This document shows, piece by piece, positions 1 to 29,556 of a DNA stretch of 29,556 bases. The stretch spans positions 1 through 29,556 of the forward strand of contig CAZMXZ010000001.1 in the NCBI GenBank assembly GCA_964570405.1, in the 5' to 3' direction. Made by a program: the position numbers and the translations under genes. The notes under the pieces are model-generated. The model did no database searches, had not been told where the DNA came from, and saw only the letters and a program-made list of their open reading frames with translations. The stretch is from an uncultured Candidatus Saccharibacteria bacterium. Its GTDB lineage: Bacteria > Patescibacteriota > Minisyncoccia > Phycocordibacterales > XYD1-FULL-46-19. Every line of letters begins with the position of its first letter. Positions within the stretch are counted from its first letter, which is position 1.

Positions 1-1
1 G

Positions 2-721
2 GCTAAAAAAGAATTTGCCATCGCCAGCTTGCGTCTAGTTGTCTCGATTGCCAAACAATATGCTAACCGGAGTGCCGCCCTAACCCTTCTCGACCTGATC
101 CAAGAAGGGAACATTGGTTTGTTTAAAGCGGTCGAAAAGTTTGACTGGCGCAAGGGTTACAAATTTTCGACCTACGCCACCTGGTGGATCCGCCAGGCGG
201 TGACGCGAGCCTTGGCCGACCAATCGCGGACTATCCGCATCCCTGTCCACATGGTGGAAACAATTGCCAAATACAAACAGGTGGTGCGGCGCCTATCGCA
301 AGACTTGGGGCGCGAACCGCTCCCCAGTGAGATTGCGACCGAGATGGGACTAGAGGTAGAGAAGATCCACTTGATCGAAAAGATTGACCAAAGTACGACC
401 TCACTCGACAAACCAACCGATGATGATGATGAGAAGTCGACCTTGGGCGAATTTATTTCTGACGAAAAGATTCTCTCACCGGAGCAGGAGGTGTCACGCC
501 GGCTGCTACGGGATCAAATTGAGGAGATCCTAGACGACTTGTCACCAAAAGAACGCAAAATTTTAGAGATGCGGCACGGCCTAAAGGATGGCGTGATGCA
601 TACCCTGGAGGAAGTTGGTCGCGAATTTGGCGTCACCCGTGAGCGGATCCGTCAAATTGAGGCCAAAGCCCACGAAAAAATCCGCCAGCACGAAAAAGCC
701 CGCCGTCTCTTGGATTACTAA
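2..721 (+). CDS. rpoD: RNA polymerase primary sigma-70 factor, 3' part (5' end lies before the window)
   Basis: Region 2 [40 protein letters not shown]; region 3 [11 protein letters not shown]; region 4 [21 protein letters not shown]. The frame is open from base 2. Confidence 0.96.
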
Positions 722-748
722 CAATAATTAGTGTTATAATATCGATTA

Positions 749-1096
749 ATGGCGAAGGCGATTAATCGTTGGCTAACGGCTTGGCGGAAACCAGAATTTT
801 TTTTACGACTCGGCTTGGGTGCGGTCTACGCCTACTCCAGTTGGCATCTACTCCACGGCCACAAAAGTGATTGGGCAGAGATCCAAGGTTGGATTGAAGC
901 CGTTTTAGCCATCGCTCTTCTCATCCCGTTTTGGCCGCGACGGCTGGTCAAGTGGGGGAGTCTAGTGGCGGCGATTGAACTGGTGATAGTCTTTAAAGTT
1001 GTGGGCATTACGCCCGATTCCTTCCCGCTGGTGGGCGTGATTGCGGCTGCTCTGGCCCTGTTTACCATTTATGAGCGTCATCCTCGCGGCCTATGA
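749..1096 (+). CDS. DoxX-like small multi-pass membrane protein
   Basis: 115 aa with about 4 hydrophobic segments; FLRLGLG and GWIEAVLAIALL resemble DoxX family motifs. TGTTATAAT lies 8 nt upstream. Confidence 0.55.
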   Translation: MAKAINRWLTAWRKPEFFLRLGLGAVYAYSSWHLLHGHKSDWAEIQGWIEAVLAIALLIPFWPRRLVKWGSLVAAIELVIVFKVVGITPDSFPLVGVIAAALALFTIYERHPRGL

Positions 1097-2850
1097 TCGT
1101 TGGTCTTGGTTGGTACATTGTTAGTTTTTTGCTCGGCTTGAGCTCTGGCGTCTGGCCGGACTTGTTGCCGGTGATCTTGATCGTGGTGACCATGGCGCTG
1201 GCATCAGAACGCAAGCGGGCGATGATTTTGACTGTTACTTTTGCACTGACTTTTGTTTTGACGTCAATTTTTTTGGGTCTTATCGTCGGATTAGCGGCGG
1301 CCACGCTAACGGAGTGGGGGATAATGCTTGCCTTGGTTCGCCCACTAATTTATTTAGTTGTCGGCTTGGTAACTTATTGGCTGGCCTTGGGCGAGCTGGG
1401 TCTGCTCCCGCGGCCACTCCCACCACAACTGTTGTCACTGGCCCAATTTAATCGGGCTGCTACTTGGTGGTCAGCCGCCGGTCTTGGCCTAATGCTCGCT
1501 TTGCCGGGCATTATTAGTTTTGAACCAACCTTGCTCTTGCCCCTAACGGCTGCCCTCACGGCTAGTCGGTTGACCTTGGGCGCCTTAACCATGCTATTTT
1601 ACAGTCTGGGTCGCCTCTTGCCGCTCTTTATTTTGGTGGCGGCCGCTTGGTGGGGTAAAAATCTTTTAGCCCAGTTGGCCAACTACCGCGAGCGCTGGCA
1701 AAAGACAGCCGGCTGGTTTTTGGTTTTTTTGTCGGGCTTGATTGTGGTTAGTAGTCTGGTGGCCAGTACTAATTTGTCGTTGCCGGTGGGGGCGATTAGT
1801 CTAATTGCTCTATGGCTCTGGCCGTGGTGGCATAGTGTTTGGCAAAAACGGCAACCAGTGGGGACAGTTTTATTTTGTTCTCTGACATTATTTTTATTTG
1901 CGCTCTATGTTTTACCTCAAGAAACTAATTGGTGGGGCTGGCTTGAGAGTTTTTCGCCGAGCATGACCTACCAGGAGTCAGCGGCTGTTAGGCGAGGATC
2001 GGTTGTCAACTTTAGTTATGCGCCTGATCCAATTTTAGTTGGCATCCCAACAGTTTTAATTTTTTCTCCCGCCGATGGAGCTACCGCTGCCCCCCTACCG
2101 GCCAGTGATCTGGCGGCTGGTCCGAGTGGCCAAATGCAGGCGGTGGCTATCCGTGATGATTTGAGTGAATTTTCCCACTTTGTGCCAACGCCGGATGATC
2201 GGGGATTGTTTACCAGTCAGTTTGTTTTCCCCAGTCCGGGGCGCTACAAAATTTGGTCCGAAATTAAGACTGGTCAGACGAGCAAAATTTTTGGCTTCCA
2301 ACCCGTCGAGGTGATTGGCGGAGGAGTGGTGTCGGAACCAGGTAGTGACGAGGCCGGTCCGCAAACAGTTGGTCCGTGGCAAGTCAACTTGGCCAGTCCA
2401 GCCAAGTTGGTGTCTGGAGCCCCCCTGCCACTAACAATTGACTTAACCTCTGCCTCAGCCCAACCTAATCCCACGATCGATATTTATGTGGTGGCGGCCG
2501 ACTCAGGCTATTTAGCCCACCAAACAATCAATCCGAGTGATGGTCTGGCCTGGTGGCGTGGTTTAACGGCGGCCGCTTTTGACTTACCGCTCCCGGCAGT
2601 GGTCGATCAAACTGGCACGGCCAATAAATTTTTTATTACCCTGCCGCGGCCTGGTGACTACCGAGTCTTTGTTGATTTGCTGACCAGCAGTGGTCAGCCC
2701 AGTAAAAACAAAGCGGCCGCCTTTTGGCTCAAAGTGGAACCACCCGATCCCGTTGGCAGTCTGACGGGGAGTCAAATGATTTTGGCTCTAGTTATTATTT
2801 TAGCCGCCGTTTCTCTCTTTAGTCGGTTGATCCAAATTAATCAGCGATAG
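1093..2850 (+). CDS. CcdA/DsbD-beta-like membrane domain fused to two extracytoplasmic Ig-like (YtkA-like) domains with a C-terminal TM anchor
   Basis: N-terminal ~270 aa are multi-TM with LFYSLGRLLPL, typical of CcdA. Two repeats of the FPSPGRYKIW / LPRPGDYRVF type follow. ATGA overlap with the upstream stop. Confidence 0.55.
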   Translation: MIVGLGWYIVSFLLGLSSGVWPDLLPVILIVVTMALASERKRAMILTVTFALTFVLTSIFLGLIVGLAAATLTEWGIMLALVRPLIYLVVGLVTYWLALGELGLLPRPLPPQLLSLAQFNRAATWWSAAGLGLMLALPGIISFEPTLLLPLTAALTASRLTLGALTMLFYSLGRLLPLFILVAAAWWGKNLLAQLANYRERWQKTAGWFLVFLSGLIVVSSLVASTNLSLPVGAISLIALWLWPWWHSVWQKRQPVGTVLFCSLTLFLFALYVLPQETNWWGWLESFSPSMTYQESAAVRRGSVVNFSYAPDPILVGIPTVLIFSPADGATAAPLPASDLAAGPSGQMQAVAIRDDLSEFSHFVPTPDDRGLFTSQFVFPSPGRYKIWSEIKTGQTSKIFGFQPVEVIGGGVVSEPGSDEAGPQTVGPWQVNLASPAKLVSGAPLPLTIDLTSASAQPNPTIDIYVVAADSGYLAHQTINPSDGLAWWRGLTAAAFDLPLPAVVDQTGTANKFFITLPRPGDYRVFVDLLTSSGQPSKNKAAAFWLKVEPPDPVGSLTGSQMILALVIILAAVSLFSRLIQINQR

Positions 2851-3374
2851 AGTCCAATCAGTTTGGCCACGGTCACAATGCGGCCGGCGGTGGCCGCCAT
2901 CAGGTCATTAACTTTGGTCGTGGCGGGCAAATTGAGTGTAGTATCGAGAGCATAAAGTTTAAACCAGTAATGGTGCGAGCCAGAGGGCGGGCAAGGGCCG
3001 CCATAACCAGACTGGCCAAAACTGGTCTGGCCCGCCACTGCCCCCGTGGGGACAGAGTTGGCAGCAATCTCGGTGGTAGTGGGAGGAATGTTCCAGAGTG
3101 TCCAATGAGTCCAGGTGCCGGCTGGCGCATCGGGGTCATCAACAATTAGAACCAAACTTTTAACGCCACTTGGCACACCAGAGATGGTGAGTGGGGGATT
3201 AATATTTTGGCCGTCACAAGTGTACTCGGCCGGTATTTTTTCGCCATCAGTAAAAGCGGTGCTAGTTATTTTCATATTACTCTTGGAGTTATTGTTAGGG
3301 GGCGATTTTACAAAAAATATCGCACCCAAGATTATAATAATTATTAAGCCAACTAACCAATATAATTTTTTCAT
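2841..3374 (-). CDS. YbhB/YbcL family (PEBP / Raf-kinase-inhibitor-like) protein with N-terminal TM or signal segment
   Basis: Motifs YTCDG, LIVDDPDAP, WTHW, YGGPCPPSGSHHYWFKLYALD. Confidence 0.93.
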   Translation of the reverse strand: MKKLYWLVGLIIIIILGAIFFVKSPPNNNSKSNMKITSTAFTDGEKIPAEYTCDGQNINPPLTISGVPSGVKSLVLIVDDPDAPAGTWTHWTLWNIPPTTTEIAANSVPTGAVAGQTSFGQSGYGGPCPPSGSHHYWFKLYALDTTLNLPATTKVNDLMAATAGRIVTVAKLIGLYR

Positions 3375-3378
3375 ATGA

Positions 3379-3449
3379 TGGACCTAGCGAGAATCGGACT
3401 CGCGCCTCCACAATGCGAATGTGGCGTCGTACCACTAGACTATAGGCCC
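3379..3449 (-). tRNA. tRNA-Ala(CGC), 71 nt, CCA not encoded
   Basis: Acceptor GGGCCTA/TAGGTCC with the G3:U70 Ala determinant and A73; anticodon arm CCACA-TTCGCAT-TGTGG; T arm GCGAG-TCCGATT-CTCGC. Confidence 0.92.
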
Positions 3450-3452
3450 AAT

Positions 3453-3686
3453 TTATTCTTGTTTTGGCTGACGGTTAAAAAATTTAACTAAGTAATTGGT
3501 GCCAATGATCAAAACGATCGTCAAAACGATGGCATAAATAAATTTGGCGATTATTCCGGCCTGATCAGACGGGTAGAGGGAGTCAATCAAGGCCTTGATG
3601 GCGTCATTCCAAGCCAGGCCGACCACCAAACCAAAAGCCGCCGTTAAATAACCGAGTATCTTTTCTTTAACCTCTTGGCCGAGCAT
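3453..3686 (-). CDS. DUF5654-like two-TM small protein
   Basis: AAFGLVVGLAWNDAIK motif and two hydrophobic helices. ATG at 3686 lies 8 nt after TAAAAT. Confidence 0.75.
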   Translation of the reverse strand: MLGQEVKEKILGYLTAAFGLVVGLAWNDAIKALIDSLYPSDQAGIIAKFIYAIVLTIVLIIGTNYLVKFFNRQPKQE

Positions 3687-3724
3687 CAAAAATCATTTTA
3701 CTCATTTTTAGTAACTTGGCAAAT

Positions 3725-3752
3725 AAAAAACCACCCGTTTAGGAACGGGTGG
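3725..3752 (-). terminator. Intrinsic terminator of the 3753-4241 gene
   Basis: CCACCCGTT-4 nt-AACGGGTGG perfect 9-bp stem followed by T6 on the minus strand. Confidence 0.85.
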
Positions 3753-4241
3753 TCAACCGCGCTTCTTCAAAATTTCATAAAAGTATTTGTGCCAATTCGC
3801 CGTTTGGCCGTAGAACTCGGCTTCGCCGGCGACCAGGCAAAGGTCGGCTTCAACAGTTCGACCAATTTTCCGTTCCAGGACGACTCGCGTTTTTGCCGGA
3901 TAACGCTTGATCGTGGCGCAAACAGCATCTAAGTGCTCATAACGGGAGCCTAATCTAAGCGCCACCGTTGGCACGTCGTCTTCCAGCGAGATCGGCGATT
4001 CAATGATCGCCTCGCCGATTAACTCGTAATTGGTCAAGCCATACTGCCAAAGATCAATAATGGCCAGACGGAGTTTATTTTCAGTCAGTGGCTCCGGTAG
4101 CCAATCAGCGATCCGTCGGGCAACAGCCGAATGGATCCAGACCCAGACATCATCCAGATCAGTTGGCTCTCCTTGGCGTGGCAAGTAGGGACGGTTGATT
4201 GGCCGAGACCGGCGGTTTTTCCGTCTCCGATGGCGACCCAT
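3753..4241 (-). CDS. Hypothetical protein (162 aa, Arg-rich N-terminus)
   Basis: AAGGAG SD 5 nt before ATG, own extended -10 (TGGTAACTT), terminator directly after the stop. Confidence 0.75.
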   Translation of the reverse strand: MGRHRRRKNRRSRPINRPYLPRQGEPTDLDDVWVWIHSAVARRIADWLPEPLTENKLRLAIIDLWQYGLTNYELIGEAIIESPISLEDDVPTVALRLGSRYEHLDAVCATIKRYPAKTRVVLERKIGRTVEADLCLVAGEAEFYGQTANWHKYFYEILKKRG

Positions 4242-4301
4242 GGGTTCTCCTTTCAGACCAATTTCTAACTCTAAGTTACCACCTTTTGATTTTTTGGCAA
4301 T

Positions 4302-4471
4302 TTAAATACCCCACTTGTTGCCAAAAGAGATTTTAAGGTTTAAAAATACGATCAGTATAATTATGAAGAGCGGGGTCTTGGCATAACTATACCACCAAGG
4401 GAAAATGCGGATATAAGCCGTACTTTGTGAAAAAAAGTATGTAGATGGAGTGGAACACTCAGAGTAAAAAG
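4302..4471 (-). pseudogene. 5'-truncated, frameshifted fragment homologous to the 3' third of the membrane protein at 7937-8359
   Basis: Reads LFTLSVPLHLHTFF/SQSTAYIRIFPWWYSYAKTPLFIIILIVFLNLKIS versus LFTLSVPIHAYTFFSRSTEYVRFFPLWYSYAEAPVFIIILIVFLNIKIS. One base is missing in the A7 run at 4430-4436. Confidence 0.88.
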
Positions 4472-4498
4472 AAAAAGGCCGACCCCGAAGGATAGGCC
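4466..4498 (-). terminator. Intrinsic terminator of the 4529-5146 gene
   Basis: GGCC-TATCC-TTCG-GGGTC-GGCC hairpin followed by TTTTTCTTTTT. Confidence 0.7.
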
Positions 4499-4528
4499 CG
4501 TATTGTAAAGAAGCCAAGTCACGCTGGA

Positions 4529-5146
4529 CTATCCGTAGAAGGGGCATTCCGAGAGGCTTAGCCACTCATCGTACCCACTCAATAAAACCTGGCCAATCTT
4601 ATTGAGTTCCAACTCTGGATCTTCAAGACAGGCGACCTTGACGTATTGGAGGGCTTCGCCAGAACCACCAGCCTTAGCCCAGATCCCATCATATTCCCAC
4701 AAGGGACGAACAAATGATTCGATCAACACGTCAGAGTATTTGCCCTTAATCTTGCCTCCGACTTTGTAGCCCATCATCTCTGTCGCTTCGAGTATCTCAA
4801 CTGCACCAGTCTGATGGGCTTGAAGTACAGGCTGGAAGTCCTTGAGCAATTGAAGGCAGTACTCGTCGCTACTGGCAGCGCATTTTTGCAACAGTCCAAA
4901 GTGTTGCTCCCAGTCGAGCTGGTGCTTGGCAGGATCTTTAATGGGGCAGAACTCCTCGATATAATACCCCAGCACCCTGGGATCATTTTGCCCGGGCCAG
5001 ATAAGGCGTCGGTCCTGGCAACAATGATGGTTGGTGCTAGTAAAACTGGTTAGAAATACCGCCACTCCCATTGGGAATTGGCCGGGTGCGATTTTCTTGA
5101 GGATTGTCTCGACCATTTGTTGTCTCGACTCCCACTCGGTAGCCAT
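4529..5146 (-). CDS. Hypothetical protein (205 aa, HHCC motif, 7 Cys)
   Basis: Long ORF with AAGGAG SD, upstream TTTACA-17-TATAAA promoter and downstream terminator. Confidence 0.8.
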   Translation of the reverse strand: MATEWESRQQMVETILKKIAPGQFPMGVAVFLTSFTSTNHHCCQDRRLIWPGQNDPRVLGYYIEEFCPIKDPAKHQLDWEQHFGLLQKCAASSDEYCLQLLKDFQPVLQAHQTGAVEILEATEMMGYKVGGKIKGKYSDVLIESFVRPLWEYDGIWAKAGGSGEALQYVKVACLEDPELELNKIGQVLLSGYDEWLSLSECPFYG

Positions 5147-5188
5147 GATGCTTAATCTCCTTCTTTATGATCAAATTTTCAAACCTAG

Positions 5189-5227
5189 TTCTGGTTAATT
5201 TATAGCATTTCGGATTTCTTATGTAAA
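5189..5227 (-). promoter_or_regulatory. Sigma-70 promoter of the 4529-5146 gene
   Basis: TTTACA (5227-5222), 17 bp, TG-C-TATAAA (5204-5199), then AGAA at 5192-5189. Confidence 0.7.
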
Positions 5228-5242
5228 TAGTTTGACATATCG

Positions 5243-5274
5243 AAAAGAAAAGACTCCGGAGCAAATCCAGAGCC
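5243..5274 (-). terminator. Intrinsic terminator of the 5298-5882 gene
   Basis: GGCTCTGGA-TTTGC-TCCGGAGTC (9 bp with G:U pairs) followed by TTTTCTTTT. Confidence 0.8.
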
Positions 5275-5297
5275 AAAAAGGTTTTGACCGAAGAGTT

Positions 5298-5882
5298 TTA
5301 TGTCTCGTGGGTGCCAGCAAAATGCCAGTAACCGCACCACATACAGTCAATGGGCCGGAGATCAAATACTCGATCAACGGCATCGCCGTAGAGGCAGGGC
5401 ACCCGTTCGATACCTTTGGGGTCAAGCCAGATTGTACCAAAGCCAGCAATGGGATACTTCCTTTGGATGCCCGGATGGGCCAGAGCAAAACTCGATAGCT
5501 CGTGGTTAGTGCTGGGCCGCAGATGCTTCCGCTTAAACCTAGCGTAAACCTCTGCTGGTTCAACAAACTGACCAAAGTTGATGAGTTCAATTTTGCCTCC
5601 CGGTCGCTTGATCAATTCGCACTCTCGTGAACAAGTGGAAAGGTCAAGATATTTGTTGATTTTGGTAAAGTTTCCAGCCTCGATCAGATATTCGAGCGGA
5701 AGATGGTAGAGAAAATCAACCGAAAAAATGTTGTCTTTGGGCAGATCATAATTAACGACCTGCCTAGCAAACTTTTCAACCAATGGCAGGTCAGCGGTGG
5801 TGAAAGGACGGCAAAGGTCATTGGTATGACCACCCCACCGCCTCACTTCCGCCTCTAACCTAGTTAAGAGACTAGTACCCAT
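5298..5882 (-). CDS. Hypothetical protein with a possible C-type-lectin-fold C-terminus
   Basis: 194 aa; RPST-x2-EL-x2-FA-x2-HP-x2-QRKYPI and RVPCL...W...F pattern; AAGGAGG SD; own terminator. The fold call is recognition only. Confidence 0.75.
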   Translation of the reverse strand: MGTSLLTRLEAEVRRWGGHTNDLCRPFTTADLPLVEKFARQVVNYDLPKDNIFSVDFLYHLPLEYLIEAGNFTKINKYLDLSTCSRECELIKRPGGKIELINFGQFVEPAEVYARFKRKHLRPSTNHELSSFALAHPGIQRKYPIAGFGTIWLDPKGIERVPCLYGDAVDRVFDLRPIDCMWCGYWHFAGTHET

Positions 5883-5941
5883 GACTAAACTACCCTCCTT
5901 TAAAGATCTTGTGCTGGCTCAAGCTCTAGCACACTATGTCC

Positions 5942-5988
5942 AAAAAGAAAAGGCCTTACGGTATGAGTAGTGTACTCTTCCATGAGGC
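5942..5988 (-). terminator. Long interrupted hairpin terminator of the 5989-6264 gene
   Basis: GCCTCATGG..GAGTA-CAC-TACTC..CCGTAAGGC immediately after the TAA, followed by CTTTTCTTTTT. Confidence 0.65.
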
Positions 5989-6264
5989 TTAATAAATAAT
6001 TGCGGGGATCAAAACTTTCCAGACTGTAATGCTTGCCATTATGGCCGGCACCACCACTCCGAAAAATGCTATAAACTTTTTAAGTCCATGACTCTGTGAG
6101 AAAGCTTTAGTCCAAACCACAAAGACAAAGATATTGACACAAAGTTGTAGGCATCCTGCCAGTACGCTAGATCCCGAAAAAAAATTTGTGAAATTCGCAA
6201 TCAAGAAAAAGGACGGACCAATCAATCCTGAGATAGTCATCCATTTTGAGTTTTTATCTATCAA
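5989..6264 (-). CDS. Small three-TM hypothetical membrane protein
   Basis: 91 aa, mostly hydrophobic; promoter TTGACT-17-TATTCT at 6345-6317. The start codon (TTG 6264 or a downstream ATG) is uncertain. Confidence 0.7.
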   Translation of the reverse strand: MIDKNSKWMTISGLIGPSFFLIANFTNFFSGSSVLAGCLQLCVNIFVFVVWTKAFSQSHGLKKFIAFFGVVVPAIMASITVWKVLIPAIIY

Positions 6265-6388
6265 CCTGGCCTCTCTTTCAAGAAAATTAGAGTGGGCGAC
6301 AGAGTTTCTACTTTAGAGAATAACACCGTAGTTATAAAAAGTCAACCCTGGCTCCTTTTGGTACGGGATGTCGGAGCTTTTTGTAGGT

Positions 6389-6423
6389 AAAAAGAAAAAC
6401 CGCTCGTCAAGAACAACAAGCGG
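6389..6423 (-). terminator. Intrinsic terminator of the LysE gene
   Basis: CCGCTTGT...ACGAGCGG stem followed by TTTTTCTTTTT. Confidence 0.75.
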
Positions 6424-6459
6424 ACTCACCAGTCAAGAAGATTCCTGGTTCACCTGAAA

Positions 6460-7095
6460 TCACTTTCTGTAAAGAGCGAGCCTGATGCCAAGAGCGATGA
6501 GTATGGCGCCGGTCACTCGCTCAAACCAGACCGAGACTTGCTCAAAGATCCTCTTCACTCTCTCGACAGACAGAACAGTGGCCAGGAGTGAAAACCAAGC
6601 AACAGCGATGAGCATGATTTCCAAGCCATAGGCACAGCGCAAGACTAGAGAGCTATTAGGAGCAACCACTACACTGAACAGACTGACAAAGAACAGCGCG
6701 CACTTTGGGTTGAGCAGGTTAGTAAGAAGACCTGTTCGAAAAGCCCTAGCCGGAGTCATAGTTACAACACTCCTGCCTACTAATCCAACAGTTTTTGTTT
6801 CAGAAGTAGATCCTCTCTTCGAATGAAATGATCGTATACCAAGATAGACTAGATATAGCGCCCCAAGCCACTTGATAACATTGAAGAGAGCTATGGTCTT
6901 CGAGATGATATACGAAATGCCGAGAACTGAAGCTGCGACCCACCAGATAATCCCAACGGCAATACCAAGGGCTGTTGCGAGCCCAACTCGTTTTGAGTAG
7001 AGCAAGCTGTTACGAGTAACAATGAGAAAATCTGGTCCGGGACTTACAACAGCGAGAGTACCAACAACCGTCACAGCGAGAAAGGTGGTATTCAT
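6460..7095 (-). CDS. LysE/RhtB family amino-acid exporter
   Basis: VSPGPDFLIV, GLATALGI, GALYLVYLG, FRTGLLTNLLNPK, ERVTGAILIALGIRL. Confidence 0.95.
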   Translation of the reverse strand: MNTTFLAVTVVGTLAVVSPGPDFLIVTRNSLLYSKRVGLATALGIAVGIIWWVAASVLGISYIISKTIALFNVIKWLGALYLVYLGIRSFHSKRGSTSETKTVGLVGRSVVTMTPARAFRTGLLTNLLNPKCALFFVSLFSVVVAPNSSLVLRCAYGLEIMLIAVAWFSLLATVLSVERVKRIFEQVSVWFERVTGAILIALGIRLALYRK

Positions 7096-7149
7096 GCAAA
7101 ATCTCCTTGTAAAAATACTGAGTTCTAGTCAATTTATAGCACGTTTTAT

Positions 7150-7182
7150 AAAAAAGAAAAAGGGCGTCCCACTTAGGTACGC
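7150..7182 (-). terminator. Intrinsic terminator of the 7203-7418 gene
   Basis: GGCGTACC-TAAGT-GGGACGCC stem followed by CTTTTCTTTTTT. Confidence 0.75.
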
Positions 7183-7202
7183 CTATAAAACTTAGTCTGA
7201 AG

Positions 7203-7418
7203 TCAATATTCTTCTTCCTCGCTGAACCGGTCCTGACCGTGATCCCAAGTACCAAGGTCCATTCCTGAGGGTTCCTCTCCACGATCATCGGCCTGGCAGT
7301 AATTGCATGTTGCTAACCTGGCTTGATCAGGCGGTACTAGAGCCATCCCAAAAAAGTTATGACCACAGCCTCCACAGTATGGATGGATCCAGTCAGGAGG
7401 TGGTGCAGTTTCTGGCAT
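7203..7418 (-). CDS. Small acidic zinc-ribbon-like protein (2 x CxxC)
   Basis: 71 aa with CGGC and CNYC; GGAGG SD 9 nt upstream; terminator downstream. Confidence 0.65.
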   Translation of the reverse strand: MPETAPPPDWIHPYCGGCGHNFFGMALVPPDQARLATCNYCQADDRGEEPSGMDLGTWDHGQDRFSEEEEY

Positions 7419-7494
7419 TTTCTTTATCCTCCACTAATTGTTGATGAATCTGCCTTATTCCTAACACAGATAAGAAACATTGGTCAATACTCGA

Positions 7495-7531
7495 CTCCGC
7501 GGGCAGCCTGCCTGCCGATAGGCAGGGATTC
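7495..7531 (-). pseudogene. 3' half of an outer tRNA-Asn, interrupted by a 20-bp palindrome
   Basis: Minus strand reads GAATC-[20 nt]-CTGCCCGCGGAG. Removing the 20-mer gives GAAT CCTGC CCGCGGA G, which pairs with the 5' half at 7776-7829. Confidence 0.85.
7507..7526. repeat. 20-bp palindromic miniature repeat CCTGCCTGCCGATAGGCAGG
   Basis: 7-bp perfect arms CCTGCCT/AGGCAGG around 6 nt. It resembles, from memory, a short palindrome family common in CPR genomes. Confidence 0.75.
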
Positions 7532-7562
7532 TTCCCCTACGGGGGCAGGTATGTCCTCTGAG

Positions 7563-7634
7563 CTCCGGCGGCAGGATTCGAACCTGCGACCAATCGCTTA
7601 ACAGGCGACTGCGCTACCACTGCGCCACGCCGGA
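7563..7634 (-). tRNA. tRNA-Asn(GTT), intact inner copy, 72 nt, CCA not encoded
   Basis: TCCGGCG/CGCCGGA acceptor with G73; D stem GCGC; anticodon loop CTGTTAA; T arm GCAGG-TTCGAAT-CCTGC. Confidence 0.96.
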
Positions 7635-7775
7635 GCTCAAGTGACATACAAGGTTATTTAGTTTTCAACGCGGGATTCGATCCTTACAGGATCAGTATAC
7701 CTTTTGGATATTTTACTCGCTTCAACTCAAAAATATCTCAAGAAGGTTTTTCGGCACTCTAGGTATTCGCGCCTC

Positions 7776-7829
7776 AACCTGCGACCAATCGCTTAACAGG
7801 CGACTGCGCTACCACTGCGCCACCGCGGA
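7776..7829 (-). pseudogene. 5' 54 nt of an outer tRNA-Asn(GTT), ending in the T-loop
   Basis: 7776-7823 is identical to 7581-7628 (48 bp). Its acceptor 5' strand is TCCGCGG rather than TCCGGCG. Confidence 0.9.
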
Positions 7830-7853
7830 GCCGGGGCATCTAAAACAACCCAC

Positions 7854-7882
7854 ATCCTAACGCCAATTTTCCCAAAAAGCAA
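7854..7882 (-). promoter_or_regulatory. Probable promoter for the tRNA-Asn locus
   Basis: TTGCTT-17 bp-TAGGAT upstream of the outer tRNA 5' half. Confidence 0.5.
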
Positions 7883-7936
7883 AGCGACAGACATAGTCTG
7901 TTCGTCACAAGCGGCGTTTGAGATATAATATTAGTC

Positions 7937-8359
7937 ATGAAGATATACGACAATTTAAAAAAGCATCAGTTTTATTTCATCTACGCTGTCATAGCAGCCA
8001 TGACATTCGGCATATATCTACATGTTTCGGCGATCGTTTTTGGAAAAGATTTGTTATTACAGCGTTTTTTTACTCCGACTGCCGACATGTTTCTTGCCGT
8101 TCTCATTGCGTGGGGCAGTATTGGTCTTATTGCATATCGAAAGACCGTACATTTGCCTAACATCTTCATAAAAATTGTTTATTATTTTACCACAGTACTT
8201 TTTACCCTGAGCGTGCCTATACACGCATATACTTTTTTCTCGCGAAGCACCGAGTATGTCCGCTTTTTTCCTTTGTGGTATAGCTATGCAGAAGCCCCGG
8301 TCTTCATAATCATACTAATTGTATTTTTGAATATTAAGATATCTTCTCGCAGTGAGTAG
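7937..8359 (+). CDS. Four-TM hypothetical membrane protein
   Basis: 140 aa hydrophobic ORF. A conserved homologous fragment at 4302-4471 supports coding. TATAAT lies 7 nt upstream. Confidence 0.85.
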   Translation: MKIYDNLKKHQFYFIYAVIAAMTFGIYLHVSAIVFGKDLLLQRFFTPTADMFLAVLIAWGSIGLIAYRKTVHLPNIFIKIVYYFTTVLFTLSVPIHAYTFFSRSTEYVRFFPLWYSYAEAPVFIIILIVFLNIKISSRSE

Positions 8360-8389
8360 AGAGTCTGGTTATTTGTCGAGCCAGATTTT

Positions 8390-10975
8390 CTATAACCCCA
8401 CAAGCTGCTGCATTTTGTGGCGGGTCTTGTAGCCGACGTATCCCGATACCGGAGCAATATTGTATTTTGTTTGGAATGTTTTGACGGCTCCTTCGGTGAG
8501 ATTGCCGAAATAGCCGGAGATGATCGCTTCTTGGTAACTGCCTTCGTAGATAAGATACTGCTGCAAGTCTTCCACATCTTCTCCCTGATCACCCTTCTTG
8601 AGGTCGGTATCAAAGACAATCACATCGGCTGGAATATCAAGTTTGGTTTCAGAAAGCGATATGGTGTTTAGCTCCTTCTGCGTTGCGGCATCGACAATTC
8701 CGGTTTGTGGAAGCCGGTGCTTAGTTTGGAAACGCTTGAGTGCTGCCTCAGTGAGCGATCCGAAGTAGCCAGTTATGTATTTTTCAGGATATGAATCTTT
8801 GTCTGCTGCCAGGAGCTCTTGCAAATGTTCGATCTCGATATCCTTGTTGCCTTTTTGCCACGTTTCCACGAAATGAAGGACTGGGGTCGAAGAGGCTAGC
8901 GTGCCACTTTCGTTGAACTTCACTTGTCTTACTCCGGCAACTGGGGCAATTGTAATGTTCACAGCTCTCGACGAACCTCCGCCGGAGCTGCGGGCAAAGA
9001 CTGTGTAGTTGTGAGAAACTCCATTAATTACATTGGTATCAGTAAACGTCTCGCTGTTGCCTTCGTAAATAACCTGACTGTCTCGTTCGACGACCACGTC
9101 TTCGTTCACACCCGGATTTCCGTCATTGATCTCAAAAACTACTTCGTGGTCTGCTCCCGTTACGTCAACAATCGGAGTTTCTGATTCGTCCGTAACTACA
9201 GGTGCAGGGGGTGTTGTGGAAATATTGGAAGAACTGCCGGTGGTAGTAAATGTGTAGTCCTCAGAAAAAGTAACATTTCCGACTTCGTCTGTAGATTTTA
9301 CTCGATAATGATAGGTAGTTCCTGAATTGAGATTGTTCAAAGAAATCGAATGAGAAGTAACGAGTGTTTCAGTATTCGCACTGGAAGATCCATATACGGT
9401 AAGAGGGCCATACTCAACTTGCGACGTTGCTCCTTTATCTGTTGTCCAAGAAATGGCTACCCCCGTGTTTGTCACTGATCCAGAAGAGACAGATGTAATA
9501 TTTGCCGGCGGGACTATGGGGATCGAGTAAGTGAGCGTCGCGAATTCATCATTTGGAGAAACAGTCGCAACTGATGCACCAAGCGGTTTTGATTTCACCC
9601 GGAAGATATAACCGGTATTTGGTGTAAGTCCGGTAATGGTGACTGAGTGAGATGTCGTTAGTGTTGAATCAAGCGGCGTCAGTGATCCAAAGTTTTCACT
9701 GTTGCCATATTCCACTTCTGAATCCGATGGCAAATCGGTATTCCAAGCTATTGTGACTGTCGAAGTCGAAACTGATGCCGCTTCAATTCCAGAGATGAGA
9801 ACTGGGGGAGCTTGCGGAATTGTTTGAGGAGCCTGGGAGGTAATTATCTCGCCAACCGTACCAACGGTTTCCGTCGTAAAAGAGTGCGGGCATGATGTGG
9901 CGGAATTTCCGGCAATGTCGGTAGCGTGGATACAATAGTAATAGGTGGTTCCGGCAGTGAGGCCTGTAAGAATGGCACTATGCGCAAGAAGTGCACTGAG
10001 CGACAGTGTCGCATGAGAGCCATAACTTTGGGTCGTGCCATATTCAAGGGTTGAGACAGCAAGCTCATTGGTGTCCCAGGCAAGCGTAACGTCTGTGATG
10101 CCAAGCGATGCGGTGCCGATTCCAGAGATGATAGGCGGTATAGTATCGGCAGGAGTTTGGACTTGGGCTTGAACGTTAATCGGCGCAGGAGATGAGATCG
10201 ACTCAGTCATAAGTGTCTCATCCGAAGTGATCGTCTCGTTGCCGAGCTCATCGCTCGTGATAATTCGGTAATGATAGAGAGTATTTGGAGTGAGGCCACT
10301 CAGTGCAACAGCGTGAGTTAACGCAAGAGTGGTATTAAGATTTGTCGATTCTCCATAGCCGGCAGTTGTTCCATACTCGATGCGGGCGTTACCGACCTCG
10401 CTTGTGGTGAAATTGATCGTGGCACCCGTCGTTGTGATCGAAGCAACAGTAATAAGGCTTACATCAGGCGGTGTTGTATCAACGATCACTGTTTGCGAAG
10501 CCGTGGTGAATGTATGGTCACATGAATTTGTCACGTTATTGGCAAGATCATGGGTGTGGATGCAGTAATAATATGTTGTACCGGGAATAAGACCGGTCAA
10601 AATTGCTGTGTGAGCTAGGAGTGCTGTCGCGGCGATGGTCGGGTTTGATCCATAGCTCTGTGTGGTTCCATATTCAAAGGTTGAGATGGCCAGTTCGTCT
10701 GTCGTCCAAACTAGTGTCGCATCATGTGTGGCAAGCGAAAGACTTGCCACACCAGAAATCACCGGACCAGTTGTGTCAGCGGGAGAGGTAACTATTTGCA
10801 CCACCGGCTCGGTTACGGCAGGAGGAGCAGGTTCAACATGAGGAGCGGGCGGGGCTGGCGGGGCTGGAGGTGTTTCAACTGGTGGCGGAGTGACTCCACC
10901 AAGCTGGGCGAAGACCGGAAGAGTGTTAAGCAGAAGCAATCCGATAATCACCAGAGAGGAAAAGAACTTTTTCAT
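8390..10975 (-). CDS. Secreted protein with 5 FN3-like repeats, an Ig-like domain and 2 C-terminal peptidoglycan-binding domains
   Basis: Signal peptide ending VFA; Pro-rich linker; five repeats W/F-x-T...EYG...H...L-x2-L-x-(P/A/S)-x-T-x-Y; two C-terminal LQ..L...GYFG-x-LT-x2-A-x3-FQ units. Confidence 0.9.
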   Translation of the reverse strand: MKKFFSSLVIIGLLLLNTLPVFAQLGGVTPPPVETPPAPPAPPAPHVEPAPPAVTEPVVQIVTSPADTTGPVISGVASLSLATHDATLVWTTDELAISTFEYGTTQSYGSNPTIAATALLAHTAILTGLIPGTTYYYCIHTHDLANNVTNSCDHTFTTASQTVIVDTTPPDVSLITVASITTTGATINFTTSEVGNARIEYGTTAGYGESTNLNTTLALTHAVALSGLTPNTLYHYRIITSDELGNETITSDETLMTESISSPAPINVQAQVQTPADTIPPIISGIGTASLGITDVTLAWDTNELAVSTLEYGTTQSYGSHATLSLSALLAHSAILTGLTAGTTYYYCIHATDIAGNSATSCPHSFTTETVGTVGEIITSQAPQTIPQAPPVLISGIEAASVSTSTVTIAWNTDLPSDSEVEYGNSENFGSLTPLDSTLTTSHSVTITGLTPNTGYIFRVKSKPLGASVATVSPNDEFATLTYSIPIVPPANITSVSSGSVTNTGVAISWTTDKGATSQVEYGPLTVYGSSSANTETLVTSHSISLNNLNSGTTYHYRVKSTDEVGNVTFSEDYTFTTTGSSSNISTTPPAPVVTDESETPIVDVTGADHEVVFEINDGNPGVNEDVVVERDSQVIYEGNSETFTDTNVINGVSHNYTVFARSSGGGSSRAVNITIAPVAGVRQVKFNESGTLASSTPVLHFVETWQKGNKDIEIEHLQELLAADKDSYPEKYITGYFGSLTEAALKRFQTKHRLPQTGIVDAATQKELNTISLSETKLDIPADVIVFDTDLKKGDQGEDVEDLQQYLIYEGSYQEAIISGYFGNLTEGAVKTFQTKYNIAPVSGYVGYKTRHKMQQLVGL

Positions 10976-11054
10976 ATGACCTAAGTATACTAGACGATAA
11001 CTTTAATAGATAGCAAGCATGAGCAAGATATCTTTTTTGTTATATAATTGAGGT

Positions 11055-11381
11055 ATGAACATTTCAAGAACAAAATTCGTTGTTCTCTTCCTCATTTCGA
11101 CCTTCACCTTTATGTTTATTTCGAACGCTCTTTTTGGCACAGAGGCCCGAGTTTTTCCCTGGCACGAAAAGTCTTTTTTAGGTACGGATTCACCCATAGC
11201 CTGGAAGAGTGCTGGGTATAAAATTTCATATCCTGTTAAAGTTGTTTTGATCGGACCATTTGACAATTTATTTCACGAAGATCCGCCACCCCCACTTGTT
11301 GCCGCCGTATTTGCTGCCTATTGGTCAGTCCTGGCCCTAGTTATTTATTACCTGCTTAGAAAATTAAGATCGTCTGTTTAA
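11055..11381 (+). CDS. Two-TM hypothetical membrane protein
   Basis: 108 aa with hydrophobic N- and C-terminal helices; TATAAT 6 nt upstream. Confidence 0.7.
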   Translation: MNISRTKFVVLFLISTFTFMFISNALFGTEARVFPWHEKSFLGTDSPIAWKSAGYKISYPVKVVLIGPFDNLFHEDPPPPLVAAVFAAYWSVLALVIYYLLRKLRSSV

Positions 11382-11636
11382 TACAAACTTTTGCGATGGG
11401 CTTAAAGGCTTGTTTGGCCTGTGCCCACATCCAGCCCAACAGCAGGGGCGACGTTTGCCTTGTTTAAGTTCCGAACAAACTCGTTTGATGTGATCTTTTC
11501 TTGTCTCCGGCTTTTTAACCGAGATGATCCAACAGATCCATTCATTACGGGCGAGCGGCGTAATATCTTTCCAGACAGCTAAGGCCGCCTTATCGGCCAT
11601 TAAAGCCTTTCGCAAATCAATCGGCACTTTATGCAT
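11364..11636 (-). CDS. YdeI/OmpD-associated (OmdA) family protein
   Basis: VP-x-DLRKAL, W-x2-ITPLARNEWICWI, KKPETR, GKRRPCCW-x-GC. Confidence 0.88.
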   Translation of the reverse strand: MHKVPIDLRKALMADKAALAVWKDITPLARNEWICWIISVKKPETRKDHIKRVCSELKQGKRRPCCWAGCGHRPNKPLSPSQKFVLNRRS

Positions 11637-11681
11637 CTCAATTATTTTAGCAAATTTCCGGGTTGACTTTAAGCTTTATAA

Positions 11682-11721
11682 TTGACAGTAACTTTTTATG
11701 GTGATAGTAATTTGGCTAGAG
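11682..11721 (+). promoter_or_regulatory. Promoter of the 11744-12183 two-gene unit
   Basis: TTGACA-17 bp-TAGTAA with upstream TG; AAGGAG SD follows. Confidence 0.55.
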
Positions 11722-11743
11722 ATAGAGAAAAGGAGAGAAGTTT

Positions 11744-11965
11744 ATGTGGCGTTTGCGTTACACTCAGCAGGCCTACAAAGGAGCAGTGGCCTTTGCCTGC
11801 CATATTGATTTGCCGCAAGAGATTAAGTTTGAAGAGCGGGAATTGGCGCGGGCCAAGGCCGAGGAACAGCTGACCAAAAAAATTGAGACCAGCCGCTATC
11901 CCGCTGGTTTTAATGACTTGCGACTCTGCTGGGAAGAATCTTTAAGAAAGAAGACGGAGGAATAA
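11744..11965 (+). CDS. Hypothetical protein (73 aa)
   Basis: AAGGAG SD; translationally adjacent to the next ORF. Confidence 0.7.
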   Translation: MWRLRYTQQAYKGAVAFACHIDLPQEIKFEERELARAKAEEQLTKKIETSRYPAGFNDLRLCWEESLRKKTEE

Positions 11966-11967
11966 TC

Positions 11968-12183
11968 ATGGATATTCCAAAGGATAAAAACTATCCGCTG
12001 GATAGCGTCCAGTGTGATCACTGTGGCGGGCATGGTTGCCAAAACTGCAGCAGTCGGGGATGGCTAACACCCCGCGATCATCCACTAGGCCGGAAGTGTA
12101 AGTACGCCAAGTGCGATAAGCCTCTCTCACCCAACCACCTGGCCATCTATTGCTCCAACCAGTGTGCTTACAATGATGCTTGA
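11968..12183 (+). CDS. Small Cys-rich zinc-finger protein (8 Cys)
   Basis: CDHCGGHGCQNCSSRGW (DnaJ-type CxxCxGxG) plus C-x4-C and YCSNQC; GGAGG SD; terminator follows. Confidence 0.8.
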   Translation: MDIPKDKNYPLDSVQCDHCGGHGCQNCSSRGWLTPRDHPLGRKCKYAKCDKPLSPNHLAIYCSNQCAYNDA

Positions 12184-12193
12184 GGCGACGATT

Positions 12194-12224
12194 GAGCTAG
12201 CACCCGTTTTGCTAGCTCTTTTTT
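12194..12224 (+). terminator. Intrinsic terminator
   Basis: GAGCTAGCA-7 nt-TGCTAGCTC perfect stem plus T6. Confidence 0.88.
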
Positions 12225-12239
12225 GTAATAATTAATCTA
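12221..12239 (+). repeat. 19-bp direct repeat, copy 1 (TTTTGTAATAATTAATCTA)
   Basis: Identical to 12924-12942. Confidence 0.92.
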
Positions 12240-12253
12240 ATTGGGCGCCTCTA

Positions 12254-12293
12254 TTGACTTTATGTGGCTGATATGCTATATTTGTAGGCAGAA
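12254..12293 (+). promoter_or_regulatory. Sigma-70 promoter of the 12333 gene
   Basis: TTGACT-17 bp-TATATT with extended TG, then AGGCAGAA. Confidence 0.75.
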
Positions 12294-12332
12294 GTATGGA
12301 GTCAAAATTTTAGGTGGAAGGACTTTAAGACA

Positions 12333-12878
12333 ATGGTCAATTCAACGGTCGAATCAGTCGACCACAAGTATGGTTTTACTCTACTCCTTCAGCATGGCAA
12401 AGGAATGGCGTCGAAGCATCTGGACCACTACACCAAGTATTGCCAGGAACTTCGGGACCACCCATTCGGCCTTGACCTCCCAGTCCCGAATCCTATTTTT
12501 GGTCGGGAGATCCGCTACGTTGGGGCAGGGGCGACCGACATCTCGGTCGACGTTTTCCTGGCCAACATCCGGTTTTGGACCAATTGCCATGAGAACGCTC
12601 TGGTTGAGAAACTGCGGGTGATCAATAGCCCTGATCCACGCCACACGAAGAAGGAGAACCAGCGGGTTTCCTTTGAGGTTTGGATCGGTACGCTCGTGAT
12701 CATCTCGGGCGAGACCAACAACTTCAGCGGCGCCGGCAATGCCGCCAGAAGGCAACTCGAAAACGTTTTTGCGACGCTTTCGATGATCTACGCTGTGCCG
12801 ATCGAGCGTGTCAGTCTTAAGCAGGCAGTTTCGCTTGACCAGCTCCACGGCTGGCCGGCCGTCGGCAGTCGAGTTTAA
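12333..12878 (+). CDS. Hypothetical protein (181 aa)
   Basis: Long ORF with its own promoter, a weak SD-like GGAAGGA and a terminator. Confidence 0.8.
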   Translation: MVNSTVESVDHKYGFTLLLQHGKGMASKHLDHYTKYCQELRDHPFGLDLPVPNPIFGREIRYVGAGATDISVDVFLANIRFWTNCHENALVEKLRVINSPDPRHTKKENQRVSFEVWIGTLVIISGETNNFSGAGNAARRQLENVFATLSMIYAVPIERVSLKQAVSLDQLHGWPAVGSRV

Positions 12879-12883
12879 AGTCG

Positions 12884-12927
12884 AGGGTCAGACAGATCAC
12901 CAGATTCTGTTTGGCCTTTTTTCTTTT
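12884..12927 (+). terminator. Intrinsic terminator of the 12333 gene
   Basis: GTCAGACAGA/TCTGTTTGGC 10-bp stem (with G:U pairs) followed by TTTTTTCTTTT. Confidence 0.8.
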
Positions 12928-12942
12928 GTAATAATTAATCTA
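12924..12942 (+). repeat. 19-bp direct repeat, copy 2
   Basis: Identical to 12221-12239. Confidence 0.92.
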
Positions 12943-13011
12943 GTTAATCGTCTGCTCACTTGGAAAAGATGGTCGGCATTTATAAGATAATTTAAAATTT
13001 ATGGCCTACGT

Positions 13012-13653
13012 ATGCCGCTTAAGGTCACTATTATCTTGGGCACACTCAAGCGCAAGTCCCGACGTCAATTTTCCCACACGGAGATCCTAAGCCAGATCTT
13101 AGCCGACGAGCTAGCTAAACATAATGCCAAGACGGAGATTATTCCACTAGTCGAGTACTCGATCCCACCGGGGACTAAGAGTCATATGGGCCGGGGCGAC
13201 GACTGGCCACGGATTCTCTCTAAGTTGATGGTTAGCGATATCATTATTTTAGCGACTCCAATCTGGTGGGGTGGCCATTCATCCTTGATCCAACGCGCGA
13301 TCGAGCGTCTCGATGAGCTAAATGATAAGATTGTGGAGACTGGTCAGTCAGAATTCTTAAACAAAGTTGGCGGCATCGTTATTACTGGAGCCGAAGATGG
13401 GGCCGAACACATCATTGGTAATCTGGCCAACTTCATGATTTGGAATGGCTTGACCCTGCCACCAGCCTGCTCCCTATCCTACCTGGGAAGTTACAAGGCT
13501 AAAACGGCGGCCGGCTTGAAGCGGGAGTTACTAAAGCACTCATATACTCTCGGGATGGCCCGGACGATGGCGCATAACTTAACCACTATGGCCAGAATAC
13601 TCAAGATCAATCCATTGCCAGCTCAAGAGAAGAATAGCCAGCGTCTAAATTGA
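13012..13653 (+). CDS. Flavodoxin-like NAD(P)H-dependent FMN reductase family protein
   Basis: IILGTLK, SHTEIL, DDWP, SDIIILATPIWWG, KVGGIVITG-x-EDG. Confidence 0.88.
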   Translation: MPLKVTIILGTLKRKSRRQFSHTEILSQILADELAKHNAKTEIIPLVEYSIPPGTKSHMGRGDDWPRILSKLMVSDIIILATPIWWGGHSSLIQRAIERLDELNDKIVETGQSEFLNKVGGIVITGAEDGAEHIIGNLANFMIWNGLTLPPACSLSYLGSYKAKTAAGLKRELLKHSYTLGMARTMAHNLTTMARILKINPLPAQEKNSQRLN

Positions 13654-13692
13654 TTATTAACCTGTTTTTATTAATTATTAATAAGAAAAATT

Positions 13693-14124
13693 ATGAAAAA
13701 AATGGATCCTGTCGTTCACTTCGAGATGGGTTATCAAGATAAGCAGCGGATGATTGATTTTTATACTAAAACATTTGGCTGGAAGGCCCAAATGCTTGGT
13801 CCCGAGATGGGCAATTATGTGGTAGTTCAGACAACCGAGACGGATGATAAAGGAATGGTCCAAAAACCGGGAGCGATTAATGGCGGTCTGTATAAAAAAA
13901 CTGATAGCCCGCTCTCCCATGCCCCTTCCGTCGTCATTGCCGTTGACGATATCCATGAGTCAATGAGGATGGTGGAAGCTGGCGGGGGCAAGATCTTGGG
14001 CTCGATGGATAAGGACGGGAAGCATACCAATGAGCCCCAGATGATACCGGGCGTGGGTCTGTGGATCTCGATTATGGATACGGAGGGCAACCGTGTCTCG
14101 ATGCTCCAACCTAAAGGAATGTAA
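13693..14124 (+). CDS. VOC (glyoxalase/bleomycin resistance) family protein
   Basis: VVHFE, FYTKTFGW, GAINGG, AVDDI, GGKI, IPGVG...DTEGNRVS. Confidence 0.92.
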   Translation: MKKMDPVVHFEMGYQDKQRMIDFYTKTFGWKAQMLGPEMGNYVVVQTTETDDKGMVQKPGAINGGLYKKTDSPLSHAPSVVIAVDDIHESMRMVEAGGGKILGSMDKDGKHTNEPQMIPGVGLWISIMDTEGNRVSMLQPKGM

Positions 14125-14147
14125 TTATTAATTAATTTTATAAATTT

Positions 14148-14447
14148 ATGTATATCGTTAGAGAAATTTTTACGGCCAAACCTGGTCAAGCCGGGAAGTT
14201 GGCTAAATTATTTAAAAAGGGCTGGGCCAATATGCCCAGCGCCCGCGTCCTAACCGACTTGATCGGACCTTACAACACGGTGGTGATGGAGATGGAGATC
14301 AACAGCCTGGCTGACTGGGAAAAAATGATGGCCGACTACAAAGCCGGCAAAATGGGAAAGATGGATCCGGAAGTTGGCAAAGAATTAGCTCACTACCACG
14401 AGATGTATGAGAGTGGTCGGCGCGAGGTCTATCAGATTGTTGACTGA
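14148..14447 (+). CDS. NIPSNAP-like / dimeric alpha-beta barrel hypothetical protein
   Basis: REIFTAKPGQA...RVLTDLIG-x-YNTVV-x-E-x-E...SGRREVY pattern. Confidence 0.6.
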   Translation: MYIVREIFTAKPGQAGKLAKLFKKGWANMPSARVLTDLIGPYNTVVMEMEINSLADWEKMMADYKAGKMGKMDPEVGKELAHYHEMYESGRREVYQIVD

Positions 14448-15418
14448 TTTATTTTTTGGTAGACGAGTTGGGAGAGATCACTGATAACCTTTTCCAACTG
14501 GTCAAAATTTTGACCCTGGGTCATCACGCACAAAAAGTAGGGATGGGCGGGGTAATAAATAATACCGCAATCATGGAGCTGATGTGAGATGACTTGGCCC
14601 TGCCCATCAATGCTGGTATGCTCGCCAAACTTGTGGGCCACGATCGTGCCTTTAGGCAAACTGGCCACCAAACCCTTGGTAAAGGTAGTGTAGGTCAGGA
14701 GTTGGAGAGCCTGCTCCGAGACGTTACGCGGCAGATAGGTTGAACTGTAGAGAATGCGAAAAATCGAGGAGTAGGTCCGGGGCGACATAAAGTCGGTGGT
14801 GGTAATGGTTGGCGGTGGTGCCAGTTCTAAGTCCTTAAAAACATTTACGAAACCTTGATGATTGTGATTGTAGAGGGTAGAGAGAGCGGCATTATCTGAC
14901 TCAATGATCATAGTCAAAATAAGATCATGGACCGAGTATGAGCCACTGGCCAGCGGATGCTCGGGCGGATAGTGCTGGCCCGGATCAAGCACGCGCTGGT
15001 AGGACAGGTGCTCACTTAAAATATTGGGATTAACCTCGGCCTCTTTGAGGTAGCCGATCATCATGGCCACCTTCATCATACTTGAGGGATCATAAAGCGC
15101 ATTCTCATTGACGCCGGTCCACTTGGCAGTATTAACATCACGAAAGTAAGCCGAAATGTCGCTGGCCTGATTTTTGCTAATGGCCTGATCAATGTAAGTG
15201 GCGATGGAATTTTTTAGTTGATCATACTCTGGCGCTTGGCGGGGTGAATCAACTAAGAGCAGGGGATTGATATAGTGGTAGTTTTCATCATTCTCTCTAA
15301 TCTCGATTAGGCGACCTGGTTGCCGGGCAGCGTAACTGATCCGAATAAACCAGCCAAGGGTGGCGCCTAGAAGGAGGGCAAGGCCAAGAGACCAATAAAA
15401 ACGACGGGGACTAATCAC
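14432..15418 (-). CDS. Serine hydrolase, class A beta-lactamase / PBP-like, membrane anchored
   Basis: SxxK (SMMK), SDN, K-x-G (HKFG), HDCGIIY-x-P-x2-PY-x-LCVMT; N-terminal TM. Confidence 0.88.
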   Translation of the reverse strand: MISPRRFYWSLGLALLLGATLGWFIRISYAARQPGRLIEIRENDENYHYINPLLLVDSPRQAPEYDQLKNSIATYIDQAISKNQASDISAYFRDVNTAKWTGVNENALYDPSSMMKVAMMIGYLKEAEVNPNILSEHLSYQRVLDPGQHYPPEHPLASGSYSVHDLILTMIIESDNAALSTLYNHNHQGFVNVFKDLELAPPPTITTTDFMSPRTYSSIFRILYSSTYLPRNVSEQALQLLTYTTFTKGLVASLPKGTIVAHKFGEHTSIDGQGQVISHQLHDCGIIYYPAHPYFLCVMTQGQNFDQLEKVISDLSQLVYQKINQSTI

Positions 15419-15473
15419 TCAAACATTTTACTATATTTGATTTATTGTTCAACTTATGATAGGGTTGTGGTCT

Positions 15474-15701
15474 ATGGCTCGCACTAATACCGATTTAAAA
15501 ATTAGCGAACGGCAGATCTCCCTAGCTGATTTTTTAGAGTCCTACAACAAAAATATGCCAGACAGCTTCCCGCGAGCCACCGTCGCCCTGCTCAAAGAAT
15601 TCCAGGCCGCTCATAGCTCTCTTTTTAAACATGGCAACTTGTGGTCGCTTGATCAACACCGCAAAAAATTAATGGATTGGCTGCCCCGCCAAGCCGCCTG
15701 A
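15474..15701 (+). CDS. Hypothetical protein (75 aa)
   Basis: Compact ORF ending WSLDQHRKKLMDWL. ATG 15474 lies 8 nt after TGATAGGGT. Confidence 0.7.
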   Translation: MARTNTDLKISERQISLADFLESYNKNMPDSFPRATVALLKEFQAAHSSLFKHGNLWSLDQHRKKLMDWLPRQAA

Positions 15702-15711
15702 GCACCGCTTC

Positions 15712-15750
15712 TTGACTTTTCTGCTTCATATGCTATAATGGCAGGCAGAA
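15712..15750 (+). promoter_or_regulatory. Near-consensus sigma-70 promoter of the 15785 gene
   Basis: TTGACT-16 bp-TATAAT with extended TG, then AGGCAGAA; AGGAGG SD downstream. Confidence 0.85.
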
Positions 15751-15784
15751 ATAGTGAGTTAAAATCTAGGTTAGGAGGAGTGCC

Positions 15785-16384
15785 GTGCTCGCTTGGCTCG
15801 TCACCTTCGCGCTTACCAGTTTAGTTTTCTTGGGCGGCTGGCTAGCCTACCAGGATCAAATGCTGACGGTTTTACAGATGAAACAAAAAGGCGTGACCCT
15901 TGGCCTGCCTTTCCTCGCTCATGGTGGAATGTGGGGTGATCTATTGATCATCAATATTCTACTGATGTTCATTGTCCCAAGGCATGGTAATAGTTGGTCA
16001 ACTCGATCAATTGTTATCGCCCTTATGATTGGGACAACCGTCAGTGTGATCATGCACTTTTCCTACCTCAACATAAAGTGGCCGGAAGCACATGTGCAAA
16101 ACGGACGTTTAACCCGAGCGGGCTGGGTCCACCTCGTCTATATGGCGGGGATAATGGGGGTATTGGTTCTGTTTTATTTTTACACGCCAAACCCCTCGCC
16201 TAGAATTGTTATTGCGACGTCGGCCCTACTTCTGGTCCATCTGGTTCTTGGCTTGCACTTCGTGCTCGGCTTGATCAAACCATCGTGGTATCCGGGGCGG
16301 CCACTCTCTGATCCGGCGACGTGGATCACCCTCGGCTCATCCAGCTTACTCTTGGCTTGGAGAACCTGGTACCTGATCCGCTAA
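15785..16384 (+). CDS. His-rich multi-TM hypothetical membrane protein
   Basis: 199 aa with about 6 hydrophobic segments; AGGAGG SD before GTG; terminator downstream. Confidence 0.8.
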   Translation: MLAWLVTFALTSLVFLGGWLAYQDQMLTVLQMKQKGVTLGLPFLAHGGMWGDLLIINILLMFIVPRHGNSWSTRSIVIALMIGTTVSVIMHFSYLNIKWPEAHVQNGRLTRAGWVHLVYMAGIMGVLVLFYFYTPNPSPRIVIATSALLLVHLVLGLHFVLGLIKPSWYPGRPLSDPATWITLGSSSLLLAWRTWYLIR

Positions 16385-16403
16385 CCAAGGTCACAAAATC
16401 ACT

Positions 16404-16438
16404 ATCGCTCGCGCCACCAGGCCGGGCGATTTTCTTTT
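16404..16438 (+). terminator. Intrinsic terminator of the 15785 gene
   Basis: ATCGCTC...GGGCGAT stem followed by TTTCTTTT. Confidence 0.65.
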
Positions 16439-16444
16439 ACCGCT

Positions 16445-17161
16445 CTATCGTATTACTTTATAGCCAAAGCGGCGCTTTATGGGGTGGGGGAGGAGAGCCA
16501 CCAATGTCCAATGGGTAAAAACCTTGAGCCAGCCCTCTTTAACAAAACGACGAGTGGAGGTGGCAACAAGAGTGGTGGGCCAAAAAAAGAATTGACCATA
16601 CCCCCTGGCTTGATTGATCAATTTTAAATCTTCCCCCATCCTCAAGCTCTCATCAAAATTGATTTGATCCAAAACGTCTTGCCTAATAATTTGTAAAGCG
16701 TAAGACGTTTTGGTTAAACGATGGCCAAGATCATAAAAAGCAAACCAAAACTTAGCCGTCAGACTAACCGATAGCGGCAAGATCGTGGTCGTGCCGACCA
16801 CAAAATTTTTGGTCACGTGATTTTGTAAATAAATGTTTAGATCGGCTAAGAAGTCTGGCTGCAAAATGGTGTCGGCATCCAAAAAGACTATCCACTGACT
16901 ATGCGGGCCTATTTTTTGGCGTCCCAAGTTTTTGGCCGCCGAGACGCTGGCGACTGGGCTGGTCAAAACCGTCAGATTAGTTTGAGCCAAAGCTTTGGCC
17001 ACCTCATAAGTTTGATCATTACTACCATTCTCGACCACTATCACCTCAAACCTGTCGGGGGGATAATTTTGGGCCAGCAGGTGTTTGAGGGTGTTGGCCA
17101 AATAATGTTCCTCATTGTGAGCCGGAATGATTAAGGAAAAAAAATAGGGCGGGGGAGACAT
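16445..17161 (-). CDS. Glycosyltransferase family 2
   Basis: SLIIPAHNEE, EVIVVENGSND, FLDAD (DxD), GED. Confidence 0.92.
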   Translation of the reverse strand: MSPPPYFFSLIIPAHNEEHYLANTLKHLLAQNYPPDRFEVIVVENGSNDQTYEVAKALAQTNLTVLTSPVASVSAAKNLGRQKIGPHSQWIVFLDADTILQPDFLADLNIYLQNHVTKNFVVGTTTILPLSVSLTAKFWFAFYDLGHRLTKTSYALQIIRQDVLDQINFDESLRMGEDLKLINQARGYGQFFFWPTTLVATSTRRFVKEGWLKVFTHWTLVALLPHPIKRRFGYKVIR

Positions 17162-17165
17162 AATT

Positions 17166-17756
17166 TTAAGCTATAATTTTGCGCTGGAGCTGCCGTATCA
17201 ATCGGATGATTCCCAGTAAAAGGATAACAACTACTATTACCAAAAATGCTTTACCGATCACCGAATTGATAGTCACATAAAGGTTGCCAAAAGAGTAGCC
17301 AATGGCGATCAGCAGGCCTGACCAAATCAGTTGGCCCATAAAGTTGATGGCGAGATAACGGCGAAAGGGGATGTGCGAGAGACCAGCGGTGAAGAGGATG
17401 GCCAAGGCCAGGCCAAGCCCGTTGGTGGTTTTGGAAAAAAATAAAATCTTTTCGTGGTGACGATGAAAAATCTCTTTGACTTTGTTTATATGTTTCTCTG
17501 TTAAGTCAAAATATTGACCAAACCGCGCCACAAAACGGTGGCCCCACCAGTAGCCAATGGTGTACCAACCGACGTCGCCAATTAGATCGCCCAACATTAA
17601 AGAGAAGTAAAGCGGCCAAAAATGGAAATAGCCGGCAAAAAGGAGAGCGCCAGAAGTGAGTGAGAGAAAGGGTCCCTCAATAATCGCTAGAACCACGATA
17701 ATTAAATAAATCGTCAGAGGATGGAGAGTGACGAGCTGGATCAGATAGGCCGTCAT
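17166..17756 (-). CDS. DedA family membrane protein
   Basis: IIEGP, GDLIGDVGWYTIG, LFFSK, AGLSHIPFRRY, GQLIWSG. Confidence 0.9.
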   Translation of the reverse strand: MTAYLIQLVTLHPLTIYLIIVVLAIIEGPFLSLTSGALLFAGYFHFWPLYFSLMLGDLIGDVGWYTIGYWWGHRFVARFGQYFDLTEKHINKVKEIFHRHHEKILFFSKTTNGLGLALAILFTAGLSHIPFRRYLAINFMGQLIWSGLLIAIGYSFGNLYVTINSVIGKAFLVIVVVILLLGIIRLIRQLQRKIIA

Positions 17757-17759
17757 AAC

Positions 17760-18407
17760 TTAAGTTTGACTAAACAGTTTATGATCACGAGGGAAGAGCC
17801 AAATGGCTAGATGGGCAATGGCGTAGGTAATAAAGAAGGCCGAGAGCACATCAATCGAGTAATGATAATGGCCAAGCAAGACCACCACGGCAAAGAGGAC
17901 CGACGCGGCCAAAAAAAAGTAACGCAATGGTCGCTCGGGCCAAAAAATAATGGCCAGTAAAAATGGTAAACCAGTATGGCCGGAAAAAAATAAGTCCCCG
18001 CCAAAAGTAAACCAATGGATCAAACGATTGGGGGCCATCACCGCCTGGTTGGGGAAGGGGGCAATGTGCGTCAAAATGATAAAGAGTGAGCGGACTAAAA
18101 CAAACAAGGCAATAGCCTTAAGTGTAAATGGTAACTTGGTGGGGTGATAAATGATCCAGGCCGTGACAAAAATCCAAAAGACAATAAAACCGTAAATAAA
18201 GATCATATCCACATCCAGAGCGGGAATATTGTCTAAAATGATATCGGTCACCGAGTTGCTGACGTTTCTGGTGGCAAACTGACCAGCGGCTTGATTAATA
18301 AAAAAGCTGCCAATCAAAAGGAGGATCGATAAACCGGCCGACAGGAGCCAGGCTCGGTCGGTAAAATAAGGTTTATATTTGTTGACGACCTTATCCATAT
18401 TAATCAA
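17760..18407 (-). CDS. Sphingomyelin-synthase-like / PAP2 superfamily membrane phosphotransferase
   Basis: GDLFFSGHT and HYHYSIDV catalytic-type motifs; about 6 TM. The start may be the ATG at 18398. Confidence 0.85.
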   Translation of the reverse strand: MINMDKVVNKYKPYFTDRAWLLSAGLSILLLIGSFFINQAAGQFATRNVSNSVTDIILDNIPALDVDMIFIYGFIVFWIFVTAWIIYHPTKLPFTLKAIALFVLVRSLFIILTHIAPFPNQAVMAPNRLIHWFTFGGDLFFSGHTGLPFLLAIIFWPERPLRYFFLAASVLFAVVVLLGHYHYSIDVLSAFFITYAIAHLAIWLFPRDHKLFSQT

Positions 18408-18450
18408 GGCTAGTTTACCATACTTGTGTTAACCTTAAAGGGTAAAAATT

Positions 18451-19140
18451 ATGAAAATTTCGGTCGTTATTCCAGCCCTTAATGAGGCCAAGCATATTGG
18501 GGCCGCCCTGACGACCCTCCAGGCCCAGACCTACTCTGACTATGAGGTTATTGTGGTTGATAATGGTAGTAATGATGGCACCAGTGAGGTGGCCAAACAA
18601 TTTGCTGTTAAGGTAGTAACGGAATCAAGGCGGGGACTACTTTGGGCCCGGGAGGCCGGTCGGCAAGCCGCCCAGGGCGAGATCATTGCTAACCTTGATG
18701 CCGATTGCTTGCCACCACCGGATTGGCTAAGTCGGGGAACAAAATTTTTTACTGACTCAAAGGTGGTGGCGGTGACGGGACCCTATGATTATTATGATGG
18801 GGGAAATTTTTTTCGCTCGCTCTCACTTTGGAGTCAAAAATATATTTATCTGGCCGCTAATAACTGGCTCCAAAAATTTGGTTGGGGAGCCGTTTTAATT
18901 GGGGGGAACAATTTTATTCGAGCCCAGGCCTTAAACCAAGTTGGTGGCTACAATACCACTCTTACTTTTTATGGTGAGGATACCGATACGGCCAAGCGGG
19001 TGGCCACGGTAGGGCAAATTATTTTTAGTCGTAATTTGATCCAGCCCACCTCCGCTCGCCGTTTTAAGACCGAAGGCATTTGGCGGTTGACCCTCCGTTA
19101 CTTGTATCACTTTTTTAAGGTAATATTTAGTAATGCTTGA
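18451..19140 (+). CDS. Glycosyltransferase family 2
   Basis: ISVVIPALNE, VVDNGSNDGT, LDADC, GGN, GEDTD, TSARRF. Confidence 0.93.
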   Translation: MKISVVIPALNEAKHIGAALTTLQAQTYSDYEVIVVDNGSNDGTSEVAKQFAVKVVTESRRGLLWAREAGRQAAQGEIIANLDADCLPPPDWLSRGTKFFTDSKVVAVTGPYDYYDGGNFFRSLSLWSQKYIYLAANNWLQKFGWGAVLIGGNNFIRAQALNQVGGYNTTLTFYGEDTDTAKRVATVGQIIFSRNLIQPTSARRFKTEGIWRLTLRYLYHFFKVIFSNA

Positions 19141-20026
19141 GTCATTAACAAAATGGTGGGCCAAAGATAATTCTCGTTTGGTGGCCAGTCTTTTTTTGCT
19201 CTTACTGGCTAGTACCGCTTGGGGGCAGTGGCAAGCTCATCAGCAAGGGCAAAATTTGCAGGCTACTGATAGTCGCTTAGCCTCGACGACGACGGAGCTG
19301 GTCCGGCTGGAGGGGGCGTTGAGCCAGTTGGCCAGCCAAAATACTAGTCTGGGTCAAAGTTTGCAAGAGCAGAGTGCGGCCTTTAGTGAGCAGTTTAGTA
19401 AAGTCTCAGACACGGTGGGGACGCTCGACAAACTTAGCAAAACCGATCCGGAGCTTTTGCAAAAATATTCTAAAGTTTATTTTTTAAACGAGCACTATGT
19501 GCCGGCCAGTCTGACCAATATTGATAGTGCTTATCTGTTTGATAAAAACAAGCCGCTTCAGATCCTTACAGCCGTCGCCCCCTTTTTACAAAAATTATTG
19601 GTGGCCAGCCAAAGTGCCGGTCTTAAACTCCAAATCATTTCCGCCTACCGCTCCTTTGGTGAGCAGTCCAGTTTGAAGGGGAGTTACAAAATTCTTTATG
19701 GGGTCGGAACGGCCAATCAATTTTCGGCCGATCAGGGTTACTCCGAGCACCAATTAGGGACGGCCGTAGACTTTACTAACCCGACGGTGGCCGATAGTTT
19801 TAGCGGTTTTGCCCAAAGTCCAGAGTATAAGTGGCTGACCGATAATGCCTACCGCTATGGTTTTGTTCTTTCCTACCCCGCTGGTAATCGTTACTATACC
19901 TTTGAGCCTTGGCATTGGCGCTTTGTGGGCGTTGACTTAGCCACCCGCCTCCACCGTGATGGTGAATATTTTTACAACCTCGATCAGCGGACGATCGATG
20001 GTTACCTATCAGTTATCTTTGATTAG
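19133..20026 (+). CDS. M15 family (VanY-like) D-Ala-D-Ala carboxypeptidase with N-terminal TM and coiled coil
   Basis: SAYRS, SEHQLGTAVDF, EPWHWRFVG. Confidence 0.92.
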   Translation: MLESLTKWWAKDNSRLVASLFLLLLASTAWGQWQAHQQGQNLQATDSRLASTTTELVRLEGALSQLASQNTSLGQSLQEQSAAFSEQFSKVSDTVGTLDKLSKTDPELLQKYSKVYFLNEHYVPASLTNIDSAYLFDKNKPLQILTAVAPFLQKLLVASQSAGLKLQIISAYRSFGEQSSLKGSYKILYGVGTANQFSADQGYSEHQLGTAVDFTNPTVADSFSGFAQSPEYKWLTDNAYRYGFVLSYPAGNRYYTFEPWHWRFVGVDLATRLHRDGEYFYNLDQRTIDGYLSVIFD

Positions 20027-20027
20027 T

Positions 20028-20795
20028 TTAGTAGGTAGGAACAAGACCCTTGGCTTTGACTGGCACGTTGACTGAGGCGCCACCGGTCGAGGTTGCCATA
20101 ACTTTGATTTCCCCGTTATCAATTTCGAGTTTGGTCTCTGGTTTGATCTGGAAGTTTTCCTTAACTTGACCATCAATATCCATCCCGGCCGAGTGACTAG
20201 CCTCGGACTTCCCGCCGTGGACCATCACATGGTTGTTGCTGTCCACGTCAATTGTGGCGTTGCTCTTGCTATCAACTTTGACCACTGGAGCAAAAATGTA
20301 AAGACCATTACCGGTTAAGTGGAGTGAAGCGTCAGCTAAGAAATCTAGGTTAACACTGGTTTGCCCGGTCTCGGTGACGACGACTGGACCATTAAGCTGC
20401 AATTCGCCCGAGGGGACTTTGGCTTCAGTCGTGCTGCCGTTTTTAGTAGTGACGGTCACACTGCTTACCATTAGTCGGATTTGATCATAAGTGCCAATGG
20501 GCAAGGTTGTGCTGGCTAAGAGGGAGGCCTGACCGCCGGCCTTGAGAGCTAAGAGATCAAAAGTCTGCGTGGCGGTGGAAATGGTCGTCCAACCGGTTGA
20601 GGTACTGTGGAGGGCCAAACCATCGAGGGAAAGATTAATAGCGCTAATATTACTTAAGTTAGTAGCAGCATCAATGATAGAAAAGACCACCTGGCCCTGA
20701 GGTCCAGCCACTGGGGTCGAACCGCCATGGTAAAAAAAGTAACCTAAACCAGCAATAATAATGATCGCGAGCACGATAATAGTTGTTTTTTTCAT
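20028..20795 (-). CDS. DUF4382-like membrane-anchored extracytoplasmic protein
   Basis: N-terminal TM; FDLL-x-L, G-x-YDQIRL, KVPSGEL, LDF-x-ADASL...Y-x-FAPVV. Confidence 0.72.
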   Translation of the reverse strand: MKKTTIIVLAIIIIAGLGYFFYHGGSTPVAGPQGQVVFSIIDAATNLSNISAINLSLDGLALHSTSTGWTTISTATQTFDLLALKAGGQASLLASTTLPIGTYDQIRLMVSSVTVTTKNGSTTEAKVPSGELQLNGPVVVTETGQTSVNLDFLADASLHLTGNGLYIFAPVVKVDSKSNATIDVDSNNHVMVHGGKSEASHSAGMDIDGQVKENFQIKPETKLEIDNGEIKVMATSTGGASVNVPVKAKGLVPTY

Positions 20796-20894
20796 ATACG
20801 TTTAGGATAAATTATTATGTTTAATTGTTAAAGCTCTTTATCCACAGGCTTAAAATCAGCTTGACAGATAATGGAGGATTGTTAAAATTAAGCA

Positions 20895-21671
20895 ATGAAA
20901 AAATTATCCGTTTTTGTTACTTTTATTTTGGTTGGAACTTTATTTTTAAATATTGGTTTGGTCCAAGCCAAGCCATCTGACCAAGACCTGCCCGAGGAGG
21001 CGGGGACATACGATGTGTCCGGCCACCCCGAGCTTAAGCTCCGGGTCTTTGTTCATCACGAACCGAGCCGGCCAGATTTTAATCCCAGTACTCTAGCTTG
21101 TAATTTGGCCGATCCAGACTCTACTACCGTTGATAACGCCACTGGTTGGCATTTATCATCAACCACTGTTTATCATTTGAATACCAGCTCGGTACCTTCG
21201 GGCGTTGGTTCAAGTAATTTGTCAACGATTGTAAACGCCGCCTTTGGTCAGTGGACAGGAGCCAGTGGCGGGTTGATCAGTTTTAGCGCTGGGGCGCCAA
21301 CGACTATCGATCGAGCGGCCAATGATGGCCAGAACATTATTGCCTGGGGACGGACCTCTGGCACCGCCTTGGCCGTCACTTATACTTGGTACAACACTCA
21401 AACCGGTGAAGTCACCAATGTTGACACGATCCTGAACAAAAAATTTAGTTGGACCTGGACAGCCTACTCGGCTAGCGCCTGTGTTAATACGGCTACCTAT
21501 GATGCCGAAGATATTTTGACGCACGAGCTTGGCCACTGGACCGGTCTTGATGATCACTATAGCGCTGACTACATCAACAACACGATGTATGGTTATGGCG
21601 CCAAAGGCGAAATTAAAAAAGATACGATCACGACCGGTGATAGTCTTGGCCTGCAAGCGATTTACCATTAA
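20895..21671 (+). CDS. Secreted matrixin-like (metzincin) metalloprotease
   Basis: Signal peptide; DGQN-x-I-x-W; HELGHWTGLDD zinc motif; TMYG Met-turn. Confidence 0.88.
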   Translation: MKKLSVFVTFILVGTLFLNIGLVQAKPSDQDLPEEAGTYDVSGHPELKLRVFVHHEPSRPDFNPSTLACNLADPDSTTVDNATGWHLSSTTVYHLNTSSVPSGVGSSNLSTIVNAAFGQWTGASGGLISFSAGAPTTIDRAANDGQNIIAWGRTSGTALAVTYTWYNTQTGEVTNVDTILNKKFSWTWTAYSASACVNTATYDAEDILTHELGHWTGLDDHYSADYINNTMYGYGAKGEIKKDTITTGDSLGLQAIYH

Positions 21672-21700
21672 TTATTAATCAGTAACTAGGTAGATTATTT

Positions 21701-21859
21701 ATGGACGATGTAAAAATGTGCAGCGGTTGCGGTATTCCTCTTGATGAGAAGACCAGTTGTGAGAAGGATATGGATAAATGCGTTTGCTGCTGCTCCTGCG
21801 ATCCGGGTTGCGCTGGCATGTGCCACGACAAACGGGCCGAGATGCACCAAGAAGCTTAA
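21701..21859 (+). CDS. 52-aa Cys-rich metallothionein-like peptide (absent from the ORF track)
   Basis: MDDVKMCSGCGIPLDEKTSCEKDMDKCVCCCSCDPGCAGMCHDKRAEMHQEA has 10 Cys and 2 His. It fills the gap between the matrixin gene and the terminator. Confidence 0.75.
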   Translation: MDDVKMCSGCGIPLDEKTSCEKDMDKCVCCCSCDPGCAGMCHDKRAEMHQEA

Positions 21860-21878
21860 ATAAAATTAGGCCCAAACC

Positions 21879-21915
21879 AAAATCCCTCCGCTTGAGCCAC
21901 GGCGGAGGGATTTTT
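21879..21915. terminator. Bidirectional intrinsic terminator
   Basis: AAAATCCCTCCGC...GCGGAGGGATTTT between convergent genes. Confidence 0.88.
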
Positions 21916-21935
21916 GGTCCTAACCAAACCCTAGC

Positions 21936-22964
21936 TTACAGAGCGTGAGTGGTGAAGGTGCCAGTGCTGGTTAGACTGGCATTGCCAGCCGCATCACGAC
22001 TGATGATGGCGTAGTGGTAAGTCGTGCTGGCCGTCAGATTAGGCACCGTGAGCAAGTGGAAGAAGGTGAAGCTGGTGCTACTAGCGGCGGCTGATCCGCT
22101 GGTATCCACCGGCGTGGTGGTACTAACCCAAACTCGGGCGTCGGCCTTCTCATCCGTGACGACGGCCAAATCTGTTGAAGTGGCCTTGAGGCCAACCGTC
22201 GAGACAAAGATAATCTGGGGCGGAGTAACATCCGGAGCAGTAATCGGAGCCGTGTGGAAGGAGAGGACGGCTGACTCAGTGGTGTTACCACTGCCATTAC
22301 TGATCACTAACTGGTAGTAGTAAGTGGTATCGGCGGTTAAACCAGTCAAAGTTGAGTGATGGTAAAAGGCCAAAGTGCCGTTACTTAGACTGCTGGAAGT
22401 AGCCGACAAGTCGCTACTCGTACCATAGCGAATGGTCGTGGTCGTCATCTCATTGGTTAGCCAATTGATGGTGACGCTACTCGTACCAACATTAGTGACA
22501 TTAACGAAGACAATCCGCGGGGCAATGGTGCCCGGCGTACTCGTACCGTGTCGTGGGGTAGACGTCCCGTGATGGTTAAAGAGGTTGAGGATCAAACCAA
22601 AAGGTAGACCCTTGCCTCTCTCAATCCGCTTGGTTATGCCCGGGGCATGGCGGATGCCAGGCGGCAAGCGATCATCATTTTGATCAATACTAGTAGTGGC
22701 ACTGGTACTAGCCTTGATCTGGGTATGGATCTCAATTTCTCCCTCATTATCCACCTCATGATCGACATTTTTGTCTGGTTGATCAATCTTAGCCGACAAG
22801 TTGGCCCCTAAACTGGCGGCGCTAGCGGTTGAAGTCATAACGACCAAAAGAGCCATTACTGACCAAACCGCTAGTTTATACATCGTTTTCATGTTGATTT
22901 GTCTAGCTAATAAATAATAAATGCGACCTTTCCTCTGCTCTGGAAGACGATTAAAAATAAGCAA
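21936..22964 (-). CDS. Secreted protein with two FN3-like repeats
   Basis: Hydrophobic signal segment; W-x-TNE...RYGT...H-x-STLTGLTADTTYYY and a second LTASTTYHY repeat. The start may be a downstream ATG. Confidence 0.8.
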   Translation of the reverse strand: MLIFNRLPEQRKGRIYYLLARQINMKTMYKLAVWSVMALLVVMTSTASAASLGANLSAKIDQPDKNVDHEVDNEGEIEIHTQIKASTSATTSIDQNDDRLPPGIRHAPGITKRIERGKGLPFGLILNLFNHHGTSTPRHGTSTPGTIAPRIVFVNVTNVGTSSVTINWLTNEMTTTTIRYGTSSDLSATSSSLSNGTLAFYHHSTLTGLTADTTYYYQLVISNGSGNTTESAVLSFHTAPITAPDVTPPQIIFVSTVGLKATSTDLAVVTDEKADARVWVSTTTPVDTSGSAAASSTSFTFFHLLTVPNLTASTTYHYAIISRDAAGNASLTSTGTFTTHAL

Positions 22965-23045
22965 TATTACCGTAAGAAATTTAAGTTTTGATCGTCAGCC
23001 AAAATGCAAAGGTCGGCTTTATTAGTGCTGATTGCAAAAATAAAT

Positions 23046-23342
23046 ATGCCGAACAAATATTTAACTCTTAGTGCCAAGATCGGGGCGATCTTAATCGGAT
23101 CGTTCTTGACTCTTTCGCTGGCTCTAGCCGCTCCTAATCCCTCCGGTACCGGTCAACCGGGAGCCGGGTGTGGTAGTGAGGGAGCGACGATGATGCCCCA
23201 AGGCTTTAGCAGTGGTGGCTTTGCCACCGCCGAGGAGCGCTATGCGGGGAGCGATGGAACGGCGTCGCTGGCGCATGCGGGTAGCGATCAGGCCGTCTCG
23301 CAGTATGATGTGGCCTGCTACCAAGTGACGTCCAACCACTAG
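23046..23342 (+). CDS. Small secreted protein with two Cys
   Basis: Signal peptide ending ALA; PNPSGTGQP-x3-C ... SQYDVACYQ. Confidence 0.75.
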   Translation: MPNKYLTLSAKIGAILIGSFLTLSLALAAPNPSGTGQPGAGCGSEGATMMPQGFSSGGFATAEERYAGSDGTASLAHAGSDQAVSQYDVACYQVTSNH

Positions 23343-23352
23343 CCGACCAGGA

Positions 23353-23390
23353 AAAATCAAACGCTCAAAATTGAGCGTTTGATTTTGTTT
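23353..23390. terminator. Bidirectional terminator overlapping the msrA stop
   Basis: 16-bp perfect inverted repeat AAAATCAAACGCTCAA/TTGAGCGTTTGATTTT. Confidence 0.85.
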
Positions 23391-23886
23391 TGGTGGGAAA
23401 TTGTTTTTGCAATTTTTCTAACTTGGGGCTGATCACAATTTGGCAATAGGGGGCCAGGGAGTGAGCCTGGTAATAATTTTTGTGATCAGCCTCGCCTGGC
23501 CAAAATTTTTGTAACGGATTAATCTCGGTTACGGCACCAGTTATTTTTTGTTTAGCTTTTTCGGCCAACTGCTTTTCCTCTTTTGTTTGATAAAAAATGG
23601 CCGAGCGGTATTGGGGGCCCTCATCGGCACCCTGACGATTGAGAGTTGTGGGATCGTGAGAGGCAAAAAATATTTCTAACAAATCGTCGTAGGTGATCAC
23701 GGCTGGATCGTAAACAATCTTGATTGCTTCAGCATGGCCGGTTTGACCACCACTCACGTCAAAATAACTTGGCTTATCCATCTGGCCACCGGTGTAGCCC
23801 GATGTGACCTCAACTACTCCCCGGAGGGATTGAAAAATTGCCTCGGTGCACCAAAAACAACCGCCAGAAAAATAAGCTTCTTCCAT
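23365..23886 (-). CDS. msrA: Peptide-methionine (S)-S-oxide reductase
   Basis: GGCFWCTE, GYTGG, TGHAEA, HDPTTLNRQG-x-D-x-G-x-QYRSAIF. Start ATG 23886 lies 7 nt after TGATAGACT. Confidence 0.96.
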   Translation of the reverse strand: MEEAYFSGGCFWCTEAIFQSLRGVVEVTSGYTGGQMDKPSYFDVSGGQTGHAEAIKIVYDPAVITYDDLLEIFFASHDPTTLNRQGADEGPQYRSAIFYQTKEEKQLAEKAKQKITGAVTEINPLQKFWPGEADHKNYYQAHSLAPYCQIVISPKLEKLQKQFPTKTKSNAQF

Positions 23887-24241
23887 CTCTTCCAGTCTAT
23901 CATTTTTGCGCACACTTTATCCACCGCTTATGCTCTCTTGGCCAGTGTTAAGGGGTTGACTTAATGTGAGGTGGGAAGATAATATTGGAGGTTTACCCTA
24001 ATACGAGAGACTTATTAAACATAAGGGTAGCAAAATTATCTCGCCCTTTGGGGCAAGAACCAGCCACCCAATATATAAAAACAAAAGCCTCATCTATGGG
24101 GTAAACCGGAGGGAAGAGTTCAGGGTAAAACCTGGGCTTTTCCATTTGTGTTGTTGTCGGGTTAGATTCACCCTTGTTGTTTTTTATTAGGCGTGCTAGC
24201 GTTAGCCAAGAAATCAAGCTCGAAATTAAGAGAGACTGATC

Positions 24242-24721
24242 ATGAATAAGGATCTCGATCAAGTCACCAAACAATTGGCCGGCCCGCACGCTTATTTCTG
24301 GCGTCAGGAACTCAAAAAATTCCGTCAAATGGAAACTTGTTGGGTCAAGGAGGATCTAATCCTCCGACCGATCCTAGTTGAAGAGATTTTTATTGTCAAA
24401 CCGGGTAACGTCAGAGTAGGCTTTTGCGAGATTGTTAATGGCCGGACCCAAGGTGAGATATTCCGGGCACTCTCGTCCGATCTAAGTGGTCTCACTCTGA
24501 CCGATCGGCAAATTCACAACTTTTGCCAAAAGTTTCGACTCTGGTTGGAGGGTCAAGTCACACTCTTTCTGTCTCAAGACTTGGGCCACTACTCGGTTGT
24601 TTGGGTTAGTTGTGGGTCGGCCGGCATTTTCACCGACGTCGACCGTTTTAAAGAAAAAGGTGTTTGGGGTTGTCGTCCCGAAACTCGTCTGGTCATACCA
24701 GCCGCCAGCACGGAAACATAA
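24242..24721 (+). CDS. Hypothetical protein with a possible C-type-lectin-fold C-terminus
   Basis: 159 aa; ELKKF, LT-x2-QI-x2-FC-x-K-x3-WL, V-x-RF-x5-W-x7-RLVIP pattern; own promoter and terminator. Confidence 0.75.
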   Translation: MNKDLDQVTKQLAGPHAYFWRQELKKFRQMETCWVKEDLILRPILVEEIFIVKPGNVRVGFCEIVNGRTQGEIFRALSSDLSGLTLTDRQIHNFCQKFRLWLEGQVTLFLSQDLGHYSVVWVSCGSAGIFTDVDRFKEKGVWGCRPETRLVIPAASTET

Positions 24722-24733
24722 AGCCGATTTGAC

Positions 24734-24763
24734 CCCCGACCACCCAAGGTTGGGGATTTTTTT
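24734..24763 (+). terminator. Intrinsic terminator
   Basis: CCCCGACC-6 nt-GGTTGGGG followed by AT7. Confidence 0.8.
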
Positions 24764-24779
24764 GTGTTAAAATAATCAG

Positions 24780-26411
24780 GTGGAAATTAAAGACTTTAAG
24801 GGTGAGATTGAGAGTGATGTTAAAACGCTAACAACTTACTCGCACGATGCGAGCTTGTTTGAGGTCCGGCCCCAGGTGGTGGTTTTCCCCAAAGATGTCG
24901 AGGATGTCAAAACCCTCGTGCGCTATGTTAGTGAGAGAAAAAAGATTGATCCAACTATTTCTTTAACCGCCCGCGCCGCCGGCACCGATATGAGCGGCGG
25001 ACCGCTCAATACTTCCATTATTGCCGACTTTACTCGGCATTTAAATAAGATTAGATCAGTCACCGATGAGCTGGGGGTGGTCGAGCCGGGCTGCTATTAC
25101 CGCGATTTTGAAAAAGAAACGTTAAAAAAAGATCGCTTAATGCCCGCCTACACTGCCTCCAAGGATCTCTGTGCCGTCGGTGGGATGGTGGCCAACAATT
25201 CGGGCGGGGAAAAGACGCTAAAGTATGGCAAGACCGAAAATTATCTGGCCTATCTTAAAGTAGTTTTGAGCGACGGTAACGAATATTTACTTAAACCGTT
25301 AACCAAATCGGAGCTAGAAGTTAAGTGCGAGCAGTCAGACTTTGAGGGCGAGCTCTATAAAAAACTTAGCGATCTGATTTTTAATAATCTGGCAGTGATC
25401 AAGGCGGCCAAACCCAATGTTTCTAAAAACTCGGCTGGCTACTACTTGTGGAATGTATGGAACGACTCAACCCAAACTTTTGATTTGAACCGTTTAATTG
25501 TTGGCTCACAGGGCACGCTTGGTTTGGTGACGGAAATTGGTTTTAAACTGGTTCCGACGACACCGCACACTGGTCTCCTCGTCATTTTTATGGACTCGCT
25601 TGATCGCTTGCCCGAACTGGTTAATGAGCTGGTGGCTTTTGGTCCGGAGAGTTTAGAATCCTATGATGATTACAGTCTCAAATTGGCCATCAAATTCTTT
25701 TTCGATTTTTTCCAGCAAGTTGGCTTGGTCAAAACTATCAGTTTGGGCTGGCAATTTTTACCCGAAGTCTGGCACCTGCTCTTTAATCAGGTGCCAAAAC
25801 TAACGGTGATTGCTGAAATTGCTGGTCAAGACGAAGCTGAGGTGACCACCAAACTGCGTCACATTCAGCAAAAAATTAGCCACTTTAATTTTTACACTCG
25901 CCTGGCCGATAAGGACCGGGAAGAAGATAAATATTGGGAAATTCGCCACCAAAGTTTTAATTTGCTCCGCCATCACGTGCGAGGCCGGCGGACGGCGCCC
26001 TTTATTGATGATGTGGTGGTGCGGCCAGCTGATTTACCCAAGTTTTTACCAGCCCTAAAAAAGATTTTGGATGGGCATAAATTAATCTACACCATGGCTG
26101 GTCACGCCGGCGATGGCAACTTCCACATCATCCCGCTAATGGATCTCAAAGCCCCTTACTCGGCTGATCAAATTATTAAAATTTCTGACCAAGTCTATGG
26201 GTTGGTTAAGTCGTACCATGGTTCAATCACGGCCGAGCACAACGACGGTATCATCCGGACGCCATATTTAAGCACCATGTATCGCCCAGAAGTTTTAAAG
26301 TTATTTGTTGAAGTGAAAAAGATTTTTGATCCAGCCAACATCTTTAACCCGGGCAAAAAAGTCGGCGGGACGGTTGGGGATATCCGGGCTAAGCTAGTGC
26401 GCTATAATTAA
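24780..26411 (+). CDS. FAD-binding oxidoreductase (GlcD / D-2-hydroxyacid dehydrogenase-like)
   Basis: DAS-x-F-x3-P-x-VVVFP, RAAGT-x-MSGG, GGMVANNSGG, GSQGTLG, GHAGDGNFH, AEHNDG, FDP-x2-IFNPGK. Confidence 0.92.
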   Translation: MEIKDFKGEIESDVKTLTTYSHDASLFEVRPQVVVFPKDVEDVKTLVRYVSERKKIDPTISLTARAAGTDMSGGPLNTSIIADFTRHLNKIRSVTDELGVVEPGCYYRDFEKETLKKDRLMPAYTASKDLCAVGGMVANNSGGEKTLKYGKTENYLAYLKVVLSDGNEYLLKPLTKSELEVKCEQSDFEGELYKKLSDLIFNNLAVIKAAKPNVSKNSAGYYLWNVWNDSTQTFDLNRLIVGSQGTLGLVTEIGFKLVPTTPHTGLLVIFMDSLDRLPELVNELVAFGPESLESYDDYSLKLAIKFFFDFFQQVGLVKTISLGWQFLPEVWHLLFNQVPKLTVIAEIAGQDEAEVTTKLRHIQQKISHFNFYTRLADKDREEDKYWEIRHQSFNLLRHHVRGRRTAPFIDDVVVRPADLPKFLPALKKILDGHKLIYTMAGHAGDGNFHIIPLMDLKAPYSADQIIKISDQVYGLVKSYHGSITAEHNDGIIRTPYLSTMYRPEVLKLFVEVKKIFDPANIFNPGKKVGGTVGDIRAKLVRYN

Positions 26412-26501
26412 CCTAGTTTTTATTATTAATTGGGCGTAAAATAAATTGTTTATGATGGGATACGGTGTAGACGGTTTTTTTGGCCAGGTCTCTAGCATTG
26501 T

Positions 26502-27173
26502 TTGGCTAGCGGTTGGAGTGCTCCTAGTTGTTTGGCTCTGGAAACAAATCTCGCAAAGGTAAGTCGGCTCAAAACGCCGTCCGCGGTCCAAGATTTTTTG
26601 ACTGCCCTGCCGGCTAATTTTGAGTTACGGGGGGAAACAGTCAGATCGCCCGCTCAAGTCCTCAAGACCAATATGGCTCACTGCTTGGAGGGGGCACTTT
26701 TGGCGGCCGCTGTCTTTTGGGCGGAGGGGAGAAAGCCGCTCCTGCTTGATCTCAAGGCCAATCGGCGTGATCAGGATCATGTGGTAACGCTCTTTCGGGA
26801 GCGGGGTTATTGGGGGGCCGTTAGTAAGACTAATCATGCCGTGCTCCGCTACCGCGAACCAATTTATAAAACTATCCGTGAGCTGGCTCTCTCTTACTTC
26901 CATGAGTATTTTGATGACCAGGGCCGAAAAAATTTACGTTCTTACTCCCGGCCATTTGATCTCTCAATCTTGGGTAATTATTGGATCACGACCGATAAAG
27001 ACTTGTGGGAGATTAGTAAAAAGTTGGATCGAGTCCGACACTACTCCCTAATCCCTAAACTCCTAATTCCTAAACTCCGCCGGGCCGATAGTATTGAAAT
27101 CGAAGCCGGAAAGATTGTAGAATGGAAGAAAAACAAAAACTATGGATCAAAAAGAAGAAGATTTCAAAAATAA
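26502..27173 (+). CDS. Conserved hypothetical protein, transglutaminase-like Cys-His pattern
   Basis: [15 protein letters not shown]...[13 protein letters not shown]-x2-LRYR-x-PIY. The exact start is uncertain. Confidence 0.7.
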
Positions 27174-27528
27174 ATTAACCCCTGAGCAGTATCATGTGCT
27201 ACGGGAGAAGGGGACGGAGGCGGCCTTTAGTGGTAAATATGCTCTCTCGAAAGATAAGGGAATGTATAAGTGTGCCGCTTGTGGGCAAGAGCTCTTCTCT
27301 TCCGACACCAAGTTTGACTCTGGTACCGGCTGGCCGAGCTTTACTGATCCGGTTAATTTAAAAAATATTAAATTACAAACTGACGAGAGCCACGGTATGA
27401 TGCGAACCGAGGTAACGTGCGCCAATTGTGGCTCGCACTTGGGTCACGTCTTTGACGACGGGCCAGGGCAAAGTGGCAAGCGCTATTGCATCAACTCCGT
27501 TTGCCTCGATCTGGAAGAAAGCAGGTAG
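27142..27528 (+). CDS. msrB: Peptide-methionine (R)-S-oxide reductase
   Basis: GTE-x-[21 protein letters not shown]-x-SHLGHVF-x-DGP, RYCINS. Confidence 0.97.
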
Positions 27529-27549
27529 CAAGGGTAGCCCTTGCTACCT
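27523..27549. repeat. Perfect 12-bp-arm palindrome overlapping the msrB stop
   Basis: AGGTAGCAAGGG-TAG-CCCTTGCTACCT; no T-tract on either side. Confidence 0.85.
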
Positions 27550-27619
27550 AGCTATGTTTGACGAAGGGAGATTTTGTGATATCAATGGTATAGAAAAACT
27601 GGTTTAGGAGGAAACAACA

Positions 27620-27793
27620 GTGATCTTAATCAAAGCCTGGAGGATTCTGACGTTTTTGGTGACTGTCTTAGGGTTAGGCTTTTGGTCGATTGGGACCGAA
27701 CACCCGCTAGGCTTAGTTATCAGCCTTACTCTTTGGATTTGGCTTCTACCAAAAGAAATTCGACGTTACCATCGCCAGGAGTGTCAGGACTAA
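27620..27793 (+). CDS. 57-aa two-TM membrane protein (absent from the ORF track)
   Basis: MILIKAWRILTFLVTVLGLGFWSIGTEHPLGLVISLTLWIWLLPKEIRRYHRQECQD; AGGAGG SD before GTG; TTGACG promoter upstream; terminator downstream. Confidence 0.78.
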   Translation: MILIKAWRILTFLVTVLGLGFWSIGTEHPLGLVISLTLWIWLLPKEIRRYHRQECQD

Positions 27794-27798
27794 CACCG

Positions 27799-27823
27799 AG
27801 GCGCCTCCGGCGCCTTTTATTTT
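27799..27823 (+). terminator. Intrinsic terminator
   Basis: AGGCGCC-TCC-GGCGCCT followed by TTTATTTT. Confidence 0.8.
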
Positions 27824-27899
27824 ATCCACCGGTTGTTAAGATTTTAGTCAAGGCCAGATATTGACGGAAAGTTGGATTTGGTCATATAATATTTGGGCT

Positions 27900-28307
27900 A
27901 TGATATTAAGGCGTCTACTTTGGGCCGGGTCAATTGGGGGATTGGTTCTTGGTTTGGCTCTTGCCGCTCCGGCCCTAGCCGATAAAAATACTAATGTGGT
28001 AACGATCAGTCATGACTACGTTAGTGGGTCACTTGTTTACATTGATGGCGCAATTTGGGGGATCCCTCACAACCAAATGATCAGTGCTAAATTGTTTGTT
28101 GACTGGGGTGATGGCACCATTATCCAAGTACCAATTAATGTTGATTGGTGTAGCGGCATCAAATCAGCCAAAAATAAATGCTATTCAACCTATGCCACCG
28201 AGCACACCTACTCAGCACCCGGTATTTACAACGTCGGCGTCTATCTGACCAGTTTTGATGCGCCCACCGGCAGTCCTGACACCTCGATGACCTTTGTGGT
28301 AAATTAA
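27900..28307 (+). CDS. Secreted PKD-like domain protein
   Basis: Signal peptide ending APALA; VDWGDGT...HTYSAPGIY. ATG 27900 lies 9 nt after TTGACG-18-TATAAT; the track's TTG start at 27861 is the -35 box. Confidence 0.8.
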   Translation: MILRRLLWAGSIGGLVLGLALAAPALADKNTNVVTISHDYVSGSLVYIDGAIWGIPHNQMISAKLFVDWGDGTIIQVPINVDWCSGIKSAKNKCYSTYATEHTYSAPGIYNVGVYLTSFDAPTGSPDTSMTFVVN

Positions 28308-28347
28308 AATTGAGAATTAATGAGTTTATTAAATTAAGCAATCTAGC

Positions 28348-29556
28348 ATGAAAAAGTATTTTATTTTTGGGACAGTTTTTCTCATCAGTTCAGTTATTTT
28401 TTTGACCTCGAGTGTTTTGGCCCAAACTGTTGATGTGCCAACTACTACTGACCAGTCAGTGATAGTTGATACCTCAACCACGACCGATGCGACGACTACT
28501 ACCACCGATGCAACTGCCACACTGCCAACAGAAGTGATTGCCACCGATACGGCAACAGCCACCGTTAGTAATATTCCAGAGCCAACCACTAGCCCGACTC
28601 TTACCACTGATCAGGCCGACTACCATCCTGGTCAGACAGCGTCTATTTTTGGAAATTTTTTTCAACCACTGCAAAATATTATTTTGAAAATTTTTGGCAG
28701 TGACGATAATGACCAAAACTATACTGAATCTAATCAAACAATTAAAACTGATGAAAGCGGGCACTTCTCTTTTTTGTACAACATCGATACTCTCTATCGT
28801 CCGTTTTATGAAATGACCGCTTCTAGCCTTGATGGTAGTTTGCTTGCGCACAGCTTTTTTAGAGATTCGGCGATTGGCACCTATGATCAATGCTCAAACG
28901 ATCTAGGCACCGGCTATTCTACTGGAGACACGGGGTGTCGATGGACCAATGGAAATCTTCAATCGAGTAATTCGGTCTATCAAGAAGGAGATTCAACGGT
29001 CCAACGTTTGTGGATTAAAGGTTATGCGCCGGGGAGTACTCATACAGTAACCTTTCAATACGGTACTACTAAGTCTGGTAAGCATGCTTATGATTTCTTA
29101 ACCACCTGGGATGCTTCCGAAAACTGGATTACGGTTGATGACCGCTGCCAGGATATTACGGGTTGTACTACCGCAACGGAAACATCACTACCAATTCCTC
29201 ACGATCCTAATGGTTCTGGACAATTTGAGACCGGAACTCGCAACTTTGTAATGCGCGGTGGTACTCTAGACTCGGCAACAATTCCTAGCATCGTTAGTGG
29301 TACTTATGCCGGAGACAGCGAAACGGCAATCACCATTAGTTTTACCGTTGATCCCAATGGAGCGATGTGTTCAACCAAGAGCGGTGTTACTTCTTGTGGA
29401 ATTTCCATATGGTTTGGGGCTCACATAGCCAAAGGCGCACAATGGACCGCCTTTGACGGTAGCACTGGTGCCGGCTCTATTCCTGGTTCTCCATATCACG
29501 TTGCGTTCGCAGCAGAAGATGGAACTTCTGTTGGTCAGCGTGATAACCAAATGCAG
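28348..29556 (+). CDS. Large secreted / cell-surface protein, 5' part (runs off the window)
   Basis: Open frame of 403 codons: MKKYFIFG signal peptide ending VLA, Thr-rich linker, TDQADYHPGQT Ig-like start, several Cys pairs. Confidence 0.85.
   Translation, partial: MKKYFIFGTVFLISSVIFLTSSVLAQTVDVPTTTDQSVIVDTSTTTDATTTTTDATATLPTEVIATDTATATVSNIPEPTTSPTLTTDQADYHPGQTASIFGNFFQPLQNIILKIFGSDDNDQNYTESNQTIKTDESGHFSFLYNIDTLYRPFYEMTASSLDGSLLAHSFFRDSAIGTYDQCSNDLGTGYSTGDTGCRWTNGNLQSSNSVYQEGDSTVQRLWIKGYAPGSTHTVTFQYGTTKSGKHAYDFLTTWDASENWITVDDRCQDITGCTTATETSLPIPHDPNGSGQFETGTRNFVMRGGTLDSATIPSIVSGTYAGDSETAITISFTVDPNGAMCSTKSGVTSCGISIWFGAHIAKGAQWTAFDGSTGAGSIPGSPYHVAFAAEDGTSVGQRDNQMQ

Follow-up and report, generated by a model that had tools for sequence, protein, structure and literature searches.

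A truncated membrane-protein gene copy joined to a terminator tail in an uncultured Candidatus Saccharibacteria genome, probably through a short homology

Results

Gene content of the locus

The stretch of 29,556 nucleotides analyzed here (the window) belongs to a metagenome-assembled genome of 81 contigs and 517 kb that is 91% complete. The window is chromosomal and carries genes for a sigma-70 factor, MsrA, glycosyltransferases, VanY, and others, as well as envelope genes. Between the genes for tRNA-Asn (7562-7634, minus strand) and tRNA-Ala (3377-3450, minus strand) lies an array of co-oriented single genes (7466-3725), in which each intergenic region contains a hairpin with a T-tail and then a TGnTA(T/A)AAT-like element. 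A 21-nt promoter module is common to two of the array units (19/21 identical positions), and five of the hairpins end in T-C-T tails, four of which were recovered by the terminator scan and one (5942-5951) by eye. The composition shows no break across the array, with a GC content of 0.43-0.50 like that of the surroundings. Profile searches gave no tyrosine recombinase (PF00589) in the window and a sole match in the assembly (C63:310-780), and serine recombinases (PF00239) had no match in the assembly. The 22-nt 3' end of tRNA-Asn was found once with up to three mismatches allowed, revealing no att-like repeat, and the Rfam search of the window returned only the two tRNAs and a tRNA-Asn fragment.

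Within this array, a truncated gene copy is located directly downstream of ORF 4529-5146 and on the same strand (Table 1). The promoter-like element and Shine-Dalgarno sequence (4242-4300) of the next gene, ORF 3753-4241, begin right after its stop codon. Neither of the two flanking ORFs had a homologue in Pfam, PHROGs, or the ESM Atlas, and for both of them a word-based search of 5.8 billion proteins returned the query alone.

Table 1 Features at and around the truncated gene copy, in window coordinates
Feature	Coordinates	Strand	Description	Basis
Downstream ORFan	3753-4241	-	162 aa	Pfam, PHROG, protein search, ESM Atlas
Pseudogene remnant	4302-4471	-	Codons 88-140 and stop codon of a gene paralogous to that of the 140-aa, four-helix membrane protein	
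T-run	4430-4436	-	1-nt deletion relative to both intact genes, giving a frameshift	Alignments, translation
Octamer CTTTTTAC	4464-4471	-	Putative microhomology at the joint	Common to gene and tail motif
T5-C-T5 tract	4466-4476	-	Terminator U-tract after the hairpin, followed by AC	Sequence, terminator scan
Hairpin	4476-4499	-	Intrinsic terminator of ORF 4529-5146, UUCG loop	Folding, terminator scan
Upstream ORFan	4529-5146	-	205 aa; its terminator abuts the remnant	Pfam, PHROG, protein search, ESM Atlas
Second array terminator	6387-6423	-	Same 13-mer (T5CT5AC) at its end; not followed by a gene remnant	Terminator scan, folding
Intact paralogue P0001	7937-8359	+	140 aa; inverted, 3.7 kb from the remnant	Alignments, tblastn

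A decayed second copy of a membrane-protein gene

The remnant corresponds to the final 53 codons plus the stop codon (4302-4304) of a decayed second copy of the 7937-8359 gene. At the DNA level it is 77% identical to the intact gene, and its identity to a metagenomic orthologue (on stretch L004) is 82%. Inspection of the sequence alone had suggested that the remnant aligns with its intact homologue from position 8198, and this proved to be correct: 17 of 20 positions agree between the 20-mer running down the minus strand from 4471 and the one that starts at 8198, and in MAFFT alignments the homology to the intact gene extends from 4471 down to about 4319. The two loci form inverted repeats with an arm of 118 nt at 77% identity (I1) and another of 41 nt at 76% (I3). 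By blastn, the remnant matches the L004 orthologue over 154 nt (4322-4473) at 81.8% identity with an E value of 6.5e-35, and by tblastn against the whole assembly the intact protein matches the remnant over residues 98-137 with an E value of 1.2e-13. On the 3' side, the aligned homology stops at the stop codon and is restricted to coding sequence.

Several lesions separate this copy from a working gene. It has neither promoter nor start codon, codons 1-87 are missing, and its frame is shifted by the 1-nt deletion in or beside the T-run at 4430-4436, a homopolymer in which a sequencing error is possible. When an X is placed at that deletion, the translation provides family residues 88-140 and retains the conserved blocks LFTLSVP...TFF.SQST.YIR.FP.WYSYA...FIIILIVFLN. 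Residues that are invariant in the three close homologues have been lost; for example, E119 is replaced by K, and AY is replaced by LH within the HAYTFF block. The region 4302-4471 thus combines homology to a functional gene with disabling lesions, as expected for a pseudogene. The break lies in the middle of predicted helix 3 (residues 76-102) and does not coincide with a domain border, which excludes the stump as a functional module. According to blastn, the remnant is no nearer to the intact copy in the same genome than to the L004 gene of another organism, and its STAYI and FPWW residues resemble the C terminus of a further homologue, P0004. On these comparisons, the remnant is an old paralogue or xenologue.

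The intact gene product (P0001) and its L004 counterpart (P0003) share even the promoter (7916-7936 versus L004 9980-10000) and are therefore orthologues. They belong to a sparse family of membrane proteins of about 140 aa, with 95 cluster representatives at E ≤ 1e-3 among 1.84 billion, and P0003 and P0004, which occur in different gene contexts, are the only two close relatives of P0001 in 5.8 billion proteins. There was no Pfam match, even across 32 members. The AlphaFold model of P0001 is a confident helical bundle (pLDDT 94.5); its nearest AlphaFold DB clusters are uncharacterised or were auto-named "DoxX family" (TM 0.87), and a Foldseek comparison of the model with the PDB gave nothing at E ≤ 0.001. 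The family is undescribed. Residues G25, H29, S92, and H96 are invariant, and the paired His pattern on two helices suggests a metal or haem ligand. Neither the protein nor a 1.6-kb DNA stretch matched in 60 related genomes, a flanking DsbD-like gene had no match in 40 same-family genomes, and scans of metagenome and genome collections using a family alignment and a DNA pattern gave no match. The truncated gene had been described as a resident gene; because the family was not found in the 60 related genomes and has only two close relatives among 5.8 billion proteins, the family itself appears to be accessory. In L004, the orthologue is situated beside a block (1-9900) with genes for a large serine recombinase, a ResIII/SNF2 helicase, an N6/N4 DNA methyltransferase, and an HTH protein; this block is probably an integrated mobile or defence element. 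The intact gene in the window contains a terminator-like hairpin and T-run (8211-8240, plus strand) just after its CTTTTTAC octamer, which is probably incidental.

Past selection on the lost copy was assessed by Nei-Gojobori counts on 47 codons (88-135, with the frameshift codon left out), which include about 32 synonymous sites. The dN/dS ratio was 0.09 against the intact copy (dS 1.44) and 0.21 against the L004 gene (dS 0.65). For a fragment that had been non-coding since its duplication, the ratio is expected to drift towards about 0.5 or more. Read from these codon comparisons, the values show that the second copy was a working gene through most of its divergence; ratios of 0.09-0.21 at dS values of 0.65-1.44 argue for long protein-level constraint and for a late, comparatively recent truncation.

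The junction with the terminator of ORF 4529-5146

The terminator hairpin of ORF 4529-5146 (4499-4476) begins 30 bases past the end of the ORF at 4529 and has a folding energy of -13.5 kcal/mol, with a z score of -3.1 versus shuffled sequences. It has no homology to the membrane-protein gene (20% in-register identity at 4476-4499), and this alignment check found none extending from the remnant into the hairpin. Upstream of the C at 4471, in-register identity across 90 nt is at chance level (17-33%), and it rises to 70-82% downstream of this C. The C is that of the T5-C-T5 tail, and the claim that homology stops there was borne out. The L004 gene additionally matches at the TT dinucleotide just before the C, which places the breakpoint within 4471-4473. 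The octamer at the joint is identical at 8198-8205 in the intact gene, where it encodes Leu88-Phe89-Thr90, and the L004 gene carries CTCTTTAC at the same site. Judging from these two homologues, the ancestral gene had either CTTTTTAC or CTCTTTAC at the break site.

The tail motif across the genome

Three copies of the 13-mer T5CT5AC are present in the genome (4464-4476, 6387-6399, and C7:1197), each of them after a hairpin. With the present joint left out, two of the five other hairpin terminators that end exactly in T5CT5 continue with AC, according to a by-eye reading. A crude genome-wide terminator scan identified 226 sites, among which T4-6-N-T4-6 tails had C, A, or G as the central base at 19, 14, and 13 sites, respectively. 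The 19 sites of the C class are distributed over 13 contigs and include housekeeping genes; such tails follow, for example, a thymidylate kinase gene (C16, from the scan) and a homoserine-dehydrogenase-like gene (C13:1452, from a plain motif list and not the scan). The hairpins ahead of the T-C-T tails show no sequence relationship to each other. The T-C-T tail is a style of terminator used throughout the genome.

A second array of co-oriented small genes, on the minus strand, occupies 3.6 kb of contig C50 (1-3642), from a partial tRNA at the contig end to a YchF-like GTPase gene. Four of its terminators end in T4-C-T5-6, with tails at 2387, 1808, 892, and 176, and its intergenic regions also consist of a hairpin with a T-tail and then a promoter-like element. 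An intergenic module of about 63 nt (tail, promoter, and leader) recurs there in three copies with 80-86% identity, and no module is common to C50 and the array in the window (C1).

The chance alternative for the junction motif was evaluated by fusing a hairpin and T5 to the gene at every possible position. A random break yields any T5-C-T4-6 tail at 3 of 423 positions and the exact 13-mer at 1 of 423, corresponding to a probability of 0.2-0.7%. Because the 13-letter tail recurs after two other hairpins, the octamer was probably present in both parents. Most likely, to judge by these matches, both parents shared 6-10 letters and the joint formed through this short match. The sequence-only reading had proposed CTTTTT(AC) as either a target or a microhomology. 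The microhomology part is plausible in light of the other two terminators and the calculated break frequencies. The target part found no support, given that there is one junction, that T-C-T tails also follow housekeeping genes, that the window has no recombinase, and that tRNA-Asn has no att-like repeat. The short match is a mechanism and not a target site.

Discussion

Origin of the truncated copy

We consider it probable, on the evidence of the alignments and the tail motif, that the second copy was truncated through a short homology, most simply by a deletion in cis at the octamer CTTTTTAC. In the ancestral state, a full and working second membrane-protein gene would have followed an upstream terminator with the tail T5-C-T5-AC. 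One event of illegitimate recombination would then have joined this tail to the octamer in codons 88-90, with loss of the promoter and the first 87 codons, leaving one copy of the shared letters. In its simplest form, the event would have removed a few hundred bases flanked by two short direct repeats of the same strand, by replication slippage or by RecA-independent short-homology recombination. The stump would have decayed afterwards, acquiring the 1-nt frameshift and losing conserved residues, and would now be an inert spacer that separates the terminator of ORF 4529-5146 from the promoter region of ORF 3753-4241. That the terminator carried T5CT5AC before the event is an inference from just two other terminators, and the pre-event state (an intact gene at the locus) and the deletion in cis are likewise inferred.

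The missing part of the gene bears directly on how the joint arose. When the 5' 261 nt (87 aa) of the intact and L004 genes were used to search the 517-kb assembly by blastn (word size 7) and tblastn, the intact copy was the only match; the promoter and codons 1-87 of the second copy were lost and not displaced, as far as an assembly of 91% completeness covers. Had the gene simply been interrupted by an insertion, its 5' two-thirds would be expected beyond the far end of the inserted DNA. Because that portion is absent from the assembly, the event was not a plain insertion and involved loss of sequence. The earlier suggestion of a fossil insertion junction must therefore be revised: a deletion at least is required, and a single deletion explains everything. 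A self-comparison of the genome found no other gene stumps beside terminators.

The junction is an ordinary kind of scar. Like the spontaneous deletions between short direct repeats in bacteria, it probably retains one copy of a short repeat at the joint (8 or possibly 10 nt in this case), the DNA in between has disappeared, and what is left in this small, deletion-prone genome is a truncated pseudogene. It differs in that the repeat is a terminator U-tract motif and in the way the parents are known: the gene-side repeat is documented by a paralogue (CTTTTTAC at 8198-8205) and an orthologue (CTCTTTAC in L004), whereas the terminator-side repeat is deduced from look-alike terminators only. Albertini et al. 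reportedly dealt with such short-direct-repeat deletions in their classic 1982 study of lacI. The remnant offers a clean, readable case of gene death in reduced genomes, in which a recently functional paralogue was cut in the middle of a helix, probably at an 8-letter match with the neighbouring terminator tail.

Against a deletion in cis stands the observation that both flanking genes are ORFans in a variable, tRNA-bounded stretch, which would also fit a replacement. Here, one or more self-contained promoter-gene-terminator units would have entered downstream of tRNA-Asn, the distal end recombining via the short match in the tail, and the 5' part of the gene together with the upstream DNA would have been lost in the same or a later event. 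This explanation is in keeping with the co-oriented single-gene units between tRNA-Asn and tRNA-Ala, each with its own promoter-like element and terminator, with the 19/21-nt promoter module that two of these units have in common, with ORFans on both sides of the remnant, and with five T-C-T tails within 3.7 kb plus four in the C50 array, of about 20 in 517 kb. Next to the L004 orthologue, too, lies a mobile-looking block that carries a serine recombinase, and recombination at composite terminator/promoter motifs is documented for T4-type phages (PMC2839356, PMC4122927). However, replacement takes more events than deletion, and no 5' half of the gene is present at any other boundary; the window has no recombinase and the assembly a single tyrosine recombinase, the 3' end of tRNA-Asn is unrepeated, the GC content is unremarkable, and the T-C-T tails are not specific to the units. 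We regard replacement as rather unlikely, and as less likely than a microhomology deletion. A dedicated site-specific cassette system that targets CTTTTT(AC), much as integrons recombine attC with attI, could account for the recurrence of T4-6-C-T4-6 tails at the ends of five units in a row, two of which have the identical 13-mer. It is very improbable nonetheless: no integrase lies nearby, there is one junction only, and the units carry their own promoters, while the hairpins are unrelated GC-rich stems with T-tracts after stop codons, as in ordinary intrinsic terminators, and the same tails follow the thymidylate kinase and homoserine-dehydrogenase-like genes elsewhere.

In a blunt, homology-independent break, the terminator would have ended in T5 and the T5-C-T5-AC string would have arisen by chance from the CTTTTTAC of the gene. 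The gene is T-rich, but the scarcity of suitable breakpoints (1/423 for the exact 13-mer and 3/423 for any T-C-T tail) and the independent presence of the exact 13-mer at two other terminators make it quite improbable. A fragmentary inverted duplication at an inversion breakpoint, according to a staggered-break model, would have copied the 3' third and never a whole second gene, in agreement with the remnant and the intact gene being inverted repeats that bracket a 3.7-kb segment. Neutral evolution is expected in that case, yet dN/dS is 0.09-0.21 with dS up to 1.4; in addition, homology is confined to the coding sequence and ends at the stop codon, and the remnant resembles a gene from another organism at least as closely as it does the intact copy. 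This candidate, which we regard as very improbable, was rejected on the dN/dS values. Lastly, two places or strains could have been misjoined at a T-rich stretch during assembly. The genome is metagenome-assembled in 81 contigs, and overlaps of contig ends at 90-97% identity hint at strain mixtures; still, the shared stretch of 8-13 nt is far below assembler k-mer sizes and the rest of the gene is on no second contig, making such a chimera the least credible explanation of all.

Relation to cassette arrays and known mobile systems

The junction had been put forward as the most direct support for a model in which the array genes are mobile cassettes. The cassette idea is compatible with the junction, which neither requires nor demonstrates cassettes: no insertion is shown, and the joint does not tell cassettes from simple decay. 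The locus is a caution for the cassette hypothesis, for which this junction cannot serve as the most direct support.

In layout, the array resembles the promoter-early stem-loop (PeSL) cassettes of T4-type phages, whose ORFan genes are shuffled by recombination between composite motifs of terminator and promoter (Arbiol et al. 2010, PMC2839356; Comeau et al. 2014, PMC4122927); such recombination is a known source of indels and replacements. The composite arrangement of a stem-loop and a sigma-70-like promoter between small genes is found both in the 7466-3725 array and in C50. The likeness includes arrays of small, mostly ORFan genes, a terminator hairpin closely followed by a sigma-70-like promoter, and locally repeated regulatory modules: C1 has the 21-nt module (19/21) in two units in addition to the T-C-T tails, and C50 has the three modules of about 63 nt (80-86% identity). 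In contrast to PeSL cassettes, these arrays reside in the cellular chromosome of a tiny uncultured (CPR-like) bacterium and not in a phage, so that they are not members by host type; sequence conservation between the C1 modules is weak, and the junction lies inside a gene and involves the T-tail only, not two full modules. A cellular counterpart of PeSL is conceivable, in which T5-C-T5 tails and adjoining promoter modules are preferred recombination points that exchange single-gene units in tRNA-bounded arrays and the stump at 4302-4471 is an exchange that overshot into the neighbouring gene; we think this unlikely. If population data showed the presence and absence of neighbouring units with ends in the tails, the locus would be a marker for terminator/promoter-mediated gene shuffling.

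Integron cassettes, mobilized by IntI at attC sites, are likewise co-oriented single-gene units with hairpin-forming sequences between them. Unlike integrons, the array has no IntI, with no PF00589 tyrosine recombinase adjacent or elsewhere in the window; its units have no conserved attC core or inverse core and are not promoterless, each carrying its own promoter, and their hairpins and T-tracts behave as intrinsic terminators.

tRNA-linked genomic islands resemble the locus in that a variable, ORFan-rich stretch extends from just downstream of the 3' end of tRNA-Asn to tRNA-Ala. They differ in having an integrase and a direct repeat of the tRNA 3' end, neither of which was found in the window; the sole tRNA-Asn repeat here is a 5' fragment upstream of the gene. 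This 56-nt copy of the 5' part (7776-7831, minus strand) is 96% identical to its source, is located 195 nt upstream of the full gene, and scores 26.8 bits with the Rfam tRNA model, just under the 29-bit threshold. A 22-nt inverted repeat (7549-7570 and 7628-7649, 86% identity) lengthens the acceptor stem of tRNA-Asn by about 13 nt on each side. Another 22-nt inverted repeat (5319-5340 and 7400-7421, 91% identity) has one arm, 7400-7421, in the ribosome-binding and start region of a 71-aa Cys-rich ORF (7203-7418, minus strand) and the other, 5319-5340, antisense within the 3' end of ORF 5298-5882 (minus strand).

Follow-up and report, generated by a model that had tools for sequence, protein, structure and literature searches.

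Does the tRNA-Asn locus at positions 7495-7829 represent a tRNA gene that was split in its T-loop by a 244-bp insert carrying a complete replacement tRNA-Asn, as a sequence-only reading had proposed, or an arrangement of another kind? The window, i.e., the whole stretch of 29,556 nucleotides analyzed here, bears all features of this locus on its minus strand, and the pieces on which the proposal was built were recovered above chance by ARAGORN, Rfam, and 13-mer statistics. The first of them (7829-7776, 54 nt) is a partial tRNA-Asn copy that covers canonical positions 1-55 with the acceptor strand TCCGCGG; it gives a partial tRNA match of 26.8 bits in Rfam and differs from the intact tRNA-Asn at positions 5 and 6 only. 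The intact tRNA-Asn(GTT) (7634-7563, acceptor TCCGGCG/CGCCGGA) was detected by both ARAGORN and Rfam (72.8 bits). No other tRNA-Asn was found among the 30 tRNAs of the assembly (517 kb, 91% complete), and this intact tRNA-Asn beside the junction is the working gene. The third piece (7532-7495), previously taken for the outer 3' half, copies the TCCGCGG allele over tRNA positions ~56-73, with a 20-nt palindrome (7526-7507) separating GAATC from CTGCCCGCGGAG within 7531-7495. Its end (7507-7495) matches the TCCGCGG-type 3'-end 13-mer with at most one mismatch, where ~0.04 such matches are expected per whole window, and a search of the whole window revealed no further tRNA 3'-end copies. When 7775-7532 and the palindrome are removed, the remaining sequence is accepted by ARAGORN as tRNA-Asn. 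The tRNA-Asn pieces of the window are real and non-random, and foreign sequence is indeed joined to the tRNA-Asn copy exactly in the T-loop, after T55. In addition, a sigma-70-like promoter match (7953-7925; a match to consensus only, at 9 of 12 positions) lies ~95 nt upstream of the outer 5' copy and is the sole one before the intact tRNA on the same strand.

The 244-bp segment itself proved to be composite rather than one insert with a replacement tRNA, consisting of a structured element, a tRNA remnant, a spacer, the intact tRNA, and the probable tail of a second element copy; the element repeat in its first ~96 nt, the remnant (7680-7669), and the hairpin of the tail (7548-7533) had been absent from the earlier reading. 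The stretch 7780-7671 is a repeat: of 61 related genomes searched, 51 contain matches to it, with as many as 12 in one genome (71-97% identity). Extraction of 28 element copies yielded an RNAalifold consensus of 21 pairs, 17 of which show compensatory changes. A covariance model of the element core was then built (named R1), and scanning with it detected a single copy in the genome of the window (7752-7680; 73.3 bits, E = 2.6e-19) and 1-13 copies in 16 of the 43 genomes of its family. Among 94 copies, pairing holds in 91.6% of cells, compared with 66% for shuffles and at most 63% for slid partners, and changes on both sides were observed at all 21 pairs. On the tRNA-sense strand, GU/UG pairs exceed AC/CA mismatches (67 versus 26), which indicates that this is the strand that folds. 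The covarying core is composed of P1, P2 with a tandem GA motif, GUACUG, and a P3 hairpin with a UGUAA loop; at 7752-7680 it is matched over its full length, with a neighboring tRNA on the same strand and copies of that tRNA framing it. Comparison with other element copies also identified hairpin A (7775-7753, loop GAATAC..), the mark of a form that we call type A, so that hairpin A and the core make up the upstream copy, i.e., the first 96 nt of the 244-bp insert (7775-7680).

At the gathering threshold and at E values up to 10, Rfam returned only tRNA matches in the window, with no known ribozyme or intron class, and an Rfam scan of a single-copy type A locus gave only noise. The literature searched for CPR T-loop introns or tRNA-linked elements contained nothing relevant save one paper on tRNA-linked repeats of Escherichia coli. 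The family comprises gene-less structured elements that occur in the tRNA and rRNA operons of CPR bacteria of the Paceibacterota type, and it is apparently undescribed in Rfam and in the searched literature.

Further examination of the window revealed additional pieces around the intact gene. Directly after P3, a decayed tRNA 3' remnant (7680-7669; TCGAAT, a 4-nt gap, and CCCGCG) fits the TCCGCGG allele and represents 12 of the 19 nt expected in the alignment for its 3' part; RNAfold places it in an acceptor-like pairing with 7827-7823 of the outer acceptor strand. The remnant is followed by a 34-nt spacer (7668-7635), and the intact tRNA-Asn begins 46 nt downstream of the upstream element core. 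Beyond this gene, positions 7548-7533 probably represent the tail (CUG and the P3 hairpin) of a second, 5'-truncated element copy: they align locally to the last 16 positions of R1 (58-73), a match that is weak alone (E 0.28), and the hairpin is directly followed by AGAATCC, as at the junctions between P3 and the 3' copy in the family (compare L070). The palindrome within the adjoining 3' copy consists of the sense T-stem strand, its reverse complement, and the sense strand again (CCTGCC..GGCAGG..CTGCC), and it may have arisen by template switching or be what is left of yet another element frame.

In relatives, the element occurs in two layouts. Type B was surveyed in the near-complete genomes G009 and G010, where all but one of the 20 copies follow a same-strand tRNA gene; these 19 are distributed over 11 isotypes, with tRNA-to-copy gaps of 45-137 nt and one tandem second copy at 252 nt. 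The tRNA is followed by a terminator hairpin, the reverse complement of the acceptor 3' strand, a small hairpin, the T-stem 3' strand and T-loop in exact reverse complement (for Val, ACTTGAA from TTCAAGT), and the core. P3 of the core is immediately followed by a direct, often decayed copy of the tRNA that starts in the T-loop and runs to the 3' end. When folded, this strand would form an acceptor-like stem and a T-stem, and the core would occupy the position of the T-loop. At the tRNA-Gln locus of G009 (L066:1029-1423), an intact tRNA is followed by a partial copy of its 3' two-thirds and then by two element copies in tandem, the second of which has no acceptor antisense arm.

Type A has the extra hairpin (loop GAATAC..) before the core and follows a sense copy of the 5' part of a tRNA, an intact tRNA of the same kind being nearby (tRNA-Asn in G041 and G045, tRNA-Glu in G039). 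In both G041 and G045, the type A copy is located upstream of tRNA-Asn behind a 5' fragment that stops in the D-arm, and a type B copy is located downstream of the same tRNA-Asn. The tRNA-Glu 5' fragment of G039 stops in the anticodon loop, and a tRNA-Lys fragment in G049 stops at T55, as in the window; P3 of that element is followed by a decayed 3' copy. Type A copies were found in 38 of the 401 genomes of the order, mostly 1-2 per genome, and some of them have no tRNA nearby. Two are located in rRNA operon spacers, one between 23S and 5S (L099:1490-1600) and the other just after 5S (L082:1490-1600); thus, the family is tied to stable-RNA operons generally and not to tRNA genes only. The AGGTT that precedes hairpin A is common to the tRNA T-arm and to element copies lacking an upstream tRNA, and many type A copies begin with it in the absence of any such tRNA. 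Therefore, the window junction GCAGGTT-GAGG is also a 5-nt overlap between T-arm and element. Genomes and metagenomes were also scanned for the exact tRNA/element junction: the stricter pattern gave 0 matches, and the looser one found type A copies, none of them closely related to the window locus.

Our preferred reading, to which we assign a probability of roughly 0.55, is that the locus consists of one working tRNA-Asn flanked by a whole and a truncated element copy, both framed by tRNA copies; the feature is most likely real, but not a split tRNA hosting another tRNA. The upstream copy (7775-7680) would reside between T55 and C56, in the T-loop of a tRNA-Asn duplicate, and this duplicate would have kept its 5' part (7829-7776) as the 5' frame of the element, with its 3' part reduced to the 12-nt remnant. 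Since the 3' copy directly follows P3 in the family, this remnant can be regarded as the 3' frame that belongs to the outer 5' piece. On the downstream side of the working gene, the second copy would retain only its last hairpin (7548-7533) and then its tRNA 3'-part copy (7532-7495). Thus, the two pieces that mimic the halves of one split gene, the upstream 5' one and the distal 3' one, would be frames of two different element copies, and the resemblance would stem from the older allele that the fragments share. The window layout appears to have the same three parts as the loci of G041 and G045, namely a 5' copy with an element, tRNA-Asn, and an element with a 3' copy.

The acceptor alleles are informative in this respect. 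All three tRNA fragments of the window carry the TCCGCGG/CCGCGGA allele, and only the intact tRNA-Asn has the swapped TCCGGCG. Among the tRNA-Asn genes of ~25 relatives, TCCGCGG/CCGCGGA is the commonest acceptor (~10 genomes, mostly of the same family) and TCCGGCG was found in G008 and G045. The compensatory swaps that had been read as evidence for two separately evolved folded tRNAs are present, but they are equally explained by fragments copied from an older majority allele, and the fragments were presumably copied while the gene still had it. The D-stem GCGC/GCGC was observed in the outer and inner copies of the window only, all of the ~25 relatives having GCTC/GAGC, which argues that the inner tRNA-Asn is not foreign. 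Outside the acceptor, the outer 5' fragment shows 0 differences from the intact gene over 47 positions; for a presumed non-functional fragment this counts against our preferred reading unless gene conversion or selection is invoked. Gene conversion could keep positions 8-55 identical while positions 5 and 6, which lie just 4 nt from the homology edge, escape, and selection on a functional outer RNA would yield the same pattern of identity.

We also considered a single composite insertion, in which an element-bounded unit with a whole tRNA-Asn entered the T-loop of a resident TCCGCGG gene, destroying and replacing it. The outer pieces do belong to one allele and meet at 55 and 56/57, and their reconstruction is accepted by ARAGORN, as a single insertion would predict; these points weigh against our preferred reading, as does the weak score of the second-copy tail. 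Moreover, element sequence is present at both ends of the insert, and the uninterrupted resident-type allele that the sequence-only reading had asked to be sought among relatives was found in the ~10 genomes mentioned above. However, such an insertion leaves unexplained an extra 3' remnant of the same allele inside the insert, directly after the first core, and the D-arm unique to this genome in both the inner and outer copies is at odds with a foreign inner tRNA. Nor can the tripartite loci of G041 and G045, whose 5' fragments end in the D-arm, stem from one insertion, and no such composite unit was detected elsewhere, either in the rest of the assembly or in the genome and metagenome scans. 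We consider a single insertion unlikely. A search for a filled/empty pair among close relatives found none, which also weighs against our preferred reading; no flanking gene is common within 1.5 kb of their tRNA-Asn, and the window genome (G000) is alone in its genus. Downstream of tRNA-Asn, the region 3725-7466 on the minus strand contains small hypothetical ORFs and a LysE exporter with no counterpart beside the tRNA-Asn of relatives. The locus appears to border a variable region.

Integration into tRNA genes offers another explanation. The T-loop is a known crossover sublocation for tyrosine-integrase islands and prophages in tRNA genes, as Williams reportedly set out in 2002. The locus resembles att-site duplications in its T-loop crossover, in a direct repeat of the tRNA 3' part bounding the insert, and in the retention of an intact tRNA; accordingly, the fragments might be att duplications at the T-loop of tRNA-Asn and the core a leftover arm. 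Inserted DNA is indeed bounded here by direct repeats of tRNA portions beginning in the T-loop, and the DNA downstream of tRNA-Asn is cassette-like and lacks synteny. However, no integrase was found in the 10 ORFs examined with Pfam across 1093-15418, including those flanking the locus, and the only PF00589 match in the assembly, a lone tyrosine recombinase, is on another contig (C63). The repeats of the window bound 100-250 nt without ORFs, and an integrase-borne island was rejected on these grounds, there being neither an adjacent integrase nor gene cargo between the repeats. Furthermore, the elements of the family are gene-less, only 100-190 nt long, and found at 11 tRNA isotypes, they include 5'-part duplications as well, and each copy carries the letters of its own tRNA, antisense ones included, which a fixed attP cannot supply. 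Remnants of integrase-mediated integration are thus an improbable source of the locus.

Enzymes of other mobile elements were also searched for. IS110 bridge RNAs and TnpB/IscB omega RNAs are guide-bearing RNAs of mobile elements, and the element is similar to them in having a structured non-coding scaffold beside a stretch matching, or complementary to, the insertion target; unlike them, it is not accompanied by IS110 or TnpB genes in copy-rich genomes. TnpB was detected in none of the 43 family genomes and IS110 in none of the five copy-richest genomes, two of which have a reverse transcriptase (RT). Y1_Tnp is present in 31 of the 43 family genomes, but G010, G003, and G022 lack it despite their 4-10 element copies. 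Y1_Tnp-like C-terminal matches are found in ORFs of 220-260 aa, up to seven per genome, and their presence does not track the element. A non-autonomous element of the IS200/IS605, TnpB, or IS110 kind was rejected, the cognate enzymes being absent or not associated.

It had also been suggested that the 244 nt are a T-loop tRNA intron hosting another tRNA, whose removal would give a second, spliced tRNA-Asn. Non-canonical introns in the T-loop are known in Archaea (PMC3241643, PMC4090602), and the reconstruction accepted by ARAGORN after removal of 7775-7532 and the palindrome is compatible with this suggestion. The window resembles archaeal non-canonical introns and split tRNAs in the interruption of the T-loop region and in halves that could pair (PMC4090602, PMC3241643); it differs from them in belonging to a bacterium in which neither the endonuclease nor the ligase was found, and in the decay of the 3' partner beside the element. 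Neither EndA (PF01974) nor RtcB (PF01139) matched in the 91%-complete assembly, although control genomes were matched, and a protein-spliced tRNA intron was rejected for this reason. The Rfam model Intron_gpI gave no match in 7450-7900 even at E values up to 10, although the same model detects the intron in L082; lacking a catalytic-core match, a group I intron was likewise rejected. Moreover, splicing would require two separate removals and a 6-nt T-loop, which speaks against clean exons, and the 5' fragments of related loci, such as those of G041 and G045 that end in the D-arm, cannot be spliced into a tRNA. We regard an intron as extremely improbable.

Read support, for which the earlier reading had called, was obtained from low-depth (4-5x) Logan contigs of two groundwater runs, and it covers only part of the locus. 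One contig spans 7204-7612 without any difference, linking the inner 3' end (CGCCGGAG) to the distal CCGCGGAG piece, and others tie the upstream flank to the outer 5' copy. No Logan contig of these two low-depth runs covers 7623-7775, so that the junction 7776/7775 is without independent support, and no run was listed for junction-spanning words. These gaps would be consistent with an assembly artefact in which a 47-nt identical stretch chained the tRNA-Asn alleles of two strains, as would one contig that continues from 7776 into an ordinary T-loop for 14 nt, which is probably a graph branch from another organism. However, gaps are expected at a depth of merely 4-5x, the contig that links the inner 3' end to the distal piece shows no difference, and junctions of the same kind were found in G049 and in metagenome contigs. 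A false join would need k-mers running from the tRNA into the AGGTT-GAGG of the element, and because only 5 nt are common to tRNA and element, it is unlikely at this junction. Overall, an artefact of this kind seems very improbable.

Among known systems, the closest in layout that we compared are the tRNA-linked repeats (TLRs) of E. coli, which Egan and Landy reportedly described in 1978. Like the elements analyzed here, TLRs are gene-less, occur in tRNA/rRNA operons, and lie directly behind a stable-RNA gene. They end in a copy of the last 17-19 nt of that gene, as do the type B copies in relatives; in the window, only the truncated copy ends in this manner, and with the other acceptor allele, so that it is the layout and not homology that is compared. 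The CPR elements differ from TLRs in their conserved covarying core (R1), in an added antisense tRNA copy by which an acceptor-like stem can form, and in having an upstream form, type A, whose frame is a tRNA 5' copy, as seen in the window. The E. coli repeats RrA/B/F are transcribed by read-through and processed, and the TLR repeat, i.e., the duplicated 3' end of the upstream gene, has been proposed as a processing signal for the read-through RNA (Stenum et al. 2021, PMC8144298).

As proposed for the E. coli repeats, the element may use the copied tRNA ends as processing signals. The framed element and the tRNA would be co-transcribed from the promoter-like site upstream, probably as one transcript, and the acceptor-like stem of the frame may allow RNase P and 3' trimming to release the element RNA. 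New copies could arise by duplicative recombination with tRNA gene segments through host functions. We tentatively raise the possibility, itself doubtful, that the elements of this family form a new class, either of passenger RNAs or of mobile RNA/DNA, in stable-RNA operons, taking an acceptor-like frame from copies of the neighbor tRNA and being released by RNase P and 3' processing; the window would then capture an early stage, in which the T-loop of an entire duplicated tRNA-Asn body still contains the element. If so, frames originate by tRNA duplication and T-loop insertion and then decay. As for its role, the element may act as a regulator, persist as a selfish repeat, or be a passenger RNA that depends on processing.

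If our preferred reading holds, the nested tRNA is one instance of what a widespread, structured, and apparently undescribed element regularly does, and the window offers the clearest case here of a copy lodged in the T-loop of a tRNA whose 5' body is otherwise complete. The element frames would also preserve an older acceptor allele than the working gene does, i.e., a fossil record of compensatory tRNA evolution. Caution is needed in annotation, as such loci mimic split or intron-bearing tRNAs.

The copies within individual genomes provide further detail on the family. Three type A loci of G049 (L006, L035, and L036) have identical P1-P2 cores in different frames, and the P1-P2 core of a type B locus in the same genome (L042) differs from them at few positions; the P3 stems of the four loci differ in a compensated manner. 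Such near-identical cores at four loci suggest recent intragenomic copying or conversion without a recognizable enzyme. A second conserved module (..GCGRGAAATTTTCAGCAGAAAATTATCYGTGAC..) was observed just after or before the type A cores of L008, L017, L081, L082, L086, L098, and L119. In some type A copies, GCGRGAAATTTTCAGCAGAAAATTATCYGTGAC takes the place of P1-P2 after GCAAGACC. L082, which carries one of the two rRNA operon copies, also has a group I intron (376-665; Rfam 56 bits) within the 23S rRNA gene of genome G308.

Follow-up and report, generated by a model that had tools for sequence, protein, structure and literature searches.

Integrons combine an integrase, attC sites that are imperfect palindromes with a GTTRRRY core, and cassettes without a promoter. 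Phage morons are self-contained additions of a promoter, a gene and a terminator, with a deviant GC content (PMC3594210), and the pdif sites of Acinetobacter have two 11-bp arms whose inner parts are palindromic around a 6-bp centre (PMC6449649). Other points of comparison are Campbell-type integration at att cores and the promoter or operator modules that are reused by several genes. With these systems we compared a locus from a CPR genome, in which a gene for a 181-aa protein, provided with a promoter and a terminator, lies between two copies of a perfect 19-bp direct repeat. Our best reading, to which we give a probability of about 0.45, is that the repeat belongs to a lineage-private module at the head of genes, reused by three transcription units.

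Like a moron, the 181-aa unit carries a promoter and a terminator of its own and deviates in GC content; unlike one, it lies in a region of a cellular chromosome without phage genes, is flanked by 19-bp direct repeats and uses a promoter of a host family. The arrangement also recalls integron cassettes, as single-gene units in one orientation are separated by a recurring short site. We considered an attC-like site and rejected it: there is no long palindrome, the bases after the 19-mer fit no GTTRRRY and the unit has its own promoter. A candidate integron integrase was likewise rejected, its score against TIGR02249 (137 bits) being below the cut-off of 265.

Organization of the locus

The window, i.e. 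the whole stretch of DNA that was analysed (29,556 nt), is contig C1 of a genome of 517 kb in 81 contigs, which is 91% complete, has 48% GC and finds its closest named protein relatives in Patescibacteria/Parcubacteria MAGs. It was found again solely in groundwater metagenome runs of one study, all listed as DNA. Independent Logan contigs from four of these runs, tested over 11200-14200, bridge both junctions, and the arrangement of the repeat is therefore real and no assembly artefact; these data are contigs at a depth of 3-5, which drop rare variants. In one run (X1), a contig ends at 12240 and the next one begins at 12242, two bases after copy 1, a pattern expected if all 31-mers across 12241 fell below the abundance cut-off; low-depth polymorphism may be involved. 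Elsewhere in the assembly, many contig ends carry identical stretches of at least 55 nt (e.g., C10:11722-12009 and C69:1-288, or C11:1-55 and C63:2652-2706), which we read as assembly overlaps or strain duplicates and not as biological repeats. The features of the locus are as follows.

12194..12218 (+): terminator hairpin of the 73-aa/71-aa gene pair, with a 9-bp stem and -16.9 kcal/mol
12219-12224 (+): T6 tract running into copy 1, whose TTTT completes the T6
12221..12239 (+): copy 1 of the 19-mer, with TG at 12224-12225 and AATAAT at 12227-12232
12240..12250 (+): semi-conserved extension of copy 1, from the three-copy alignment and nhmmer
12254..12282 (+): canonical promoter of the 181-aa gene, TTGACT-17-TATATT with TG, 10/12, sigma-70-type
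12333..12878 (+): 181-aa ORF of an uncharacterised Patescibacteria family, GC 54.9%, GC3 67%
~12883..12919 (+): terminator hairpin of the 181-aa gene, -19.8 kcal/mol, z -4.06
12917-12927 (+): T6-C-T4 tail of this second terminator; copy 2 begins with the T4
12924..12942 (+): copy 2 of the 19-mer, an exact match
12943..12953 (+): semi-conserved extension of copy 2, from the three-copy alignment
12960..12988 (+): promoter-like site upstream of the FMN reductase gene, weak (8/12), TTGGAA-17-TAAGAT, under the scanner threshold
13012..13653 (+): FMN_red gene (flavodoxin-like NAD(P)H oxidoreductase), headed by copy 2
13670..13690 (-): partial copy of the module in inverted orientation, with 81% complementarity to 12919-12939 over 21 nt

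The original prediction had described a one-gene cassette bracketed by a perfect 19-bp direct repeat, and as a description it holds. The exact 19-mer, TTTTGTAATAATTAATCTA, stands on the + strand at both positions, 12221-12239 and 12924-12942, and none of 100 dinucleotide shuffles gave two matches. With the next three bases included, the identity is 21 of 22 as announced; beyond that point, the flanks of the two copies align locally with scores no higher than those of shuffled sequence. Each copy does begin in the T-tract of a different terminator, both hairpins fold well, and the 703-bp unit is made up of a strong promoter, the 181-aa ORF and a terminator, one of each. It contains no mobility gene: its sole ORF is that of the 181-aa protein, for which the family databases gave no match.

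The partial inverted copy, located between the stop of FMN_red and the start of the glyoxalase gene, holds the exact 11-mer TAATAATTAAT, so that the FMN reductase gene stands between the direct copy 2 and this inverted sequence. We give it little weight because the 11-mer occurs nine times in the genome.

A third copy and the extent of the module

A search of the genome gave a third copy, identical at 18 of 19 positions, on another contig (G000:C16:8722-8740, minus strand). It overlaps the stop codon of a gene for a 126-aa membrane protein and lies 21 nt before the GTG start of a gene for a 145-aa protein. The three copies have the same orientation, each at the 3' end of one gene, and the next start codon on the same strand follows after 93, 69 and 21 nt (copies 1, 2 and 3). 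To the right of all three, a weaker similarity continues for 11 nt, which brings the module to ~30 nt. At six of these 11 positions the three copies agree (pattern NTTNNNCGNCT); the two window copies differ more from one another here than either does from copy 3, and 8 of the first 10 bases of the copy 2 extension match copy 3. The bases following the 19-mer read ATTGGGC, GTTAATC and TTTAGTC. The module contains no terminal repeats, hairpin or long palindrome, and its dyad symmetry is poor, with 4-6 of 11 arm positions complementary in the three copies. Given the third copy and the shared extension, we are therefore dealing with a three-copy module of ~30 nt with an invariant core of 18 nt, and not with a duplication made at one junction.

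Such a repeat is rare in this genome. An exact direct repeat of at least 17 nt between the 5' and 3' flanks of the same gene was found for 3 of 495 genes, and among mismatched flank pairs the longest exact repeat was 14 nt, save one long match which we put down to duplicated contig ends. An nhmmer model made from the three copies gave no further significant match in the genome; a fourth candidate (C24:5377, nhmmer E 0.05) was set aside as chance, as it seemingly lies within coding sequence, judged by eye. BLAST did not find the module in 40 relatives. With up to one mismatch, the 18-mer gave 3 matches in 200 genomes of the order versus 1 for a control pattern, and the extended pattern had 0 matches in JGI metagenome contigs. 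Thirteen exact matches in IMG/VR were discarded as chance occurrences, in contigs of 27-41% GC with unrelated flanks. The module, sought in a species set that contains no genome of the same genus, thus appears to be private to this lineage: searches of the 200 genomes of the order, the 40 relatives and the JGI contigs did not find it beyond chance.

These results speak against several ways of producing the bracket. One of the origins proposed first was a long target duplication. In its classical form, made by a transposase on insertion of the unit, it agrees with direct repeats abutting a discrete unit, and yet in our judgement it is effectively refuted: there is a copy at 18/19 on C16, the similarity runs past the repeat in all three copies, the inner ends (12240-12258 versus 12905-12923) are not complementary, with no such pair among the inverted repeats listed, and the unit holds no transposase. 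Moreover, 19 bp exceeds the usual target-site duplications of DDE transposases. Even less credit, likewise to the point of effective refutation, is due to a diverged tandem duplication of a gene with its spacer, or to pure chance in AT-rich spacers. The regular spacing and the common layout of both spacers (terminator, 19-mer, promoter) would suit a duplication, but the two genes are unrelated and their DNA shows no similarity past the repeat, while chance is excluded by the shuffles and by the genome-wide flank test. The ~30-nt module might itself be a miniature non-autonomous insertion that lands after T-tracts, in which case there would have been three independent insertions, two of them happening to flank one gene. 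In favour of this scenario, the three copies are almost identical, their left edges are sharp and T-rich sequence immediately precedes each of them; we nevertheless hold it to be improbable, since there are only three copies, without terminal repeats or hairpin, the right edge is graded and not sharp, and no candidate transposase is at hand.

The core as a possible promoter

The extended -10 consensus is TGnTATAAT. The core contains TGTAATAAT at 12224-12232 and 12927-12935, and its TG-n-AATAAT agrees with 8 of the 9 consensus positions, the hexamer having the A at its second and the T at its sixth position; the remaining seven bases of the 19-mer would reach the expected start site. In this genome, the pattern TGn[AT]A[AT]AAT occurs 0.89 times per kb upstream of genes in the sense direction, 0.34 times in antisense and 0.08 times inside genes, i.e. 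it is 11-fold commoner upstream-sense than inside genes, and the strong promoters of this region carry TGn before their -10. We infer that the core may act as a promoter or a promoter-proximal control site; it reads as an extended -10 promoter of compact size, spanning about -16 to +1.

On this basis, the ~30-nt intergenic module would be private to the lineage, have the 19-mer as its invariant core and head at least three transcription units, those of the 181-aa gene, of the FMN reductase gene and of the 145-aa gene on C16. The bracket around the 181-aa gene would result from two consecutive units on the same strand that both begin with the module, placed in both cases directly after the T-tract of the previous gene's terminator. 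Because the FMN reductase gene has a weak promoter (8/12) and the 145-aa gene no evident one, the module could be the main promoter of these two genes, and at the 181-aa gene it would be a second, tandem promoter upstream of the canonical one. The 18 bases identical in three copies exceed what a promoter or an operator needs, which points to recent copying and not to selection alone; the copies would share their origin by copying, as would other promoter/leader modules of this genome.

Several observations go against a promoter module. At the 181-aa gene, where the promoter is already strong and its start lies ~50-70 nt downstream of copy 1, the role of this copy would be redundant, and copy 3 leaves a 21-nt leader without a Shine-Dalgarno sequence before the GTG. 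As the module was not found in the relatives, the JGI contigs or, beyond chance level, the genomes of the order, conservation cannot vouch for its function. An insertion would account just as well for the outlying GC3 of the ORF and for the sharp edges of the identity. GC-rich genes downstream of the module, considered as a common theme, were dismissed: the 145-aa gene has a GC3 of 0.44, below the genome mean.

Compared with reused promoter and operator modules, the copies are alike in having TGn and AATAAT 21-93 nt before start codons, always in sense, and in that other exact 17-19-mers are common to promoter or leader regions of this genome; they differ in that there are three copies only, with no conservation in relatives, and one copy stands upstream of a complete canonical promoter. 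Known families of binding sites are also far less strict than the 18-nt identity seen here. The unit would work most like a shared promoter module.

The other reused strings are of three kinds. A promoter family is present at five loci (12254-12322, 15712-15779, C31:860, C3:6448(-) and C7:3511(-)) with the signature TTGACTTT, TGn, a -10 (TATAAT), then GGCAGAA[AG]T, and an exact 19-mer beginning at the -10 is common to C1:15734 and C31:860. On the three other contigs, the family spans C31:830-880, C3:6448-6500(-) and C7:3511-3560(-), the genes behind it are unrelated, and the GGCAGAA[AG]T covers the discriminator and the first transcribed bases. An exact 17-mer, TTGCTAAAGCTAGCATA, stands at C59:1823-1839 and 2634-2650, upstream of two consecutive genes on the minus strand; it is partly palindromic, with arms TGCTA/TAGCA, is the only other non-coding flank-to-flank repeat of at least 17 nt in the genome, and looks like an operator common to neighbouring genes. 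Finally, two genes separated by 1.5 kb have in common an exact 19-nt leader, Shine-Dalgarno sequence included, which reads ACATTAAATTTGAGAGGTA (in minus-strand sense), stands at C50:833-851 and 2328-2346 and precedes each ATG by 5-6 nt. The reuse of small 5' modules thus appears, from sequence comparison, to be a habit of this genome.

Dispersed short repeats made of the units AGAAGTT or AGAAGTG (e.g., TTAGAAGTGAGAAGTTAGA) were also observed, on at least nine contigs and in both orientations, with sites at C11:5156, C13:8335, C16:902, C16:5485, C28:455, C31:16, C5:2557, C22:3735, C3:4164 and C6:6362.

The 181-aa gene and its neighbours

The 181-aa protein has no match in Pfam, PHROG, PADLOC or NCBIfam. 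Its family comprises 133 representative clusters at E ≤1e-3, mostly of roughly 150-200 aa, whose named members are hypothetical proteins of Patescibacteria MAGs, and the ORF is a real gene. An AlphaFold (AF2) model from 62 family members is confident, with a pLDDT of 89.9, and has an alpha/beta fold; the PDB and AFDB gave no convincing structural match, the best being 1wn9 (a hypothetical protein) with a Z of 7.0, within the stated noise range of the tool. Invariant or near-invariant residues in the family are H43-P44-F45, L94-R95, E115, G126 and F146.

With 54.9% GC the ORF is at the 96th percentile of the genome, and with a GC3 of 0.67 at the 98.8th. The gene was not found in the 40 relatives, and family members are lone genes scattered in unrelated neighbourhoods; by its composition and distribution, the ORF looks acquired. 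Its 5' parts have another character. The promoter and leader of the unit (12260-12322) are 71% identical over 63 nt to those of the gene at 15785, and what stands here is apparently a foreign-looking ORF behind native-type 5' parts. Since its promoter is of a native family, the unit is not a wholesale foreign transcription unit. The proposed insertion of a complete transcription unit is thereby borne out in part: the unit is self-contained and its ORF looks acquired (GC3, patchy family), but its promoter belongs to the host's own repertoire.

The unit has as neighbours the genes for the FMN reductase, a glyoxalase, OmdA and a beta-lactamase-like protein, and the upstream 71-aa gene encodes a zinc-ribbon-like protein. 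None of the six ORFs searched at 11744-16384 has a PHROG match, and Rfam gave no match across 10900-16500. Like the 181-aa gene, the 71-aa and FMN_red genes were not found in the 40 relatives; their nearest homologues, with 60-73% identity for the 71-aa gene and ~71-72% for FMN_red, are in unrelated neighbourhoods, and no relative was found with the flanking genes in synteny. The whole stretch at ~11-16 kb, the FMN_red gene included, is accessory. The closest FMN reductase homologue on a long contig (71% identity, L020:745-2232) lies ~1.8 kb from a gene for a large serine recombinase, which suggests that, in other CPR lineages, mobile DNA carries this reductase.

A possible insertion at the repeat

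The repeat could instead be the scar of an insertion, in which the 703-bp unit entered between the 71-aa and the FMN reductase genes by a single crossover at a 19-22-bp sequence, the core being duplicated thereby. This crossover would have been either site-specific, with a recombinase supplied in trans (the resident Xer, for example) working on an att-like core, or a short-homology integration of a circle, of Campbell type, and the copy on C16 would be another target or junction of the same system. A core of 19-22 bp is at the lower limit for a homologous crossover. Much of what was described above suits such an event: the identity stops sharply at 21/22 with flanks that align no better than shuffles, the unit is self-contained, the ORF is a compositional outlier, neither it nor its two neighbours was found in the 40 relatives, and the gene family is scattered in unrelated contexts. 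Furthermore, a precise deletion of the unit would leave an ordinary spacer of terminator, T6 and promoter, and an identical core with semi-conserved arms has the look of att sites.

We nevertheless consider this scar rather unlikely. The search for an empty site that had been suggested was done: no joint skipping the unit (12220-12943) appears in the contigs of the four low-depth runs, data too thin to weigh against an insertion, and there is no syntenic relative in which to look for it. Two observations had been named that would speak against an insertion, namely the lack of an empty-site allele and a genome-wide recurrence of the 19-mer; no such allele was found, but with three copies the 19-mer is not genome-wide. 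The homologues of the 181-aa gene, which had also been proposed for inspection, have no bracketing repeats in three other lineages (four contigs). There are two further objections: the unit carries a promoter of a host family, and to release a circle of just this one unit, the donor would already have needed the bracket.

The att-like core of the original prediction fares in the same divided way: an identical core is present at both junctions, but there is no integrase in the unit and no cognate recombinase beside it, and no empty site was seen in the four thinly covered runs. Like elements that integrate at att cores by the Campbell mechanism, the locus has unrelated sequence outside the identical core, and semi-conserved arms; unlike them, it has no integrase and its cargo is one 181-aa gene. 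The sole tyrosine recombinase of the genome is of Xer type, a 289-aa ORF on C63 (247 bits with the XerD model; 240 bits with that of XerA, whose cut-off is 220), and no serine recombinase was found in this genome (91% complete).

A resident Xer as the only recombinase is a likeness with dif/Xer-dependent elements. As in pdif modules, the genes come without their own recombinase, with sites of ~28-30 bp of which one part is strongly and one weakly conserved; in contrast to pdif modules, the dyad symmetry is poor and the sites flank the gene in direct orientation. A dif-like site was rejected: when compared with a dif consensus, the copies reach 19-20 of 28, where the background has its 95th percentile at 19 and its maximum at 22, and the complementarity of the arms is 4-6/11. 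The 3' end of a tRNA-Gln gene was another candidate and was dropped, as the module does not resemble tRNA-Gln 3' ends; nowhere else in the genome do the 3' ends of the two tRNA-Gln genes (on C2 and C9) recur. The module resembles att cores and dif modules in outline only and fails their defining features where these can be tested.

The module and the insertion readings can be combined, with a reused module serving as portable homology for the exchange of units. In a wider form, the ~30-nt module would be the crossover site of a recombinase-poor route of gene gain in CPR, units being spliced in directly behind terminators by the single resident Xer or by short-homology Campbell integration; the window would then represent one recent event and C16 a spare site. 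We find such a general route doubtful, and less probable than a single scar. The reused gene-head signal is more likely than the scar of a single insertion because a third copy exists elsewhere in the genome.

Implications

CPR/Patescibacteria have tiny genomes with many lineage-specific orphan genes, and this genome has almost no classical mobile-element machinery. The finding, a repeat-flanked, GC-rich and self-contained gene in a CPR genome, is modest. Were it true that such modules mark the points where stand-alone genes are spliced in, they would reveal a simple and so far undescribed route of gene gain. If the repeat is a copied promoter-type signal, which we judge likelier, the genome would build its accessory transcription units from a few reused parts; this would be unsurprising in itself and useful for the annotation of promoters in unculturable organisms.
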